This document shows, piece after piece, positions 1-64,000 of a stretch of 64,000 nucleotides of DNA. The notes under the pieces are model-generated. The model was not told the DNA's origin. It did no database searches and saw nothing but the letters and a program-made list of their open reading frames with translations. How positions within the stretch are numbered: position 1 is the stretch's first letter; each line of letters starts with the position of its first letter. Origin of the DNA: Escherichia phage ECOH1. The translations under genes were made by a program, and so were the position numbers. The stretch lies in the sequence record ON540300.1; one strand, written 5' to 3'.

Positions 1-1110
1 AGAGATGCCCCTTAACATTTTCTTAACAATTTCTTAACAATCCCTACATAGTTATGCTTTTAAGGCACTTGTTAGAGACTTGTTAGCCCCTTGTTAAATC
101 TCTGTTAAGACCACGTAAAAGCCTTGTAAGAGTCTTTAGCATAGCCTTTAAAGCCTCTGTAAAGCTCTATAAAGAGGTATCTATACAGTTGGGGTGTAAT
201 TCTAGGAAGAGACTTAAAAGAGCTTACAAGGAGCTATAGAGAGCTTTTAAGAGGGCTATTTAGAGAATCACTAAGAGGGAAAGGGAACGATAAGGAAGAG
301 ATAGTGACCATGTTAATAGCTTGTTAAAAAGATTAAACACTTGTTAGAAACTTATTAATTACCTTAACAAAATAACTCTTAAAAATTAACTTGTTAGCTC
401 TTGTTAGTCATCTGTTAAGATTCTGTAAAGCACTATCAAGCCTTGTTAAGAAACTGTTACGTTCTTGTTAGTTATGTTAAGAATCTGTTAAGACCTTTGG
501 AGAGTTGTTAAGAAGATGTGAGAACTGTTAAGAGATTGTTAAGGATATTTTAAAATTTTGCAAAGGGGGTGTTAAGGAGCTGTTAAGGGCTACCAAGCAG
601 ATATACATCCTAGACAGATATTTTTCAGTTCCTTCAAAGACCCTAAAAAATGACTTGATAGTCCTATTTTATAAAAATTTTAAGATTCTGAATAATTACC
701 TAGACAGTCTTTTAAAAATACAGGCATAAACAGGCTTATAAGATACCTTGTTAGTACCGTGTTAGACCTTGTGAGATAAGGTCTGTAAAGATATTCCTGT
801 TAAGTTTGTTAAAACAGTCTATATAGAGGCTTAGTAGTGCCTAGTGAACACCTATAGAGAGTATCATAGCTGACATAGAGATTAAGGGGTGTATAGAGGC
901 TTCTAAGAGCGTATAGAGAGATGGTTAAGGTGATTGTATAGGTTGTTAAGATGGCTTGTTAGAAGAGTGTTTAGAAGGCTTATTAAAGGGCTATTTAGAA
1001 GGGTTATACAGAGGGGCTATTAAGACCACTAGATAGTTACTAAGATACTATATAGTATTATATAACTATATAGAGAGTAAGATTAAGAAGGTTGTTAAGA
1101 AGGATAGATA
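1..1110. repeat. ORF-free array of more than 30 short degenerate motifs (C/T)TGTTA(A/G)(G/A)A in both orientations, interspersed with TATAGAG-type motifs
   Basis: Read directly: tcttaacaa at 32-40 and 42-50, ttgttaga 70-77, ttgttaaat 91-99, ctgttaaga 102-110 and 412-420, ttgttaaga 505-513 and 1091-1099, many others; no ORF >=60 aa in track. Confidence 0.7.
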
Positions 1111-1163
1111 TTTTATTCACATATGATGGTGACCCAGAGGTTGGGACAACCGATAAAATTTTA

Positions 1164-1195
1164 TAAAAATTAAAAAGCCCCCAATTAAGGAGGCT
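1164..1195 (-). terminator. Rho-independent terminator after leftward gene 1207..1800
   Basis: Minus-strand hairpin AGCCTCC-ttaatt-GGGGGCT followed by T-run. Confidence 0.6.
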
Positions 1196-1206
1196 CTTAA
1201 GATATT

Positions 1207-1800
1207 TTAAATCAGTGTTTCCAGAACTGTTTTTAGTGATGACTTGGTTGTCTGATAAAAATGAGTAAAGCCATTGTTGTTATCAAATACCTGCATCATG
1301 ATATCATCTCCCTTGATTGGGTACACTCGGATATCATAGTGGAAACCATTAAAGACACAAGAGCCATTACAGAATGCACTAAAGTCATCCACTGAGATAT
1401 ACTCTTCATGTCCTGTGATTTTTATACAGATACCTTTACTCGGTCTCTTAGGATTAATATCTTCCATCACAGACATATTCTGTCCACCAAGAGATACCAT
1501 AGTGACCACTTTACGGTTCTTCTGTTTAAAGTACATCTTAACTTTCTGCAAAGTGTCTTCATAGAACGGATAAGACTTCTCTACAAAGATTCCTTCAAGT
1601 GGCTCTTTACCATTTTCAACTTCTCTGGTATGCCGTACTGCAAAGATAATTTGTTGGAACCAGTCAAGATTTTCTTCGGAGAGTGCTTCTCGAACATCAC
1701 TCCAGTCAAGAACTAGGTAGTTGCCTTCAACTTCTTTTAAGTTATCTTTTTCCATATCTATCACACCATTATCGTAAAACTTGGTAAGCTGGTACTGCAA
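1207..1800 (-). CDS. hypothetical early protein (197 aa)
   Basis: ORF track; terminator immediately downstream. Confidence 0.6.
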   Translation of the reverse strand: MQYQLTKFYDNGVIDMEKDNLKEVEGNYLVLDWSDVREALSEENLDWFQQIIFAVRHTREVENGKEPLEGIFVEKSYPFYEDTLQKVKMYFKQKNRKVVTMVSLGGQNMSVMEDINPKRPSKGICIKITGHEEYISVDDFSAFCNGSCVFNGFHYDIRVYPIKGDDIMMQVFDNNNGFTHFYQTTKSSLKTVLETLI

Positions 1801-2233
1801 ACTTGTTGCTATTGTTCCTAATAAGGTCTTCTTCTGTTACTAAGAATGTAATCCCACATAAGTGCGTATAGTGGCTGTCATACTCAAATATTTTAAGTAA
1901 GTATTTACCATCATGATAAACAGATTCTACTACACCTTTTGCAACAATCTTTCCAGTCTTGAAGTCTTTAAGAGGGTATGTATTACCAACTTTAGGGACT
2001 GTTTTCACTTCAGGTTCTTTTAGCTTCTCACTAGCTTCTACATCACCTAGTAAGTTAGAACTTTCAAAAGCTCTGAATCTCATATAAGCTTCTGAACATT
2101 CCCAGATAAAACAATGTACAAGAACCTTAGCAGCATGTCTTGAGCAATTCAACTCATCACAGATTTCTTTGTACATTTCATCTTTAGTTGAATTGGTAAG
2201 CATTGCTTTTCGAACTGTTTCTTTAATTTTCAT
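1769..2233 (-). CDS. hypothetical early protein (154 aa)
   Basis: ORF track; tight packing in leftward block. Confidence 0.55.
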   Translation of the reverse strand: MKIKETVRKAMLTNSTKDEMYKEICDELNCSRHAAKVLVHCFIWECSEAYMRFRAFESSNLLGDVEASEKLKEPEVKTVPKVGNTYPLKDFKTGKIVAKGVVESVYHDGKYLLKIFEYDSHYTHLCGITFLVTEEDLIRNNSNKFAVPAYQVLR

Positions 2234-2651
2234 AAGCTCTCCGAATAACCCTATTAAGCATCTCTAAAGTCAGCTTTCCAGATTCTAAATGTGGCACAAT
2301 AAGTTTTAAAGCTTTTTCAACATCATGCACAACATCTATTATACCTTCTGCATAGGCTTCTACAAGGATATCTTTTACATTTTGTGATTTACCTTTTTGT
2401 GGTATCACTAGACGCATATCAAACTCATTTGCTTGAGGATGGTTCTTACCTTGCCAATAACCATCTTTGTTAAAGCTGATGTAGTCACCGTGGTAAAAAT
2501 GTACACCATTAGCTTTAAACTTCTCCAGCACAAGGCATTGAATTGGGTATTCAGTATTCCACTCCCTGACTCCTATAACCTTCACTGTTGCGATGTACTC
2601 CTGTGTTTTTGCATCTATGATGTCAAGTTCTTGACCAGCTATGATTTGCAT
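2223..2651 (-). CDS. hypothetical early protein (142 aa)
   Basis: ORF track; overlap with neighbour typical of coupled genes. Confidence 0.55.
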   Translation of the reverse strand: MQIIAGQELDIIDAKTQEYIATVKVIGVREWNTEYPIQCLVLEKFKANGVHFYHGDYISFNKDGYWQGKNHPQANEFDMRLVIPQKGKSQNVKDILVEAYAEGIIDVVHDVEKALKLIVPHLESGKLTLEMLNRVIRRAYEN

Positions 2652-2704
2652 ATTCGCTACCTTCTAAGTTCTACAAAGGGGCTATCAAGTAACCCCTCAA
2701 GTTA

Positions 2705-2929
2705 TTACTCAGACTTTTCAGTCTTCTTGTCGGATTTCTTACTAGTCTTCTTCTCAGCTTTCTGCTCAGGCTCCTTCTCAGAAGTTGCCTTGATAACCAT
2801 ATCAAGAAGCTCTGATAAGTCACTCTTCAGTAAAGTAACAGGCTGCTCGTTGTAGAAGTTTTTGTCAAGATAAACTTTGAACTCTTCTATAGAAGGAAAT
2901 CCAAAAATTGGTACAGGTGTCTTAATCAT
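2705..2929 (-). CDS. small protein with lysine-rich C-terminus (74 aa)
   Basis: ORF track; C-terminal KKTSKKSDKKTEK. Confidence 0.45.
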   Translation of the reverse strand: MIKTPVPIFGFPSIEEFKVYLDKNFYNEQPVTLLKSDLSELLDMVIKATSEKEPEQKAEKKTSKKSDKKTEKSE

Positions 2930-3005
2930 TACTTAGTCTCTCCATAGGCATCTTTTAAGATTGCCTTGTTAATCATTTCAGCGATTGCAAAACGAACACA
3001 TACAG

Positions 3006-3539
3006 CTATAATTGTAGGTTGCATTCTTTACTTACCTCTTCAAGTTTAACCTCAGAATCCTTAAGTCGTTTCTTATGAACTCTGAACCTTATTAGTGAGA
3101 TGATGATAACAGCTAAAGGAACAGCATACAAGTACCAAACAGCATATACCTTTGCAGTAATCTGTGTAATGGTCAAGTCTTGAGCTATACAACTGATTGC
3201 TGATACTGCCAGTAACATTGCTAAGAAGAACGCCAGTACCATAACAATACTTAGGCATCCTCTAGCATGGTGTTCATGCTTAATGCACTTATTCTTTTCG
3301 TCAACAACCCTGTTGTAGTCATTTGTAAAGTCTCTGTAGAAAGCTTTCAAGTATTCTTGAGTGTAGCCTTCAAAGCAACCTGTACCATACCAATAATCAC
3401 CACCAAAATGTGCTATGATACCAGTATCTCCATTTGGTTTAGTTACTCTCAAAGATGTGTGATGACGAGTATCTTGATAGTCTATTTTGTATCTTTCTTC
3501 GTAAATCATTTCCCAACCCCTCTCAATCGCTTGTTCCAT
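3006..3539 (-). CDS. membrane protein (177 aa)
   Basis: Hydrophobic segments LSIVMVLAFFLAMLLAVSAISCIA and VWYLYAVPLAVIIISLI. Confidence 0.55.
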   Translation of the reverse strand: MEQAIERGWEMIYEERYKIDYQDTRHHTSLRVTKPNGDTGIIAHFGGDYWYGTGCFEGYTQEYLKAFYRDFTNDYNRVVDEKNKCIKHEHHARGCLSIVMVLAFFLAMLLAVSAISCIAQDLTITQITAKVYAVWYLYAVPLAVIIISLIRFRVHKKRLKDSEVKLEEVSKECNLQL

Positions 3540-3724
3540 TCAAGGTCAATAAACCTTTGCAGGACTTTCCCTCTAGGTGTTACACCTTTTAAATCTGCAT
3601 CGTAACAATGGTAAAAGTCACCTTCAGCGTGTTTACCATAGCATTTTCTGATATTCTGGCTTCTGCGATACTGTTCTAACAAGGACAGTTTGTAGTAATC
3701 TTCAACTGTAGTTAGTTTTTTCAT
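3506..3724 (-). CDS. hypothetical protein (72 aa)
   Basis: ORF track. Confidence 0.4.
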   Translation of the reverse strand: MKKLTTVEDYYKLSLLEQYRRSQNIRKCYGKHAEGDFYHCYDADLKGVTPRGKVLQRFIDLEWNKRLRGVGK

Positions 3725-3807
3725 TCTTTCACCGTAGTGTTTCTCCAGAAACTAAAAAGGGAACTACCTCTCGATAGCTCCCATCATAATCAATATTGTA
3801 TACTCGG

Positions 3808-4389
3808 TCAAGAGTATTTTTTAGGCAGTAATGCGCTACGCTTGTTACTCTCTTCACTCAATAGTGCGATAAATTCATCACCTTTCCCTTTCCACGGACT
3901 GAATGTAGGGATGTGCTCTCTGATAGCCTCAATCACTGTTTTCAGGGCATTGTTCTTTAACCACCAATCAGACACTGCCGAAGCTACGATGTAGTAAGCA
4001 CCGTCATCTGTGAAGATTGGCTCAGAGATACATGGTGAAATCATAGTGGTGATGATAGAGCCATTATTCATGTAATATGTTCTTTTTTCAACCTTATCAA
4101 GAAGCTTGTGAAGGTCTGCAAAGAGACTTACCACCTCTTTATGGTCAATATCTTTTTCAAGATTTGCTCTATACTTTAATAGTGCAGCATCAACCTCTTT
4201 ATCATTAAATTTGAAGTACTGGACTTCTTCATTCACACATACACTGATGTTGTTGGTGTTTATCGTCAATTTGCACAGTTTGACTGGAGAGTTAATGTTG
4301 GTCTGAAAAAGTGCTACACAGCCTTCTACATTTCCGAAATGCTTGACTAATGTAACTTCTGGTTGGATATGCTCATGTTCTTCTGACAT
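3808..4389 (-). CDS. hypothetical protein (193 aa)
   Basis: ORF track. Confidence 0.55.
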   Translation of the reverse strand: MSEEHEHIQPEVTLVKHFGNVEGCVALFQTNINSPVKLCKLTINTNNISVCVNEEVQYFKFNDKEVDAALLKYRANLEKDIDHKEVVSLFADLHKLLDKVEKRTYYMNNGSIITTMISPCISEPIFTDDGAYYIVASAVSDWWLKNNALKTVIEAIREHIPTFSPWKGKGDEFIALLSEESNKRSALLPKKYS

Positions 4390-4733
4390 TACAGTTTCCT
4401 CATTAAATACTTTTTAAGTTGTGTGTTAGGTTTCTCAAAAACTTCTATAGAAGATATCTTAACAGACTCACCACGCATACCAGTATGTTTGAATATGTAG
4501 TACTCTAACATCCCTATGGACTTTGCTGGTAAGTCATGCTTGACATACACCGTTACAGAATCTTCAAATTCAACAACTTTTGTACCATCTTTGTAGTTGA
4601 ACTCTTTAGGATGGTTGTAATTGTCTATGTCATACATTAAAAAGAGTCTTTTCCGTTGCATATCAAGCTTGTTTGTTAAAGACTCTTTGATATCTGAGAA
4701 GTTTTTGTAAACTGTGACATGGAGCTTACTCAT
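4389..4733 (-). CDS. hypothetical protein (114 aa)
   Basis: ORF track; start overlaps upstream stop. Confidence 0.55.
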   Translation of the reverse strand: MSKLHVTVYKNFSDIKESLTNKLDMQRKRLFLMYDIDNYNHPKEFNYKDGTKVVEFEDSVTVYVKHDLPAKSIGMLEYYIFKHTGMRGESVKISSIEVFEKPNTQLKKYLMRKL

Positions 4734-5019
4734 CGTTAAACTCTCTGACGAAGAAATAGTTGACTTTGTTATTACCTACCATAAGGTCAAAGCAGGTATT
4801 TTCAAAAGGTTTGTTGTAGGCATCGTATGAAATATATGGGTCAGCTACTTGCTTAGTGCTTAACTTCTTACTTGATGGGTTTAAGAGGCCACCATACAGC
4901 TTCTTGATAGCCTCTTCTACAACAGACCAGATAATTTCGTCAGTAATTTCTTCGTACAGGTCAAGTTCACGCTCTAGTGAGAAGTCACAAATAGGGAAAA
5001 TAACCTGTACTTTACTCAT
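4726..5019 (-). CDS. hypothetical protein (97 aa)
   Basis: ORF track. Confidence 0.5.
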   Translation of the reverse strand: MSKVQVIFPICDFSLERELDLYEEITDEIIWSVVEEAIKKLYGGLLNPSSKKLSTKQVADPYISYDAYNKPFENTCFDLMVGNNKVNYFFVREFNDE

Positions 5020-5408
5020 TAACGAATAACCTGTGTGACTTGAATTGCTTCAGTTACTGATAAGTCACCTACTTTCTCTTCTTTGATAAAGGTGAAGGTG
5101 AGTTCAACAGGTTCTTGCTCTTCTTGCTCAACTGGAATGCCATTAAGCTCATCAAAGATTGATTGAGTTGTCCAGTCTTCTCCACCATCTGGATAGTGGA
5201 TTGCATAAAGAGGAAATTCCACGTCATACCAGCCAAATACAGGGCAACCGTCTACATCATCACGTACTCGTCGAAGAGTGTTGCCTGATTCTGTAAATCG
5301 AAGGCTGAGATTACCATTACACTCAAAAATTACTGCATCAGCAGGCCCAACATTTTCTCGACCATCATGACCAAATGTGTCAACCTTTACTTGAATCTCG
5401 TTATTCAT
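5019..5408 (-). CDS. hypothetical protein (129 aa)
   Basis: ORF track. Confidence 0.5.
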   Translation of the reverse strand: MNNEIQVKVDTFGHDGRENVGPADAVIFECNGNLSLRFTESGNTLRRVRDDVDGCPVFGWYDVEFPLYAIHYPDGGEDWTTQSIFDELNGIPVEQEEQEPVELTFTFIKEEKVGDLSVTEAIQVTQVIR

Positions 5409-5799
5409 AAAAACCTCTCTCTGCTTGTTCGATTTTTGCTCTTAAATTTTCGCAATGCTGTAGATGGTAGTTAGCTTCTTGTTCATGTGTTGCTAACTGC
5501 CTTTCCAGAACAGTTTTATAGTAACCTGCAAGTTGCTCTTTTGTCAATGGGTGCTCTGAAATAATATCAAGTCCACTTTCGCCAAGAGGGTTGAATTGTC
5601 CATGCTCATTGACATGGTAAGTTTCAAACTTGAACAGACCGTTGTTAGCAGATTCAATAGGTGAGAGTTCAGCCAACTCAACAGTGAACATTGTGTGTAC
5701 CCTATCACCAACTGTAACAATGTTACTACCAATGATTCTCACCATTGAGCCATTGCGAGTGTACTTAAAAGTTCCAAAGTCACTAGCCCAAAGTTTCAT
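5401..5799 (-). CDS. hypothetical protein (132 aa)
   Basis: ORF track. Confidence 0.5.
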   Translation of the reverse strand: MKLWASDFGTFKYTRNGSMVRIIGSNIVTVGDRVHTMFTVELAELSPIESANNGLFKFETYHVNEHGQFNPLGESGLDIISEHPLTKEQLAGYYKTVLERQLATHEQEANYHLQHCENLRAKIEQAERGFYE

Positions 5800-5807
5800 A
5801 GTTTTCT

Positions 5808-5845
5808 CCTTAGAAAATAAAAAGGCTCCCGAAGGAGCCTATGAA
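5808..5845 (-). terminator. Rho-independent terminator after endolysin gene
   Basis: Hairpin GGCTCC-cgaa-GGAGCC with T-run on minus strand. Confidence 0.6.
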
Positions 5846-5849
5846 GATA

Positions 5850-6314
5850 TTACTTTGGGTATACACTGTCAAGATAAATGTCAGCTTCCATTCTACGTCT
5901 GTTTTTCAGGCCGTTTGAAGTGACCTTCTTACCTTTGACTGTAACCTTGTTCCACCATTGCATAGCTTCTGCACAACCTACCTTATTACCATCATTGTGG
6001 CGCTTGATAAATGTAGAATCCTGCATAGCTGTGATACCGATGTTGTATGTTTCACTTACAAGTGCATCGAACTCGTTCTGAGTAGTTGGAGCCTTGATAG
6101 CTTTATTCACTGCTGCAACGAATTTCTCAACATCTGCGAGAAGATACTGTTCAGCTTGTTCAGCCGTGATTTTCATACCCATCTTAACAGGTTTTCCGTC
6201 AATACGGATTGTACCATACCCGATTGTTGGGATTCCGGCAGAATCTTTGTAAGCCTCTAACTTCAGACCTTCAAAGAACTTAATGGCTTCTAAGCCTTTT
6301 CTTGAGAGTTGCAT
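5850..6314 (-). CDS. phage lysozyme (T4 e-type, GH24) endolysin
   Basis: N-terminal FEGLKLEAYKDSAGIPTIGYG matches the Glu-Asp-Thr catalytic region of T4-type lysozymes. Confidence 0.8.
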   Translation of the reverse strand: MQLSRKGLEAIKFFEGLKLEAYKDSAGIPTIGYGTIRIDGKPVKMGMKITAEQAEQYLLADVEKFVAAVNKAIKAPTTQNEFDALVSETYNIGITAMQDSTFIKRHNDGNKVGCAEAMQWWNKVTVKGKKVTSNGLKNRRRMEADIYLDSVYPK

Positions 6315-6946
6315 TATGCCTCCCCTGCTGGGTTAACTGTAACTGTTGCTGCATTAGATGTCACAGAGCCACCTGCACCAGTAACTACACAGGTGTAGCT
6401 TCCTGAATCAGCAGTTGTTGCACCTTCTTTGGTGTAAGTTGCAGTAGTTGCATCGAGGATGTCTTCCTCACCTTTCTTCCATTGGTAACCTGTCGCACCT
6501 GTTGCCACAACATTCAGTGTTAAGGTCTCACCTTCAGTGATTTCTTGATTGGCTGGTTGCTGAGTAATTGCTGGTGGCTTAATAGCATCTTTCAACTTAG
6601 CATTCAGCATTGAGAACGGCTTAACTCTTGCCAGCCATTCACAGTAAATTGTGTCAACATCTTTACCATTGATAATTGCATATTGTAAGTCCATGAAGAA
6701 GTCAGAAGTTCTCATTTGAGCACCAATGCTGTAAAGCAGCTCATCACTAAATGGAACTTTATAGTCTGGTTTGTAGTCAAACTTCTTAACTTCTGCAATG
6801 TCAGCTTCAGGCCAATACGAACTATAGGTGAGTGGTAAAATAGACTCTTGATATGTTCTAAAATCATATCTCTTACCAGTCTTTACATTTGCAATGAAGC
6901 CCTTCACAAACTCTTTGAAGTCTGGGTAAGTCTTTGCTTTAATCAT
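6314..6946 (-). CDS. protein with C-terminal Ig-like domain (210 aa), paralog of 6943..7314
   Basis: C-terminus EGETLTLNVVATGATGYQWKK...DSGSYTCVVTGAGG is Ig-like; N-terminal 120 aa align with the adjacent ORF. Confidence 0.6.
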   Translation of the reverse strand: MIKAKTYPDFKEFVKGFIANVKTGKRYDFRTYQESILPLTYSSYWPEADIAEVKKFDYKPDYKVPFSDELLYSIGAQMRTSDFFMDLQYAIINGKDVDTIYCEWLARVKPFSMLNAKLKDAIKPPAITQQPANQEITEGETLTLNVVATGATGYQWKKGEEDILDATTATYTKEGATTADSGSYTCVVTGAGGSVTSNAATVTVNPAGEA

Positions 6947-7314
6947 TTCTTTTTAGCCTCTAAATGTGCGTTTAGTCTAAAATAACCTTTGTGGTGTGGA
7001 GATACATCACCAACAACAACACCTTTAACCTTATAACCTTTACCAATTACATACTGGATATCCATAAGGAATCTACCAAGACCAACAATATGGAACATTG
7101 GATATAATAGATTCTCAGAGTCTGGAATATTGATTTCAGGTTTGTAGGTGCGTTGTTCGATTGTTGGTGTAATATCTTCTTCAGGCCATTTACTGAGTCT
7201 CCATGTCAAAGGTGTTGGGATAACATCATTAAGGTTGTATCTTTCACCATTTTGCACGGAATTGATATAGGATTGTAGGAAGCAATAAAAGTCTTTTGCA
7301 CTCTTAGCTTTCAT
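6943..7314 (-). CDS. hypothetical protein (123 aa), paralog of N-terminal domain of 6314..6946
   Basis: Shared blocks WPE(E/A)DI, YKP, LLY, F(L/F)MD(I/L)QY, LNA(H/K)L. Confidence 0.55.
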   Translation of the reverse strand: MKAKSAKDFYCFLQSYINSVQNGERYNLNDVIPTPLTWRLSKWPEEDITPTIEQRTYKPEINIPDSENLLYPMFHIVGLGRFLMDIQYVIGKGYKVKGVVVGDVSPHHKGYFRLNAHLEAKKK

Positions 7315-7329
7315 TAAATATCCTTATAA

Positions 7330-7356
7330 ATAGTTAAAGGGGCATCAGCCCCTATT
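7330..7356 (-). terminator. terminator-like hairpin
   Basis: AGGGGC-atca-GCCCCT hairpin with T-rich tract on minus strand. Confidence 0.4.
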
Positions 7357-7361
7357 CACAC

Positions 7362-7952
7362 TTAAGCTTTGGTCTTAAGTAGGTTCTTAAGTTTTTTAAG
7401 ATTCATACTCTCATCAAACTTAAAACCAAATACATTGACATAATCAATGAACTCGGATTTCTTACTGAGTGACAATGCGTAATTCATATCAAAGTTCTTA
7501 CTTGTTTCTGCGTCTGGACTAGAGTTCACATCAAATGAGATTTCTGTAGGCTCTTGCTTACTTTTTCTCATATTATCAGTCAACAAACATGTATAGTTTG
7601 CTGGATAGAAGTTTACACTACCATCAACGTAGCTGTACTTATTATTATGGATAAGGTTGGAAAATACCTTAAGGAATGTTTCTGAGTCGTGGCAAACAAG
7701 TTTGAATTGGCTGCTCTCTCCAAGTGCAACTAATGAGTACGGACTTTCACTATCGAAGTCATAGTTTGGATTCGATGTCGTCACTGTTACACGCATCAAG
7801 TTATTAGCAATAGTCTTCTGTTTAAAAGAATTTGGAACATAGTGAAGACCTCTACCACACTGATTGACTAGCTCTTTAAGTAGGTCATTTGCATACGGTG
7901 AATTAATTGATACAGAGCCATCACTATTGTAATTAAAACTTACTGTTAACAT
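7362..7952 (-). CDS. hypothetical protein (196 aa)
   Basis: ORF track. Confidence 0.55.
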   Translation of the reverse strand: MLTVSFNYNSDGSVSINSPYANDLLKELVNQCGRGLHYVPNSFKQKTIANNLMRVTVTTSNPNYDFDSESPYSLVALGESSQFKLVCHDSETFLKVFSNLIHNNKYSYVDGSVNFYPANYTCLLTDNMRKSKQEPTEISFDVNSSPDAETSKNFDMNYALSLSKKSEFIDYVNVFGFKFDESMNLKKLKNLLKTKA

Positions 7953-8179
7953 TTTTCAGTTCTCCTGCGATTTATAATTTTGCTGCAATAGAGAAACGAA
8001 GTAAACTCACTGGAAGAAACCATTAAGTGTTGTTCACTAGATTGAGCCATTGCCCTGAAATACATTCCAGTCAAAGCATCATAGTGACTATTCTTTCCAA
8101 TTGAGGTTATATAGCCATGACTCTTTGCAGTTTGATATAAATCTATAATATCTGCGATTTCTAATTGGGAACTACACAT
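7946..8179 (-). CDS. hypothetical protein (77 aa)
   Basis: ORF track. Confidence 0.4.
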   Translation of the reverse strand: MCSSQLEIADIIDLYQTAKSHGYITSIGKNSHYDALTGMYFRAMAQSSEQHLMVSSSEFTSFLYCSKIINRRRTEKC

Positions 8180-8343
8180 AGATAATCCTCTTGTCTTCTG
8201 TAATTTTGAAAGAACAGGTACAGACCAATTTCAGAGGATGAATAGTAGATTAACTCTACCCTTTTTGATTCCTTACAGTGATTGGTATTCTTACCTTTCT
8301 TAGGTTTATTTGATTTTCTCATTAAGTCTCCTTTGTAGAACAA
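8161..8343 (-). CDS. small basic protein (about 53-60 aa)
   Basis: ORF track; first gene of leftward block. Confidence 0.4.
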   Translation of the reverse strand: MFYKGDLMRKSNKPKKGKNTNHCKESKRVELIYYSSSEIGLYLFFQNYRRQEDYLCVVPN

Positions 8344-8420
8344 GGCAGACCTACAGCTTTAAGTAAGATGGTACAGTAATCCATACAACAAGTCAAGAAC
8401 TATTGCAAGTTAAAAAAGTT

Positions 8421-8460
8421 GTTGACAAGGTACTTGACAAGGTGTAGGCTTATAAATACT
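8421..8460 (+). promoter_or_regulatory. tandem TTGACAA boxes (GTTGACAAGGTACTTGACAAGGTGT) followed by TATAAAT; divergent early control region
   Basis: Near-identical element recurs at 49714-49750 in the other divergent intergenic region. Confidence 0.5.
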
Positions 8461-8571
8461 TAGAAGATAACTTAAAAGGTTCCTCTAAAAAGGCTATTTA
8501 AACAGATATCTTTCTGGATATCTATCTTTTATCTTAAAAGCCTTTTAAGAGGTCTTATAAGAGGCATACCA

Positions 8572-8943
8572 ATGAAAAACAGAACAAACAAAGGCCAGTT
8601 TAAAAAAGGCCAGTCTGGAAACCCATCTGGGAGACCAAAAGGCTCTCGTAACAAAAGCTCACTCGTAAAAGCTCAACTGACCATTGATAATTCTGCTGAG
8701 TTTGCTGCAAAGCTGTTTGAGGCGATTGTTACAAGGGACGCTGCTAAGCTTGCAGAGTTCGGTTTGACGACTGCCGATGTAAACCTGAAGTCGATGATGG
8801 AAGCTGGTAAAACTATCATGACCCACTCAGCAGGTGAGATGAAAGCGATTGCAGCAGACACTAAGAAGACCCCTGATAATGGTGGTCAGTCACAGACAGA
8901 TAACAAACCAACGTTCTCTGCTGTAGCGACTCTCAAAAAATAA
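8572..8943 (+). CDS. small basic protein with N-terminal GQSGNPSGRPKG motif (DUF5681-like)
   Basis: Motif FKKGQSGNPSGRPKG read in translation; family assignment from memory. Confidence 0.6.
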   Translation: MKNRTNKGQFKKGQSGNPSGRPKGSRNKSSLVKAQLTIDNSAEFAAKLFEAIVTRDAAKLAEFGLTTADVNLKSMMEAGKTIMTHSAGEMKAIAADTKKTPDNGGQSQTDNKPTFSAVATLKK

Positions 8944-8955
8944 TTTTAAAAGGTG

Positions 8956-8991
8956 TTGACAGACTCTACAGAGTTGCTCTAAAGTCTGTCA
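8956..8991 (+). promoter_or_regulatory. TTGACA box embedded in perfect 9-bp inverted repeat TGACAGACT / AGTCTGTCA
   Basis: Read directly; lies 35 bp upstream of the 9025 gene. Confidence 0.45.
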
Positions 8992-9024
8992 CATCAAACA
9001 ACAAATGAGAGAAGAGAGTAAAAT

Positions 9025-10440
9025 ATGAGCGAATTATTTAAACATGCGCACCTTCATGCAGGTCGAACTGAAAATGGTGCTGTAAACCATACTTCATCAA
9101 TGTCTGCTCTTGTGGACTTTTACAAAGCTGCTGGTTCCAGCCGTAGCAATGTAGAAATCTTACCAGACCTGTTCTACAAAGCTTTGCGTGAGGATGTTGA
9201 TGTTGCAGTTCGTATTTTACTGCATATGCGAGATGTACGAGAAGGTATGGGTGAGCGTAAAGCTTTCCGAACTGTTTTACTTCAAGCGATTGAAGATAAA
9301 GTTTTAGAGCCTACACAGGTTCTTCGCATTATGGATAAGATTGCAGAACTTGGTCGTTTTGATGACTTCAAAATCTTCGTAGGTACTCGTTTTGAGACAG
9401 ATGCCTTCAAACATTTAGAAGCAGCATTACTAGACCCTGCAACAGCAGGTTTAGCGGCTAAGTGGTTACCACGAGTAAAACCACGCCACAAACAGTTTGT
9501 AAAACGTTTCTGTAAGTTTGCAAACTTAAGTGAGAAGGAGTATCGCACACTGTTATCTGCACTGTCTGATACGGTTGAGCAAAAAATCTCTGCTAATGAG
9601 TTTGGTAAGATTGACTACAGCAAGATTCCTTCACTCGCTGCTGCACGTTACCAAAAGCTCTTTAACCGTAAAGATGGGGAACGTTACAAAGCTTACATCG
9701 AGTCCCTCTCAAAAGGTGAGGTTAAGATTAACGCTGGTGCTGTTTACCCATACGATGTGATTAAATCTATCAAGTATGGTAATGCAGATGTTGCTAATGA
9801 GCAGTGGAAAGCACTACCAAACTGGATGGCAGAAGGTGAGAACATCTTGTGTATGACTGATGTTTCAAGCTCAATGTCTTGGGTGAATCTTGGTTCAATC
9901 ACTGCCCTTGATATTGGTGTATCACTTGCTTTGTATGTAGCAGAACGCAACACTGGTTGCTTTAAGAATGAGTTAATGGTTTACTCAACAAACCCTCACT
10001 TCATCGAACTGAGTGGTGATTTACGAAACCGTCATCGTCAGGTAATGCGTCATGTTGAATATGGTTCAACTAACTTACAAGCAGCTTTTGACCGTATTCT
10101 TGAGGTAGGTAAGCGAAACAACTTGACTCAGAAAGATATGCCAAGTAAGCTTATTATCTTCTCTGATATGGAGTTCACTCAGGTTGATGGAGCTAACGGT
10201 CGTACAAACTTTGAAGCAATTCAGAGTAAGTACAAAAAAGCTGGATACGAAATGCCACAACTAGTATTCTGGTACTTAGCAAACCGTAATGGTACTTGCG
10301 AAGTATCTGTTAAGGATAATGGTGTAGCGATGGTATCAGGGTTCTCTCCAGCCACTTTAAAAGCTCTGCTTGGTGGTGAGAAGTTTGACCCAATCAGCGT
10401 AATGCTCAAAGCAGTAATGATTGACCGTTACATCTGGTAA
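9025..10440 (+). CDS. vWA-domain protein with MIDAS motif; architecture resembles Ro60/TROVE (Rsr-like) RNA-binding proteins
   Basis: DxSxS motif DVSSSMS near residue 280, later hydrophobic IIFSDMEF strand, helical N-terminal 270 aa; homology unverified. Confidence 0.7.
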   Translation: MSELFKHAHLHAGRTENGAVNHTSSMSALVDFYKAAGSSRSNVEILPDLFYKALREDVDVAVRILLHMRDVREGMGERKAFRTVLLQAIEDKVLEPTQVLRIMDKIAELGRFDDFKIFVGTRFETDAFKHLEAALLDPATAGLAAKWLPRVKPRHKQFVKRFCKFANLSEKEYRTLLSALSDTVEQKISANEFGKIDYSKIPSLAAARYQKLFNRKDGERYKAYIESLSKGEVKINAGAVYPYDVIKSIKYGNADVANEQWKALPNWMAEGENILCMTDVSSSMSWVNLGSITALDIGVSLALYVAERNTGCFKNELMVYSTNPHFIELSGDLRNRHRQVMRHVEYGSTNLQAAFDRILEVGKRNNLTQKDMPSKLIIFSDMEFTQVDGANGRTNFEAIQSKYKKAGYEMPQLVFWYLANRNGTCEVSVKDNGVAMVSGFSPATLKALLGGEKFDPISVMLKAVMIDRYIW

Positions 10441-10458
10441 AAAGTTTTAAAAAGGGTA

Positions 10459-10488
10459 TTGACAATGTGTTTGATACCCTTTAATATG
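10459..10488 (+). promoter_or_regulatory. sigma70-like promoter inside palindrome AAAGGGTAT / ATACCCTTT
   Basis: TTGACA 10459-10464, TAATAT about 18 nt downstream; flanking 9-bp inverted repeat. Confidence 0.45.
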
Positions 10489-10549
10489 TTCTACATAGAA
10501 ACGAAATGAGAGCTTTTCTAAGATACTGAAAAATATTTTAAAAAAGTTC

Positions 10550-10578
10550 TTGACAACCACTAAAAAATAATGTTAAAG
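10550..10578 (+). promoter_or_regulatory. candidate promoter for tRNA array
   Basis: TTGACA at 10550-10555; weak -10; 30 bp upstream of first tRNA. Confidence 0.35.
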
Positions 10579-10605
10579 TGGTTACATAGAGTTTGAAAAG
10601 TTTAT

Positions 10606-10682
10606 CTCTGTTTAGCTCAGCTTGGTAGAGCGTTCCGTTTGGGGCGGTAAGGCCGGAGGTTCAAGTCCTCCAACAGAGACCA
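10606..10682 (+). tRNA. tRNA-Pro (anticodon TGG)
   Basis: Cloverleaf by eye: acceptor 7/7, D-stem gctc/gagc, anticodon loop ttTGGgg, T-loop TTCAAGT, CCA encoded. Confidence 0.8.
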
Positions 10683-10689
10683 AATTAAT

Positions 10690-10767
10690 GTTCCAGTAGA
10701 CAAAATGGTAAAGTCACCACTCTTTCAAAGTGGATATTTGAGGGTTCAAATCCCTTCTGGAACGCCA
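10690..10767 (+). tRNA. tRNA-Glu (anticodon TTC)
   Basis: Acceptor 7/7, perfect anticodon stem, loop ctTTCaa, T-loop TTCAAAT, CCA encoded. Confidence 0.8.
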
Positions 10768-10858
10768 GTTTTGACAGAAGACCAATTGCAGCAAACTTAA
10801 TCTTATTCATCTGACACGAAATCGGACAAAGAAGAGATTTGGTCTGGTCATTAAGAAT
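10768..10858 (+). ncRNA. structured spacer element A (5' ACAGAAGACCA ... 3' TGGTCTGGTCATT)
   Basis: Terminal stem AGACCA/TGGTCT; same family as elements at 10936 and 11441. Confidence 0.4.
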
Positions 10859-10935
10859 TGCGGGTATAGAGAAAGGGCGTCTCACATGTCTCATTAGCAT
10901 GGTATCGGCAGGTTCGACTCCTGCACCCGCCTCCA
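10859..10935 (+). tRNA. tRNA with CAT anticodon (Met or Ile-lysidine type)
   Basis: D-stem gaga/tctc, anticodon stem catgt/gcatg, loop ctCATta, T-loop TTCGACT; acceptor has one mismatch. Confidence 0.6.
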
Positions 10936-11018
10936 AATTTACAGAAGACCGTTTACAGCAATATTTATTAAATTTTTAGCGGAAAAATTGAAAGATACGG
11001 TCTGGTAATACTAAACAT
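10936..11018 (+). ncRNA. structured spacer element B (5' ACAGAAGACCGTTTACAGCAA ... 3' ACGGTCTGGTAAT)
   Basis: Terminal stem AGACCGT/ACGGTCT enclosing internal hairpin AATTTTT-agcgg-AAAAATT. Confidence 0.4.
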
Positions 11019-11095
11019 GGTTAGGAAGCACATAAGGTATGTGCGGTCGCCTGTTAAGCGAATGGCACAGGGTTCGAATCCCTGACTAACCGCCA
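11019..11095 (+). tRNA. tRNA-Asn (anticodon GTT)
   Basis: Acceptor ggttagg/actaacc, anticodon loop ctGTTaa, T-loop TTCGAAT, CCA encoded. Confidence 0.75.
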
Positions 11096-11104
11096 AATTT
11101 AAAT

Positions 11105-11192
11105 GTGTCGTTATCCCGTAGATGGTAGCGGTGGGGACTGTAAATCCCTTGTCATTGAGACTCGGTAGGTTCGACTCCTACACGGCACACCA
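11105..11192 (+). tRNA. tRNA-Tyr (anticodon GTA), long variable arm
   Basis: Acceptor gtgtcgt/acggcac, anticodon loop ctGTAaa, 15-nt variable arm, T-loop TTCGACT, CCA. Confidence 0.7.
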
Positions 11193-11198
11193 AATAAA

Positions 11199-11276
11199 GG
11201 TTATGTAGTTTAATCTGGTTAAAATACTCCCCTGTCACGGGAGATGATGAGGGTTCAAATCCCTTCGTAACCGCCA
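11199..11276 (+). tRNA. tRNA-Asp (anticodon GTC)
   Basis: Acceptor ggttatg/cgtaacc, anticodon stem ctccc/gggag, loop ctGTCac, T-loop TTCAAAT, CCA. Confidence 0.75.
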
Positions 11277-11440
11277 AATTATAATAAGTATTTCAAAATG
11301 ATGTTTGAGAGGGCTATTTAGCCCCTCCCTTAAAGAGTTCTTACGAGTATTCTTTAAAGGAGCAGAAGGCCAAATTCAGCAAGTTACTTAAAATTTCAAG
11401 CCAATTTAATTTTGAAAAATTTAAAACTTGGTCTGGCTCA

Positions 11441-11597
11441 ACAATTTTACAGAAGACCGTTTACAGCAAAACTTAAACAATCTATTTCTCCGGTAAAGAA
11501 AAGGCGAAGGTTCGATTCCTTCACTCGGCAGATGTCGAGTTGGTGTAATGGTAGCACTTAAGATGATAAACAACGGTCTGGTAATTATCTTTGTAGG
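11441..11597 (+). ncRNA. structured element C: permuted tRNA-like module (T-arm, closed acceptor-like helix, D-arm; no anticodon arm) inside a spacer-repeat stem
   Basis: T-arm GAAGG-TTCGATT-CCTTC 11517-11533; acceptor 3' strand ACTCGGC 11534-11540, loop agat, 5' strand GTCGAGT 11545-11551; D-arm GTGT-aatggta-GCAC 11554-11568; enclosing stem AGACCGTT 11466-11473 / AACGGTCT 11583-11590. Confidence 0.55.
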
Positions 11598-11730
11598 TGA
11601 GCTATTAAGCTTACCTGTGAGTATGCGACCACAAAGGGTGAAAGGGTAAATTCTAGATTTAAACCCAACAAGGCACATCGCTACAGACCTTAAGCAAGTC
11701 TGGGTAGCTTATCTACAAAGATAATTTAAT

Positions 11731-11806
11731 GGAAGTGTAGCAGAATGGTGATGCGGCAGACTTTTAATCTGACAGGCGATGGGTTCGAATCCCTCCACTT
11801 CTACCA
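11731..11806 (+). tRNA. tRNA-Lys (anticodon TTT)
   Basis: Acceptor ggaagtg/cacttct, anticodon loop ctTTTaa, T-loop TTCGAAT, CCA; T-stem has 2 mismatches. Confidence 0.65.
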
Positions 11807-11810
11807 ATAT

Positions 11811-11887
11811 GGTTCAGTCGCAGATAAGGTAATGCAGGGGTCTCATAAGCCCTATGAATGTGGGTTCGATTCCCATCTGAACCTCCA
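11811..11887 (+). tRNA. tRNA-Met (anticodon CAT), second copy
   Basis: Acceptor ggttcag/ctgaacc 7/7, anticodon loop ctCATaa, T-loop TTCGATT, CCA. Confidence 0.7.
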
Positions 11888-11888
11888 A

Positions 11889-11964
11889 GCTGGTATAGTT
11901 AAGAAGGTTATAACACTCCCCTGATAAGGGAACATCGGTGGTTCGATTCCACCTACCAGTACCA
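11889..11964 (+). tRNA. tRNA-Ile (anticodon GAT)
   Basis: D-stem gtta/taac, anticodon loop ctGATaa, T-stem ggtgg/ccacc, CCA. Confidence 0.75.
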
Positions 11965-11979
11965 ATTTCAATAAAGTTG

Positions 11980-12008
11980 TTGACATTGAGATGTGACTAC
12001 TTTATAGT
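11980..12008 (+). promoter_or_regulatory. sigma70-like promoter inside tRNA array
   Basis: TTGACA 11980-11985, 17-nt spacer, TATAGT 12003-12008. Confidence 0.6.
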
Positions 12009-12331
12009 AACTGAAAATGATTCAGCATATGTATAATTCAAACACCAATACATGAGCATTAGACGTAATGCAATGTGGGGAAATTTGTTGTACATATTCT
12101 GAATAGTTTTCGTTGCGTAGCGTCTATTTTGCAAATTTAAAATAAATGCAAACGACAATGTTTTTCTGGCAGTAGCTTGATAGGCTAAACACCAGTGAGG
12201 TCTTCCAATCCCTCATCAAAGAATTTGGCGTACTAGCCCACGGTATGATTAATAAGGTGGGCAACATTTTAAAGGGTATCCCTTATTGGGCTTGGCTTAA
12301 ATGCAATGAGTACCCTTTAAAATGTTAATTA

Positions 12332-12413
12332 CGGGGCGTATCTCAGCGGTCTTCTAAACCGCCGTTAACCGAGTAAGTGGAGTATGCGGGTTCGAGTCCT
12401 GCCGCCTCGACCA
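12332..12413 (+). tRNA. non-canonical tRNA-like gene, anticodon arm consistent with TCT (Arg)
   Basis: Perfect arm gcggt-ctTCTaa-accgc, T-arm and acceptor cggggcg/cgcctcg with CCA; D-arm region only about 7 nt and about 23-nt variable region. Confidence 0.45.
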
Positions 12414-12556
12414 ATTTAGTTAGCAGATTGCTTAGACGACCTTATCGGGTCTCCGTGTAAGGAGGTGGTCTGTATCTCATGTTTTCCAGAACATGTAAAT
12501 AATCTGAGAAGGGGCTTTACAGTGTTGTGAAAATACGGTAAGCTTCGAATTACAAT

Positions 12557-12639
12557 ATGGGACGATGTTAAGACTCTAAGGCATGAGCAACGGCTTCCAA
12601 CACCGTTTCAAAGGGGTTCAACTCCTCCGTCCCATGCCA
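12557..12639 (+). tRNA. tRNA-Trp-like (anticodon CCA) with extended D region
   Basis: Acceptor atgggac/gtcccat 7/7, anticodon loop ttCCAac, T-loop TTCAACT, CCA; D region about 7 nt too long. Confidence 0.5.
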
Positions 12640-12652
12640 AAGTCTTATTAGG

Positions 12653-12740
12653 GGTAGGTAGCGGCTAATGGTAGCCAAACTGTCTTGAAAACAGTTGCCA
12701 CTGTAGAGATACGGTGAGGGTTCGACTCCTTTACTTACCG
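12653..12740 (+). tRNA. tRNA-Ser (anticodon TGA), long variable arm
   Basis: 3-bp D-stem, anticodon loop ctTGAaa, about 20-nt variable arm, T-loop TTCGACT; CCA not encoded. Confidence 0.7.
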
Positions 12741-12997
12741 CCTAATAAGATTTACACCGTCCATGCTTGCTCGCATTTTCGGTTTATCCATCGTGTATTG
12801 TCGTACACACTGATAAAGCACCTAGTAGGTGTCACGGAGAAGAGATAATATCAAGCTCTCCAAAGGTTCTAGTCACCGGATTAAACAAGACTATGCAAAG
12901 ACCTATTTAGGTCTTTTTAGAGGGCTTCTAAGGTTATTACAGCTTGTTGTGGAACCTTGTTGCTTAGGTTCTTAGAAGTTCTCTAAAAAGATTTAAT

Positions 12998-13075
12998 GGG
13001 AGATTGACGGTAATTGGTAAACCTACCATCCTTAGAAGTTGGTGTTTGAGGGTTCGAATCCCTTGTCTCCTACCA
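12998..13075 (+). tRNA. tRNA with anticodon TAG (Leu box), short variable loop
   Basis: Acceptor gggagat/gtctcct, Leu-like D-loop taattggtaaa, anticodon loop ctTAGaa, 5-nt variable loop, CCA. Confidence 0.55.
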
Positions 13076-13082
13076 AATTAAT

Positions 13083-13158
13083 GCAGGTGTAGCAAAATGG
13101 TTATGCGGCTGACTCTTAATCAGTAAGACGATGGGTTCAATTCCCTCCACCTGTACCA
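13083..13158 (+). tRNA. tRNA-Lys (anticodon CTT)
   Basis: Paralog of Lys-TTT gene; anticodon loop ctCTTaa, T-loop TTCAATT, CCA. Confidence 0.7.
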
Positions 13159-13164
13159 AACATT

Positions 13165-13240
13165 GGGGATGTAGTTTACATGGTTAAAACATAAGTTTTG
13201 CAAACTTAAGTACAGGGTTCAATTCCCTGCTTCTCCACCA
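13165..13240 (+). tRNA. tRNA-Ala (anticodon TGC)
   Basis: D-stem gttt/aaac, perfect anticodon stem taagt/actta, loop ttTGCaa, CCA. Confidence 0.75.
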
Positions 13241-13246
13241 ATTAGT

Positions 13247-13321
13247 GCATCCATAGTTTAAACGGGAAAATTACAGTCTTCCAAACTGAGGTTGAGGGTT
13301 CGATTCCCTCTGGATGCTCCA
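13247..13321 (+). tRNA. tRNA-Gly (anticodon TCC)
   Basis: Acceptor gcatcca/tggatgc 7/7, anticodon loop ctTCCaa, T-loop TTCGATT, CCA. Confidence 0.75.
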
Positions 13322-13328
13322 AATTAAT

Positions 13329-13404
13329 GCTCCTATCGTATAATTGGCTATTACGGTTGCCTTGTAAGCAACTTATCAGGGTTCGAATCCTTGTGGGAGC
13401 ACCA
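13329..13404 (+). tRNA. tRNA-Thr (anticodon TGT)
   Basis: Anticodon stem gttgc/gcaac perfect, loop ctTGTaa, T-loop TTCGAAT, CCA. Confidence 0.8.
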
Positions 13405-13499
13405 ATTCAGAGGTCAAGTGAAAGACCGCTGGTGTCAACTGAAGACCGTAACAAATTCCACGGAGTTGAGTTAGCGGCACAACTTCAGACCTCTTCCAT
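13405..13499 (+). ncRNA. structured spacer element D, degenerate relative of element C
   Basis: Contains CTGAAGACCGTAACAA (5' motif variant) and GGAGTTGAGTTAGCGGCAC resembling the acceptor-5'/D-arm part of element C; outer stem AGAGGTC/GACCTCT. Confidence 0.35.
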
Positions 13500-13574
13500 A
13501 CTCGCTTAGTTTATATGGTAAAACATCACCCTTACAAGATGAAGAAAAAGGTTCAAGTCCTTTAGTGAGTACCA
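13500..13574 (+). tRNA. tRNA-Val (anticodon TAC)
   Basis: D-stem gttt/aaac, anticodon loop ctTACaa, T-stem aaagg/ccttt, CCA. Confidence 0.7.
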
Positions 13575-13575
13575 T

Positions 13576-13653
13576 GTTCCAGTATCCCAATTGGCAGAGG
13601 ATGCAAGCTCAAACCTTGTACTAGTGACGGTTCGAATCCGTCTTGGAACACCA
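13576..13653 (+). tRNA. tRNA with anticodon CAA (Leu box), short variable loop
   Basis: D-arm tcc-caattggcaga-gga (Leu-like), anticodon stem gcaag/cttgt, loop ctCAAac, 6-nt variable loop, CCA. Confidence 0.6.
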
Positions 13654-13658
13654 ATTTT

Positions 13659-13734
13659 GCAGGATTAGTTCAAATGGATAGAGCAACAGTCTACGAAGCT
13701 GTTAATAGGGGTTCGAATCCCTTATCCTGCGCCA
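13659..13734 (+). tRNA. tRNA-Arg (anticodon ACG)
   Basis: Acceptor gcaggat/atcctgc 7/7, anticodon loop ctACGaa, T-loop TTCGAAT, CCA. Confidence 0.75.
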
Positions 13735-13753
13735 AGTTAAAGAGGCTATTTAG

Positions 13754-14311
13754 ATGAGATATTTGAAGTATGCTTCATGGATTTTCTTAGCTTTGTTAGA
13801 ACCATTTGCAGCAATCTTAGCAGTTATCTTAGCACCTTTTGTAGTTCCATTCTACAGTGAGAAGAAAGGACATCTACCTTTCGGGTTCAGATGGATGGAA
13901 ACTTATGACAACCCAATTGATGGCGATGAAGGTCATGTCAAAAGATGGGCTAAGATTAGAAAGATTGGTAAGCTTGGTATCTATATGCAGAGAGTCGGTT
14001 GGCTCTGGAGAAACAAAGCTTATAACTTCTCTTACCATGTGTTAGGAAGAGATGTAAAAGATGTTACTAAGTGGAAAGGTAATATCAATGTAAGTTCTAA
14101 CCCTGAAGATAATCAGACAGGTTATCTCCTAATGTGGAACAGTAATGCTTGGGGGTTATTCGCTTTTGTACCATCAATTAAAATCTTTGGTAAACAATTC
14201 TACTGGAGAATTTATGTTGGATGGAAACTTAAAAGTGTTGTCCCAGAAGAAAGAGCATTCTCAAGGGAAAGAGTTATGTTGGCATTCTTTATCCATCCAC
14301 TAAGAAAATAA
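13754..14311 (+). CDS. membrane protein encoded inside the tRNA array (185 aa)
   Basis: ORF track; N-terminal hydrophobic segment WIFLALLEPFAAILAVILAPFVVPF; preceded by AGAGGCTATTTAG motif. Confidence 0.6.
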   Translation: MRYLKYASWIFLALLEPFAAILAVILAPFVVPFYSEKKGHLPFGFRWMETYDNPIDGDEGHVKRWAKIRKIGKLGIYMQRVGWLWRNKAYNFSYHVLGRDVKDVTKWKGNINVSSNPEDNQTGYLLMWNSNAWGLFAFVPSIKIFGKQFYWRIYVGWKLKSVVPEERAFSRERVMLAFFIHPLRK

Positions 14312-14319
14312 AGATTTAA

Positions 14320-14395
14320 AGGGGATTAGTTTACAAGGTTAAAACCTCGGTCTTTGAAATCGAAGAAGTTGGTTCAATTCCAACATCCCCCGCCA
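14320..14395 (+). tRNA. tRNA-Gln (anticodon TTG)
   Basis: D-stem gttt/aaac, anticodon loop ctTTGaa, T-stem gttgg/ccaac, CCA. Confidence 0.75.
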
Positions 14396-14397
14396 AT

Positions 14398-14476
14398 GCT
14401 CCATTACTCCAATTGGCAGAGAGGCCAGACTTAAAATCTGTGTTATGTATCGGTTCGAATCCGATATGGAGTACCA
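14398..14476 (+). tRNA. tRNA with anticodon TAA (Leu box), short variable loop
   Basis: D-arm ctc-caattggcaga-gag (Leu-like), anticodon loop ctTAAaa, 7-nt variable loop, T-stem atcgg/ccgat, CCA. Confidence 0.6.
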
Positions 14477-14481
14477 AATTT

Positions 14482-14557
14482 AGCGGTATAGCATAACTGG
14501 CAATGCAGCAGTCTCTGAAGCTGTCTTATTAAGGTTCAAATCCTTATGCCGCTGCCA
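14482..14557 (+). tRNA. tRNA-Gln (anticodon CTG)
   Basis: D-stem gcat/atgc, anticodon loop ctCTGaa, T-stem taagg/cctta, CCA. Confidence 0.75.
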
Positions 14558-14588
14558 CTTCTAAGGATTCTTACGAGAGTCCTTAAAT

Positions 14589-14664
14589 GTGGCCTTATCA
14601 TAAATGGTAATGACCCATGCTGTGAACATGGTCTATACGGGTTCAAATCCCGTAGGTCACCCCA
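14589..14664 (+). tRNA. tRNA-His (anticodon GTG)
   Basis: Perfect anticodon stem ccatg/catgg, loop ctGTGaa, discriminator C, CCA; no encoded G at -1. Confidence 0.75.
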
Positions 14665-14669
14665 ATTTA

Positions 14670-14744
14670 TAGTCCAAGTAGCTTATATGGTTAAAGCGCG
14701 TGTCTGAAAAACATGAGAAGAGGGTTCAAATCCCACTGGGCTAC
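14670..14744 (+). tRNA. tRNA-Phe (anticodon GAA)
   Basis: Acceptor tagtcca/tgggcta, anticodon stem cgtgt/acatg, loop ctGAAaa, T-loop TTCAAAT; CCA not fully encoded. Confidence 0.65.
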
Positions 14745-15013
14745 CAATTTCAAAGGTGCTTAATGAAAGAGATGACAGAACAAGGTAAGGAGATTTTTAA
14801 TCTCTTAAAAACCGGTAGAGGGTTTTCTAATCCCTTATTACTGGTGCAGCAGTTCTCGGTGGAACCGTAGCTGCCTCTACATCACTTGTAAGCTCTATTA
14901 GCTCTGTAACAGACCCTACAATAAAGGATAAACTTGTTGCTGCTGGACTTACAACAGTTCTGCTTAACAGCTTTACAACGAGTCTGACAAGCACTACATC
15001 AACCACTAAGACA

Positions 15014-15496
15014 TTGGCAGATTACGGTCAAAAGTCCATTGATGAGTTTTCATCACGTATGCAGGTAGCAAAAGGATATTCCAATGTTATGGGTGCAGCA
15101 GGAGAGCAAGTCGGTTGCACACCATTTAGTGGTATTATGGGTGTTGCTACAGAGTACGGTCAAAAAGCTATTGACACAATTAACAGTACACTAGATGGTG
15201 TTAATGATGTATTAAGTGACTTACAAGATGCTATTGATAAAGGTCTTGATACTGTTTCTGATTTAGCTAATCAAGCTGTTAGTAAGATTAATGAAGGTAT
15301 CTCGAAGATTACAGCTTATGCAGATGAAGTTGTGCAGATGATTGAAGAAGAAGCTGCCCTTATTGCAGAGTACCTTAAAACGAATATCAATGGGTTCTTA
15401 GCAGGTATCTTACCAGACTGGTTTGATGATGCTTGTAAAACTGGTGTAATTGACACTATTGCAACACCAGAAATGAAGAACGCATTACAGAAATAA
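15014..15496 (+). CDS. hypothetical protein (at least 160 aa); N-terminus uncertain
   Basis: ORF track start is TTG; the same frame stays open and protein-like back to 14831 with no ATG or GTG. Confidence 0.5.
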   Translation: MADYGQKSIDEFSSRMQVAKGYSNVMGAAGEQVGCTPFSGIMGVATEYGQKAIDTINSTLDGVNDVLSDLQDAIDKGLDTVSDLANQAVSKINEGISKITAYADEVVQMIEEEAALIAEYLKTNINGFLAGILPDWFDDACKTGVIDTIATPEMKNALQK

Positions 15497-15497
15497 T

Positions 15498-15590
15498 GGA
15501 AGATTAACCCTAAAAGGTAAGGGAGCAGTTTGCTAAACTGCCAGTAGCTGAGAAATCGGTGTACCAGTTCAAGTCTGGTATCTTCCTCCA
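15498..15590 (+). tRNA. tRNA-Ser (anticodon GCT), long variable arm
   Basis: Acceptor ggaagat/atcttcc 7/7, perfect anticodon stem gcagt/actgc, loop ttGCTaa, about 21-nt variable arm, T-loop TTCAAGT, CCA. Confidence 0.75.
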
Positions 15591-15594
15591 ATTT

Positions 15595-15670
15595 GAATCC
15601 GTGACAGAAATGGCTATGTACCTGTCTGCAAAACAGGTTTATAAGGGTTCGAGTCCCTTCGGATTCTCCA
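15595..15670 (+). tRNA. tRNA-Cys (anticodon GCA)
   Basis: Acceptor gaatccg/cggattc 7/7, perfect anticodon stem cctgt/acagg, loop ctGCAaa, T-loop TTCGAGT, CCA. Confidence 0.8.
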
Positions 15671-15705
15671 AGTTATTTTACTCTCTCTCAATTAAAATAA
15701 TAATA

Positions 15706-15768
15706 ATGCCCTGCTATAAGTATTCTTCCTTTCGCTACCGAAGAGTATTTTTAGACAGGGCTTTTTTA
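15706..15768 (+). terminator. long-hairpin Rho-independent terminator closing the tRNA array
   Basis: GCCCTG ... CAGGGC imperfect long hairpin followed by TTTTTT. Confidence 0.65.
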
Positions 15769-15830
15769 CAGAGTTATACTTTATAAGAAGACTTATACAG
15801 TATGTCTCTGACGTACATTGTGGTTTCTCC

Positions 15831-15857
15831 TTGACGGTCTCTGTACCGTCTTTTTTA
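15831..15857 (+). terminator. second tandem terminator
   Basis: GACGG-tctctgta-CCGTC then TTTTTT. Confidence 0.6.
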
Positions 15858-15892
15858 AGGAGAAACATGGTTAACTATTTGGAGAAAACATA

Positions 15893-16093
15893 ATGAGCGA
15901 GACCGTTTATAAAGAACTTTATGAAGCTAATAAGAAGCTAGAATTTATGCAGAATACTATCATGGCAATTGCAGACAGATTATCTGTAGCAACAGGTATT
16001 GATATTAAAGAAGCGTCTATGGATGCACTTCTTGACGCTGTTGATGCAAAGTTCGAAGTTAAGAAAGAAGAGACTGCTACAGACTCTGAATAA
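15893..16093 (+). CDS. small acidic protein (66 aa)
   Basis: ORF track; immediately upstream of terminase large subunit; no diagnostic motif. Confidence 0.45.
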   Translation: MSETVYKELYEANKKLEFMQNTIMAIADRLSVATGIDIKEASMDALLDAVDAKFEVKKEETATDSE

Positions 16094-16114
16094 TTCTATT
16101 TGCGGAGGTGCTTA

Positions 16115-17716
16115 ATGGACTTAAATGCTGTTAAGCAGAAGCGAGTGGAAGATGTTAGGAAAGTCCTAGCTGGAGAGTTGGGGCTTTCTGATGAAGTAAA
16201 AGAAATTATCAAATCATTCGGTAAAGACCCCTCTAAATTCCTTCCAACTCAAATTCTGACTTTATTAAGATACACACCAGACCAAGTTAGACTTATCTTC
16301 AAATTGATGACTGATAAGAACTATGTAGCCCCTCAGCCGGGTTCTCAAGAGGTCTTTTTAAATACTAATGCTGACTTGGTTCTCTATGGTGGTGCTGCGG
16401 GTGCTGGTAAGACTGCTGCATTGTTGATGGATTCTTTAAGATTTATTGAAGACCCTAACTATAATGCTGTGTATTTCCGTCGAAACACGACACAGTTACA
16501 AGGTGGTTTATGGCCTGCTGCAAAGAAACTATTTGGTAAGTTTGGTGGGGTTCCTCACGAGCAGAAGATGACTATCACATTCCCTTCTGGGGCCACTATC
16601 AAGTTTACCTACCTAGAACTTGAAAAGCACGCTGAAGGTCATCAGGGTATTGAATACTCAGCTATTTACTTTGACGAAGGTACGCACTTCTCTGCTTCAC
16701 AGATTTCATACCTACAGACTCGTCTACGTTCTGGGGCTGAAGGTGATTCATACATGAAGATTTCTATGAACCCAGACAGAGACCATTTTATTTACGATTG
16801 GGTAGAGCCATTCTTAGATGAAGAAGGTTACCCAGACCCTGAAAAGTGTGGTCGTATTCGTTGGTATGTAATGAATGATGGTGTTATGGTTTCTGATTGG
16901 GAGAGAGACAAGATTCTTGAAATGTTTCCTCTTGAGATTCCTCAAACATATACATTCATCTCTGGTACGATTGATGATAACCCAATTCTTGACTTCTTAG
17001 AACCTAAATATCGTGGTAAGTTGGAAAACAACACCCCTGTAAACGTTGCAAGACTTCGTTTCGGTAACTGGAAGGCTCGTGCAGAAGGTTCAAACTATTG
17101 GCAAAGACAATGGTGTGAAATTGTTGATTCACTTCCAGAAGATGTATTCGATGTCAGAGCATGGGACTTAGCAGCAACTTTACCATCTGAGATTAACCCT
17201 AATCCAGACTGGACAGCAGGTGTTAAGATGGGTAAATCTAAAAAAGACGGTTGCTATTATATCATTGATGTAGTAAGATTTAGAGATAGACCCTCTGGAG
17301 TCGAAACACAAATTAATTTGACTGCTGAAAGTGACGGTAAGCGAACTGGTATTTTTATCCCTCAAGACCCAGGCGCTGCTGGTAAATCCTACGCAACATC
17401 CCTCATCAGGAAACTTGCCGAGAAAGGTTATCGAGCAAGGGCTAAACCAACAAATAAAGATAAAGTTACCCGATTTGCGGGGTTTTCTGCTGCTTCTGAA
17501 GCTGGACTTGTAAAAGTCTTGAGAGGTAGTTGGAACGAAGCTTACTTCCAAGAACTTGAAGGTTTTTGTGGTGATGGTAAAACTAAAGATGACCAAGTGG
17601 ATGCTACCAGTGATGCTTTCAACAGTCTTAACGAAGTTAAATTATTCAAGCCACCATCAATGGGTGCTCACACAGACTTAGTGAGAGGAAACCCATATGA
17701 GGGGCTTAGACGTTGA
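16115..17716 (+). CDS. terL: terminase large subunit
   Basis: Walker A LYGGAAGAGKTAAL; GGAGG RBS 6 nt before ATG 16115 (track start 16100 is TTG); about 534 aa. Confidence 0.85.
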   Translation: MDLNAVKQKRVEDVRKVLAGELGLSDEVKEIIKSFGKDPSKFLPTQILTLLRYTPDQVRLIFKLMTDKNYVAPQPGSQEVFLNTNADLVLYGGAAGAGKTAALLMDSLRFIEDPNYNAVYFRRNTTQLQGGLWPAAKKLFGKFGGVPHEQKMTITFPSGATIKFTYLELEKHAEGHQGIEYSAIYFDEGTHFSASQISYLQTRLRSGAEGDSYMKISMNPDRDHFIYDWVEPFLDEEGYPDPEKCGRIRWYVMNDGVMVSDWERDKILEMFPLEIPQTYTFISGTIDDNPILDFLEPKYRGKLENNTPVNVARLRFGNWKARAEGSNYWQRQWCEIVDSLPEDVFDVRAWDLAATLPSEINPNPDWTAGVKMGKSKKDGCYYIIDVVRFRDRPSGVETQINLTAESDGKRTGIFIPQDPGAAGKSYATSLIRKLAEKGYRARAKPTNKDKVTRFAGFSAASEAGLVKVLRGSWNEAYFQELEGFCGDGKTKDDQVDATSDAFNSLNEVKLFKPPSMGAHTDLVRGNPYEGLRR

Positions 17717-17732
17717 TAGCTAGGTGAGAAGA

Positions 17733-19199
17733 ATGGCAGATATTACAGAAACACAAGAAAGCTTACCACCATTTAGAATGGGTGAAGTAGGTTCTTTGGG
17801 TCTGAAGGTTAAGAATGGAAGAATCTATGAAGAACCTCGTCAGGCACTAAGGTTCCCTGAAAGTATTAAAACTTTCCAATTAATGATGCGTGACCCTGCT
17901 GTAGCAGCATCTGTAAATATTATTAAGATGTTTGTCAGAAAAGTCAACTGGAGATTCGTACCTCCAAAGGGAAAAGAGCAAGACCCTAAAATGCTTGAAA
18001 GAGCAGACTTCTTTAATTCTTTAATGGATGACATGGAGCATGATTGGGCAGATTTTATTAACTCTGTAATGTCATTCTGCACTTATGGGTTCTGTGTTAA
18101 CGAAAAGGTTTATAAGAAACGTCAGGGTAAAAAAGGAAAGTATCAGTCAAAATTTGATGATGGTCTAATTGGGTGGGCTAAATTACCAATCAGAAACCAG
18201 TCAACACTTGATAAGTGGTATTTTGATGAAGACTTTAGAAAAGTTACTGGTGTCAGACAAAATCTAAGAAATGTTTCACATATTGCTGGAGCAATTAATC
18301 TTGGAGAAAGACCACTAACAAGAAAACTTCCACGAGCTAAATTCATGCTGTTTAAGTATGATGATGAGTATGGTAACCCAGAAGGTCGTTCACCATTACT
18401 TAATGCTTATGTACCGTGGAAGTATAAAGTACAGATTGAAGAGTACGAAGCTGTTGGTGTTTCAAGAGACTTGGTAGGTATGCCAAAGATTGGTTTACCA
18501 CCAGATTATCTTGATGAAAATGCAGAGCCTGAAAAGAAAGCTTTCGTACAATACTGCAAAACTGTTGTTAATGATATGATTGCTAATGACAGAGCAGGTT
18601 TAATCTGGCCTAGATATATCGACCCAGATACTAAAGAGGATATTTTTGAGTTCTCATTAGTTTCTAGACAGGGTGCTAAAGCGTATGACACAGGTTCTAT
18701 CATTGACAGATATTCTAAGCAGATTATGATGGCATTTATGTCAGATGTTCTTGCTATGGGTCAGTCAAAATATGGTTCATTCTCTCTTGCAGATTCTAAG
18801 ACAAGTCTATTAGCGATGTCAGTAGATATTCTGCTGAAGCAAATTAAGAACGTAATTAACCGTGATTTAGTTGCACAGACTTATGCTCTTAATATGTGGG
18901 ATGACGAAGAACATGTACAAATCACATATGATGATATCGAAACTCCAGACCTTGAAGCAATTGGTTCTTATATTCAGAAGACTGTTGCAGTAGGTGCTTT
19001 GGAAGTTGACAAAGAGCTATCTAACAAACTTAGAGAGCATATTGGTCTCCCTCCTGCTGATGAGTCTCAGCCAGTATCTGAAAAGCTTTCTCCAAATAGC
19101 CAAAGCCGCTCAGGAGATGGTTATAAGACCGCTGGAGAAGGTACTGCAAAGACACCTTCAGCGAAAGACCCAAGCACAGCAAATAAGGCAAATAAATAA
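17733..19199 (+). CDS. portal protein (putative)
   Basis: About 490 aa directly downstream of terL; ATG 17733 with RBS; no motif check possible by eye. Confidence 0.6.
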   Translation: MADITETQESLPPFRMGEVGSLGLKVKNGRIYEEPRQALRFPESIKTFQLMMRDPAVAASVNIIKMFVRKVNWRFVPPKGKEQDPKMLERADFFNSLMDDMEHDWADFINSVMSFCTYGFCVNEKVYKKRQGKKGKYQSKFDDGLIGWAKLPIRNQSTLDKWYFDEDFRKVTGVRQNLRNVSHIAGAINLGERPLTRKLPRAKFMLFKYDDEYGNPEGRSPLLNAYVPWKYKVQIEEYEAVGVSRDLVGMPKIGLPPDYLDENAEPEKKAFVQYCKTVVNDMIANDRAGLIWPRYIDPDTKEDIFEFSLVSRQGAKAYDTGSIIDRYSKQIMMAFMSDVLAMGQSKYGSFSLADSKTSLLAMSVDILLKQIKNVINRDLVAQTYALNMWDDEEHVQITYDDIETPDLEAIGSYIQKTVAVGALEVDKELSNKLREHIGLPPADESQPVSEKLSPNSQSRSGDGYKTAGEGTAKTPSAKDPSTANKANK

Positions 19200-19699
19200 T
19201 GGCTGAAATTATCTCTATTTCAAATGCTACACGAGTGCATTCGTATAGGGGTGTCCTTATCATTACTGATAAGCTATCTGTAGAGGCTGGCTCAAGGGTC
19301 AGCCTTTCAGGTTATGTTAGTGATGGTGGAGTCTCTGACGTTTTCACTATTTGCAGGTTACTTGATGCACCAATGAGTGGAAAACCGTTTATTTCAGGAA
19401 ATTGTAGTGAAATTGTTAAAATTCCATTTGACAGTTCATGCCTTTTGGGTGTAAAGTTATATAACTGCGAGAATAAACGTATCAATGTTAATAGCATTGA
19501 AGCCGCTTTCATTACCCTCGACACTGCATTTCAATCCCCAATGACAGTTAACAAAGAAACAAACAGACTTGAATACATTTTTTCACAAAATGATTACAAA
19601 GTACTTGTCAAAGGTAAAGTATATGATATGATTGTAAATGTGGTAGATGAATCTGGTAACCATTCAACAGTCCTTAAACAAAAAGTAAGGTTTAATTAA
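19199..19699 (+). CDS. hypothetical head-module protein (166 aa)
   Basis: ORF track; position. Confidence 0.5.
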   Translation: MAEIISISNATRVHSYRGVLIITDKLSVEAGSRVSLSGYVSDGGVSDVFTICRLLDAPMSGKPFISGNCSEIVKIPFDSSCLLGVKLYNCENKRINVNSIEAAFITLDTAFQSPMTVNKETNRLEYIFSQNDYKVLVKGKVYDMIVNVVDESGNHSTVLKQKVRFN

Positions 19700-20031
19700 T
19701 GGGAACATTAACTATTGATGGTAAGAATAAAATCCTCGCCACGCTAACCCCAACGACTATTATTTTACACAATGTAGACCCAACGGCAGACCCTACAGCA
19801 AATAAGGTTACTCAGCCAGTGGCTATTTATTTTTCTGAACCGGATAATGGCTTAATTGCCTCAGAAGACACAGTTAATATTACTGTTCCAGCTTCTGCAA
19901 CGGTCTCACACTATAGCTTGTGGGATGCTAACGATAAATGCGTGGCAACTGGTGCTCTTAGCAAACCTCAATTCTTTGCTGAAGAAGGTATCTATGTTAT
20001 CTCTTCAGTCTCTGTAGATTTAAACAAATAG
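19699..20031 (+). CDS. hypothetical protein (110 aa)
   Basis: ORF track; position. Confidence 0.5.
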   Translation: MGTLTIDGKNKILATLTPTTIILHNVDPTADPTANKVTQPVAIYFSEPDNGLIASEDTVNITVPASATVSHYSLWDANDKCVATGALSKPQFFAEEGIYVISSVSVDLNK

Positions 20032-20042
20032 GGTGAGTAAAA

Positions 20043-21389
20043 ATGAGTTCGAATATCTTCAGACTTGCTGATAGATTATTCAACCAACCTTTACTAGCCA
20101 CTGAATCATTAGCTCACTCAGCAGCAACTTATGTGAATAACAGATTGCTGGGTGATGTCCAAGCAGCAGTAAACTTTGATAAACCCAAAGGTGAAGCAAG
20201 AAGTCTTTTAAAAGTAAAAGATGACATTGCTATTATTCCTATTATGGGTGGTTTAACCCATCGTATGACATTCATTGATGCAATGTGTACAGGTGGATTA
20301 AGCTCTTATGAAGGTTTGCGTAGAGGCTTTGACGAAGCTTTAGCAGATGAGTCAATTAAGACTATCGTTCTGCATATTGATTCTGGTGGTGGTGAAGCTT
20401 CAGGTTGCTTTGAATTAGCACGTCACATTATGGCTTCAAGAGGCCAAAAGAAAATTATTGCTTATGTAGATGAGTTCGCTTGTTCCGCTGCATATGCTCT
20501 TGCATCTTCTGCTGAAGAAATTATTGCATCACCAGATGCAGATGTTGGTTCTATTGGTGTAATCATGGTTCATCAGGAATTAACTAAGGCATTTGAAAAG
20601 AATGGCGTAACAATTAACGTCATCAAAGCTGGTGAGTTTAAAGGTATGGGTTCACCATTCCAAGCACTCTCAGAAGAAAGCAAAGAAAGACTTCAAAAGA
20701 GAATTAATGATACCTACGCAACCTTTACAGGTTTTGTAGCTGAATCTCGTAATCTCTCTGAAGAAGCTGTAAAGAATACTGAGGCGAATGTTTATTCTGC
20801 TCAGGAAGCTCTTGAACTTGGTTTAATTAACTCAATCATGTCTCAAGATGATTTCTTAAATTACTTACAAGGTTCTGAAGAGGCTCCTGTAAGTTTAAAC
20901 GTTAACAATTCAGGTGAAGAAATGACTGAACAAGAAAAGCAAGAACTAGAAGCTTTGCGTCTTCAGGTTGCTCAAATGAAAGCTAAAGAACAGGAAGCTG
21001 CTTTGTCAGATTTGACTAATAAGATTTCTGCTTCTGCTGAAGCTTTTGGATTTGATGCAAAAGAAGCTGCAACGACTATTTTAGGTGCTGGTCTTGATAA
21101 CCCTCTGAGTGTTCTGTTTATGAATGCTATGGAAGGTGCTAACCAGAAACTTAATGAAACTATCGCATCCCATGCTTCTGCAATGGAAGAAAAAGAATCA
21201 GAAATTACCAAGCTGAAAGAAACTGCTGGTGCTGTTCTTGAACATTCCAACGCTATGGAAGAAGTGGGTAATGACGGCGAAGCTGATTTGGTTGAAGAAG
21301 AAAAAGAACCAGCTAAGAATGCTTCCGAAGACACCGCTGAACAACGCAAACTGGCTCTCCAGAATGCTCTAAAATCTCTTATCAAATAA
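20043..21389 (+). CDS. prohead protease (S49/ClpP-like) fused to scaffold-like coiled-coil C-terminus
   Basis: IVLHIDSGGGEASG and AYVDEFACSAAYALASSA resemble S49 peptidase core; C-terminal 150 aa Ala/Glu-rich coiled coil. Confidence 0.7.
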   Translation: MSSNIFRLADRLFNQPLLATESLAHSAATYVNNRLLGDVQAAVNFDKPKGEARSLLKVKDDIAIIPIMGGLTHRMTFIDAMCTGGLSSYEGLRRGFDEALADESIKTIVLHIDSGGGEASGCFELARHIMASRGQKKIIAYVDEFACSAAYALASSAEEIIASPDADVGSIGVIMVHQELTKAFEKNGVTINVIKAGEFKGMGSPFQALSEESKERLQKRINDTYATFTGFVAESRNLSEEAVKNTEANVYSAQEALELGLINSIMSQDDFLNYLQGSEEAPVSLNVNNSGEEMTEQEKQELEALRLQVAQMKAKEQEAALSDLTNKISASAEAFGFDAKEAATTILGAGLDNPLSVLFMNAMEGANQKLNETIASHASAMEEKESEITKLKETAGAVLEHSNAMEEVGNDGEADLVEEEKEPAKNASEDTAEQRKLALQNALKSLIK

Positions 21390-21400
21390 GGAACACAACA

Positions 21401-21778
21401 ATGGCATATCAAGGTTTTACTAAGTTAGGTAAAAGAGAACCTCTGAATGATATCATTCTTTGGGAACAGGTTACCCCAACAGGCCACTCTCGTAAAGAGT
21501 ACACCCCACAGGCATCTACAGAATATCGTGTAGGTGAAGTTCTGAAAGCAGACGGTACTAAGGTTACAGCAGGGCAAGAAGCTCAGGCTGACTCTGTATG
21601 TATCGTTAACTTCTACGCAGACTCACAACTGTCTTATCATGGTCAGTTGAAAGTTGTTGGTATTTACCGCGACGCAGAACTGAAAGACATGCTTACTCTT
21701 GAAGCAAGCGTTGACGCTGCCGAAGTCAAGAAAGCTCTGGCTGCCAAAGGTATTGATTTCGTACCAACTGGCCTGTAA
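21401..21778 (+). CDS. hypothetical head protein (125 aa)
   Basis: ORF track; between protease and capsid genes. Confidence 0.5.
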   Translation: MAYQGFTKLGKREPLNDIILWEQVTPTGHSRKEYTPQASTEYRVGEVLKADGTKVTAGQEAQADSVCIVNFYADSQLSYHGQLKVVGIYRDAELKDMLTLEASVDAAEVKKALAAKGIDFVPTGL

Positions 21779-21811
21779 TAAAAATAATAAGACATTCTGG
21801 AGAATTTTACA

Positions 21812-22918
21812 ATGTTGACTAATTCTGAAAAAAGCAGATTTTTCCTTGCTGACCTGACTGGTGAAGTCCAGTCTATCCCAAATACTTATGGGTATATTTC
21901 CAACTTAGGTCTGTTCCGTTCAGCACCAATCACCCAAACTACTTTCCTGATGGATTTGACTGATTGGGATGTTAGCTTGCTTGATGCGGTAGACCGTGAT
22001 AGCCGTAAAGCAGAGACTAGCGCACCTGAGCGTGTTCGTCAAATCAGCTTCCCAATGATGTACTTCAAAGAAGTTGAAAGCATCACTCCTGATGAAATTC
22101 AGGGTGTACGTCAGCCAGGCACTGCAAACGAACTGACTACTGAAGCTGTAGTACGTGCTAAGAAGCTGATGAAGATTCGTACCAAGTTCGATATTACTCG
22201 TGAGTTCCTGTTTATGCAAGCTCTGAAGGGTAAAGTTGTCGATGCTCGTGGTACTCTGTACGCTGACCTGTACAAGCAGTTCGACGTTGAGAAGAAGACT
22301 GTTTACTTCGACCTTGCCAACCCTAATGCTGACATCGACGCTTCTATCGAAGAACTGCGTATGCACATGGAAGATGAAGCTAAGACTGGCACTGTAATCA
22401 ACGGTGAAGAAATTCACGTAGTCGTTGACCGTGTATTCTTCAGCAAACTGGTTAAGCACCCTAAGATTCGTGACGCTTATCTTGCACAGCAGACTCCGCT
22501 GGCTTGGCAACAGATTACTGGTTCTCTGAGAACTGGTGGTACTGACGGCGTTCAGGCTCATATGAACACCTTCTACTACGGTGGTGTTAAGTTTGTCCAG
22601 TACAACGGTAAGTTCAAAGACAAGCGTGGTAAGGTTCACACTCTGGTTGGCATTGATGGTGTAGCAGCAACTGTTGGTGTTGGTCATGCCTTCCCTAACG
22701 TATCTATGCTGGGTGAAGCTAACAACATCTTCGAAGTGGCATATGGCCCATGTCCTAAGATGGGTTATGCAAATACACTTGGTCAGGAACTGTACGTATT
22801 TGAATACGAAAAAGACCGTGACGAAGGTATTGACTTCGAAGCTCACTCTTACATGCTGCCATACTGCACTCGTCCTCAGTTGCTGGTAGATGTTCGCGCT
22901 GACGCTCAAGGTGGCTAA
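21812..22918 (+). CDS. major capsid protein (putative)
   Basis: 368 aa downstream of protease/scaffold with strong codon usage; by position. Confidence 0.65.
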   Translation: MLTNSEKSRFFLADLTGEVQSIPNTYGYISNLGLFRSAPITQTTFLMDLTDWDVSLLDAVDRDSRKAETSAPERVRQISFPMMYFKEVESITPDEIQGVRQPGTANELTTEAVVRAKKLMKIRTKFDITREFLFMQALKGKVVDARGTLYADLYKQFDVEKKTVYFDLANPNADIDASIEELRMHMEDEAKTGTVINGEEIHVVVDRVFFSKLVKHPKIRDAYLAQQTPLAWQQITGSLRTGGTDGVQAHMNTFYYGGVKFVQYNGKFKDKRGKVHTLVGIDGVAATVGVGHAFPNVSMLGEANNIFEVAYGPCPKMGYANTLGQELYVFEYEKDRDEGIDFEAHSYMLPYCTRPQLLVDVRADAQGG

Positions 22919-22938
22919 TAAACTTAGGAGGGTTATGA

Positions 22939-23388
22939 ATGTGTTATACAGGCGACCCAGCCAATAACCCTCTTGATAGAGTAAGAATCCTCTGCACAGA
23001 CACTAATAATGATGAAATTCTTATTGAGCAGTCTGTGCTAGAGTGGTTCTATCAAGAATCTGGAAAGGATGAAAAGAAAGCAGCCATCAAAGCTCTTAAA
23101 TATTTACTCTTTCAAGTAGCCAAGATGGGAGATGAGAAGGTTGGTGGTGTTTACTTACGTAACTCTTCCAGATTCAAATCTCTGAAAGCTGTTTATGACG
23201 ACCTTGTTAAAAGCTCTGTTTCAGGACTACCCTATGCAGGTGGTATTAACCAGTGCGACATTGATATGCGTCGTCAGAATCCTTGCTCTGTCAAGAAATA
23301 CACAGAATATGGTGATGCTGCCAGATACGAAGGCAGAGATTACTGCAACCGTGTTAATGGCGTATTTATTATCGAGCGAGATGAATAA
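22939..23388 (+). CDS. head-tail connector or completion protein (putative)
   Basis: ORF track; position. Confidence 0.45.
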   Translation: MCYTGDPANNPLDRVRILCTDTNNDEILIEQSVLEWFYQESGKDEKKAAIKALKYLLFQVAKMGDEKVGGVYLRNSSRFKSLKAVYDDLVKSSVSGLPYAGGINQCDIDMRRQNPCSVKKYTEYGDAARYEGRDYCNRVNGVFIIERDE

Positions 23389-23870
23389 TGGTTAAAAGGG
23401 TTATTCACCCCGCTAGAGCAAAATTAGTCGGGGCTATGAAGAACTTGCAAACGGCTAATGCTCAAGTTGGGTATTTTCAAGAACAAGGTCAACATAGCTC
23501 TGGTTTTTCTTATCCTGCTTTAATGTATTTACAAGAAGTTATTGGGGTTCCTTCAGCTTCTGGTAAAGTATATCGTAGGTTGTTTGAAATCACTATGATG
23601 CTAAACAAACAGACCTTGTTAGAGCAGACTAAGAAGAATCTATATAAGCAACTTAGCAGTCTCAACACAGACCCTTCAAATACCTTAGAAGCATTTGCAA
23701 AGAATGCTCAAAAGGCAATTAAAAGAGGTTTTGGTAATTCTGCTATCCTCCCTCCTAACGCACCTTCCACAGTCAAGAAAAAAGGCTTTAATGCACCTCT
23801 TGTTGAGACAGGTGACTTAAGAGATAGCCTTGCTTATAAAATTTCTACTAAGAAGGGTATTAAGAAATGA
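23388..23870 (+). CDS. head-tail joining protein (putative)
   Basis: ORF track; position. Confidence 0.45.
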   Translation: MVKRVIHPARAKLVGAMKNLQTANAQVGYFQEQGQHSSGFSYPALMYLQEVIGVPSASGKVYRRLFEITMMLNKQTLLEQTKKNLYKQLSSLNTDPSNTLEAFAKNAQKAIKRGFGNSAILPPNAPSTVKKKGFNAPLVETGDLRDSLAYKISTKKGIKK

Positions 23871-24268
23871 GACTCTTAAACAGACACAGCTTTATAGTAA
23901 AGCGTAAAGTCTCTGAAGACGGTTATTATAATGATGATGGTGATTGGGTAGCTTCACAAGATATTGTAGAGGTTAACTGCAAAGGTAATATCCAGCCATA
24001 TATCAAAGGTTCTGTAAAGAATGGTACACAGATTGCTTTACCGGAAGGTATTAGGCTTACCGATACAAGAATCCTGTATACCACATATAAACTTAGAACT
24101 TCAGATGATGTAGAGTGGAATGAGTCTGACATTGTTATGATTGATGGTCATGAGTATGAAGTATTTATGACTATGGATTGGTCACAGCAATTAGCCCATA
24201 CGTCCCATTATGAATATATCATTATTAGAAGGGATAAAATGAATGCAGTTAGAAACAGCAGAACTTGA
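23867..24268 (+). CDS. hypothetical structural protein (133 aa)
   Basis: ORF track. Confidence 0.45.
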   Translation: MRLLNRHSFIVKRKVSEDGYYNDDGDWVASQDIVEVNCKGNIQPYIKGSVKNGTQIALPEGIRLTDTRILYTTYKLRTSDDVEWNESDIVMIDGHEYEVFMTMDWSQQLAHTSHYEYIIIRRDKMNAVRNSRT

Positions 24269-24842
24269 AAAAGGTCTAGTTAGAACCTTAGTGGATGTTA
24301 TTGGTCACAGACTAACTCGTGATAAAAATAATAGACCAAATGTAATTAGAGCTTACCCTTCTGATAACTCAAATGACAAAGGTTTAAAACCTGACCAGCC
24401 ATTTATTACCGTATATTGTCAAGATGCTGCAACACCTTATGGTTGGGTTCTTGATAAGTTTGTTGAGGATGATGTAGTTTGCTACAGAATTGCTTTTCAG
24501 ATTCCTGTACTAATTACGGTGAATGGTAAAGGTGCTCACAGTATTATGCTTGAGCTTAAACAACGATTAGAGATGAGTTCAGTCAGGGATTTAATTCTTG
24601 AAGAAACAGGGGCAACAGTCTTAGACACTGGAGCTATCCCGAATGACTATACTTATCTTAATACAGATTTCGAAAATTCTGCGCCTCTTGTTGTAACTCT
24701 TGTAAAAAATTCAGTCCTGAAAGATGAACGTGGAGGTATTATTGAACGTGTCATTGTTGATGGTGAATTAGTTTACGAAGAAGGACAAGAGCCACCAGAA
24801 TATACTATCCATCTAGATGTAGACTCCAAAGGGGTAAAATAA
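24243..24842 (+). CDS. hypothetical structural protein (199 aa)
   Basis: ORF track. Confidence 0.45.
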   Translation: MQLETAELEKGLVRTLVDVIGHRLTRDKNNRPNVIRAYPSDNSNDKGLKPDQPFITVYCQDAATPYGWVLDKFVEDDVVCYRIAFQIPVLITVNGKGAHSIMLELKQRLEMSSVRDLILEETGATVLDTGAIPNDYTYLNTDFENSAPLVVTLVKNSVLKDERGGIIERVIVDGELVYEEGQEPPEYTIHLDVDSKGVK

Positions 24843-26195
24843 ATGTGGAATCCAATTGTTAATGTAGATATTACATTGAACACCGCAGGAACTACAAGAG
24901 AAGGTTTTGGGCTACCACTATTTTTAGCTTCAACAGATAACTTTGAAGAAAGAGTCCGTGGTTACACTTCCTTAACTGAAGTTGCTGAAGATTTCGATGA
25001 AAACTCTGCTGCATATAAGGCTGCTAAACAACTTTGGAGTCAGACTCCTAAAGTAACCCAGCTTTATATTGGTAGACGTGCTATGCAGTACACTGTATCA
25101 ATTCCTGACTCTGTTACTGAAAGTACCGATTATTCTTTGACTGTAGCTGTGAGCGGTGGAATCTCTCAGCCATTCCAGTATACTTCAAAGACATCAGATA
25201 CTGCTGAGAAGGTGTTACAACAGCTTAAAACACAGATTGAAGCTGACCCAACAATTAAAGATAAGGTCACTGTGAATGTAACTGGTGCTGGCGGTTCAGC
25301 CACAATGGTAATCACCAAAGCTGGTGTGAACGACTTCGTGAAGGTTACTTCTACAGCACAAACAGTGTCAATTGCAAGTACAACTGCTGACACAGCATCT
25401 ACTGCTTTGGCAGCTATTGAAGCTTATTCAACTGACTGGTATTTCATTGCAGCAGAAGACAGAACTCAACAGTTTGTCTTAGCAATGGCTTCTGAGATTC
25501 AAGCTCGTAAGAAGATTTTCTTTACAGCTAACTCTGATGTAACAGCACTGCAAGGTACAGAATTAGCTAGTGCAAATGATGTTCCAGCACAGCTTGCTAA
25601 GAGTCAGTACACTCGTACCGTTTGCTTGTGGCATCACACGGCAGCAGAAGACTATCCAGAAATGGCATACATTGCTTATGGTGCTCCATATGATGCAGGT
25701 TCGATTGCTTGGGGCAATGCACAGCTAACTGGTGTAGCTGCTTCTCTACAGCCAGCTAATAAGAGACCTCTGACAAGTATTCAGAAGTCAGCTTTAGATG
25801 CACGTCACTGTAACTTTATTGACCTTGATGGTGGTGTTCCAGTGGTTCGTAGAGGGATTACTTCTGGTGGGGAATGGATTGATATCATCCGTGGTGTTGA
25901 CTGGTTAGAATCAGACCTGAAAACTTCTCTGAGAGACTTGCTAATTAACCAGAAGGGTGGTAAGATTACTTATGATGATACTGGTATTACCCGTATTCGT
26001 CAAGTCATTGAAACCTCTCTGCAAAGAGCAGTCAACAGAAACTTCCTGTCATCTTACACAGTTAATGTTCCTAAAGCCTCTCAAGTTGCTTTAGCAGACA
26101 AGAAAGCTCGTATCCTGAAAGATGTTACCTTCTCAGGTATCTTAGCAGGGGCTATCTTGGATGTTGACTTGAAAGGTACAGTGGCTTACGAATAA
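24843..26195 (+). CDS. tail sheath protein (putative)
   Basis: 450 aa immediately upstream of a 148-aa tube-sized gene, chaperone pair and tape measure. Confidence 0.6.
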   Translation: MWNPIVNVDITLNTAGTTREGFGLPLFLASTDNFEERVRGYTSLTEVAEDFDENSAAYKAAKQLWSQTPKVTQLYIGRRAMQYTVSIPDSVTESTDYSLTVAVSGGISQPFQYTSKTSDTAEKVLQQLKTQIEADPTIKDKVTVNVTGAGGSATMVITKAGVNDFVKVTSTAQTVSIASTTADTASTALAAIEAYSTDWYFIAAEDRTQQFVLAMASEIQARKKIFFTANSDVTALQGTELASANDVPAQLAKSQYTRTVCLWHHTAAEDYPEMAYIAYGAPYDAGSIAWGNAQLTGVAASLQPANKRPLTSIQKSALDARHCNFIDLDGGVPVVRRGITSGGEWIDIIRGVDWLESDLKTSLRDLLINQKGGKITYDDTGITRIRQVIETSLQRAVNRNFLSSYTVNVPKASQVALADKKARILKDVTFSGILAGAILDVDLKGTVAYE

Positions 26196-26210
26196 TAGAG
26201 GTAAATTGGA

Positions 26211-26657
26211 ATGGCTATGTATCAGCAATATTCCCCTAAAGACGTTGTATGTAGCTGGAACGGCATTGCTATTGAAGGCTTTGCTCCAGATTCATTCTTA
26301 CGTCTACAGAGAACATCACCACTTATCACACCAGTTGTAGGTGCGGGTGGTCAAGTTGCTCTGACAAGAAATGCAGACAAGACAGGTACTATTGAGATTG
26401 AGCTAATGCAGACTTCTCTCTCTAATCAGATGCTTTCTGCAATTCAAGCTAAACAAGACAATATGGAACTTGAAGAAGATATCTCTTCTAACTTCGTAAT
26501 CTACGACCCATCAGGCTCTGTTCTGGCAACTGGTATTAATGCTTGGTTGCAGGAATTACCGCAGGTTGAACTTGGTCGTGACCAGAACTCTAAAACTTGG
26601 ATTTTTGGTTGTGAGAAGCTAGACTACACTTCTACAATTCCAGCGTCAAGTGTTTAA
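26211..26657 (+). CDS. tail tube protein (putative)
   Basis: Size and position. Confidence 0.55.
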   Translation: MAMYQQYSPKDVVCSWNGIAIEGFAPDSFLRLQRTSPLITPVVGAGGQVALTRNADKTGTIEIELMQTSLSNQMLSAIQAKQDNMELEEDISSNFVIYDPSGSVLATGINAWLQELPQVELGRDQNSKTWIFGCEKLDYTSTIPASSV

Positions 26658-26667
26658 TAAATCCTAT

Positions 26668-26705
26668 AAGGGGGAGACTTTAAAAGGTCTTCCCCTTTTT
26701 TGTTT
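26668..26705 (+). terminator. Rho-independent terminator
   Basis: GGGGGAGAC-tttaaaag-GTCTTCCCC followed by TTTTTTG. Confidence 0.65.
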
Positions 26706-26730
26706 CTTTTAAAAGTATTAAGGAATCACA

Positions 26731-27129
26731 ATGAAAACAGAATCTAGAGTAATTAATGGTAAGAAAGTAAATATCATTCTGCTTGGGGCAAGAGATGGTA
26801 TTAAGATGTCTATGAAGTTGGGTAAAATTGTTGTTCCAACCTTTGCACAGATGCTATCAAGTCTGACTGATAAAGATAAGAAAGAAGCTCCAATGGTTCC
26901 ATTTAAAGAACTTGTTGAAGCTTGTTTTGACAGAATTGAAGAAATTAACCTTGAAGAAATGGCTAACTTGTTATTTCAAGGGGCAACTGTTGATGACTTC
27001 CCACTTAATATTGATACGTACTTCCAAGCAAACTACGGTGAGTTTATTGATTACTTAGCATTTGCGCTGGAGGCAAACTTCGGAAGTTTTTTCGAAGCAA
27101 GCATTTTCAAAAGCCTAACTTCTCAGTAA
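26731..27129 (+). CDS. tail assembly chaperone (G-like)
   Basis: Position before tape measure; slippery site near 3' end. Confidence 0.6.
   Translation: MKTESRVINGKKVNIILLGARDGIKMSMKLGKIVVPTFAQMLSSLTDKDKKEAPMVPFKELVEACFDRIEEINLEEMANLLFQGATVDDFPLNIDTYFQANYGEFIDYLAFALEANFGSFFEASIFKSLTSQ
27087..27093 (+). other. candidate -1 programmed ribosomal frameshift site T TTT TTC
   Basis: Heptamer in X XXY YYZ register; the -1 frame is open from 27087 into ORF 27132..27371. Confidence 0.55.
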
Positions 27130-27131
27130 AC

Positions 27132-27370
27132 ATGGGTAACACTCTACAGACACCACTAACTGATGCTGCTGTAGAGGCAACCTATGAAGAAGCAGACGAG
27201 ATGAAATTTGTGCTTGCTATTTATGGTATGGAAGGGTGTAAAGAAACACTTGACCAACTCTTTGCTATGACATTCTCTGATTTATTATCATTGAGACAAT
27301 TTCTTGAAATTCAGAGGTCGTATAAAGAGGAAATTGCTTACAACGAACTTAGAAGAGCAGGAAAAATGTA

Positions 27371-27371
<1 letters not shown>
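27132..27371 (+). CDS. tail assembly chaperone extension (T-like; likely made as G-T fusion)
   Basis: -1 frame relative to upstream chaperone; open from the slippery site. Confidence 0.5.
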
Positions 27372-32734
<5,363 letters not shown>

Positions 32735-32735
<1 letters not shown>

Positions 32736-34204
32736 TGGCAGGACTAACTACAACAGGATTACAAACTCTAAGATATCAGGAGATTTTTGATAATATCAAA
32801 TCAAGACTTCTTAGAGATATTTCACCAAACCTTGACGTTTCTGAAGACAGTCAATTAGGACTCTTCCTAGCTTCAATTGCAAGGTCTTTAGCAGATACTC
32901 ATGAGATTCTATCAGAAGTCTATGACGGTGGAACAATTGACAAGGCCGAGGGTTTTAACCTTGACGATATTACAGCTTTGAACGCTGTCTACAGATATGT
33001 TGCTCAGGCAACAAGAGGTCAAGTTGAGTTTACTGGGACTACTGGTGCTACCATTCCTTCAACAACAAGATTAAGAAGTACTGCCGGAAACATCTTTTAT
33101 CCAGTTAATAACATCACCCTTACTCCATCATATTGTGTTGAAGCTACACTTGAAGTTAACTCTTTACGAACTGATGCAGATTATGTTATTATTATTGATA
33201 ACGTCATTTTCTCATATAAACCAACCTCATTAGACACAATCACCACGCTGCTAACAAAATTAGCAGAAGCTATTAATGGTGGTATTGTAGCAAAAGCAGA
33301 AGTCATTAATGATGGAGCCGCATTAAGAGTCTATAAAGACGAAGGTGATATCATTGCAAGAACAAACCCTATGGTTGTCACTGCAACAACGTTTCTGACC
33401 TTTACAAAGATTACAACTATTTCAGATGTAGTAGCTGAAGAGGTGGGTGCTACCCCTGCTTTGGCTGGTACGCTTATTGAGATTGAGACAACTGTTGATG
33501 GTCTTGACAGTATTTATAACAGATATGACTTAACAACTGGTAGAAACGAAGAAACTGACACAGAACTTAGACAGAGATATTTAGAGTCCTTAGCAGTTAC
33601 TGGTGTGGGTACTTTGGATGCAATTGTAGCTGCTGTTAAAAGAGTTCAAGGTGTCTCAGATGCTTCAGGTGTTGAAAATGATACTGAAGAGACAAACTCA
33701 GAAGGTCTTCCACCAAAATCTTTTAAGATTGTCGTAGTTGGTGGTCAAAATGATAATGTTGCTCAGGCAATCTGGGATACAAAACCTGCTGGTATTAGGG
33801 CTTATGGCTCAATTTTTGGTACAGCCCATGATTTAGGTGGTTTGGCACATAATATTTATTTTAGCAGACCAACACCAAAATACGCATTTGTTAAGGTGTC
33901 TTACTCACTATACGACGAAGAAAACTTAACAATCCCTGAAGAGGATATCAGAGACAGCATTGTACAAGGTATTAATGCCTACGGAAGAACTCTTAAGGTT
34001 GGTAATGACGTTATCCCTAACAGAATCTATGGACATATCTATGACGTAATTAAAGGTATTGAGATTAATGAAGTTAAAGTGGCATTATCAAATAACCAAT
34101 CAGTTCCACCTAGTGACGGGCAGTATACTACAGCAAGAATTACTGTTGACGGTGACCAATATACTGTTTGGGAAAGTAGCCAGTATACCATCACTAAGGA
34201 GTAA
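32735..34204 (+). CDS. baseplate J-like protein (489 aa)
   Basis: Size and position. Confidence 0.45.
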
Positions 34205-34206
34205 TA

Positions 34207-35061
34207 ATGTTTGAAAAGATTGATAGTGTTTATTATAAAACACTTGATGAAAGGACTGTAACACAGTTTAAAGATAAATTTATCTATACAAGTCTCTTGA
34301 AAGCAATCACTGATGAGCTACAAACACTAGAGGATGTTTGCTGGCAGATGCACACAGAGAGAAATATCAGGACGTCAGTAGGTCAACAACTTGATAATAT
34401 TGGCTCACTGATTAAAGTTCCTAGACCTTTAGGTGCTGATGATGAAACATACAGAGCTATGCTTTATATCCAAATCTTCCTAAGACGTTCTGATACTACT
34501 CCAACATTCTTGCAAAAAGCAATTATGACATTGTATGGTGCAACTTTCTCTCAGATTTTTGAGCATATTACTCCTAAGACTGGTGGTATCGTTATCCGTA
34601 TTAATACTAGAAAAAGCGTTCTTGATGCTGCATATACACTGTCAAAGATTTCTGCAACAACCACTGGTTCCGCTGTTATCTTAAGAGATGTTACTTTAAA
34701 TGGGACTGCTTGGACACCTGTAGAGGTTGCTGATTCATCACTTGCTATTGTTGATGATAAAGAGAACTGGTTTGTAACTGATGCTAACAGGGGTCTGGTA
34801 ACAAATAACACTGGTGGCTCTCTGGAGTCCAACCTAGTAGGGAGTCTTGCAGATGCTGGTGTTATTGATGGTTACTTTAAGGTTGACAGAACAGCAAACC
34901 CACAGAGCGATGATTATATGACTGTAGATAGGTCCAATAATAGTGGCTATTTCATTGCTGGTAAAGAAGCTATTGCAGGTGGTGCATATGGAATCATGGC
35001 TGAGGTTGCACAAATTGTCAAAGGCAGAAAAGATAAATCACAACAAGAAGGAAATTCTTAA
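34207..35061 (+). CDS. baseplate/tail protein (284 aa)
   Basis: Position. Confidence 0.45.
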
Positions 35062-35363
35062 TGGCAGTTCTAAATTGGTCTACAAACGAAGTAGATACTG
35101 ATGGTAATCAGTTAAAAGTTTTACCACCACCGGAAGTTCAAGAGACAGGTCTTTTAAAGGGTGAGCCTATGGGTAGACAGTGGTTCAACTATATTATCAA
35201 CTACCTGCTGAATAAAGTAAATGGCACTGTTGGTGAAGTTCGTTCATATGCAACTGAGCAACCAGATTTAGTGGCTAATGGCTGGAATCTCATTAAGTCT
35301 GAGACAGGGACTGCATCAACAAGTACAAGAAACCTTTACACATATGAATATGTAGGAGCTTAA
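35061..35363 (+). CDS. hypothetical protein (100 aa)
   Basis: ORF track. Confidence 0.45.
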
Positions 35364-35365
35364 TA

Positions 35366-36541
35366 ATGGCAGTAGGTGAAATTCAAATTAGTGCCTTGCC
35401 ACAAGCGGCCTTACCAGTTGATTTGAGTGATATCTTCCACCTTAAGCAAGGTGTTGAGGATAAAAGATGTACGCTTGAGCAGTTGTTAGCACCTCACGCA
35501 TCTTTGAGGAATAACCCTCATGGTGTAACTAAATCACAAGTAGGTCTTGATAATGTTATTAACTCTCTTCAATTAGTTGCAGCTAATAACTTGTCAGATA
35601 TTGTAAGTGTTGCTGAGGCAAGAGCAAATCTACAAATTATGTCGTCAGAGGAAGTGAATAACTTAATTCAGCAACATATTGACGACAAAAGTAACCCACA
35701 CAATACAACGAAAGCACAGGTTGGTTTAAGTAATGTTCAGAACTGGACAACATCTAATCTGTACAATGAAGATGCTGATAAGTATGCTACCGCGAAAGCA
35801 GTTAATAATTTATACAAAGCTATCCAAGCGTCATATCCAGTAGGGACTATTCATCTATCTGTTAACTCTGCTAACCCATCCACTTACTTGCTTTGTGGAG
35901 GTACTTGGGAGTTAGTTTCTAAAGGTAGAGCACTAGTTGGTTATGATACAGATTCTAGACCTGTTGGTTCAACGTTTGGTTCTCAGACTGTAGCATTAAC
36001 AAATAATAATTTACCAGCACATACTCACTCTATCTATCTAACAGGTGGTGGTCATACACACTCTGCAAGTGTATCTATCTCTAGTTTTGATTATGGTTCA
36101 AAAAGTACATCAACTTTTGATTACGGTACAAAAACGACTAATAGTGCTGGTGCTCACACTCACACGTTTAGTGGCACAACAAGTAATGCTGGTAACCACA
36201 ACCATAGAGTCCCTATGAGGGGTAATGATAGGGGTGGCACAAACGCTATCACTGCATCTGCTGATGCTGGTGTTGGTAATGCTATGTATACTGATTTAGC
36301 TGGTGCTCACACCCATAGCTTCTCAGGTACAACTGCATCATCTGGTGCTCATAGCCATACTGTCGCAATTGGTGCTCACAGCCACACTGTTAATATTGGT
36401 TCGCACAGTCATACAGGCACTGTTACTGTTTCTAGCTCTGAGCATACACACTCAGGGACATCTGGTTCTGTTGGTGGTGGTCAAGCTTTCAGTGTTGAGC
36501 AGCCATCTTTTGTAGTGTATGTGTGGCAGAGAACAGCTTAA
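35366..36541 (+). CDS. tail fibre protein with C-terminal His-rich HxH repeats
   Basis: LPAHTHS...GAHTHTFSGTT...GAHSHTVAIGAHSHTV...AFSV...WQRTA; C-terminal motif shared with next gene. Confidence 0.7.
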   Translation: MAVGEIQISALPQAALPVDLSDIFHLKQGVEDKRCTLEQLLAPHASLRNNPHGVTKSQVGLDNVINSLQLVAANNLSDIVSVAEARANLQIMSSEEVNNLIQQHIDDKSNPHNTTKAQVGLSNVQNWTTSNLYNEDADKYATAKAVNNLYKAIQASYPVGTIHLSVNSANPSTYLLCGGTWELVSKGRALVGYDTDSRPVGSTFGSQTVALTNNNLPAHTHSIYLTGGGHTHSASVSISSFDYGSKSTSTFDYGTKTTNSAGAHTHTFSGTTSNAGNHNHRVPMRGNDRGGTNAITASADAGVGNAMYTDLAGAHTHSFSGTTASSGAHSHTVAIGAHSHTVNIGSHSHTGTVTVSSSEHTHSGTSGSVGGGQAFSVEQPSFVVYVWQRTA

Positions 36542-36587
36542 TTTCTTTACAGGGGCTATAAAGCCCCTTTTAAGAGGAAAATTCATA

Positions 36588-39137
36588 ATGGCAGATTACA
36601 AATTGAGTCAATTAAACTCAATCGACACAATTCGTTCAGAAGACCTATTGCACATCAGAGTTAAGAAAAGACCTGAAATGTTGGGTGACGAAGACCGTAG
36701 AATGACCTATCAAGACTTCTTAGCTTCCTTCAAACTAGAAAGGTTTGTTCAGATTGCTGGGAGTACTATGGTTGGGGATTTAGGTATTGTCAAGTTACTT
36801 TACGGTGGTAAGGCAGTATTTGACCCAACAGGCTCTTCTGAGATTACTATTGGGGATATTTTAAAGACTTTTAAAATTAACTCAAATGGGCTTAAACTCA
36901 CTATTGCAGATGCCACAAGGTCGGCAACTGTTTATCATACTTTGAATAAACCAAGCCCTAATGAACTTGGTATGAGAACTAATGAAGAGAATGATGCAAG
37001 ATATGCAAGGCTTGCTGTTACAAACACATTCTCTGGAACTCAGAACATTCAAGGTGATGCTAACTTACTTCGTCTTAGAAACCAGAATGCAAATAATGCG
37101 CAATATATTGAGGGTGTGAACTTAGATGGTTCAGCTAGATGGTGGGTTGGTATTGGTAGTAATGGCTCTGATGAAGTAAAACTGTACAATAACAAATACA
37201 ACTCAGCTTTGACTATTGCAAGCAATATCTCTGTTAATAAGTCTTTAGCAATCACTGGACAAGTTCAACCTTCAGATTTCTCTAACTTAGATGCTAGATA
37301 CTTCACTCAGACAGTTGCTAATCAGAGATTTGCACAGTTAGCTGGCAATAATACTTTTACAGGTGCTAACACATTTAGGACTATGAGTGTTATTTCAAAT
37401 GCTGCTGCTATCACACTGCAATGTGCATCAGCAAACGAATCCCTGTATCTACTTGCAAAAGATTATGAAGGTGGAAACTTATGGTATCTTGGTAAAGGTA
37501 GTTCAGGTGCTGGTGTAACTATCTACAACTATACCACTGACACCTCTTTGGTCTTAGATGCTGCTGGAGTATCAGCAAATAAAAATGTCAGAATCACTGG
37601 ACAAGTTCAACCTTCAGATTGGGCTAACATTGACTCTAGATATATTCCGGCAGCAACATTAAGTACAATTGCAAGAACTAATGCAAGGAATACTTTTAAT
37701 GGTGTACAGACAGTTGTTACGGATAATGAAGGTCTGATTGTTAAAAACTCTACTCAGAATAGACCATTATATATTCGTGGTGTGGACACTACTAATGTAT
37801 CAAGATGGTGGATTGGTGTTGGTGGTGCTGATACGAATGATGTTACCCTAAATAACAGTTATTCTGGAACCCAATTGGTTCTCGGAAATACAACATCATA
37901 CATTAACAAAACATTGACTATTGCTGGACAAGTTCAACCTTCAGATTTCTCTAACTTAGATGCTAGATACTTTACGCAAAGTGCTAGTGATAGCAGATAC
38001 CTAAGAATCAGAAGTACTAGTTTTAATTTAGGAAACGGTGAAAAGTGGGCTAAAATCGCTACTGTTGTAATGCCACAATCAACATCTACGGCAGTCATTG
38101 AGGTTTTTGGAGGTGCTGGTTTTAATGCGAATAACCCATACCAAGCAGGTAAGTGTGAAATTGTTTTACGAACGTCAAATAATAATACAAAGGATTTAAA
38201 TGCTGTAGCTTGGAGAACAGCAGATAATGCCCTCATCACGGATATTGGTTATATTAACACTTCTGGTGACACTTATGATATTTACTGTAAGGTTGGTGGC
38301 TACCAAAATTCTACGGTATCTAGGGTTCAATCTTCTAGTAATGCAAGTGTACAGTTGTTTGAAGTCCCGCAAACATTTGATGATGCTCCACAAGGTATTG
38401 TGAAGGGTACACTTGCAAGGTACTACACAAGTTTGCAAAAACCAACCCCTTCAGATATTGGTGCATACACTAAAGCAGAGACTGACCAGAAAATTGCAGA
38501 AGCGATTAGTGACTCTACAGACCTGAATAAAATCTATCCAGTAGGTATTGTGACGTGGTTTAACAGCAATGTTAACCCTAATACAGCACTTCCTGGGTTA
38601 ACTTGGACGTACCTGAACAATGGTGTTGGCAGAACTATTAGAATTGCAGCAGCAAATGGTTCAGATGTTGCTACAACTGGTGGTTCAGATTCTGTAACGT
38701 TATCTGTTGGTAACTTACCTTCACACACGCACAGTTTCTCTGCTACCACTTCGACGTTTGATTATGGCACTAAGCACACAGATGGTCAGGGTGCTCACGA
38801 CCATGATAGAGGTAATATGGAAATTCATGGTGATTTTGGTTTCTTCAGGAGTGACACATCAAGCTTCTACACTGCTAGTGGGTCTTTTGCTATCTCAGGT
38901 TCACAAGCATCTAGAGGATACACAGGTAATAACTTCACTTACGGTACTCCTGTTAATTTCTATGCCTCTAGAACTTGGACAGGTAGAACAAGTTGGGTAG
39001 GTGCTCATACACATGGTGTAGGTATTGGTGCTCATAACCATACGGTAAGTGGTAACACTGGTGGTACAGGTTCTGGTTCAGCATTTAGTGTTACTAACCA
39101 GTTCTACAAGTTAATGGCTTGGGTAAGAACTGCTTAA
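36588..39137 (+). CDS. long tail fibre protein with internal triplicated repeat and His-rich C-terminus
   Basis: ITGQVQPSDFSNLDARYFTQ repeated three times; C-terminus LPSHTHSF...GAHTHGVGIGAHNHTV...AFSV...WVRTA; ATG 36588 with RBS. Confidence 0.7.
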   Translation: MADYKLSQLNSIDTIRSEDLLHIRVKKRPEMLGDEDRRMTYQDFLASFKLERFVQIAGSTMVGDLGIVKLLYGGKAVFDPTGSSEITIGDILKTFKINSNGLKLTIADATRSATVYHTLNKPSPNELGMRTNEENDARYARLAVTNTFSGTQNIQGDANLLRLRNQNANNAQYIEGVNLDGSARWWVGIGSNGSDEVKLYNNKYNSALTIASNISVNKSLAITGQVQPSDFSNLDARYFTQTVANQRFAQLAGNNTFTGANTFRTMSVISNAAAITLQCASANESLYLLAKDYEGGNLWYLGKGSSGAGVTIYNYTTDTSLVLDAAGVSANKNVRITGQVQPSDWANIDSRYIPAATLSTIARTNARNTFNGVQTVVTDNEGLIVKNSTQNRPLYIRGVDTTNVSRWWIGVGGADTNDVTLNNSYSGTQLVLGNTTSYINKTLTIAGQVQPSDFSNLDARYFTQSASDSRYLRIRSTSFNLGNGEKWAKIATVVMPQSTSTAVIEVFGGAGFNANNPYQAGKCEIVLRTSNNNTKDLNAVAWRTADNALITDIGYINTSGDTYDIYCKVGGYQNSTVSRVQSSSNASVQLFEVPQTFDDAPQGIVKGTLARYYTSLQKPTPSDIGAYTKAETDQKIAEAISDSTDLNKIYPVGIVTWFNSNVNPNTALPGLTWTYLNNGVGRTIRIAAANGSDVATTGGSDSVTLSVGNLPSHTHSFSATTSTFDYGTKHTDGQGAHDHDRGNMEIHGDFGFFRSDTSSFYTASGSFAISGSQASRGYTGNNFTYGTPVNFYASRTWTGRTSWVGAHTHGVGIGAHNHTVSGNTGGTGSGSAFSVTNQFYKLMAWVRTA

Positions 39138-39216
39138 TCCCTTATTGACTGATTGTTAAGATGGTGTTAATATTCTTTATGGGTATTCTCACCATCTTGG
39201 CTGATGAGGTGATTAA

Positions 39217-39414
39217 ATGCCTACAATCCTAGCAATTCTTCTAAAAAATCTAGGTAGCTTCTTCTGGAAACTCATTTTATCCCTTCTAAGTGAATACATG
39301 ATTGAGAAAGTGTTCTTTAGGCTTGCAAGATACCTTGCGAGTAAAACAGACACACCTATTGATGATGAGTTCGTAGATAACTTAGAGAAAGCTTTTAAGG
39401 GGGAGAATAAATGA
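39217..39414 (+). CDS. holin-like small membrane protein (65 aa)
   Basis: Hydrophobic N-terminal half, charged C-terminus; follows tail fibre genes. Confidence 0.4.
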   Translation: MPTILAILLKNLGSFFWKLILSLLSEYMIEKVFFRLARYLASKTDTPIDDEFVDNLEKAFKGENK

Positions 39415-39782
39415 AGTGGCTAGAGGAAGCTTTTAAAAATAATATTGGTGCAATTGTAGTTGGTATTTTTAGTGTTATTGGGATGTATACCACGATGCAA
39501 GTTTCAAGTGGTAAACAAGAAGTGTCTGTCTCAACAAAGTTACAGCAGCTAGATAATTATTCAAAAAGTAATTACTCAGCTATTCGTGATTTACAGTCTG
39601 ACATGAGACTGCTACAGCTAGGGATGGAGAACCAGAAAGTCCAGTTAGAGAATGTTAAGGGTGAGAACGCAAAACTTACTAAGACTCTTGATAAATTCTC
39701 TGATAGTGTGAACAATCTGGCTCAATCAGTATCAGCCCTCCAAGCTATTACTGAAAAGAACACAAAGAATACTGAAAAGTAA
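39411..39782 (+). CDS. membrane-anchored coiled-coil protein (spanin-like)
   Basis: N-terminal TM IGAIVVGIFSVIGMY then coiled-coil region. Confidence 0.4.
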   Translation: MKWLEEAFKNNIGAIVVGIFSVIGMYTTMQVSSGKQEVSVSTKLQQLDNYSKSNYSAIRDLQSDMRLLQLGMENQKVQLENVKGENAKLTKTLDKFSDSVNNLAQSVSALQAITEKNTKNTEK

Positions 39783-39787
39783 AGTTT

Positions 39788-39818
39788 AAGGCTCCTTTTT
39801 ACGGGAGCCTTTTTTGTT
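39788..39818. terminator. bidirectional terminator between convergent genes
   Basis: GGCTCC-tttttac-GGGAGCC flanked by T-run on plus strand and A-run upstream. Confidence 0.65.
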
Positions 39819-40718
39819 TTATTTACCTACTGACAAAGGTGCTTCAATCTTTCCTGCATGTTGGTAATTGTTAATACCACCAATAAAGTCACTTGCAGTG
39901 AGATGTTTTAAGTCACTTAAAGTGTTAAGTGGGATACCAATCTCAAAAGTTGGTGCATGGAACTCTTCATTGTTCATCAGTTCATAAACCTGTTTCATAT
40001 GGTTCTGATAAATCTGAGTATCTCCAAAGACACCTATCAAGTACCGTGGAGTATATCCAGTCATCTTACAAAGAACTTCCAGAATAAAACCGTAAGATGC
40101 AATATTAAATGGAAGTCCTAAAAAGGTGTCTACTGAACGCTGATACCATTGTAAGTCAACTTCACCCTCGTTAGTAATATAAATCTGAAACAGAACATGA
40201 CAAGGTGCTAGAGCCATTGAGTTTGCTGCAATATCTGCCGCATTCCAAGCATTAACAAGCATGTAACGGTCTGTGATATCACCCTTCATCTTCGTTACTA
40301 AGGTCTCTAACTGGTCTACAACACAACCGTTATGACCTTCAAAGTTTCTCCACTGAACACCATAAATTCTTCCACCCGCATCTTCTAACCAATCTTGTTC
40401 AGAAGAGTAATTAGAGCTTAACCAGCGTTTAAAATCATCTGACCAGATAGTCCAGCGTTCTCCATCATTCTCACCCCAAGTACGGTAACGGAGTTCACCC
40501 AGCTTATTCTCACCATTCAGGAACCATAAAGCTTCCCCGATAACTTGCCGTGTAAACACCTGTTTAGATGTTAAGAGCGGGAAACCAGTTCGCATATCAA
40601 AACGAAACTGAGGTGGAGCAAATGCAGAGATAACATCTCCAGTTCGTGTAGTACGCAGTTCACCAACTGATAAAACATGGTTCAGGATATTTTTGTAACT
40701 CAAATCTGCTTGTGACAT
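39819..40718 (-). CDS. thyA: thymidylate synthase
   Basis: Active-site LAPCHVLFQIY and conserved NIASYGFIL region. Confidence 0.9.
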   Translation of the reverse strand: MSQADLSYKNILNHVLSVGELRTTRTGDVISAFAPPQFRFDMRTGFPLLTSKQVFTRQVIGEALWFLNGENKLGELRYRTWGENDGERWTIWSDDFKRWLSSNYSSEQDWLEDAGGRIYGVQWRNFEGHNGCVVDQLETLVTKMKGDITDRYMLVNAWNAADIAANSMALAPCHVLFQIYITNEGEVDLQWYQRSVDTFLGLPFNIASYGFILEVLCKMTGYTPRYLIGVFGDTQIYQNHMKQVYELMNNEEFHAPTFEIGIPLNTLSDLKHLTASDFIGGINNYQHAGKIEAPLSVGK

Positions 40719-40719
40719 A

Positions 40720-41265
40720 TCAAAAGTGTCCTTTTACTTGTGGAACATAAATTTCAAAAGTTGCTTTACCATCCTCTGATGGTTTTGACTGTACCTTTGT
40801 AAATACACGGTTATCATACAGCTTCTCAAAGAAGTTTTCAAAAGGTAAATGCACAGTGGCCTCTTCAGTAACTTTATGGAAAACTGTATGAAACACTACA
40901 TCAGCATACGGTAAAGCATTGACAAGGACACCTGCACCACCAATTACAAAGACATCTTCATCAATAGAGCTATCAAGATACTTCAAAAATGCTCCAAATG
41001 ACTCTTTACTGGCTTTAGCATACATTACCTCATCTTTACCAAAGTCTATGCCTAAGTATGGTACAGAGTTTGTTAAGATTAGGTTTGCACGTTCTGGTAA
41101 AGGTTTACTACCCAGAGTCTTAAAAGTCTCATTCCCCATCACTACTAAGTTATTTTTAGTGAGTCTCTTAAACTCTTGCATATCCTGTTTATGTCGAGGC
41201 CACGGCATACCAGTTGGAGTACCAAACTCACCATTTTCACCACTTGCAAAGATTAATTTAATCAT
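40720..41265 (-). CDS. frd: dihydrofolate reductase
   Basis: N-terminus MIKLIFASGENGEFG...GMPW and VVMGNETF typical of DHFR; adjacent to thyA. Confidence 0.85.
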   Translation of the reverse strand: MIKLIFASGENGEFGTPTGMPWPRHKQDMQEFKRLTKNNLVVMGNETFKTLGSKPLPERANLILTNSVPYLGIDFGKDEVMYAKASKESFGAFLKYLDSSIDEDVFVIGGAGVLVNALPYADVVFHTVFHKVTEEATVHLPFENFFEKLYDNRVFTKVQSKPSEDGKATFEIYVPQVKGHF

Positions 41266-41522
41266 TTTGTAAACCCTTTCTTAATGAACCAGTTGATAAC
41301 ATTCTTCACAGCTTTATTGCTATGGTAGATTAGGTGTGGTGTAGGCTGGTATGAACCATAGGCCCAGAATGATAGATGCTCACCACAACCAACACATGTA
41401 GTACTTTCTTCAGCTATATGACCATTAACAATCACATGAACTTCACCTTGCAAGTCTGTACACCCACAATGTGGGCAACGGATAGGTGTTCCATCAGACT
41501 CATAGCAGTGTTCAATTTTCAT
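41262..41522 (-). CDS. zinc-ribbon protein (86 aa)
   Basis: CPHCGC ... CVGCGEH cysteine pairs. Confidence 0.5.
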   Translation of the reverse strand: MKIEHCYESDGTPIRCPHCGCTDLQGEVHVIVNGHIAEESTTCVGCGEHLSFWAYGSYQPTPHLIYHSNKAVKNVINWFIKKGFTK

Positions 41523-42038
41523 TTATTTAACCTCAAAAACTGGCTCAAGAACCAATATAAAGTCTACACAATCATCTTCTTCATCCAGAATACCATCAAA
41601 GTTCTTAGGAACGAAGTCGAAGAGGCTCATAACAAAACAGTCAGAAGTAACCCTGATAGTTCCTCCCATGTTCTCTACAGTCAACACTGTACGACTTTCT
41701 TTTACCTCTCTCAGAAGATTACTCACAAAGTCATCTAAGAAGTACTTCATCAGTGACTTAAAACCTTTAGGGTAATCTGTACCAGAGTATGTTTCAATCT
41801 GGGGTACAAGCTTAACATTTATACTAGTCTTTGTTAAGAACGTGCTAGAGAACATGCTATCAGGTAACTTACAAACAATCTTTCCAGTACCTTCATGCTC
41901 AATCTCAACAAAACCAGCTTCGTCGCCACATGTAACTATTTTAAAAGATGCTTCATTCTCATGCTGTGAAGCCATAAACTTTTTAAGCATCACTTTAAGG
42001 AAATCTGCATGAGCATCTTGTAAGTAGATATCAATCAT
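41523..42038 (-). CDS. hypothetical protein (171 aa)
   Basis: ORF track. Confidence 0.5.
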   Translation of the reverse strand: MIDIYLQDAHADFLKVMLKKFMASQHENEASFKIVTCGDEAGFVEIEHEGTGKIVCKLPDSMFSSTFLTKTSINVKLVPQIETYSGTDYPKGFKSLMKYFLDDFVSNLLREVKESRTVLTVENMGGTIRVTSDCFVMSLFDFVPKNFDGILDEEDDCVDFILVLEPVFEVK

Positions 42039-42051
42039 AGTTAATCACCTA

Positions 42052-42411
42052 TTATGGGAACAGACACTTGATGTCATCATTTTTGAAAACAAAACTTGTG
42101 TAGTTGTGACCATCAACATCCAGCCAAACAGCCTGAACATCTACACCATCAAGATTGTGGTAAAGCTCTTTGATGAAGTGGTCTTTCACAACCTGACTAC
42201 TAGTTGTTTCCAGCTTAATGTTTGAGATTGCTGAACCTACAGCCATATAACCCATGACACGTTTCTTCTCAGTATGCTTAATCTTACCATCTTTGTAAGC
42301 CATAATGAGATTGGAAAGAATCTTCACACCATAATACTTTTCAAGGTGAGTAGGTACACCGTAAAAACCTAATGCGAAGTTTTCAGAGTGGATAATGTTT
42401 TCACGTTTCAT
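42052..42411 (-). CDS. hypothetical protein (119 aa)
   Basis: ORF track. Confidence 0.5.
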   Translation of the reverse strand: MKRENIIHSENFALGFYGVPTHLEKYYGVKILSNLIMAYKDGKIKHTEKKRVMGYMAVGSAISNIKLETTSSQVVKDHFIKELYHNLDGVDVQAVWLDVDGHNYTSFVFKNDDIKCLFP

Positions 42412-42412
42412 A

Positions 42413-42742
42413 TTAATCTGCCAACCTTAAATTAAAATTAACACCAAATTTTTCACATACTTCCAACATAAACTCAAGAGAGACATTACCAGTGAGGTTG
42501 ATTATGTTGGATACACGAGCTTGAGAGATACCACAAATCTTAGCAACTTGCTCTTGAGAAAGACCTCTGGATTTAATCTCTCTCTTAAAACGATGTGCAA
42601 CGAAGTCTCTCATTTCGTCTACATCCATTGGACAAATATAACTCTCCATTTCAGCTTCTCTGTCAGCCTCCCAATCATCTTGTGGAGCATAAGGGTCAAA
42701 AACCTCATTCATCTTTCTTCTTCCGTTTACGTGAAGCATCAA
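42413..42742 (-). CDS. XRE-family helix-turn-helix DNA-binding protein
   Basis: C-terminal LSQEQVAKICGISQARVSNI is a typical HTH_3 segment; acidic N-terminal 45 aa. Confidence 0.65.
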   Translation of the reverse strand: MMLHVNGRRKMNEVFDPYAPQDDWEADREAEMESYICPMDVDEMRDFVAHRFKREIKSRGLSQEQVAKICGISQARVSNIINLTGNVSLEFMLEVCEKFGVNFNLRLAD

Positions 42743-42917
42743 TCAATGAATCTATGTTTGTAGCTCTAACCTTTTCACGTTCATCGTTAAGATAATCATC
42801 AAGAGCCTTCTCAATCTGTGAATCATCTTGACAGATAACTGTAAAGACTGTAAAGCCATCTATATCATCAATTATCTTACCATAACCGCTTCTGGGATGT
42901 AACTTTTTAAGAGCCAT
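42705..42917 (-). CDS. small protein (70 aa) overlapping the HTH gene start
   Basis: ORF track; KR-rich C-terminus. Confidence 0.4.
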   Translation of the reverse strand: MALKKLHPRSGYGKIIDDIDGFTVFTVICQDDSQIEKALDDYLNDEREKVRATNIDSLIDASRKRKKKDE

Positions 42918-42918
42918 A

Positions 42919-43302
42919 TCAAATACCTGTGCAGCTTCTGTTTTCTAAGAAATACTCAACACCATACATAGCTTTTTGCATCAAGTCTTCTTTAAACTGA
43001 ATACGATGATTGAGCATAGCCTGTACATCAATATCTTCATGGTGCTTCTCTTTAATGTTTGCAGATTGCAGGAAATACTCTGCAAGAACACGATACTGAT
43101 AGTCAGTTACCTTATCAGTCATCTCTGTTAAAGACTCTTCAGAGATTGGTTTAAGTAACTCACCATTAGCCAAAGCAACACCTTTAACAATCTGACAAGT
43201 GTCTTCTGGAACACCTGATAAGTCCACATTTGGGAGTTCTGTTGCATTGACTGGTAAATTCATTGACATAACCATTGCAGCAGCTAATAAAATCTTTTTC
43301 AT
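42919..43302 (-). CDS. secreted or periplasmic protein (127 aa) with N-terminal signal peptide
   Basis: MKKILLAAAMVMSMNLPVNA signal-peptide-like N-terminus; GAGGT RBS. Confidence 0.55.
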   Translation of the reverse strand: MKKILLAAAMVMSMNLPVNATELPNVDLSGVPEDTCQIVKGVALANGELLKPISEESLTEMTDKVTDYQYRVLAEYFLQSANIKEKHHEDIDVQAMLNHRIQFKEDLMQKAMYGVEYFLENRSCTGI

Positions 43303-43329
43303 AATGACCTCAAAGTTATATTAAATTTT

Positions 43330-43860
43330 GTATTACATTGAGTATAAAAATAAGCTATAACACCTGATTTGTCAACAGATTTTATAGCTTATTTGGCAGA
43401 TTTTTTTTATAAGGCTACTGCCATCCTTCCATACCAAACCATACCAGACATAGCCATACCCGACCGTACCTCGCCTCACAACACTTAAAAATCCTCTTAG
43501 AAGACTCTTAAGTGATGTAATCGAATTTTAATGTAGCTCCGATTAACTACCCATACCTCACCTCATCCAACCATACCATGCCTTACCAGACCGCACCTTA
43601 CCTTATTAAAAGACCCTATTTAAAGACCTTTTAAAAAGGTGAGTCTCATTTTAAATGTAGCTGAGACTAACTACCCATACTGTACCGCACCTGACCCGAC
43701 CTGACCAGACCTAACATTACCGTGCCACACCGTACCGAACAGAACATTGCCATACCTCGCATCACTTAAAAACCCTTTTAAAAGACTCTTAAGTGATGCT
43801 GGTGAGTACCCGTCGGTTTATGCTGCTCAGTATACTCACCAAATTTTCTATGTCAACAAC
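43330..43860. repeat. 530-bp strand-biased (C/A-rich on plus) intergenic region with direct repeats and two covarying hairpins with conserved loop
   Basis: Direct repeat AAAAA(T/C)CC...AAGACTCTTAAGTGATG at 43486-43516 and 43768-43798; hairpins 43518-43545 (TAATCG/CGATTA) and 43641-43668 (AGTCTCA/TGAGACT) share loop TTTTAA(A)TGTAGC and 3' flank AACTACCCATAC. Confidence 0.6.
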
Positions 43861-43862
43861 TT

Positions 43863-44966
43863 TTATTCATAATCCCTAATAACTAGTCCGACAGGGAACT
43901 GTAAAGAACCCTTACGAGTCATCTTCTGGAACTGTACCGTTAAAGGCTTCCCGATAAACTCTTCAGGATGCTCAGCAAGATACTGTTTCTTCTCATGAGT
44001 AGTCTTCCATGAGACATCTACAAAGACGTTAGGAAGAGTCTCTACAACGAACTTGCCATGACCACGCTTATCAGTCTTTACACCAGTCACTTTAAACTCT
44101 TCAGTGTGCATCTTCTTGTGCTTAATCAAGAAGTATGAACGGTGACAACACTCATAGAAGGAGTCTTCAGAGATTGAACGGTACATTGCACCTTCAAACT
44201 TAGCTTCAACCCACTTATCATGAGCTTCATCAAACTCTTCCCAAGAATTTACACGACGAGACTTAACAGGAACAACTTTACAGCCGTCTCTGAAGTCATT
44301 CAATGGTGAAGTCTCAATAATATCTCTACGCTCAGGCCACGTCTTAGTACTATCACAGATATCGTACCAGTAAAACTTGAGCAAGTGTCTGTCAGGATTG
44401 TCTTCATTTTTAATCATGGAGACGATATCTTCTAAGTCCCACCCATGAGCATAAATCTCTCCATCAAATTCATCAACATCTTTGTGGAGCCTTAGCATTG
44501 CCATAATGTCAGGTATTAGTTCGGCAGGGATTTTATAAACAGTATTTTCACGAGAATATGCTGTAAATACACTGCCAATACTTAAGTGTCTTGAAATTCT
44601 ACAACGGACACCATCAAGTTTTGGTTGAGCATCAGCAGGGAACTTCAGATACTTTGCATGACTAACCTTTGCAGCATCATGAGCAAGCTGCACACCTACC
44701 TTCTCAGTATTCTGTGCAGACTCTTTTGTGTAAGCATAGCCTTTGCGGTCAACCTGCTTTTTATACTTAGCAGCAACTTCAAAGAGAGCTTGCTGTTCAG
44801 CGTTACGCTCATTCTTTTTACCGATGTTTTTAGGTTCTGCTGTATACTCTTCAAACATCATCTTGCCATTTTCTTTGCCATACGTGGTAACAACTTTGTC
44901 ACCTACAGCGACACATGACCAGACGTTAAAAGAGCCATCTTTATTTTGTTTGTACAGTATTGTCAT
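43863..44966 (-). CDS. ATP-dependent DNA ligase
   Basis: Motif I PKLDGVRC, motif III FDGEIY, motif V EGAMYRS; start set at Met with GAGGA RBS (track ORF extends to 45002). Confidence 0.8.
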   Translation of the reverse strand: MTILYKQNKDGSFNVWSCVAVGDKVVTTYGKENGKMMFEEYTAEPKNIGKKNERNAEQQALFEVAAKYKKQVDRKGYAYTKESAQNTEKVGVQLAHDAAKVSHAKYLKFPADAQPKLDGVRCRISRHLSIGSVFTAYSRENTVYKIPAELIPDIMAMLRLHKDVDEFDGEIYAHGWDLEDIVSMIKNEDNPDRHLLKFYWYDICDSTKTWPERRDIIETSPLNDFRDGCKVVPVKSRRVNSWEEFDEAHDKWVEAKFEGAMYRSISEDSFYECCHRSYFLIKHKKMHTEEFKVTGVKTDKRGHGKFVVETLPNVFVDVSWKTTHEKKQYLAEHPEEFIGKPLTVQFQKMTRKGSLQFPVGLVIRDYE

Positions 44967-44967
44967 T

Positions 44968-45159
44968 TTATTCCTCTGAGTGATACCAAGTATTGCAAGC
45001 ATTACATGCGTAAAGCTCTAAGTCATTTTTATCTGGTTTATGAAAACAGTTTGCTCCGCAGTGGCAACGAAACGGCTTTCCACCAACTGTCAGGATGAAG
45101 GATTGAACCTTTCCATCAGGAGTCCGTACAGCATTTTTATGCTTGTCTTCTTTATTCAT
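44968..45159 (-). CDS. zinc-finger protein (63 aa)
   Basis: CHCGANC...CNACN cysteine motifs. Confidence 0.45.
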   Translation of the reverse strand: MNKEDKHKNAVRTPDGKVQSFILTVGGKPFRCHCGANCFHKPDKNDLELYACNACNTWYHSEE

Positions 45160-45315
45160 TTGTGCTATTGCCTTTGTCAGATTTCATATAGGACATGTTA
45201 CTATGCCTTTTAATAAAATGTACAACGCATTTTGGTGTATCTTTTGTGTCTTTGATGTGCAATCTATCGAAACTGTGTACTGTGAAGGTTGCATCTGTCA
45301 TTGTCTGCTTAGGTT

Positions 45316-45522
45316 TCATTTTCTTTTACCACCAATCTCTACGTCAATAACTTGAACATCACCAGCAACATCAAACTTATGAATGATGCTTTCCACAGTG
45401 TAAGTCCAACCCTCAATGCGAACCAACTCACCTTCTCGTGGGACGATTGGGTTACGTTGAGCTACGGTTGTAGTGGAGTGAACAACATCATAACAGTAGA
45501 TATAGTTTACTAGGACTTCCAT
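45316..45522 (-). CDS. hypothetical protein (68 aa)
   Basis: ORF track. Confidence 0.4.
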   Translation of the reverse strand: MEVLVNYIYCYDVVHSTTTVAQRNPIVPREGELVRIEGWTYTVESIIHKFDVAGDVQVIDVEIGGKRK

Positions 45523-45948
45523 ATCTTCACCTTAAAAGAATAAGTCAGATGCTTTTGGGTTGATTAAACTCATGCAGTTTTGAAGCATGGCTTCATTGTA
45601 CCCATCTTGGCAAACTACGTAGAGTTTATCGAAAGTTTCTTTTGATGCTGGGTAGACTGATAACTCCTGGCATACACTAAGATACCATTAGTAATCTAAG
45701 CCTCTGCTCCAAGCGTCAGCGATTAGGGCTGTAGCTTTGTCTTTGCTTCTGATAACTTCATCAGACTTTTCAATTTTACTGTTCACGATGTTCTACCTCT
45801 CTGTACGTTCGTCGATAGTATATGATAAGCTGTGCTAACTCGTTGCTTTTAACATCTGAACGTAGCAGTTGCCAATCAAAACCTTTACCGACTCTTCCAT
45901 ATAAGCTAAATAATTTTACTTTGCGTTTCATTTTGGTACTCCCAATAC

Positions 45949-46176
45949 TCAGAGGCCAATACTAATACGTTCACCCTTGAGGACTCCTGTACGGTCTCTT
46001 GCAATCTTGCCGTCAACAATAAGGATATGCGCAGACCTTAAAGATTCACTATTAAAACCTTTTACGAACTTGCTAGGCATCACTACAATGTACATCTTCT
46101 GAATCAACTCTGGAGTGTAGCAGTTATCATGAAGTTGCTGAATAACGTCTGCAAGTGTCATTTTTGATGTCTCCAA
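45949..46176 (-). CDS. hypothetical protein (75 aa)
   Basis: ORF track. Confidence 0.4.
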   Translation of the reverse strand: METSKMTLADVIQQLHDNCYTPELIQKMYIVVMPSKFVKGFNSESLRSAHILIVDGKIARDRTGVLKGERISIGL

Positions 46177-46367
46177 TATTCAATATCTACAAGTTCTTGT
46201 GCAATGCTTTTCAGATTACCTTTCAAGAAAACCTTCTCAGAACCTGAAAGAGATGAATTGTCAATTAACCTGTTCATCCTCTCAAACAACTTCTGTTTAC
46301 GGTTCTTGATAGTTTCCTTTGAAGCACCTTTCATCATCGCTGCATGGGTTCTTCCACGGTGGCTCAT
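46158..46367 (-). CDS. hypothetical basic protein (69 aa)
   Basis: ORF track. Confidence 0.4.
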   Translation of the reverse strand: MSHRGRTHAAMMKGASKETIKNRKQKLFERMNRLIDNSSLSGSEKVFLKGNLKSIAQELVDIEYWRHQK

Positions 46368-46418
46368 AAGCCCTCCTATATAAGATATTGTATAAGGTAC
46401 TCTTCCCTGAGCACCTTG

Positions 46419-46952
46419 TCAACTTAGTTTTGCAAACTCTCCGTGGAGTTTCACAGCAGCTTCACAGTAAGCTTTATGGGCTTCTTCAGGTGTGTCATGG
46501 TGACCTAAAAACATCTTCTTACCTTTATAACTTATCTGTGCGACCCACTTACCAGACTTCTTCTTAAGGCTTACACCCTTGTACCCAGATTTATTGGTGG
46601 CTAGTTTACCTTTATTCCAAGCACTTTGGAAGTCATCTGCTTCCCTTAAGTTTGCAATCCTGTTGTCAAGAGAGTCTCCGTTGATATGGTCAATGATACC
46701 TTTTGGCATCTTGCCATATACATAAAGCCATGCGAGTCTGTGTGCTTTATGTGCTTTCTTGTCAAAATAGATACTAATCTGTTTATGACCAGTTGAATCA
46801 GTCTGGATATTACCTGCCACCTTTCCTGCATAATTACTGTTAAAAACACTAACAGCTCTTGATTTACCTTCTCTACGAAGCCAAGTAAAGACCCCTGTTT
46901 CGGGGTCATAGTGCAGCAGCTCCTTTAAACGTTTTTGTAAAATTAAATCCAT
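46419..46952 (-). CDS. HNH homing endonuclease with AP2-like DNA-binding domain
   Basis: HINGDSLDNRIANLR HNH motif; GYKGVS...KWVAQISYKGKKMFLGHHDTPEEAHKAY AP2-like segment. Confidence 0.75.
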   Translation of the reverse strand: MDLILQKRLKELLHYDPETGVFTWLRREGKSRAVSVFNSNYAGKVAGNIQTDSTGHKQISIYFDKKAHKAHRLAWLYVYGKMPKGIIDHINGDSLDNRIANLREADDFQSAWNKGKLATNKSGYKGVSLKKKSGKWVAQISYKGKKMFLGHHDTPEEAHKAYCEAAVKLHGEFAKLS

Positions 46953-46955
46953 TAA

Positions 46956-49685
46956 TCAATGTACCTCCAACCAGCTCTTACCAACCTTTGCTGTACCAGT
47001 TACAAGTGTTTCTTTCCTCAAACCTAAGTTTTTTGAAGCTTGTCCATACATCCAGTCAGCAATTGCTTTCATATCCTGTGTCATACCCTCTGGACATTCC
47101 CAACTATTTTCATCGTGATATGCCAGAAGTAACCTTGCTCCGATAGCTGGTTTTCGAGCATTCAGTTTTGTCAGGCCATCTTCACAGGCTTTTCTTGCTG
47201 CTAGGTTGATAGCCTCATTCTGAATCTGTGCTTCCGAACTCATCAGGAGGTAGTTCAGTAGTTTATGTGGAGATTTGCACCATATCCATGCTCCAGCGAC
47301 CCTGATATAACCACCTTTAGCAATTGAAGAATTCTTCCCAAAAACCTCTTCCAGAGCCTTTTTAGACGCCTTAAAATCGGCTTCTAAGCTATCAAGTAAC
47401 TTCTTAATCTTTGGCAGACGCATATAGTAAGTTTGTTTAGTCAATGCACCCTCTTCCGTAGATGATGCCTTGATAGTTTTTGCAAACTTCTCGTCTCCGG
47501 CTCCAAATAACAGGGCGTAGATGCCATTTTTGCTCTTCTTACGACCTTTTGTAATCTCGTGAAGAAGTTCCTCATCCTGTGTCTCCCTGCAACGAACAAT
47601 ATCCTCTTCTTTGTTAAGACCAAAGTAAATACTGTTCAGTGTATGCGCATCAGTCCCTGTGTAGACTTCATAGAGGTCATTTTCAGCATCATAACGCAGA
47701 TACTTGTCAGTTTCTGGGTTAAGATACTTGTCAAGATGTTTACAGTAGTATCTACCATCATCTTGCTTAGTGAACTCCACTGACTCTTTACCCTCAGTTA
47801 CCGCTTTAGTGAAGTCTTCATCACCCATAAAGTTACAAAGGAGAACTAGCTGGGCTGAGTTTTGGTCAACAGAAACAATGTTAGTCCCCTCTTCACAAAT
47901 CCACACTGCCCTCATAGGTGCTCCGTAGACAGCAGCACCAGACGGTACGTTTACAATACCATACTGTGTCATACGTCCAGTTGAAGTACCAAACACCATT
48001 GCACCAGCACTAAGGCGACCATCAGGACGAATCTGGTTCAACCAACCTTTTTCATCATCCTTTGAGTTCTCAATAGTTCTGCGTCGGTGCATCAAAGTAT
48101 AGTACTTTGCAATCTTCTGTCCAAGTTCACCTTCAATCGTATCATAAGATGACTCAGTAAGCTTTGGTGAAGTACGGATTAAGCAAGGCTCAAGCAAATC
48201 TGTGTACTTCTTCACAGACCAGTTATGCTCAATGTACTGTATACCTTCATGTTCAACATAACTCAAACCACACCGCTCAACCATTTCCTGCCACTTAGGA
48301 TGTTTTGTAATCATCTTTTTATTGTCTTTGAAACGACAAACTTTGACAGGGCGACCGTCTGAGTCTTTCTTGTAGTTCCAGTCATCTGGAATCCAACCAA
48401 CTGATTTCAAGTAGTCTTTAACAACGGCTACCTGAGTCATACGAGAAACTTCAAACTCAATTGGTGTATATGGTGCATCAATCAAACCTGTGTAGCGACT
48501 TGACTCAAGTTCAAAGTGGTTAACAACGTGACTGTTATAGTACTTCACAGTCTTGACTGTTTTTACTGGTTTCCAGTCTTTGCATTTCTTACCAATCTTT
48601 GCGTTCAACTCATTGCAAATTGCACGAGCATCCTTCATTGCTACAAAACCTTCCTTGTACTCTTCACCAGTTACAGTGTTGGTTGGTGTATAGCAATTTC
48701 TCTTTTCAATGTTAAAAATCTTTGTAGTTGGCTTACCAAATGGTTTAATTTCGTATGTCTGCATCTCACCATTACGTACCTGCTGACGATACTTTGTCTT
48801 AGGGTACTTGGTAATTCTCTTCAGTCCATCTGCATGACCAAATGTTTCAACATACTCATTCCAAGCTTTTGCAAACTCTTCTCCAGTGACTTTACCTTTG
48901 GTCTTAATAGTTGGAGGCAGGTGTGGTTCAACCTCTGAAGCAAGCTCATTAGTCAACTTGTCAAGTTCCTTTACATGGAACTCCATAAGCTCTTTATCAG
49001 CTTTCCAGCCATTGATAGCTTGTTGACTCATCCAGAAAGATGTTTCTTTAGCTCGCATATAGGTTTCATAAGTGTCTATGCCACACTTCTTTAGCTTCAG
49101 ATATTCATTATCCAGTGCGCGTTTAGTTTTGGCGTTAATACGGATATCTTCTACAACACGAGTGAAGATTTCTGCATTCCACACACCCCAATGTTCAATC
49201 TCTGGTTTACGGACACCAACACGAGCACCCCATGCAGCCAAACCATGAGCACCTTTATAACCCTTTGGAGTTGGTCTATCCATCCACTGAACACGAGACT
49301 GGATAAGAGAATCCTGAAAGAAATTACTCCACGGCTTGCACTTTGGATTATCAAAGTTCCATAAATCAGGTGCAATGTGATTGAAAACCCACCAGTCATA
49401 ACCCAGACCATTATGGATGCAAAGTCGTTTTGCCTTTAACGCAAACTCAATACCTTCACGTAAGCCACCCTTGATGTACTTGGTATACTTGTGACCGAGG
49501 ATAGGTTCATCTGTAAAGACCCATACAGGTGGCTCTTCATCGTCAGATTTATAGTCTGCGAAAGCCATTACGTGCACTTTAGTGAACTCAAGGAGTAAAC
49601 CATCAGTTTCTGTATCACCAACCAAATGTAAGTTTTTAAAATCTACGTTTTCCATTTTTACTCCCTCTAAAATCATTAACCTCAT
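46956..49685 (-). CDS. family A DNA polymerase with 3'-5' exonuclease domain
   Basis: Exo motif GDTETDGL; pol motifs VDQNSAQL, K...YALLFGAG, YHDE. Confidence 0.85.
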   Translation of the reverse strand: MRLMILEGVKMENVDFKNLHLVGDTETDGLLLEFTKVHVMAFADYKSDDEEPPVWVFTDEPILGHKYTKYIKGGLREGIEFALKAKRLCIHNGLGYDWWVFNHIAPDLWNFDNPKCKPWSNFFQDSLIQSRVQWMDRPTPKGYKGAHGLAAWGARVGVRKPEIEHWGVWNAEIFTRVVEDIRINAKTKRALDNEYLKLKKCGIDTYETYMRAKETSFWMSQQAINGWKADKELMEFHVKELDKLTNELASEVEPHLPPTIKTKGKVTGEEFAKAWNEYVETFGHADGLKRITKYPKTKYRQQVRNGEMQTYEIKPFGKPTTKIFNIEKRNCYTPTNTVTGEEYKEGFVAMKDARAICNELNAKIGKKCKDWKPVKTVKTVKYYNSHVVNHFELESSRYTGLIDAPYTPIEFEVSRMTQVAVVKDYLKSVGWIPDDWNYKKDSDGRPVKVCRFKDNKKMITKHPKWQEMVERCGLSYVEHEGIQYIEHNWSVKKYTDLLEPCLIRTSPKLTESSYDTIEGELGQKIAKYYTLMHRRRTIENSKDDEKGWLNQIRPDGRLSAGAMVFGTSTGRMTQYGIVNVPSGAAVYGAPMRAVWICEEGTNIVSVDQNSAQLVLLCNFMGDEDFTKAVTEGKESVEFTKQDDGRYYCKHLDKYLNPETDKYLRYDAENDLYEVYTGTDAHTLNSIYFGLNKEEDIVRCRETQDEELLHEITKGRKKSKNGIYALLFGAGDEKFAKTIKASSTEEGALTKQTYYMRLPKIKKLLDSLEADFKASKKALEEVFGKNSSIAKGGYIRVAGAWIWCKSPHKLLNYLLMSSEAQIQNEAINLAARKACEDGLTKLNARKPAIGARLLLAYHDENSWECPEGMTQDMKAIADWMYGQASKNLGLRKETLVTGTAKVGKSWLEVH

Positions 49686-49713
49686 ACATTACTGCAAAAA
49701 ATTATAAAAAGCA

Positions 49714-49750
49714 AGTTGACAATGCACTTGACAAGGTGTTAATCTTTGCG
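49714..49750 (+). promoter_or_regulatory. tandem TTGACAA boxes (GTTGACAATGCACTTGACAAGGTGT), second copy of element at 8421
   Basis: Direct comparison of the two intergenic sequences. Confidence 0.5.
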
Positions 49751-49850
49751 AAGTGGGTTTTTACTTAAAAGGTTACTTAACAGTTTAAATATACAGATAC
49801 TTTAAAACTCTTAAAAGATTATTTAATAGCTTTTAAAAAGCTTTAAAGTA

Positions 49851-49870
49851 TAACGTATAGAATACGTTAA
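49851..49870. promoter_or_regulatory. operator-like perfect palindrome TTAACGTAT-aga-ATACGTTAA
   Basis: Read directly; AT-rich divergent region between polymerase and 49913 gene. Confidence 0.45.
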
Positions 49871-49912
49871 GATAAAAGATTAAAACTTAATAGTTACTTA
49901 AAAGAGGCTTAC

Positions 49913-50335
49913 ATGCAGAAAATGTTTGTTCACCCAGACATAGCTGACTTTGTTAGAGCTTTGCAGAAGTTGGAAGAACTTGACATTGCTGCTCAACGGG
50001 AATATGCTCACCATCACAGGAGAATGGTTGATATACAACATGAAATAGAGTTGTCTGAAAACTATGAAGATGACTTAAAATGCTCTGTATTTGAGCATAT
50101 GAAAGATGTTGCTACAGCGAGACGTAAAGCTAAAGACACAGTTGCTTTACTAGATTCTCTTAAAAAGAGGTTGCAAAGTGGTACAGACCTGTGTAATCTA
50201 GCATCACTGATTAACGATGTTGAAACTTCTTGGGATAGGCACTATTATCCACGTTCTGAAAAGACACTTGACTTTTCTTCATCCGAAAACTTAAAATGTT
50301 CTAGAAAGAAACTCAACCAACTGAGAGAGAAATAA
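49913..50335 (+). CDS. hypothetical protein (140 aa)
   Basis: ORF track. Confidence 0.55.
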   Translation: MQKMFVHPDIADFVRALQKLEELDIAAQREYAHHHRRMVDIQHEIELSENYEDDLKCSVFEHMKDVATARRKAKDTVALLDSLKKRLQSGTDLCNLASLINDVETSWDRHYYPRSEKTLDFSSSENLKCSRKKLNQLREK

Positions 50336-50336
50336 T

Positions 50337-51149
50337 ATGAATATCAATGTAGAAAAGATGCTTGAAGAAAAAGGTATTGACGAAGCGTTCTTAATCAATG
50401 CCGTAGAAAGCATGGCTATGATTCTTCGTGGCAACAACTACACAGAACAGTTTATGCCTGCAAGCTATAACTTGCCTAAAGATAAGTCTGATAACGGTGC
50501 TTTTGCAGAACAGGTTAATATGATGCTGTGTGATAAAACACTTGCTTTAGCATCTATCGTTGTAGGTGTTGATGCTCTTGCAGAGTTCATTTTTTATGAG
50601 ATGCAGAAAAATGACTATATTGCCATGACCTCTGAAGAAAAAGACTCGCTACTGCTCTTAGGTTATGATGAGCTAGTTAACCTGTTAATTTCGTCAACGA
50701 GTGCTGTTATGGCTGCTCTTGAGAAGCGAATGGAAGAGAAGCTGTCACGATATGAAAAGCTTGATTGGGGTGTAGAAGAGTTAAACCCACGAATCAAAGA
50801 GATTATCCAGCAAACCAAAGATTCTTTGGAAGAAGCTGTGAAAAATGATTCTGTAGCTGACATAGAGCCACTTCAGGTGAAAGTTGCATTGATGATTCCA
50901 GCCATCTCCACGATGATGAATATCGTTGCACTAATCCAGCTTTCACAGATGATGGGCACAAGCATTGAGTTCATTGAGAGTATGACTGGTGGTGTGAGTA
51001 TGCAAGCAATCAATGATGTTCTGGTGAGCATTGGTGCTTCAATCATTGAAGAGAAGCTGCGCATTAACTTTGGTGATGATTTTGTGAAGCAAATCTCAGC
51101 TATGGCTGAAAAAGAGTATTCACAGGCTAATACTGACCAACTGCACTAA
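50337..51149 (+). CDS. hypothetical protein (270 aa)
   Basis: ORF track. Confidence 0.55.
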   Translation: MNINVEKMLEEKGIDEAFLINAVESMAMILRGNNYTEQFMPASYNLPKDKSDNGAFAEQVNMMLCDKTLALASIVVGVDALAEFIFYEMQKNDYIAMTSEEKDSLLLLGYDELVNLLISSTSAVMAALEKRMEEKLSRYEKLDWGVEELNPRIKEIIQQTKDSLEEAVKNDSVADIEPLQVKVALMIPAISTMMNIVALIQLSQMMGTSIEFIESMTGGVSMQAINDVLVSIGASIIEEKLRINFGDDFVKQISAMAEKEYSQANTDQLH

Positions 51150-51175
51150 GTCTTTATAAATTTTACAAGCCTCCT

Positions 51176-51202
51176 TAGTTGGGGGCTTTTTAGTAATTAA
51201 GG
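51176..51202 (+). terminator. Rho-independent terminator
   Basis: AGCCTCC-ttagtt-GGGGGCT then TTTTT; near-identical to the minus-strand terminator at 1164-1195. Confidence 0.65.
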
Positions 51203-51210
51203 GAGATAAA

Positions 51211-51954
51211 ATGAGTAATATTATCGCATTTACTGGAAAGGCACGTTCTGGAAAAGACACCTCATGTTCTATTGTGAAGAATATCTTAGAGGATGAGTAC
51301 GGCTACAATGTTGCAGTAATGGCCTATGCAGACAACCTTAAACTCTCTGCTTCAAAGATATTTGACCTGACTTGGAATGACCTGTACGGTGAAACTAAAG
51401 AGACTCCACAGGTTTTTGATTTATCATACTCTGAACTTATGCCTAAAGTTACGGAGGCTATCGAGTTCACCTTCAGAGATGAACGTTATCATATGGACTT
51501 TAAGCTTATGTCAGAGTTAACCGGACGATTAGTCATGGAGCTTAAGAAGGTCGCTAAACCGACTCTATTGACACGTCTAGGGTTTAGTAAAAAGTATAAA
51601 TTCTCATCAAGGCAAATTCAACAGATTTGGGGTACTGAAGTCATCCGTAAAGTTATGGGTGACAAATTCTGGGCTAAAGACCTTGAAAAACGAATGGCTC
51701 GCTTCTTTGAATCTTGTTCACTTATGAATCAAGAGGGTGTTGTTTTAATCAGTGACTTAAGGTTTGACTCTGAAGCGGAGTGGCTGAGTAGATTTGCACA
51801 CCAGACTATTGAAGTAAAAAGAGACAATGTGGATAAGGTTTCATCACATGTTTCAGAAAATGGGATTTCTACCAAATATGCGCGTGACATTATCCATAAT
51901 AATGGTACTCTTGCAGACCTTGAAAGTAAGCTAAGAGCTATCCTTAAAATTTAA
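51211..51954 (+). CDS. deoxynucleoside monophosphate kinase (T4 gp1-like)
   Basis: P-loop AFTGKARSGKDT closely resembles T4 dNMP kinase N-terminus (from memory). Confidence 0.7.
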   Translation: MSNIIAFTGKARSGKDTSCSIVKNILEDEYGYNVAVMAYADNLKLSASKIFDLTWNDLYGETKETPQVFDLSYSELMPKVTEAIEFTFRDERYHMDFKLMSELTGRLVMELKKVAKPTLLTRLGFSKKYKFSSRQIQQIWGTEVIRKVMGDKFWAKDLEKRMARFFESCSLMNQEGVVLISDLRFDSEAEWLSRFAHQTIEVKRDNVDKVSSHVSENGISTKYARDIIHNNGTLADLESKLRAILKI

Positions 51955-51962
51955 AAGAGAGC

Positions 51963-52163
51963 ATGAAGATGAGAGTAAAAGATAATTTCAAAGTTATTGA
52001 CCATCGTTTAGTGGAACTCTCATCTCTTTCCAATGAGGTAATGATTGAACGTCTTAAGAGAGTTGAATCACGAAGGAAAGAGATTGCAGATGAAATCCAT
52101 GAACTGGACAAGATTGAAAATGGATTGAAGGCAGAACTACAACGAAGAGGTGCTAATGTCTAA
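51963..52163 (+). CDS. small coiled-coil protein (66 aa)
   Basis: ORF track. Confidence 0.4.
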   Translation: MKMRVKDNFKVIDHRLVELSSLSNEVMIERLKRVESRRKEIADEIHELDKIENGLKAELQRRGANV

Positions 52164-54141
52164 AGGTCGTAAATTGAAAGAGGCTGGTCAGTTTGTTGGT
52201 CATTGTGCATGTCCACGTTGTGGTTCATCAGATGCTGGTTCAATCTACCACCATGACGATGATTCTTATTCGATGACTTGCTTTAGCTGTAACAAAGGTT
52301 TCCCAGAGTGGGATTTTGATAAAGGACAGATTGTGAGCACTTATTCTACTGGTTCAGATAATAAAAACCGTACTTTCCGTGGGATGGATTTAGACGATGT
52401 AAAAGAAAACCTTGAAGCAATGGACTTGAAAGACAGGAAGATTCCTGCAAAAGTTCTTGAACGCTTAGGTATCAAGGTCGACATTGACAGTGATGGTGAA
52501 ATTGATGCACATTTCTATCCGACTTACAAACGTAATGAAGATGGCAAGCTAGAACATGTTGGCTACCGTGTTCGTCACCGTTACCCAGAAGACCATCCAA
52601 AAGAACACCTACGTGGTAAGTTAAAAGACTTTTCAGGTGGTGTTGGAGACATTAAAGGTGAACTGGCAATGTTCGGTTCATGGATTGCTCCAGAAGGTGG
52701 CAACCGTCTATTCATCTGGGAAGGTGAGATGGAGTGTGCTACAGCAATCTACATGACTTCTCTGGCAATTAAAGACAAGTCTCGTCGTAAGAACTACTGT
52801 CACGTATCTGTTCCATCAGGTGCAAACATTAAGTCTATCAAAGACAACTATCAGTACATTACATCATTTGATGAGATTTACTTGTGCTTTGATAACGATG
52901 AAGCAGGTGCTAAAGCAACAAAAGAGGCTGCTGGCATCCTACCTATTGAGAAGGTTCGTTTATTCCAGTATCCAGAAGGTGTAAAAGACCTTAATGAATG
53001 GTGGACAAAGTTCTATAAAGAGAAAGACACAGTTCTGGAAGGATTTAAGCAGCGTATCTACAATGCACCTCGTTATTGCCCTGCTGGTATCAAGAACTTT
53101 GCAGATGGTTTTGAGGCAATGAAGAATCGTGGTCAGATTCCATTGATTCCTTTCCCAGAATCTTTCGGGGATTTGAACAGACTAACTTACGGTGGTTATG
53201 GTTTAGGAGAGATTACAACTCTGGCAGCACCATCTTCAGTAGGTAAATCAGCTTACACTCGTGAGATGATTTATTCAGCTTGGAAGGAAACCGATTACAA
53301 TATTGGTGTAATTCCGGTAGAAGATACTTACGAAGAACTTATGGAAATGCTCTGTGCAATCCACCTGAGCAAGCAGATTTCTGAGATTCCTTATGATGAA
53401 CGTGATTGGGATGAACTAAAGAGAGCACACGCAGAACTATCTAAAGGTCGTCGTATCCATATCGTTGACCATCAAGGGGCAATTGACCAAGATAACCTGC
53501 TGGAATTTGTTGACTATCTTGTTAATAGTTTAGACTGTAAGATTATCATTCTTGACCCTATTACGTTGGCTCTGTCACGTTCAGATACTGATGAAGAGGA
53601 AGTTTTGTCTGAGCTATTGCGTCGTTGCAAACGCTACCAGTATGCACAGGTAAACGTCTGTCACGTTCGTAAGAGTGCAGGTGGTCAGAAGGCTAACTCT
53701 GAAGGTGGGGATATCTCTGAAGAGGATATTAAAGGTTCTGGTGCGTATTTCCAGATTTCTATGAACAACATCCTGTTAATGCGTAACAAGGTTGACCCAG
53801 ACCCTGTTAAGAAAAACTTGACAAAAATCAAGCTAACTAAATGTCGTCGGCATGGTAAGTCAACGGGTATTGCTGGTCATACTTGGTACAATCCAGATAC
53901 AGGACGCCTCATCAAAGCATCTGGTTGTGGAGTTGACATTGATGGTGCAGCAGAAAATATTCGCCAACAGTTTGGTATTGGTGAAGTGGAAGACCATTAC
54001 GATGACTCTTTGCCACATTATGAGGATGAAGTGTTTGACCGTGAGACTGGTGAAGTCTATACTGAAGAGCAGCGTCAAAGCTCAACAATTCCACCTGTAT
54101 TAAGTGAGGATGCAGATGACTGCCCATTCGAAACTGAGTGA
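52150..54141 (+). CDS. bifunctional DNA primase/helicase (T7 gp4-like)
   Basis: N-terminal zinc ribbon CPRCGS...CFSCNKG, TOPRIM-like DNDEAG, Walker A AAPSSVGKSAYT. Confidence 0.8.
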   Translation: MLMSKGRKLKEAGQFVGHCACPRCGSSDAGSIYHHDDDSYSMTCFSCNKGFPEWDFDKGQIVSTYSTGSDNKNRTFRGMDLDDVKENLEAMDLKDRKIPAKVLERLGIKVDIDSDGEIDAHFYPTYKRNEDGKLEHVGYRVRHRYPEDHPKEHLRGKLKDFSGGVGDIKGELAMFGSWIAPEGGNRLFIWEGEMECATAIYMTSLAIKDKSRRKNYCHVSVPSGANIKSIKDNYQYITSFDEIYLCFDNDEAGAKATKEAAGILPIEKVRLFQYPEGVKDLNEWWTKFYKEKDTVLEGFKQRIYNAPRYCPAGIKNFADGFEAMKNRGQIPLIPFPESFGDLNRLTYGGYGLGEITTLAAPSSVGKSAYTREMIYSAWKETDYNIGVIPVEDTYEELMEMLCAIHLSKQISEIPYDERDWDELKRAHAELSKGRRIHIVDHQGAIDQDNLLEFVDYLVNSLDCKIIILDPITLALSRSDTDEEEVLSELLRRCKRYQYAQVNVCHVRKSAGGQKANSEGGDISEEDIKGSGAYFQISMNNILLMRNKVDPDPVKKNLTKIKLTKCRRHGKSTGIAGHTWYNPDTGRLIKASGCGVDIDGAAENIRQQFGIGEVEDHYDDSLPHYEDEVFDRETGEVYTEEQRQSSTIPPVLSEDADDCPFETE

Positions 54142-54211
54142 TAGTTATAAAAGAGAGGGGTTCATACCCTTCTTTGAAGAAAAAAGTTTAAATAAATTTC
54201 AGGAAGAGTGT

Positions 54212-54240
54212 TTGACAAAGATTGATAGGTTCTATAGAAT
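54212..54240 (+). promoter_or_regulatory. sigma70-like promoter
   Basis: TTGACA 54212-54217, 17-nt spacer, TAGAAT 54235-54240. Confidence 0.55.
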
Positions 54241-54247
54241 GCTCCTC

Positions 54248-54397
54248 ATGAAATGTGATGGGGAGGTTGCTATAAAAGAAGATTCCTACCAAAGCACGAT
54301 TACAGTCATCATTACACTGCCTCAGCATAATATTAGTTGGCTGTTTATAATTAAAGAAAATGTGTTTGAATATCAAGTATATCGGAGAATACCATGA
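54248..54397 (+). CDS. small protein (49 aa), possibly leaderless
   Basis: ATG 8 nt after promoter -10; ATGA overlap with next small ORF. Confidence 0.35.
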   Translation: MKCDGEVAIKEDSYQSTITVIITLPQHNISWLFIIKENVFEYQVYRRIP

Positions 54398-54543
54398 AAC
54401 ACTCTAAAGCATTTGAAAAAGTTTTTGGGGATTCCTTAAAAGCCACTGCTGGAAAACCAGCAAAATACTATGAAGAAAAACGTGTAAGAACTGGAAAAAC
54501 TGCACGTAAAGCAGCTTCTAAAGATAAGCACAACTTCCAGTAA
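54394..54543 (+). CDS. small lysine-rich protein (49 aa)
   Basis: GGAGA RBS; translation MKHSKAFEKVFGDSLKATAGKPAKYYEEKRVRTGKTARKAASKDKHNFQ; below track size cut-off. Confidence 0.4.
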   Translation: MKHSKAFEKVFGDSLKATAGKPAKYYEEKRVRTGKTARKAASKDKHNFQ

Positions 54544-54550
54544 TTAGTAT

Positions 54551-54579
54551 TTGACAATAGAGTATCAACAAACTAGAAT
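54551..54579 (+). promoter_or_regulatory. sigma70-like promoter upstream of SSB gene
   Basis: TTGACA 54551-54556, 17-nt spacer, TAGAAT 54574-54579. Confidence 0.55.
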
Positions 54580-54615
54580 TGGTACTCTTCATAAATTGAG
54601 ATAGAGGTTTAAATA

Positions 54616-55473
54616 ATGTCTAAAGTTGTTAAAATGAAAGCTCCGGTAGAGAAATACAATGGTACTGAACGCCAAACTCTGCGATACCTGCTGAAAGATG
54701 TCTGGTTTTATTACCTGAACACTTCACCACGTCCGGGAAAAGGTAAGTCTATTGATAAGAAATTCCCAGGCAAAGACTGTAACTACAGCGTATCAATTCT
54801 GGCAGAAGACGGTAACAAGCTGTTTAAAGAATTTACTAAGTCTAAGAAAAACCCAGAAGGTTGGGATAAAGTTACTACTGAAGCAGTTGATGCAGATGAC
54901 TTCGAAGAGAAGTTTGGTTGCAAACCACCATTTGAAGCAGATACTTACTACATCTTGAAAGTAAGTCGTGCAGCAGCTTATAAAGATGGTGCTGTATGGA
55001 CAGCTAAACAGTCATTCCCTGTAATGCTGATTGAAGAAGTAAATGGTAAGCGTGTAGCTGTTAAGCAGCCGATGAAGAAAATCAAAGCTCAAGCATCTGA
55101 TAAACATGAAGATGACAAGAACTATGATGTAATTCATCCAGATATTGCAGTTGGTAACGGTTCTTTTGGTAGCGTGATTCTTTCTACTCACTTCTACACT
55201 TTTGAGAACAATGTTCTGACAAAACCTATTCAGGAACAGTTTATCATTGATACTCTTGTACCTTACACTGGTGGTAACGGTGCTAACGGAGAACCTGAAC
55301 TGGATGAAGACGAACTGGCTATGCTTGGTCTTGATGGTGTCGAAGATAACGGTGAAATCACTGAAGAAGACGCAACAGACCATAAATCTTCGAATGATTC
55401 TGATGATGGTGATGATGAAGATTTGCCAGACCCAGATGACGAAGAAGATGAAGACTTCGATACAGAAGATTAA
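54616..55473 (+). CDS. single-stranded DNA-binding protein with acidic C-terminal tail
   Basis: C-terminus DSDDGDDEDLPDPDDEEDEDFDTED; between helicase and exonuclease. Confidence 0.65.
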   Translation: MSKVVKMKAPVEKYNGTERQTLRYLLKDVWFYYLNTSPRPGKGKSIDKKFPGKDCNYSVSILAEDGNKLFKEFTKSKKNPEGWDKVTTEAVDADDFEEKFGCKPPFEADTYYILKVSRAAAYKDGAVWTAKQSFPVMLIEEVNGKRVAVKQPMKKIKAQASDKHEDDKNYDVIHPDIAVGNGSFGSVILSTHFYTFENNVLTKPIQEQFIIDTLVPYTGGNGANGEPELDEDELAMLGLDGVEDNGEITEEDATDHKSSNDSDDGDDEDLPDPDDEEDEDFDTED

Positions 55474-55488
55474 TCTCTAAAGTTACTT

Positions 55489-55519
55489 TAAAGCCCTGTA
55501 CTCCGTATGGGGCTTTTTC
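55489..55519 (+). terminator. Rho-independent terminator
   Basis: AAGCCC...GGGGCTT hairpin then TTTTT. Confidence 0.55.
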
Positions 55520-55534
55520 ATATGGAGAGCCATA

Positions 55535-56575
55535 ATGGAGAAGTACACATTAACAAAACTTCCCGATTCAGTTACACATGTTTTTATTGACTCTGACAGT
55601 ATTGCCTATAAAGGTGCTTGTGTAGTTGAGAAAGCAAAGTATAAATATGTCAATAAACTCACAGCAGAAGAGTCTGAGCCATTTGATAATGCGAAAGATG
55701 CTGCAAGATGGTTAGCAGACCAGAGAATCCTTGTGGAAGAGCTTGGCCTGACATTTGATGAAGATGAATGGGAAAGACAGACTTGGAAAGAAGCTAAGAG
55801 TGAAAAAGAAGCTATCATGGCTACTCAACAGGTGCTTCAGGAATGGCTTAAGGTTGTTGGTAAAGAGAGAACTTGGGTAGGTTACTTAACAGAGAAAGGT
55901 GTGCATAAACACAAAGACATTAAAGGTCTTGAGCACCAATATCAAGGTAACCGCAAAGATGCTGTCACACCAACACACTTAGTTGCTTGTCGTGAGTATC
56001 TTCTGTCAAGACCAGAGTTCAAGCTGATTCTTGATGGATTTGAAGCTGACTCTATCGTAATTGCTAAAGCTGAAAAGATGGGTAAAAAGGCTGCCTTAAT
56101 GAGTATTGATAAAGACCTTCGACAAGCTGAAGGTACTTACTGCATTGACATGACCTATGAAAAATCACCTTTAATTTTTATTGCTGATAACAATGTTGGT
56201 GAAATCTGGGATTGTCCAATAAAATCGACACCAAAAGCTAAGAAGACAGTTGGGGTAGGTTTTAAATTTCTTTGTTACCAAGCTGTGGCTGGTGATAATG
56301 CTGATAATTATTTTGGTTTAAAGGGCGTTGGTAAGGCTACTGTAATGAAAGCCCTTGAAGGGAAAACAACTTACAAAGAGTGTCTTGATGCTATCTATGA
56401 ACTTTATGCTAAGAAAGAGTCATACACTTATGTCTCGTGGGATGGTCAAACAATTACCAGAACACCTTTAGAGTTAATGCAGCAACACTTTTTCTTAGCT
56501 TATCAGGAAAGAAACAAGAAAGATGATTTCACTTTTAAGAAATATAATTGGGAGCCTTGTATGAATGAAGATTAA
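55535..56575 (+). CDS. 5'-3' exonuclease / flap endonuclease (FEN family)
   Basis: H3TH-type motif AGDNADNYFGLKGVGKATVMKAL; N-terminal acidic cluster FIDSDSIAY. Confidence 0.75.
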   Translation: MEKYTLTKLPDSVTHVFIDSDSIAYKGACVVEKAKYKYVNKLTAEESEPFDNAKDAARWLADQRILVEELGLTFDEDEWERQTWKEAKSEKEAIMATQQVLQEWLKVVGKERTWVGYLTEKGVHKHKDIKGLEHQYQGNRKDAVTPTHLVACREYLLSRPEFKLILDGFEADSIVIAKAEKMGKKAALMSIDKDLRQAEGTYCIDMTYEKSPLIFIADNNVGEIWDCPIKSTPKAKKTVGVGFKFLCYQAVAGDNADNYFGLKGVGKATVMKALEGKTTYKECLDAIYELYAKKESYTYVSWDGQTITRTPLELMQQHFFLAYQERNKKDDFTFKKYNWEPCMNED

Positions 56576-57062
56576 AGGATTTGGTAATTGCCCCACCTAT
56601 GGTCATTGGGTATCTTTATGTGGGGAAGTTGACCCCACTAAACATTTTGGTTTTGTCTATTTAGTACACTGTAAGAAAACCGGACAATATTATATAGGAA
56701 GGAAACAGTTTAACAGTGTTACCAAAAGAAAAGTTGCTGGAAAGACTCGGAAGAAGGTAGTCACTAAGGAGAGTGATTGGATGACTTATGAGACTTCTTC
56801 TGAGTATATTAAAAAAGATATTGAGAGCTTTGGAAAAGAATTTTTTGACTTTTACATCATTCAAACCTACTACACAAAAGGTGGCCTAGTCTATGGTGAA
56901 GCAAACCTTCAACATAAATTCGATGTAATGACAAAAAGGATTGACTCGAAGCTCAGACTCTTCTACAATGCCAATATTGCAGCAATTAAGTTTATTACTA
57001 AAGAAACTTATGAAGATGCTGAAAAAAGAATCCATAAGGTAATGAAAGCAAATTGTGCTTGA
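56565..57062 (+). CDS. GIY-YIG domain protein
   Basis: GFVYLVHCKKTGQYYIGRK resembles GIY-(10-11)-YIG motif. Confidence 0.55.
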   Translation: MKIKGFGNCPTYGHWVSLCGEVDPTKHFGFVYLVHCKKTGQYYIGRKQFNSVTKRKVAGKTRKKVVTKESDWMTYETSSEYIKKDIESFGKEFFDFYIIQTYYTKGGLVYGEANLQHKFDVMTKRIDSKLRLFYNANIAAIKFITKETYEDAEKRIHKVMKANCA

Positions 57063-57068
57063 TAACTA

Positions 57069-57314
57069 TTGAGAGAGAATAAAATGTTTAACAAAAGTAA
57101 AGCTGTGAGCCATGTAGCAAAAGTTGACAGCAAGATTGAAGAACTTGAGCGCATTCTTGCAAATGCCAGAGAGTCAATAATTAAAGAAGTTGAAGCTGTT
57201 GAATCTCAAATGCAGCACCTAATGCTTAAACGTCAAGAGTTACGTGAGCATCTGGAATATATTGAAACACGAGAGCTAAAAGTTAACAGATTTTTAAGGA
57301 GCCAAAATGTTTAA
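57069..57314 (+). CDS. small coiled-coil protein (81 aa)
   Basis: ORF track. Confidence 0.4.
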   Translation: MRENKMFNKSKAVSHVAKVDSKIEELERILANARESIIKEVEAVESQMQHLMLKRQELREHLEYIETRELKVNRFLRSQNV

Positions 57315-58062
57315 CTCAAGAGAGTCAGTAAAAAACTGGAACCTTCGTTGTGGAAACACTCAAAAGCAACCTTACAGTGATGAGTATTGGGAATCTTTAA
57401 AATCTCAATCTCTGTGTATGCTTGAAGAAGCAAAAGAGCTTGTAAAAGCAATTGAAGAGAAAGACCCCATTGAGACACTGGATGCTCAGGCAGATTTGCA
57501 ATATGTTCTTGATGGCTTGATTTATCTGTCACAACATGACCATAATGGCGCTATGAAAGCTGTTTGCCATAATAATGACCTGAAGTACACAGACGACTAT
57601 GAAGAAGCTTTAAAACGTCTTGCAGATATTGAGAAGCGTACTGGTCAAGAGTGTATCATCAGAATGTCAGTAGTTGATGGTAAAGAATGGTATGCAATTG
57701 TTCGTGCAGCCGATGGGAAGATTATGAAGCAATCTAATCTCCCTAAAGTTCAGCTTGGTGAATACATTGTAGAACTTGAAAGCCAAGAACTTTTTGTGGT
57801 AGTATCTGACACATGCGTTATCTGCAAAGGTATTGTATGTAGCTTAAAGGATTTGGGTGTAGATGGTTTTGTAGAAGTTAATCCAATTACCTCTAAAGCA
57901 GATAAAGATTTCTGTAAAGAGAATGGACTATGGATTGCAGATATTGTCTACTATGATGGTGAGCAGTTCCATGTAACCTCATACCCGAAACTGAATTATG
58001 ATGCTAATAACCTGAAGTGCTGGTTAAAAGGGGTTGGTTATAATGGATTCACAGAACATTAA
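57307..58062 (+). CDS. MazG-like NTP pyrophosphohydrolase domain fused to Cys-containing C-terminal domain
   Basis: N-terminal EEAKELVKAIEEKD...LDAQADLQYVLDGLIYL resembles all-alpha MazG/HisE fold motifs. Confidence 0.5.
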   Translation: MFNSRESVKNWNLRCGNTQKQPYSDEYWESLKSQSLCMLEEAKELVKAIEEKDPIETLDAQADLQYVLDGLIYLSQHDHNGAMKAVCHNNDLKYTDDYEEALKRLADIEKRTGQECIIRMSVVDGKEWYAIVRAADGKIMKQSNLPKVQLGEYIVELESQELFVVVSDTCVICKGIVCSLKDLGVDGFVEVNPITSKADKDFCKENGLWIADIVYYDGEQFHVTSYPKLNYDANNLKCWLKGVGYNGFTEH

Positions 58063-58366
58063 TAAAGAAGGTGTGGCTCAGAAGAGCCACTTCTCAAACT
58101 ACAATATTTCTATGACGGTGTTTATGAATGACCCGTTACTTGAGAAGTATGGTGAGACTCCAGATACACTTCTGGATAATGAACAAGTTTTAAAAGCAGT
58201 CCTGTACAAATACGGGATTGATATTGAGAAAGAGTATTCTTTTGAAATCTGTCAACACAGGAATACTTTTGGTAAAGTTGTAATGGCTCCACTCTTCATG
58301 GGTGTAGAAAGGACTGACTATGGTTGGTTATATCTAAAAAGAAACTTGGAGAAATACCGTGTCTAA
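58034..58366 (+). CDS. hypothetical protein (110 aa)
   Basis: ORF track. Confidence 0.45.
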   Translation: MVIMDSQNINKEGVAQKSHFSNYNISMTVFMNDPLLEKYGETPDTLLDNEQVLKAVLYKYGIDIEKEYSFEICQHRNTFGKVVMAPLFMGVERTDYGWLYLKRNLEKYRV

Positions 58367-58694
58367 AGCAAAAAAGTTATCTTATGATGACATTATCTCA
58401 GGTGCTAAATTAGGTGTTGATAGTATCGGACAAGATGTTAAGCACGGAGACACAGTTATGTACTGTGACGACCGAAGAGGCAGAAGTCCAATCTTGTTTG
58501 GAAGAGTTGTTTGCAAGATGCGAGGTAATTATGTTGTTTCAGATATGGATGTCAACGTCGCACAAAAGCTCAAAACAATCATGGATAGCAAGATTTCATC
58601 ATGGCTCTTAAATTGTATGCACGCATCGTCAATCACAAAGGTAAGTGATAAGTTTTACGATATGTGGCAGAATGAGCAAATTTTCAAGATTTAA
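58359..58694 (+). CDS. hypothetical protein (111 aa)
   Basis: ORF track. Confidence 0.45.
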   Translation: MSKAKKLSYDDIISGAKLGVDSIGQDVKHGDTVMYCDDRRGRSPILFGRVVCKMRGNYVVSDMDVNVAQKLKTIMDSKISSWLLNCMHASSITKVSDKFYDMWQNEQIFKI

Positions 58695-58698
58695 ACTA

Positions 58699-58724
58699 GG
58701 GAGCCTCTTCGGAGGCTCTTTTCA
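58699..58724 (+). terminator. Rho-independent terminator with UUCG tetraloop
   Basis: GAGCCTC-ttcg-GAGGCTC then TTTTC. Confidence 0.65.
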
Positions 58725-58740
58725 TCTGTAGGATTTAAAA

Positions 58741-60975
58741 ATGATTAAGACAATTAAAAAATCAAACGGTACAGTAGTAAGCTTTGACCCAGAAAGACTG
58801 AATAAATGGGCATCATGGGCAGATAAGCGTGGAATTATCTGGTCAGAAGTCACTATGGAAGCTATGAAACGTGTCTATGAAGGTTGCACCACAAAAGAGA
58901 TGCACCAAGCCATGATTGATGTTTGTGTTGATAAGCAAACTCAAGAGTACTCAGATATGGCTGGACGGCTACTTCTGGGAATTATCTACAAAGAAGCCTT
59001 TGGAGGTTTTACTAAGGTTCCTACGCTGGTTACCTTCGTTAAAAATATGGAGAGAGCAGGACTTTGGGAGAAGATGGATTATTCACAGGAAGAGCTTGAA
59101 TACCTGCAAGGTTACATCGTGCACTCAAAAGATATCTCTTACGGTTATGCAGTCTTGAAACAGTTCAGAGACAAGTATGGTATCCGTGATATTAAAACTG
59201 GAAGGCTTTTTGAGTCACCTCAATTTATGTTTATGGGTATGGCTATGAAAGCCTTTGAGAAGCAACCAAAGCACCGTAGACTGCAAGATGTTATCAAGCT
59301 GTACACTTACCTATCTGACCTGAAGATTAACGCTCCTACGCCTTATTTAAACGGTTTAAGAGCAACTAAATCAGGCTATGCGTCATGCTGTTTGATTAAG
59401 GCAAATGATACTGCTGAATCACTTGGTATTGCTGCAAAGGTTGCTTATGACATGACTACAAAGCAAGCTGGTATTGGTATGTTGATGGAGACTCGCACTA
59501 TTGGTGATGGTATCCGTCAAAATACTATTGAGCACATGGGTAAGCTACCTTATTACAAGCTTGTACGTTCATCTGTAGAGGCAAACAAACAGAAGAGTCG
59601 TGGTGGTTCAGCTAATAACTTCTACACTGCTCTAGACCCGCAGATTGAAGATTTACTGCGTTTGAAGCACCCTACAACGGTTCCTTCTAAACGTATTAAT
59701 GAGATGGACTACTCATTCGGTACAAACGATTATTTCTGGCAGTGTGTTCAGTATGATACAGATTGGTTGCTATTCTCTTACAAAGATGCACCAAAACTCT
59801 ATGACATGTTCTACACAGCATCTGCTGATGAGTTTGCTATGGCAGTTGGTCATGCAGTACATTCAGGTGTTAAACACAGACGAGTCAAGGCTCGTGAAAT
59901 TGCTAAGCTGTTTATTCAACAGCGTTATGCTACAGGTCGTGTGTATCCATTCTTCACTAACAATGCAAACACACATACACCATTTAAAGAGCCTTTGAAG
60001 ATGTCAAATCTTTGCATGGAAATTGTGTTGCCAGTGTACGGCTTTGAGAAAGAGACAGACCTTTACAGAGACGATGCTGTGAAGGAGGATGGTGAGGTAG
60101 CTCTTTGCTTCCTAGCTAGTTTGGTTGCAGGGAGAATTTCAGAAGATGAATACGCTGACGTTGCTTATTATGCTCTTGCAATGGTTGACTCCGTTATTGA
60201 CCTTATGGATTATCCGTATCCGTCGATGCGTAACCATGTTCAGAAGCGTCGCTCTGTTGGCATTGGCCTTACAAATGTGGCTCATTACCTTGCGAAGAAC
60301 TACGTGAACTACTCTTCACGAGCAGGTAAAACGAAACTTCATGAACTTGCAGAGATGCACTCTTACTATCTGCATGAAGCCTCTCTGAGACTTGCTAAAG
60401 AGCGTGGCGTTCCAGAGTACATGAAGTTCACTAAGTATCCTGAAGGCTGGGTTCCTCCAAAGACAGCTAACAAGAAGATTGATGAAAAGCATGATGCAAA
60501 ACTACGATATGATTGGGATGACTTAGCACAACGTATCAAAGAAAATGGTGGAATCCGAAACTCTGTATTAGAAGCTTACATGCCTAATGAGAGTTCTTCA
60601 CTAGCAACTAATACGACAAATGGCTTGTACCCAATTCGTGACTTTATTTTAACTAAAAAGTCTGCAACTGGTAACGTACTGTTTATTGTTCCAGATTATG
60701 AAGAACTGAAGTATGTCTATGAAATTGCTTGGGATATTGACACCTTTGATATGATTGATTGTTATGCAATTGTTCAAAAGTTCACTGGTCAGGCTATCTC
60801 TTCAGACTTCTATGTTGACTATGCAAAGTCTAAGAAGGTATCATTGGCTCAAGCTTTGAAGTACATGATTTATGCCAACTCGGTAGGTATGAAAACCATG
60901 TACTACCTTAACAGTCGCATTGGTGTAGGTAAATCTGCACTGCAAGATGCTTATTGCGAGGGTTGTGGTGTTTAG
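58741..60975 (+). CDS. nrdA: ribonucleotide reductase class I alpha subunit
   Basis: Active-site SNLCMEIVLP region; C-terminal CEGCGV cysteine pair; 744 aa. Confidence 0.85.
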   Translation: MIKTIKKSNGTVVSFDPERLNKWASWADKRGIIWSEVTMEAMKRVYEGCTTKEMHQAMIDVCVDKQTQEYSDMAGRLLLGIIYKEAFGGFTKVPTLVTFVKNMERAGLWEKMDYSQEELEYLQGYIVHSKDISYGYAVLKQFRDKYGIRDIKTGRLFESPQFMFMGMAMKAFEKQPKHRRLQDVIKLYTYLSDLKINAPTPYLNGLRATKSGYASCCLIKANDTAESLGIAAKVAYDMTTKQAGIGMLMETRTIGDGIRQNTIEHMGKLPYYKLVRSSVEANKQKSRGGSANNFYTALDPQIEDLLRLKHPTTVPSKRINEMDYSFGTNDYFWQCVQYDTDWLLFSYKDAPKLYDMFYTASADEFAMAVGHAVHSGVKHRRVKAREIAKLFIQQRYATGRVYPFFTNNANTHTPFKEPLKMSNLCMEIVLPVYGFEKETDLYRDDAVKEDGEVALCFLASLVAGRISEDEYADVAYYALAMVDSVIDLMDYPYPSMRNHVQKRRSVGIGLTNVAHYLAKNYVNYSSRAGKTKLHELAEMHSYYLHEASLRLAKERGVPEYMKFTKYPEGWVPPKTANKKIDEKHDAKLRYDWDDLAQRIKENGGIRNSVLEAYMPNESSSLATNTTNGLYPIRDFILTKKSATGNVLFIVPDYEELKYVYEIAWDIDTFDMIDCYAIVQKFTGQAISSDFYVDYAKSKKVSLAQALKYMIYANSVGMKTMYYLNSRIGVGKSALQDAYCEGCGV

Positions 60976-61030
60976 TTTTAACAACTATGAGGGTCGTAAA
61001 AGACCCTCTAAAAATAACTTTGGAGAGACC

Positions 61031-61288
61031 ATGAAAGATTTAATAGAAAAACATGAGCGACCTATATACTTGCTCCATAAGCCTCGGAAAACGATGTACT
61101 ATGTGAGTAGCACAGACATGATGATAAAACAAAATGATGACTCATGGGTCGATGGCGTCTCTTACATCTTTACAGCAGATGGTAAAATCTACGCAAGACC
61201 TTATGAGATGTTTAACAAAGAAAACTGGGAAGTTTTAGACAGAAAACAAGCCCTAGAAATGATAAAGAAAGGAGAAATCACGCTATGA
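61031..61288 (+). CDS. small protein between nrdA and nrdB (85 aa)
   Basis: ATG 61031 with GGAGAG RBS, in frame with track ORF 60947..61288. Confidence 0.45.
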   Translation: MKDLIEKHERPIYLLHKPRKTMYYVSSTDMMIKQNDDSWVDGVSYIFTADGKIYARPYEMFNKENWEVLDRKQALEMIKKGEITL

Positions 61289-62358
61289 TTAACCAGCACC
61301 CAATCTTTTTAGGTGGTGAGAGAAAAACTTTTGACTCACTTAATAAACACTACCCAAAAATCTTTGAACTTTATAAACAACAAAAAGCACAAGACTGGTC
61401 AGAAGATGAGTTCCCTTTTGAACAATCACGTCTTGATTTTGAGAGTGTCCCAGCATCAATGTCAGGTGTAATGCTTGAGATTCTTAAGTGGCAGTGGGAA
61501 GCAGATACCCAAGTTGCTAAGAGCTTGGCATTTGCCTTTGCACCCTTTATCTCTGATGACATCTATGCAACTGCAATTATGAAGCAGTCTGAGATTGAAA
61601 ACCTACATGCTCTTACTTACTCAGAGATTGTAAGGCAATGTATTAAAAACCCTGAAACCATCTTAGATGAGATTAACCAGAATGTTGCTGTGCAAGACCG
61701 ATTAAAAACTGTGAATCGTGTTCTTGAAGAATTACTGGATGAAGGTATAAACTACCGTCTGAGTTATGTGCGTGATTCACTTCTGGACAAAGACCCTTTA
61801 CACTTCCATAAAGTGATTCTGAAAGGTCTATTTGCAGTGACTGCACTGGAAGGTATATCTTTTATGGCATCCTTTGCATGTACTTTTGCACTTGATGCTC
61901 AAGATAAATTTCAGGGTATTGCTCAAGCTGTCCAGAAAATTATGCTTGACGAAATCCTTCACACTAAAATTGATATTGAAGTTTTAAAAGAAACTTTAAG
62001 AGATGATGAGTGGCAGAAAGCTTTTCAACAAATTCTTCCAGAGATTAAAGTAATCTTAGATGAAGTAGTTGAAAGTGAAGAGAAATGGTCGTATTATATC
62101 TTCTCCGAAGGACGTGCTGTAGTTGGCCTAAATACAAAGCTTCTTCATGAGTGGGTTTACTATAATGCTGCCCCACTGTATGATATGTTTGGCATTCAAA
62201 GAGATTTTGTAGCTCCTAAAGAACCACCTTTGAAATATATGATTAAGAAGATGGAAATTGATAAAGAGCAGAATGCTAATCAGGAGCAACAGAATGGCGC
62301 GTACCTATTGAATACTGTTGTAGATGATTTGAATAGTGGATTTTTAGAGGTTCCTTAA
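61285..62358 (+). CDS. nrdB: ribonucleotide reductase class I beta subunit
   Basis: 357 aa directly after nrdA with ATGA coupling; helical ferritin-like sequence. Confidence 0.75.
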   Translation: MINQHPIFLGGERKTFDSLNKHYPKIFELYKQQKAQDWSEDEFPFEQSRLDFESVPASMSGVMLEILKWQWEADTQVAKSLAFAFAPFISDDIYATAIMKQSEIENLHALTYSEIVRQCIKNPETILDEINQNVAVQDRLKTVNRVLEELLDEGINYRLSYVRDSLLDKDPLHFHKVILKGLFAVTALEGISFMASFACTFALDAQDKFQGIAQAVQKIMLDEILHTKIDIEVLKETLRDDEWQKAFQQILPEIKVILDEVVESEEKWSYYIFSEGRAVVGLNTKLLHEWVYYNAAPLYDMFGIQRDFVAPKEPPLKYMIKKMEIDKEQNANQEQQNGAYLLNTVVDDLNSGFLEVP

Positions 62359-62600
62359 TGACTTATGTAATTTACTCCAAAGCTGGATGCCCTCAGTGTG
62401 AGACTGCAAAGAATTTTGCAAAAGCTCGTGGTATTGGCCATGTTGTGAGAATGTTAGGGCAGGATTATGAACTATCAGACCTGATGGAGATTGCACAGAT
62501 GCCAGTTCGTCAGATGCCATTCATCATGAAAACTGATGGACAAAACCTAAAACCTGTTGGGACGCTACAGAATTTTATGGCAGAGGTGAATAATGCTTAA
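62358..62600 (+). CDS. glutaredoxin/NrdH-like redoxin
   Basis: CPQC active-site motif near N-terminus; 80 aa; RNR operon context. Confidence 0.7.
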   Translation: MTYVIYSKAGCPQCETAKNFAKARGIGHVVRMLGQDYELSDLMEIAQMPVRQMPFIMKTDGQNLKPVGTLQNFMAEVNNA

Positions 62601-62799
62601 ACGCATTTGGGAAGGTTTGGTTGTTGATGCACCAGCTATTGTGATTGGTATGCTTATTGTTAACCTATTTACTGACTTTGAACAAGGTTCATTGTTTGGA
62701 GCCATGTTACTATGGGTTATCTTTGAAATATTAGAGATACAGTTAGGTATCACTGAAAAACTAAGAAAACTCTTTGTGAAGTTTTCTAAAAAGATTTAA
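62593..62799 (+). CDS. small membrane protein (68 aa)
   Basis: Hydrophobic IVIGMLIVNLF and LFGAMLLWVIFEIL. Confidence 0.4.
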   Translation: MLKRIWEGLVVDAPAIVIGMLIVNLFTDFEQGSLFGAMLLWVIFEILEIQLGITEKLRKLFVKFSKKI

Positions 62800-62805
62800 A
62801 ATGAA

Positions 62806-62829
62806 AGGGTCTCTTCGGAGACCTTTTTA
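62806..62829 (+). terminator. Rho-independent terminator with UUCG tetraloop
   Basis: GGGTCTC-ttcg-GAGACC then TTTTT. Confidence 0.65.
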
Positions 62830-62847
62830 GCATGTAAAGGGGCAATA

Positions 62848-64000
62848 ATGAACAAAGTACAGATTATTAAAAAGAGTGGCTCACTCGAAGAACCTGATAT
62901 CAAAAAAGTTTTAGCAGCAGTCACAAAGTCAGCTAATAGGGTTGGTTATAAAGAGCTTCCACCAGATGTTACTCAAGCTCTTGAGTCAGCATTTATGAGG
63001 ATTCTGGTAAAATCTACTAAGCAGAATAATTTACTCGTTTCAGTAAATGATATTCACAGTATTGTTGAGGGTGCTTTGGCAGAAGTCAATCACGAGATTT
63101 ATGAGTCTTACTCAACATATAGAAATTACCGTAAAGAAGTTGCTCAAAATTGGGATGAACTTTACCAGAAGACCAAAGATACACTCTTCTTAGGTGACAG
63201 AGAGAATGCTAACTTTGACAGCAGTTTAATTTCTACAAAAGGTTCAATTATTCGTGGTTATCTGACTAAAGAAATCTTTAAACAGTACCATTTAACACCA
63301 GAGGAACTTGAAGCCATTGAAAAAGGGTTTATCTATATCCATGATTTAAGAGACCTAATTTTTGGTGGTATCAACTGTTGCCTGTTTGACATTGGTAAAG
63401 TCCTGAAAGGTGGCTTTGAAATGTCTGGCATCGAATATTGTGAACCAAAGTCTGTACTGTCAGCCTTACAGGTTATTGGTGATGTAGTTCTTTCAGCAAC
63501 TGCACAGCAATTTGGTGGCTTTACTTTAGCAGAGATTGATAAGGTACTTGTACCGTATGCTAAGAAGTCTCTACGCTATCATGCTGAGAAAGCAGCATCT
63601 TATGGTATTCCTAAAGAACATTACCACAATTATGTCATGGAGCAGCTACAGATTGAATTAACTCAAGGCTTCCAGTCACTAGAGATGAAACTGAATACTG
63701 TACCATGTAGTCGTGGGGATTTTGCATTCACAACTTTGACATTCGGGTTACTTGACTCAGATATGTCCAATGAAGATAACCGACTGCAATACATGATTGC
63801 AAGTACTCTCCTAGATGTTCGTATGAATGGACAAGGCAAGAGCAAGAAACCTGTTGTATTCCCTAAACTGGTTTATATCTATGACCAGAAGAGACATAAT
63901 GAGAATATCTGTCAAGGCCAACTGTACAGCAAAGCTATTGAGTGTTGCTCTAAAGCGATGTATCCAGATTTTTTAAGTGTATCTGGTCATGGTGCTGTAG
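62848..64000 (+). CDS. nrdD: anaerobic ribonucleotide reductase (class III), 5' portion; runs off window end
   Basis: ATG 62848 with AAAGGGG RBS; ATP-cone-like N-terminus; open to end of window. Confidence 0.65.
   Translation, partial: MNKVQIIKKSGSLEEPDIKKVLAAVTKSANRVGYKELPPDVTQALESAFMRILVKSTKQNNLLVSVNDIHSIVEGALAEVNHEIYESYSTYRNYRKEVAQNWDELYQKTKDTLFLGDRENANFDSSLISTKGSIIRGYLTKEIFKQYHLTPEELEAIEKGFIYIHDLRDLIFGGINCCLFDIGKVLKGGFEMSGIEYCEPKSVLSALQVIGDVVLSATAQQFGGFTLAEIDKVLVPYAKKSLRYHAEKAASYGIPKEHYHNYVMEQLQIELTQGFQSLEMKLNTVPCSRGDFAFTTLTFGLLDSDMSNEDNRLQYMIASTLLDVRMNGQGKSKKPVVFPKLVYIYDQKRHNENICQGQLYSKAIECCSKAMYPDFLSVSGHGAV

Follow-up and report, generated by a model that had tools for sequence, protein, structure and literature searches.

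The stretch of DNA analysed here (the window) comprises 64,000 nucleotides of Escherichia phage ECOH1 (ON540300.1), and it raises the question of what kind of RNA is encoded between its tRNA-Asp (11199-11276) and tRNA-Lys (11731-11806) genes, where the parts of a tRNA follow each other in an unusual order within an enclosing stem. This element, termed module 4 and located by its sequence and the tRNA calls at 11447-11584 of the plus strand, is probably a Y-RNA-like non-coding partner of the divergent Ro60-like protein encoded upstream, combining a docking stem with a permuted tRNA as cargo. It spans 138 nt, or 127 nt if counted from the G to the CUG of the stem signature described below, and is composed as follows:

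11447-11584 (+): module 4, a circularly permuted tRNA enclosed by stem and motif (176.5 bits with R1, a model built from module 4 itself; RNAalifold consensus; pair counts)
11447-11461 (+): 5' strand of the enclosing stem, with outer helix TTAC (11447-11450), internal loop AGA (11451-11453) and basal helix AGACCGTT (11454-11461)
11462-11469 (+): single-stranded motif UACAGCAA (UUACAGCAA including the preceding U), directly 3' of the stem's 5' strand, invariant in alignment A2 and present family-wide
11485-11501 (+): V hairpin, a vestigial anticodon arm TTTCT-CCGGTAA-AGAAA (5 bp, 7-nt loop), from the Rfam tRNA model alignment
11506-11522 (+): T-arm GAAGG-TTCGATT-CCTTC with canonical T-loop, near-invariant in relatives
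11523-11540 (+): closed acceptor-like hairpin ACTCGGC-AGAT-GTCGAGT (7 bp, 4-nt loop) with compensatory changes
11541-11557 (+): U8-G9-like dinucleotide TG followed by the D-arm GTGT-AATGGTA-GCAC (11543-11557) with GG in its loop, from the sequence and conserved
11572-11584 (+): 3' strand of the enclosing stem, with AACGGTCT (11572-11579), bulged G (11580) and outer helix GTAA (11581-11584), including the family's CUG end

By direct reading, the enclosing stem consists of the 8-bp helix AGACCGTT/AACGGTCT and an outer 4-bp helix TTAC/GTAA (4+8 bp). The first-pass annotation had described, inside such a stem, a T-arm followed by a closed acceptor-like hairpin of 7 bp and then by a D-arm; this order can be read from the sequence and was returned by RNAalifold unaided. 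It had also described the unit as lacking an anticodon arm, which is not the case, as a relic is present at 11485-11501 that the Rfam tRNA model aligns as anticodon arm. The fold energy of the single sequence is unremarkable (z -1.05). We propose that the motif UACAGCAA at 11462-11469 is a putative protein-contact site.

The cargo of module 4 is apparently a whole tRNA derived from tRNA-Thr(GGU), permuted at position 26/27 and closed at its acceptor end. With the pieces of module 4 rejoined in tRNA order, ARAGORN called a 74-nt tRNA-Thr(GGU). A colinear cloverleaf, as demanded of a functional tRNA, was found neither by ARAGORN, which called no tRNA in module 4 in its genomic order, nor by the Rfam tRNA model, which gave 22-23 bits (23.2 at best) against a cut-off of 29 bits and covered model positions 14-71 only. 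The earlier picture, in which the tRNA has its acceptor end closed and its anticodon opened, is retained for the closure and revised for the opening, as the break lies at tRNA position 26/27 in the Rfam tRNA alignment and by ARAGORN. Circularly permuted tRNA genes such as those of the red alga Cyanidioschyzon merolae mature via a circular intermediate into functional tRNAs. Module 4 resembles them in that the 3' part of the tRNA lies upstream of the 5' part, a short linker spans the acceptor end and un-permutation yields a cloverleaf. In contrast to them, the break in module 4 is flanked by a conserved stem of predicted protein-docking type, the anticodon loop drifts and there is no sign of maturation into a decoding tRNA. 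Among the relatives the loop of the V hairpin has 6 or 7 nt and it is decayed in L012 and L013, i.e., the anticodon-like loop is not conserved.

The enclosing stem, with the signature (A)AG-helix-UUACAGCAA...helix-CUG, occurs four times in the window (modules 1-4). The three sister modules are small RNAs carrying stem and motif:

10772-10850 (+): module 1, TGAC/GTCA, loop AGA/G, AGACCAA/TTGGTCT and UUGCAGCAA, between tRNA-Glu and tRNA-Met
10939-11008 (+): module 2, TTAC/GTAA, AGACCGT/ACGGTCT and UUACAGCAAU, between tRNA-Met and tRNA-Asn
11360-11439 (+): module 3, GAGC/GCTC, AGGCCAA/TTGGTCT (one G.U pair) and AUUCAGCAA, 35.2 bits with the family model R2

All three were found by motif search and scan; module 1 reached 40.6 bits with R1 and 39.5 bits with R2, and module 2 reached 50.6 bits with R1. 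The stems of the four window paralogs covary. Small modules have a median length of 60 nt, and UUACAGCAA is the commonest form of the motif family-wide. A pairing in which each GGTCTGG would reach over the tRNAs in between to the following CAGAAGACC was considered and rejected, the covariation staying within the module (CCAA/TTGG in module 1, CCGT/ACGG in module 2).

Two candidate promoters precede this array of tRNAs and modules:

10459-10487 (+): second sigma-70-like site, from the consensus scan
10550-10579 (+): sigma-70-like promoter TTGACA-18-TAAAGT with TG, just upstream of the first tRNA, from the consensus scan only

The promoter at 10550-10579 is likely the start of an operon holding modules 1-4. 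In the same scan the next plus-strand promoter lies at 11980-12008, and no plus-strand terminator was found between the promoters at 10459-10579 and this site. A literature search retrieved no Felixounavirus transcriptome paper. An adjacent spacer of 150 nt contains a stem of ~24 bp and resembles an RNase III substrate.

The gene upstream of the array, which the first-pass annotation had correctly placed about 1 kb from module 4 (its stop is at 10440), encodes the candidate protein partner:

9025-10440 (+): gene for the Ro60-like protein, 471 aa, with a helical ring domain and a vWA domain carrying the MIDAS motif DVSSSM

In Pfam, DUF2828 and DUF7788 were the only families matched by this protein, with no match to TROVE (PF05731) or vWA_Ro60 (PF25045), and the NCBIfam search gave no match. 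Searches for Ro60 homology with phmmer and hmmsearch against the PDB returned nothing significant, and hhalign against a TROVE phage protein gave an E-value of 5.6e-5 and 66% probability over only 88 columns around the MIDAS. Fold comparison assigns to the protein model a full-length Ro60 fold, i.e., a helical-repeat ring and a C-terminal vWA domain with MIDAS, and the top matches of the model include the structure of the Ro60 protein of phage phiLo (9l5y, 9kop). For the predicted Ro60 likeness the sequence evidence is weak, and the fold comparison alone is decisive. The literature on DUF2828, UCP015417 and DUF7788 contained nothing relevant except 'mimiviral-like' DUF2828 proteins. The ortholog of phage Bas63 was described in a 2024 preprint as Ro60-like and as countering the Ppl defence system; Y RNAs were conjectured only ('some tRNA genes are possibly Y RNAs').

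The association of the modules with this gene was analysed in 80 phage loci. Elements with stem and motif were found beside homologous genes in 53 of these, with or without a tRNA-like insert, and the strict motif had no match in 27. Matches to motif plus pairing numbered 134 on the gene strand versus 4 on the opposite strand and ~1 in shuffled sequences of the 80 loci. In a non-circular test, 108 paired sites were observed versus 24.5 +/- 5.1 with swapped helices; the paired sites contain 61 distinct helix 5-mers, and 54 of the 82 mapped sites lie within ~1 kb of the gene ends. Moreover, all 51 matches of R2 at E<=0.01 lie on the gene strand (E-values of the models R1-R3 are rough), and phages with only 40-45% protein identity show this topology again next to their homologous genes. 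The modules associate with the Ro60-like gene and not with tRNAs. Locus L018 contains seven modules and no tRNA in 13 kb. Similarly, L070 has five or more modules and a single tRNA ~3 kb away, and in many loci a module begins 30-40 nt past the stop of the gene with no tRNA adjoining.

These loci also bear on an alternative that we regard as improbable, in which the modules would act in cis on the processing or stability of the tRNA operon (e.g., as entry sites for RNase III or RNase E, or as folding insulators) instead of partnering with the Ro60-like protein, and would lie near the gene merely because both fall in tRNA regions. It is suggested by the position of all four window modules between tRNAs in one apparent transcription unit, by the tRNAs that many distant loci also have near the gene, and by the neighbouring spacer that looks like an RNase III substrate. 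However, the modules in L018, in L070 and directly behind the gene's stop occur apart from tRNAs, pairing across tRNAs is unsupported with helix covariation confined to each module, and a conserved single-stranded 9-nt motif together with a tRNA-shaped insert would be unexpected for a plain processing stem.

Partnership with the Ro60-like protein, the reading favoured here, suggests a comparison with the bacterial Y RNA YrlA, for which the order stem, V, T, acceptor stem (AS), D, stem was reported (Chen et al., 2014; PMC4201824). The description of YrlA also includes binding by Ro60 in vivo and the tRNA modifications D and pseudouridine. Module 4 shares with YrlA this order of terminal stem, V, T-arm, closed acceptor stem-loop and D-arm, the conserved T- and D-loop nucleotides, an adjacent gene for a Ro60-shaped protein and small cargo-less paralogs alongside (YrlB-like); its T-arm has the tRNA T-loop consensus, its D-arm lies 3' of the T-arm with the AS in between, and its acceptor has 7 bp as in Mycobacterium smegmatis YrlA. 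The differences concern the stem, in which the signature AG-helix-UUACAGCAA...CUG replaces the motif GNCGAAN0-1G, the neighbouring protein, which belongs to DUF2828/DUF7788 and not to TROVE/vWA_Ro60, and the V hairpin, which is a recognisable anticodon arm and makes the cargo a whole tRNA permuted at 26/27; furthermore, the module sits in a tRNA operon.

The Rfam YrlA model (RF02553) found no match on module 4 at E<=10, neither within 2.4 kb nor in the 156 nt alone. Sister modules beside homologous genes in distant phages gave 41.4, 38.2 and 35.8 bits with this model, at least as much as a bona fide YrlA from mycobacteriophage Bxz1, which was used as positive control and gave 32.5 bits; in the Bxz1 YrlA, R2 recognises only the T/AS/D core. 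An assignment of module 4 to the Rfam YrlA family was rejected with this control at hand. None of the relatives reaches the gathering score, which is 69 bits. The Ro60-binding motif GNCGAAN0-1G is missing from the stem of module 4, the 5' strand of which reads UUAC-AGA-AGACCGUU-UACAGCAA. The sequence GGCGAAG at 11503-11509 was discarded as a Ro60 motif, as it overlaps the variable loop and the T-stem and its C is changed to A in L003, L010, L012 and L013. The proposal that the element follows the logic of YrlA-type Y RNAs is upheld for the order of elements and by sister modules that match Rfam YrlA; module 4 itself lacks an Rfam match and the GNCGAA motif, and its stem signature differs.

A second precedent is Thermus phage phiLo, whose Ro60 protein binds the adjacent RNAs Yrl1 and Yrl2 and recruits the host PNPase (PMC12135203). 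Here as there, a phage protein with Ro60 fold is accompanied by adjacent small RNAs of stem-bulge-stem type. Unlike in the window, the protein of phiLo belongs to canonical TROVE and the CGAA motif is present in its RNAs; the term 'tRNA-like' is absent from the text of that paper (PMC12135203).

For M. smegmatis YrlA it was shown that the closed 7-bp acceptor determines cleavage by RNase P, after which CCA is added (PMC4201824). This makes the earlier statement that the module cannot be aminoacylated insecure, since a closed 7-bp acceptor lets RNase P open this RNA and many sister modules carry N-CCA. N-CCA stands at the start of the acceptor loop in 6 of ~17 distant modules and also in L012 and L013, with a chance expectation of ~1/64; the loop of module 4 itself is AGAT and contains no CCA. 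Moreover, a sister module in L063 has an intact Lys-UUU anticodon arm and body. The RNase P determinant, the N-CCA loops and this intact arm would all fit an alternative in which module 4 acts without the Ro60-like protein as tRNA-mimic decoy or substrate, where opening by RNase P and addition of CCA would yield a nicked and perhaps aminoacylated tRNA-like RNA that titrates a host tRNA enzyme or defence nuclease. We consider this unlikely, as it leaves unexplained both the docking stem and motif common to the cargo-less modules and the tight linkage to the Ro60-like gene, and as the window loop AGAT lacks CCA and the anticodon-like loop is not conserved.

Conservation and covariation were followed at two evolutionary distances. 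Among the close relatives, RNAalifold predicts exactly the helices of module 4 from an unfitted MAFFT alignment of 10 sequences with no structure imposed; 98.7% of the cells of this alignment are paired versus 37-52% with partners slid. Compensatory changes affect 3 of the 7 acceptor pairs (ACTCGGC/GTCGAGT, ACACG/CGTGT, ACCCTTC/GAAGGGT). Across the 51 matches in distant phages, double-sided changes occur at all 28 pairs, and 89.8% are paired versus 38-45% when slid, in an alignment fitted to the model, as are both A3 and A4. Family-wide, the T-arm is paired to 97.8%, its sole change in relatives being C72 to A in L008, the closed acceptor-like helix covaries at 7 of 7 pairs and is paired to 95.3%, and the D-arm is paired to 94.6%. 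The enclosing stem in distant loci has its G-C closing pair in 48 of 49 rows, with the remaining pairs varying freely and covarying.

The expectation of the first-pass annotation that relatives keep a covarying element, and not an ordinary tRNA or non-conserved sequence, is borne out, the closed acceptor helix and the enclosing stem both covarying; because related phages retain the element with covariation, the observations on relatives named there as speaking against the reading were not made. Module 4 was found in 245 phage records at a coverage of at least 80%, and in the 40 records listed it is unannotated or lies under a 'hypothetical protein'. A deletion from T-arm to T-arm has removed its 3' half in L007, which is probably Salmonella phage SP116, so that module 4 is dispensable at least in this phage.

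It is very improbable that module 4 is a decaying, functionless pseudogene, either the remnant of a duplication or deletion of tandem tRNAs that fused the 3' part of one tRNA-Thr to the 5' part of the next, or a false positive from tandem tRNAs. Dimeric tRNAs imitate the T...D order, as Chen et al. warned (PMC4201824), and the models built here produced such false positives, which were left out (window 12992-13129; L028 1750-1931; L040 1859-1991); moreover, the anticodon-like hairpin is decaying and half of the module is deleted in one relative. An artefact of this kind was nevertheless rejected for module 4, as no more than 2-8 nt separate the two acceptor strands, which covary like the sides of a hairpin, the topology recurs at 40-45% protein identity in modules that overlap no ARAGORN tRNA, a covarying stem of a kind absent from tRNA genes encloses the module, and the module is kept in the 245 records. 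That the region encodes a small protein hardly merits consideration: an 85-aa minus-strand ORF exists at 11421-11678 and a 'hypothetical protein' is entered at this place in several GenBank records, but many annotate nothing there, indels of 2, 3 and 4 nt in relatives break the frame, and the variation tracks base-pairing and not codon position.

For transcript, binding and effector we propose the following sequence of events. The promoters near 10460-10580 would drive the joint transcription of modules 1-4 and nine tRNAs, and RNase P together with 3'-end processing of the flanking tRNAs may release the modules. The docking stem common to modules 1-4, i.e., the terminal helix with its conserved G-C closing pair, the 5' UUACAGCAA and the 3' CUG, would then be bound with its motif by the Ro60-like protein, as their co-occurrence suggests. 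The permuted-tRNA cargo would retain the elbow formed by T-loop and D-loop as well as an acceptor/T minihelix of 7+5 bp and, by analogy to Y RNAs that tether PNPase to Ro60, might recruit or sequester a host factor that reads the tRNA elbow or acceptor, with RNase P, the CCA-adding enzyme, an exoribonuclease or a defence nuclease as candidates. The resulting RNP could serve phage RNA metabolism or counter-defence, as the orthologous protein of Bas63 counters Ppl.

This reading names candidate RNA partners for the Ro60-like protein of a tractable genus of coliphages and Salmonella phages (FelixO1, Bas63), in the examined records of which the four modules are unannotated or hidden under a spurious 'hypothetical protein'. 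The Ro60/Y-RNA paradigm would no longer be confined to TROVE proteins and would take in the large DUF2828/DUF7788 family of phages, giant viruses and eukaryotes, with another predicted docking motif and the same tRNA-mimic logic. Furthermore, a fully permuted tRNA as predicted RNP module bears on the origin of tRNA mimics from tRNA arrays.

Finally, the small modules resemble the Class I RNAs of dictyostelids (RF01414), which yielded the only non-tRNA Rfam match on them. The RRM protein Rnp1A is the only binder named for Class I RNAs, which have been reported from Dictyostelia alone. They are defined by an AAG start with invariant G, a short terminal stem, the 11-nt motif CCUUACAGCAA, a variable middle, a CUGU end and a length of 42-65 nt (ancestral ~60) (Kjellin et al., 2021; PMC7919456). 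The phage modules share a terminal stem with invariant G that is kept in structure and not in sequence, the motif 3' of the 5' strand, a variable middle, the ~60 nt of the small modules and the occurrence as multi-copy paralogs. At the DNA level, their putative termini resemble the (A)AG start and the CUG(U) end, with AAG before the helix and CUG after it in all four window modules (CUGG here, CUGU and CUGA being commonest elsewhere). As in Class I terminal stems, the closing pair stays G-C (48 of 49 rows) and covariation is seen in the rest of the stem (61 helix 5-mers). The UUACAGCAA of modules 2 and 4 corresponds to 9 of the 11 nt of CCUUACAGCAA, and the full CCUUACAGCAA is present in L021, L026 and other loci. 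Module 4 with its 127 nt exceeds the Class I length, although a few amoebal members reach 85-141 nt.

The window modules remain below the Class I thresholds (41.5 bits in Rfam, at least 25 with the authors' covariance model): RF01414 gave 20.1 (module 2, full length, E 0.17) and 12.8 bits, and R3, a model built from 49 amoebal RNAs only, gave 16.1 (module 2, E 0.002), 10.1 (module 1) and 8.7 bits. R3 reached 29-36 bits, with 36.2 at best (E 8e-6), on distant phage modules that directly adjoin the gene and share its strand. Conversely, the amoebal members asu_can_20, ppa_can_99 and DpuR-22 contain a T-arm, accompanied or not by a closed hairpin. Unlike Class I RNAs, the phage modules belong to a bacterial/viral setting with sigma-70-like promoters and have no DUSE promoter ~60 nt upstream, the window modules possess an additional outer helix set off by the internal loop AGA/G, and module 4 carries a full tRNA insert. 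A motif search in the partial Dictyostelium proteomes from the Kjellin supplement returned only an unrelated vWA protein.

It is conceivable, and put forward here tentatively, that phage modules and Class I RNAs form one RNA class, in which the G-closed stem, UUACAGCAA and CUG dock DUF2828-type Ro60-like proteins. Class I RNAs might then be the 'Y RNAs' of a second lineage of Ro60-like RNPs across phages, protist giant viruses and eukaryotes, with the stem as modular carrier of tRNA parts. If so, the parts displayed, i.e., a whole permuted tRNA, an acceptor/T/D half ending in CCA or the Lys-UUU body in L063, could act as bait or decoy in the surveillance of RNA and in conflicts between phage and host. 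Moreover, the function of dictyostelid Class I RNAs, unexplained since 2004, would gain a testable candidate in a DUF2828 Ro60-like protein that binds stem and motif.

Module 4, the RNA analyzed here, spans 11447-11584 on the + strand and is a real, conserved and structured RNA. The following elements can be read in its sequence, in between two flanking tRNAs:

11199-11276: tRNA-Asp, upstream flank
11447-11450, +: outer helix, 5' strand TTAC, followed by the internal loop AGA
11454-11461, +: basal helix, 5' strand AGACCGTT
11462-11469, +: motif UACAGCAA, followed by a linker
11485-11501, +: V hairpin TTTCT-CCGGTAA-AGAAA, followed by AGGC
11506-11522, +: T-arm GAAGG-TTCGATT-CCTTC
11523-11540, +: closed acceptor-like helix ACTCGGC-AGAT-GTCGAGT, followed by TG
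11543-11557, +: D-arm GTGT-AATGGTA-GCAC, followed by a linker
11572-11579, +: basal helix, 3' strand AACGGTCT, followed by a bulged G
11581-11584, +: outer helix, 3' strand GTAA
11731-11806: tRNA-Lys, downstream flank

The single-sequence fold energy of module 4 is unexceptional (z -1.05); comparison with relatives strongly backs its structure. Across 14 related contigs the T-arm hardly varies, and the closed acceptor carries compensatory substitutions (ACTCGGC/GTCGAGT, ACACG/CGTGT and, with an 8-nt loop, ACCCTTC/GAAGGGT). An unfitted MAFFT alignment of close relatives has 98.7% of its cells paired compared to 37-52% with the partners slid, and RNAalifold, with no structure imposed, returned exactly the outer and basal helices, the V hairpin, the T-arm, the acceptor and the D-arm. 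The order of T-arm, closed acceptor-like helix and D-arm inside a stem, as claimed in the first-pass annotation, is thus read directly in the sequence and borne out by the folding of homologous loci. An overlapping minus-strand ORF is excluded by 2-4-nt indels among relatives. The locus L007 8447-8620 (probably of Salmonella phage SP116, KP010413) has lost the acceptor and D parts of module 4 (its 3' half), together with the 150-nt spacer RNA and the tRNA-Lys 5' part, through a deletion that fuses the T-arm of module 4 to that of tRNA-Lys. This suggests that T-arms act as recombination sites within the array and, an assembly artefact excepted, that the deleted elements would be dispensable in at least one genome.

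The Rfam tRNA model matches 11480-11530 with 23.2 bits, and its alignment there covers the anticodon arm, the variable loop, the T-arm and the 3' acceptor strand. Un-permuting the module in silico, by joining the 5' acceptor strand, the D-arm, the 22 nt preceding the T-arm, the T-arm, the 3' acceptor strand, the discriminator and an added CCA, resulted in a 74-nt tRNA-Thr(GGU) called by ARAGORN for the window and five relatives; their sequences in genomic order gave no ARAGORN call. Module 4 is therefore a complete, circularly permuted tRNA with a closed acceptor end and its break at position 26/27. The first-pass annotation was right on the closed acceptor end but placed the opening at the anticodon and saw no anticodon arm, which is contradicted by the hairpin at 11485-11501. 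The anticodon-like loop reads CCGGUAA in the window and canonical CUGGUAA in the relatives L010/L011, has 6 nt in three relatives and is decayed in L012/L013. As it is not maintained, it is unlike a decoding element and closer to YrlA's 'V' stem-loop, which is likewise poorly conserved.

Moreover, 6 of about 17 distant modules (L018 5369, L018 5748, L040 7941, L063 8432, L069 7466 and L070 5115) and module 4 of the Felix-like L012/L013 have an acceptor-hairpin loop that opens with N-CCA, the discriminator followed by CCA (gCCA, aCCA or cCCA); the chance expectation is about 1/64 each. Judged by its sequence, this loop start resembles the permuted tRNA's encoded 3' end, which predicts opening by RNase P to yield a free CCA end. 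The earlier statement that the RNA cannot be aminoacylated is for this reason not secure.

The enclosing stem belongs to a wider family. Four + strand copies of AGAAGRCC..TT.CAGCAA, each with a downstream GGTCTGG partner, are present in the window (10776, 10943, 11364 and 11451), three of them in the small neighbouring modules 1-3. Between these paralogs the outer helix (TGAC/GTCA, TTAC/GTAA, GAGC/GCTC) and the basal helix (AGACCAA/TTGGTCT, AGACCGT/ACGGTCT, AGGCCAA/TTGGTCT) both covary, which favours pairing inside each module over pairing across the intervening tRNAs. We analyzed 80 loci encoding homologs of the 9025-10440 protein, 65 of these at only 39-46% identity. A covariance model of module 4 found the same architecture beside the gene in distant phages (e.g., L063 with 59.8 and L018 with 57.9 bits), defining a signature of (A)AG, a variable helix, 1-3 nt and CAGCAA, with a downstream complementary helix and then CUG. 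Of the matches in an independent motif-plus-pairing scan, 134 are on the gene strand and 4 on the other; shuffled sequence gave about 1, and 53 of the loci have at least one match. In a non-circular test starting from the 5' motif alone, 108 sites had an exact partner compared to 24.5 +/- 5.1 for swapped helices; they comprise 61 distinct helix sequences, and 54 of 82 mapped sites are within about 1 kb of the ends of the gene. All 51 matches of a second-generation family model at E<=0.01 (E-values are rough, the models being short-calibrated) are on the gene strand, and their alignment, model-fitted as are A3 and A4, shows double-sided changes in 28/28 pairs with 89.8% paired versus 38-45% slid. 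The modules are associated with the gene rather than with tRNAs, since L018 has seven modules and no tRNA in 13 kb.

At L063 8329-8428 an AG-helix-CAGCAA...CUG stem surrounds an unpermuted tRNA body with D-arm, a canonical, intact Lys-UUU anticodon arm (UCAGU-CUUUUAA-ACUGA), T-arm and an acceptor stem reduced to about 3-4 bp (Rfam tRNA positions 5-66, 55.7 bits; no ARAGORN call). It could serve to display a Lys anticodon loop or act as its decoy, and its presence suggests that the docking stem carries tRNA parts in a modular way.

The gene product of 9025-10440 (+) is Ro60-like by fold, not by sequence: it carries Pfam DUF2828 and DUF7788, has no TROVE match in Pfam, is an 'RNA-binding protein' in PHROGs, and sequence searches against the PDB found nothing significant. 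A BFVD fold search with this protein found the DUF2828-type Ro60-like fold in giant viruses of protists, namely Pithovirus LCPAC304 (TM 0.88, 27% identity), Marseillevirus LCMAC202, Mimiviridae ChoanoV1, Cafeteria roenbergensis virus (CroV) and Catovirus; 'mimiviral-like' DUF2828 proteins were independently remarked on in a tardigrade-genome paper. Phage Bas63 (JohannRWettstein, MZ501086), for which no RNA was identified, contains module 4 at 97.9% identity.

YrlA is defined by a Ro60-binding stem with the 5'-strand GNCGAAN0-1G plus V, T, AS (closed acceptor-like stem-loop) and D elements beside a TROVE gene, and tandem tRNAs were noted as a source of false positives (Chen et al., 2014, PMC4201824). 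Used on a positive control, the Rfam YrlA model RF02553 found the YrlA core beside Bxz1 gp220 (32.5 bits, E 2e-4), showing that it works on phage YrlA, though under its 69-bit gathering score. The Infernal search of module 4 with this model, which the first-pass annotation had suggested, gave no match at E<=10, also with the module scanned alone, and GNCGAA is absent from its stem. Sister modules beside DUF2828-type genes scored 41.4, 38.2 and 35.8 bits with RF02553, and the second-generation model detects Bxz1 YrlA via the T/AS/D core only (31.4 bits). The tRNA-like cargo is thus YrlA-like whereas the docking stem is different, so that the proposed YrlA logic holds for the cargo but not for the stem. 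The CGAA motif is also present in phiLo Yrl1/2, RNAs of a canonical phage Ro60 (PMC12135203).

The docking stem has a different likeness. Module 2 matched RF01414 (Dicty_Class_I_RNA) end-to-end (20.1 bits, E 0.17), as the sole non-tRNA match among 4227 families, and with module 4 scanned alone RF01414 aligns to stem and motif. Class I RNAs are about 60 nt long, start with AAG (G invariant), end with CUGU and have a short terminal stem whose structure is conserved but whose sequence is not; the 5' strand of this stem is immediately followed by an 11-nt motif, and the middle is variable; they were reported from Dictyostelia only, without known function, Rnp1A being the only named binder of four (Kjellin et al., 2021, PMC7919456). 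In the phage set AAG is the commonest 5' triplet, CUGU and CUGA the commonest ends and UUACAGCAA the commonest motif, and the median for the small modules is 60 nt. A model trained on Class I RNAs only, 49 published ones from six dictyostelids, was searched against about 1 Mb of phage sequence, resulting in 36 matches at E<=1 (33 on the gene strand). The 16 with E<=0.01 are without exception full length and on the gene strand, and the majority begin tens to a few hundred nt past the gene stop. The best match is in L021 (36.2 bits, E 8e-6; GGUU-CCUUACAGCAA...GGAACCUG); 100 kb of Bxz1 (L081 and L082) gave none. With filters off, the top four matches in 10400-12000 are modules 2, 1, 4 and 3 (16.1, 10.1, 8.7 and 5.9 bits). 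Furthermore, canonical T-arms (CUAGG-UUCGAUC-CCUAG, UUGG-UUCGAAU-CCGA and GGGG-UUCGAAU-CCCC) occur in three of the amoebal Class I RNAs (asu_can_20, ppa_can_99 and DpuR-22; Kjellin et al., 2021, supplement). In asu_can_20 a closed hairpin of 9 bp, with a 4-nt loop, comes straight after the T-arm, just as the closed acceptor does in the phage. Kjellin et al. (2021) do not mention tRNA-like elements, Y RNA, Ro60 or viruses. This previously unreported tie is credible, and since the window modules score well under the family thresholds it is a strong lead and not a class assignment.

The window is from a Felixounavirus, a FelixO1-like myophage infecting E. coli/Salmonella, and its 9000-13000 region shows 80-99% identity to 312 phage records. 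ARAGORN finds 25 tRNAs at 10606-15670. A consensus scan found promoter-like sites at 10459-10487 and 10550-10579 and, on the + strand, no terminator ahead of 11980; these matches, to consensus only, suggest that modules 1-4 are co-transcribed with nine tRNAs. Processing of the flanking tRNAs would free the modules. If Ro60/Y RNA/PNPase RNPs are taken as the model, the stem and motif conserved in all four RNAs would be the binding site of the Ro60-like protein, and module 4 would also offer a tRNA-shaped surface (elbow and acceptor/T minihelix) that engages a tRNA-recognising factor. With an anticodon arm present, the break at 26/27 and a stem unlike that of YrlA, the Y-RNA-like tRNA-mimic interpretation is supported in corrected form. 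The description that fits module 4 best is a variant of the Ro60/Y-RNA system, new in that its protein family is divergent, its docking motif differs and its cargo is a fully permuted tRNA.

Comparison of 9000-13000 with GenBank revealed HNH homing-endonuclease genes at differing points of the tRNA/ncRNA region in several relatives (e.g., D4, I14.1, FelixO1 and BPS17S6), marking the array as a hotspot for their insertion. The array may hold more non-canonical tRNA-derived RNAs. At 12332-12410 (+) lies a tRNA-like element that has no D-arm and whose variable region is long (Rfam tRNA 31.7 bits; no ARAGORN call), and just upstream 12013-12330 (+) weakly matches permuted tmRNA (RF04321, 21.7 bits) and tmRNA (13.5 bits), preceded by a strong promoter-like site at 11980-12008. 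Finally, the 150-nt spacer RNA from module 4 to tRNA-Lys (11581-11730, +) has no Rfam match and is unusually stable in its predicted fold, with an MFE of -50.2 kcal/mol (z -5.5) and a closing stem of about 24 bp. In the relatives examined it occupies the identical place at equal length (152-156 nt), its closing stem covaries (TTTGTAG/CTACAAA versus TTTGCAG/CTGCAAA) and its interior has diverged apart from GATTCTAGATT.

What the first reader, a model, noticed from the sequence alone, without database searches (positions are those of the whole stretch)
43330..43860. 530-bp strand-biased intergenic region with direct repeats and covarying hairpins
This is the largest non-coding gap in the replication block. 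It carries C/A-rich short repeats on the plus strand (GGTNNGG-rich on the coding minus strand), two about 30-nt direct repeats, and two hairpins with different but internally complementary stems around the same loop TTTTAA(A)TGTAGC. A palindrome-flanked TTGACA promoter for the downstream gene lies at about 43355-43392. Candidate functions are a replication origin, a structured ncRNA or a protein-binding array.
Basis: seen in the sequence. Interest (0 to 1): 0.6.

Follow-up and report, generated by a model that had tools for sequence, protein, structure and literature searches.

The report
Phage guide-RNA array missing its protein
The 530-bp gap is a set of three VIPR guide RNAs, a recently described phage RNA-guided DNA-silencing system, aimed at an E. 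coli satellite phage, but this phage has lost the Vipr protein gene that would use them.

Summary
On the minus strand, window 43341-43856 holds a near-consensus sigma-70 promoter followed by three tracts of strictly 5-nt-periodic NN-GGY repeats of 17, 10 and 10 units. Each tract ends in a conserved pseudoknotted tail. Long hairpins separate the tracts, and a hairpin plus T-run that embeds a second promoter closes the element.

Fourteen of 23 related Felixounavirus loci carry a two-gene cassette inside this same array. Its 195-aa protein matches the solved 'SUSP1 Vipr protein' (PDB 36pp, E = 5e-80). Two April 2026 preprints describe this system, VIPR: vrRNAs made of GGY/NN repeats, one Vipr protomer per repeat, and NN dinucleotides that pair with DNA while skipping every third base.

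Under that rule, guide 1 of the window matches 31 of 32 positions in a 185-aa gene of an E. coli satellite phage (null maximum 24). Guides 2 and 3 match 17/18 and 16/18 elsewhere in the satellite.

The window has no vipr or vap gene, and neither does the complete genome of its close relative S19cd. This is therefore an effector-less vrRNA array, probably produced by deletion between repeated modules. It is not a replication origin. The system is already known; the effector-less state in a lytic phage is a modest new variant.

The parts
43829..43856 (-). Promoter P1 for the vrRNA array: TTGACA (43856-43851), 16-nt spacer, TATACT (43834-43829). The predicted start is near 43822.
   Evidence: 11 of 12 consensus positions. 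A 39-nt block that includes it is identical to the block upstream of vrRNA1 in phage SUSP1. It is conserved in all 23 related loci that include this region.
43801..43840 (-). 8-bp inverted repeat GGTGAGTA (43840-43833) / TACTCACC (43808-43801) that brackets the -10 element and the start site. It may be an operator or a leader element; its role is unexplained.
   Evidence: Read from the sequence. It is conserved in the relatives and in SUSP1.
43760..43798 (-). Leader hairpin H1 (CAUCACUUAAGAG...UUAAGUGAUG, about 19 bp), which precedes vrRNA1.
   Evidence: I6, D3; MFE fold. The same module precedes SUSP1 vrRNA1 and vrRNA4.
43677..43758 (-). vrRNA1 repeat tract: 17 GGY/NN units. Guide dinucleotides are GA AT AA TC TC AC GT AC AA TA CT CA CG CA GC AC, plus a conserved terminal AU.
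   Evidence: It matches 26-31 of 32 NN positions at one homologous, in-frame site of a 185-aa gene in 11 of 12 E. coli satellites. The null mean is 20.6 and the null maximum 24.
43642..43676 (-). vrRNA1 3' tail, type A, an H-type pseudoknot. S1 is GUAG (43674-43671) with CUAC (43660-43657). S2 is AGUCUCA (43668-43662) with UGAGACU (43648-43642).
   Evidence: Nine of 11 pairs change on both sides, 90.9% of cells are paired, and 0 of 500 shuffles reach that. The preprint reports a pseudoknotted tail for the SUSP1 clade.
43600..43641 (-). Inter-guide module H3/H3e (ACCUUUUUAAAAGGU hairpin plus GGGUCUUUUAAUAAGGU), which precedes vrRNA2. In vipr+ relatives a copy lies on each side of the vrRNA-tailC-vipr-vap1 segment, so it is a likely substrate for the deletion.
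   Evidence: The same module precedes SUSP1 vrRNA2 and vrRNA3.
43553..43602 (-). vrRNA2 repeat tract: 10 units, one of them degenerate (GAU). Guide is AA GC CT AA AT AT TG GA GA, plus AU.
   Evidence: It matches 17 of 18 positions at one intergenic hairpin site in three satellites (L150, L160, L161). An equal or better match occurred in 0.3% of random guides.
43519..43552 (-). vrRNA2 3' tail, type A', a pseudoknot. S1 is GUAG/CUAC. S2 is AAUCGGA (43544-43538) with UUCGAUU (43525-43519) and includes a G.U pair.
43479..43517 (-). Leader hairpin H1', the second copy of H1, which precedes vrRNA3.
   Evidence: (I5, D3).
43431..43480 (-). vrRNA3 repeat tract: 10 units. Guide is GA GA AC CG AT TA CT AT TT, plus AU.
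   Evidence: It matches 16 of 18 positions (L151) and 15 of 18 (L158) on the template strand over codons 3-11 of the satellite's small serine-recombinase gene, with the skipped bases at wobble positions. An equal or better match occurred in 0.3% of random guides.
43395..43430 (-). vrRNA3 3' tail, type B, a pseudoknot. S1 is AAGG (43428-43425) with CCUU (43414-43411). S2 is GGCAG (43422-43418) with CUGCC (43399-43395).
   Evidence: Identical in type to the last tail of the SUSP1 array.
43341..43394 (-). Terminal AT-rich palindromic hairpin followed by a U-run, a likely terminator of the array. It embeds promoter P2 (TTGACA 43375-43370, TATTTT 43352-43347) for the downstream 127-aa gene.
   Evidence: (I3). 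It has 1 mismatch in 54 nt to the consensus of the relatives, which SUSP1 matches exactly.

Best explanation
The gap is the guide-RNA half of a type II VIPR (Viral Interference Programmable Repeat) locus of the SUSP1 / Felix-O1 phage group. The effector genes vipr and vap1 have been deleted from it.

Shown or directly supported: promoter P1 points into three tandem vrRNA units on the minus strand. Each unit has a tract of GGY/NN pentamers and a pseudoknotted 3' tail, with leader hairpins between units and a terminator-like hairpin at the end. In relatives the same array surrounds vipr and vap1.

Taken from the preprints: one Vipr protomer clamps each GGY, forming a helical filament. The exposed NN dinucleotides pair with double-stranded DNA while skipping every third base, usually the codon wobble, and the bound complex silences transcription.

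Found here: all three guides of the window point to an E. coli satellite phage that carries baseplate and tape-measure genes.

Inferred: the deletion arose by recombination between the repeated H3e modules or the repeat tracts that flank the cassette. The RNAs are still made from P1. In this phage they can act only if Vipr is supplied in trans, for example by a co-infecting vipr+ relative. Otherwise they are inert passengers of a recent deletion.
For: Strict 5-nt GGY/NN periodicity: 64 of 66 arrays keep phase from one conserved flank to the other, and lengths differ only by multiples of 5.

In 14 of 23 related loci a 195-aa plus 146-aa cassette sits inside the array.

A profile of the 195-aa family hits PDB 36pp 'SUSP1 Vipr protein' at E = 5e-80. 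The AlphaFold model has pLDDT 94.8. The GGY-contacting residues named in the structural preprint (H17, R138, D177, W178, R179) are at the same positions in the Felixounavirus protein, and H17, R138 and R179 are invariant or nearly invariant in the family alignment.

A blind DNA-pattern scan of IMG/VR for GGTNN x6 recovered arrays next to Vipr homologues in at least 26 further viral contigs, unrelated to Felixounavirus.

Preprints 10.64898/2026.04.26.720920 and 10.64898/2026.04.26.720927 describe exactly this RNA, protein and targeting rule.

The window's P1, H1, H3 and tail B/terminator modules match their SUSP1 counterparts; P1 is identical over 39 nt and the terminator block is 1 mismatch off. 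SUSP1 vrRNAs were detected there by sRNA-seq.

Tail pseudoknot covariation.

Targets under the 1-nt-skip rule: vr1 31 of 32, in frame, in 11 of 12 satellites; vr2 17 of 18; vr3 16 of 18 with wobble phasing. There is no self-target in the window.

No Vipr in the window (best E = 3.1) or in the complete collinear genome S19cd (best E = 3), against 1.4e-82 for a positive control.
Against: No expression data exist for this phage; promoter and terminator are consensus matches only.

The window covers 64 kb of a roughly 86-kb genome, so absence of vipr from the unseen part rests on the relative S19cd.

vr1 has 17 units, just outside the 9-16 range the preprint reports. One unit of vr2 is degenerate (GAU).

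The vr2 and vr3 targets are only moderately above the null (0.3% each).

No perfect 32 of 32 target was found, and only 12 satellites were sampled.

Whether the RNAs do anything without Vipr is untested. Repeat integrity is the same in vipr-less and vipr+ loci (DGY 97.8% vs 98.2%). At 2-3% flank divergence that comparison cannot separate selection from recency.
Confidence: 0.88

Rival explanations
1. Pure relic. The array is a leftover of a recent vipr-vap1 deletion, has no function in this phage (in cis or in trans), and will decay or be lost.
For: Direct repeats (H3e modules and the repeat tracts) flank the cassette in vipr+ relatives, so deletion is mechanically easy. Vipr-less loci with 1, 2 or 3 vrRNAs are scattered among vipr+ ones in the flank tree, which suggests recurrent loss. 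Flank divergence is only 2-3%, too little for decay to show.
Against: All 10 vipr-less loci keep P1, at least one complete vrRNA, tail B and the terminator. The window sits in a clade of five vipr-less loci that differ in guide number and content, so the state has persisted through some diversification. In 9 of 17 vipr-less guides at least 80% of NN positions match a satellite, against 33 of 47 in vipr+ loci.
Confidence: 0.35
2. Decoy or sponge. The effector-less array is kept because its RNAs load onto, and so titrate or redirect, the Vipr protein of competing vipr+ phages. This would be analogous to RNA anti-CRISPRs.
For: It has a strong promoter, intact Vipr-binding repeats and tails, and no cognate protein. 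Satellites also carry single vrRNAs without Vipr, so use of another element's Vipr appears to be a natural mode (preprint).
Against: The guides still match satellite genes rather than being random. That fits guides better than pure sponges. There is no direct evidence.
Confidence: 0.08
3. Replication origin. A promoter followed by a G-rich non-template strand forms a persistent R-loop or G-quadruplex that primes DNA synthesis, as at T4 oriF/oriG or ColE1.
For: The location is between the ligase and nucleotide-metabolism genes. There is a strong promoter and a GG run every 5 nt on the non-template strand.
Against: R-loop or G4 formation does not explain the Y at position 5, the exact 5-nt phase, or the tolerance of UGU/AGU units. 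It also does not explain NN positions that spell a satellite gene in codon phase, or the linkage to a RAMP protein in unrelated viruses. GC skew only tracks gene orientation.
Confidence: 0.02
4. A long structured 5' leader or insulator that regulates the downstream operon (the 127-aa gene and the HTH regulator), for example by attenuation.
For: It is transcribed toward the downstream genes, and the terminal hairpin overlaps promoter P2.
Against: The downstream genes have their own promoter. The same modules flank vipr and vap1 in relatives and are processed into roughly 100-nt sRNAs in SUSP1 according to the preprint.
Confidence: 0.03

Closest known systems
Type II VIPR locus of Escherichia phage SUSP1 (vrRNA1-4, vipr, vap1); bioRxiv 10.64898/2026.04.26.720920 and 10.64898/2026.04.26.720927; PDB 36pp
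   Same: Same genomic position, between the DNA ligase and the phrog_4332 gene. The promoter block is identical over 39 nt. The H1 and H3 leader modules, the GGY/NN repeat code, the pseudoknotted tails (types A and B), the terminator and the target (an E. coli satellite phage) are all the same.
   Different: The window has no vipr, no vap1, and no tail-C vrRNA upstream of vipr. It has three guides rather than four. vr1 has 17 units, against 9-16 reported. It carries a tail variant A' with a different, compensated S2 helix.
Single vrRNAs carried by the E. coli satellites themselves (mentioned in the same preprint)
   Same: These are also vrRNAs without a Vipr gene in the same element, so they must borrow Vipr.
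   Different: They sit on an integrated satellite, with one guide each and a tail of type C. The window's array is on the lytic helper-type phage, which normally supplies Vipr.
Orphan CRISPR arrays, phage-borne mini-arrays and RNA anti-CRISPRs (recalled from memory, not tested here)
   Same: Guide-RNA genes that lack their effector genes and can act only through an effector made elsewhere, or that interfere with it.
   Different: A different RNA architecture (contiguous spacers between repeats) and different effectors. There is no evidence here for an interfering role.
Class 1 CRISPR crRNA bound by a Cas7 backbone
   Same: A RAMP-fold protein polymerises along the guide with a fixed nucleotide period, and thumb domains interrupt pairing (preprint text).
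   Different: The period is 5 rather than 6. Three bases per unit are sequestered and sequence-specific (GGY) and only two pair. The target is read with a 1-nt skip.
TRAP binding sites in the Bacillus trp leader: 9-11 (G/U)AG triplets with 2-3-nt spacers (recalled from memory)
   Same: A triplet plus a 2-nt spacer, with one protomer per repeat. This analogy was the working hypothesis before the Vipr match.
   Different: TRAP is a closed ring, its spacers carry no information, the RNA is a cis leader, and the proteins are not homologous.

Membership tests
VIPR vrRNA (guide RNA of VIPR systems) | Tandem YNNGG (GGY/NN) pentamer repeats, about 9-16 units, in strict register | tested here: met
   Three tracts of 17, 10 and 10 units on the minus strand. 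There are no other such arrays in the window, and 0.055 per shuffled window. vr1 is one unit above the published range.
VIPR vrRNA (guide RNA of VIPR systems) | GGY conserved and NN hypervariable among close relatives | tested here: met
   729 pentamers from 64 arrays: G4 98%, Y5 99.9%, D3 100% (C 0%), and positions 1-2 near-uniform. Arrays differ between phages whose flanks are 97-98% identical.
VIPR vrRNA (guide RNA of VIPR systems) | Conserved structured 3' tail (a pseudoknot in the SUSP1 clade) | tested here: met
   H-type pseudoknot. Nine of 11 pairs show changes on both sides, 90.9% of cells are paired against 26-52% when partners are slid, and 0 of 500 shuffles reach that.
VIPR vrRNA (guide RNA of VIPR systems) | NN dinucleotides match a natural DNA target under the 1-nt-skip rule (at least 80% of NN), with skipped bases at codon wobble positions | tested here: met
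   vr1 31/32 (97%), in frame; vr2 17/18; vr3 16/18 on the antisense strand with wobble phasing. All three targets are in one E. coli satellite family. The null maxima from 300 random guides were 24/32, 17/18 and 16/18, and equal or better matches occurred in 0, 0.3% and 0.3% of them.
VIPR vrRNA (guide RNA of VIPR systems) | Expressed as a roughly 100-nt small RNA that co-purifies with Vipr | not testable with these tools
   Only a consensus promoter and module-by-module homology to the SUSP1 locus. The SUSP1 vrRNAs were seen by sRNA-seq and pull-down according to the preprint.
Complete VIPR system (type II) | A vipr gene (minimal RAMP: RRM core, thumb, G-loop) encoded next to the vrRNAs | tested here: not met
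   A Vipr profile HMM against six-frame ORFs gave a best window hit of E = 3.1 and a best S19cd whole-genome hit of E = 3. The positive control L005 gave 1.4e-82. tblastn was also negative. Fourteen of 23 related loci have the gene at this exact position.
Complete VIPR system (type II) | The accessory gene vap1 downstream of vipr | tested here: not met
   The 146-aa protein (phrog_5926) is absent from the window and present in cassette-bearing relatives.
Phage replication origin (R-loop or iteron type) | Iterons for an initiator, or a DNA-unwinding element downstream of a promoter; a GC-skew switch not explained by gene orientation | tested here: inconclusive
   A promoter is present. The skew changes at about 40 kb and 50 kb coincide with changes in gene orientation. 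No initiator-type 10-11-bp-phased iterons were seen. The guide-RNA reading accounts for every repeat property.
Rfam families (all 4227) | A covariance-model match at or above the gathering score | tested here: not met
   The best hit was DUF2815 RNA at 18.4 bits against a gathering score of 41.2, E = 1.7. No Rfam family reached its gathering score here, so Rfam offers no name for this RNA.

The most novel reading that the evidence does not exclude
Effector-less vrRNA arrays in lytic Felixounaviruses are not debris but a maintained strategy. The phage keeps a promoter-driven set of anti-satellite guides and relies on Vipr made by co-infecting vipr+ relatives, acting as a 'cheater' on a shared effector. 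Alternatively, it uses them to hijack or titrate a rival's Vipr, as an RNA anti-VIPR.

The evidence does not exclude this. Ten of 24 loci are vipr-less, yet all keep the promoter, tails and intact repeats. One vipr-less clade that includes this window has diversified in guide number and content. Its guides still match real satellite variants.
Probability: 0.2. Interest if true: 0.7.

Novelty: new variant of a known kind. Interest (0 to 1): 0.45.

Why it matters
VIPR was reported only in April 2026, as a minimal RNA-guided DNA-recognition system proposed to predate CRISPR. Its discovery pipeline started from the protein, so loci that lack vipr were invisible to it.

The same guide arrays persist, with promoter, tails and satellite-matching guides, in roughly 40% of sampled Felix-O1-like phage loci that have lost the effector. 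This raises testable questions. Can guides be shared in trans between co-infecting phages, helpers and satellites? How fast do guide sets turn over by recombination between the conserved inter-guide modules?

For annotation, several hundred base pairs of 'intergenic' sequence in a large family of therapeutic and typing phages can now be named. A simple DNA pattern (GGYNN repeated six or more times) finds VIPR loci without any protein search.

Tried and rejected
Rfam scan at a permissive E-value: nothing credible.

Search for other copies of the loop motif or the region elsewhere in the window: none.

The replication-origin, R-loop and G-quadruplex readings, a Rho rut site on the C-rich antisense RNA, CsrA, Hfq and TRAP-like sponges, primase-site arrays, Chi-like sequences and RfaH ops similarity were all considered from the sequence. 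I dropped them once the link to Vipr appeared. None of them explains a conserved pyrimidine at position 5 together with informational NN positions.

Pfam, PHROGs and PADLOC give no function for the 195-aa and 146-aa proteins.

The 2010 Felix O1 genome paper and a Bas63 essentiality preprint do not mention the region.

Exact-pattern scans gave nothing useful. vr1 had no match in the GTDB species-representative genomes. vr3 had no match in IMG/VR. The three IMG/VR hits for vr2 are at the number expected by chance for 18 specified bases, by my estimate, and one is on a giant-virus contig.

Hypothesis that satellite vrRNAs target the helper phage, which would make vipr loss an escape: not supported. 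The best matches in the window and in S19cd equal the null.

Looking for the satellite family outside E. coli found only E. albertii among species representatives. Whether Salmonella hosts carry such satellites remains open.

Fuzzy-regex landmark mapping timed out and was replaced by ungapped scanning.

The comparison of GGY integrity in vipr-less and vipr+ loci showed no difference but has little power.

Full report
WHAT IS THERE

The window is a Felix-O1-like myovirus (Felixounavirus). The region and its flanks match 259 phage records, and the window is collinear at 91-97% identity with Salmonella phage S19cd. The finding lies in the 560-nt gap between the DNA ligase gene (43863-45002, minus) and a 127-aa gene of unknown function (42919-43302, minus; phrog_4332).

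Read on the minus strand, the gap has a clear modular anatomy:
- a near-consensus sigma-70 promoter P1 (TTGACA-16-TATACT, 43856-43829);
- a roughly 19-bp hairpin H1 (43798-43760);
- repeat tract 1 (43758-43677) and a structured tail (43676-43642);
- a spacer module H3/H3e (43641-43600);
- repeat tract 2 (43602-43553) and a tail (43552-43519);
- a second copy of H1 (43517-43479);
- repeat tract 3 (43480-43431) and a tail (43430-43395);
- an AT-rich palindromic hairpin with a U-run (43394-43341) that embeds a second promoter for the downstream gene.

THE REPEATS

The repeats are not loosely 'GGTNNGG-rich'. They are exactly 5-nt periodic NN-GGY units. A mechanical scan finds three arrays of at least 9 in-phase units here and none elsewhere on either strand of the 64-kb window. 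Shuffled windows give 0.055 arrays of 7 or more units each.

I collected 23 related loci from IMG/VR and two from GenBank. One IMG/VR locus starts too close to its contig end to include this region, so 24 related loci could be compared. In all of these, the promoter, hairpins, tails and terminator are nearly invariant, while the tracts between them differ almost completely in sequence and in number: one to five tracts per locus.

Even so, 64 of 66 distinct tracts keep exact phase from one conserved flank to the next, and their lengths differ only by multiples of five. Over 729 pentamers, positions 1-2 are essentially free. Position 3 is G/T/A at 78/14/8% and never C. Position 4 is G in 98%. 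Position 5 is T or C in 99.9%.

HOW THE IDENTITY WAS FOUND

In 14 of the 23 related loci that include this region, a two-gene cassette (195 aa, phrog_4652; 146 aa, phrog_5926; no Pfam domain) sits inside the array region, with tracts on both sides.

Independently, I scanned IMG/VR for the bare DNA pattern GGTNN x6. This returned many unrelated viral contigs with multi-tract arrays, and tblastn found homologues of the 195-aa protein (20-43% identity) directly next to the arrays in at least 26 of them. The protein and the repeat therefore travel together across distant viruses.

The family has more than 500 members, all unnamed. It has a RAMP-like N-terminal strand and a C-terminal glycine-rich loop, G-x-G-D-W-R-P-R-F-G-R-F. 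Its profile matches one solved structure, PDB 36pp 'SUSP1 Vipr protein', at E = 5e-80. The AlphaFold model is confident, with pLDDT 94.8.

A literature search then found two bioRxiv preprints of April 2026. They describe VIPR, 'Viral Interference Programmable Repeat'. Its main features, as reported there:
- Vipr is a minimal RAMP protein.
- vrRNAs consist of 9-16 YNNGG repeats followed by a conserved 3' tail, which is a pseudoknot in the SUSP1 clade.
- One Vipr protomer binds per repeat, forming a right-handed filament that sequesters each GGY.
- The NN dinucleotides pair with double-stranded DNA while skipping every third base, usually the codon wobble.
- The complex silences transcription.
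- SUSP1-clade guides mostly target a satellite phage integrated in E. coli.

CHECKS MADE HERE

(a) Homology to SUSP1. The experimentally characterised SUSP1 locus has the layout P1-H1-vrRNA1-tailC-vipr-vap1-H3-vrRNA2-tailA-H3-vrRNA3-tailA-H1-vrRNA4-tailB-terminator. The window's P1 (39 of 39 nt), H1, H3, tail B and terminator modules match these module for module (the terminator block has 1 mismatch).

(b) Tails. The window's three tails (types A, A', B), plus type C from relatives and satellites, align in register. They support an H-type pseudoknot: 9 of 11 pairs change on both sides, 90.9% of cells are paired against 26-52% when partners are slid, and 0 of 500 shuffles do as well. The G.U pair in tail A' exists only on the minus strand, which fixes the transcribed strand.

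(c) Targets. I located the satellites by blastn of a relative's locus against complete E. coli genomes. Fifty genomes carry a 64-93-nt match in an unannotated stretch. I fetched 12 of these loci. The intact copies are roughly 12-kb islands with a serine recombinase, baseplate, tape-measure and HNH genes.

Applying the 1-nt-skip rule to the window's guides gave these results:
- vr1 matches 26-31 of 32 NN positions at one homologous, in-frame site of a 185-aa gene in 11 of 12 satellites. The best is 31 of 32 in strain 873.10, over the peptide EINSATVTNYLQRQAT. Three hundred random guides drawn from the family's NN pool averaged 20.6, with a maximum of 24.
- vr2 matches 17 of 18 at one intergenic hairpin in three satellites.
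- vr3 matches 16 of 18 and 15 of 18 on the template strand over codons 3-11 of the small recombinase gene, again with the skipped bases at wobble positions. Equal or better matches occurred in 0.3% of random guides for each of vr2 and vr3.

There is no self-target in the window. Across the 24 loci, 42 of 64 guides reach at least 80% NN match in only six satellites, and several are perfect.

WHAT IS UNUSUAL ABOUT THIS WINDOW

It has the guides but not the effector. tblastn and a Vipr profile HMM find nothing in the window (best E = 3.1) or in the complete genome of S19cd (best E = 3). The same search scores 1.4e-82 on a cassette-bearing relative.

In GenBank phages, vipr at 90% identity or more occurs in 118 records, once per genome. 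In my sample 10 of 24 loci are vipr-less, with one, two or three vrRNAs.

In vipr+ loci, copies of the H3e module and the repeat tracts lie on both sides of the cassette. The window's order (H3 - tract - tail A' - H1' - tract - tail B) is what a deletion between them would leave.

In a tree of the downstream flank, the window falls in a clade of five vipr-less loci that differ in guide number and content. Five further vipr-less loci are scattered among vipr+ ones.

Repeat integrity is the same in both groups: GGY 77.5% vs 76.4%, and DGY 97.8% vs 98.2%. Nine of 17 vipr-less guides still reach at least 80% match to a satellite. With flanks only 2-3% diverged, this cannot distinguish selection from recency.

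The satellites themselves carry one vrRNA each and no Vipr. Borrowing Vipr from another element therefore appears to be a natural mode, and the preprint notes satellite-borne vrRNAs. The preprint text contains no mention of orphan, stand-alone or trans-acting arrays in phages, or of Felixounavirus. Its pipeline starts from the protein.

MECHANISM AND STATUS

Shown or directly supported here:
- the anatomy of the locus;
- conservation of GGY alongside hypervariable NN;
- pseudoknot covariation in the tails;
- linkage of the repeats to Vipr in relatives and in distant viruses;
- satellite targets in codon phase;
- absence of vipr and vap1 from the window.

Taken from the preprints: filament assembly, the gapped pairing rule and transcriptional silencing.

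Inferred: transcription from P1, termination at the palindrome, possible processing at the long H1 hairpins, origin of the locus by deletion, and dependence on Vipr supplied in trans.

REJECTED READINGS

A replication origin, an R-loop or G-quadruplex element and generic protein sponges do not explain the pyrimidine at position 5, the exact register, the informational NN positions or the RAMP linkage. GC skew follows gene orientation. Rfam has no family for this RNA.

VERDICT

Its 'structured ncRNA / protein-binding array' options are correct, and the origin option is not.

The element belongs to a system that is already described, so its general nature is no longer new. What is new, as far as the searchable literature shows, is that a large fraction of Felix-O1-like phages carry promoter-driven, satellite-matching vrRNA arrays with no vipr gene. 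This suggests, but does not demonstrate, trans-use or decoy roles.

Noticed in passing
L058 3554-4052 (-) and L119 1845-3302 (+), IMG/VR contigs: Continuous in-phase GGY/NN tracts of 53-60 units lie next to Vipr homologues. This is far longer than the 9-16 units reported for vrRNAs. They may be staggered or overlapping arrays, or a different architecture.
   Followed up: no
L146-L151 and L157-L162 (E. coli chromosomes), for example L151 12000-12090: Each satellite carries a single vrRNA with a type-C tail but no Vipr homologue. The adjacent small serine-recombinase gene is in either orientation in different strains (plus in L151 and L158, minus in the others), which suggests an invertible segment. 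The window's vr3 points at the start of that gene.
   Followed up: partly
L150 about 17434 and L146 about 19553 (cmoB-torZ intergenic region of the host): The satellite vrRNA of L146/L147 has its best non-self match (21-22 of 24 NN) in a host intergenic region a few kb from the satellite's integration site. Its significance was not evaluated.
   Followed up: no
window 43801-43840 (-): An 8-bp inverted repeat GGTGAGTA/TACTCACC brackets the -10 element and start site of P1. It is conserved in all relatives and in SUSP1. It may be an operator for the nearby HTH regulator (42413-42742), but this is unexplained.
   Followed up: no
window 43615-43677 (-): A weak Rfam hit to DUF2815 RNA (18.4 bits, E = 1.7) overlaps the vrRNA1 tail and H3. 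It shares a 5' GGGUAG, a hairpin and an AAAAGG run. This may be chance or a distant link between that phage motif and vrRNA tails.
   Followed up: no
L001, L009, L019, L020 (between the ligase stop and P1); L007, L013, L024, L025: Some relatives carry a 48-aa hydrophobic ORF, and others a different insert of about 180 nt, between the ligase stop and P1. The window has neither.
   Followed up: no
window about 38980-39080 (+), inside the 872-aa ORF 36519-39137: This is the second-highest GGT density in the window. It lies within a long coding region, probably a glycine-rich tail-fibre segment, and is unrelated to the 5-nt arrays.
   Followed up: no
satellite 185-aa gene, for example L150 10479 compared with L162 8030: Satellite variants differ from the window's vr1 at serine codons (AGC vs TCN) and at Asn/Ser (AAC vs AGC). 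A vipr+ relative (L021) carries the matching 'AG' guide variant. Guide and target variants appear to track each other.
   Followed up: partly
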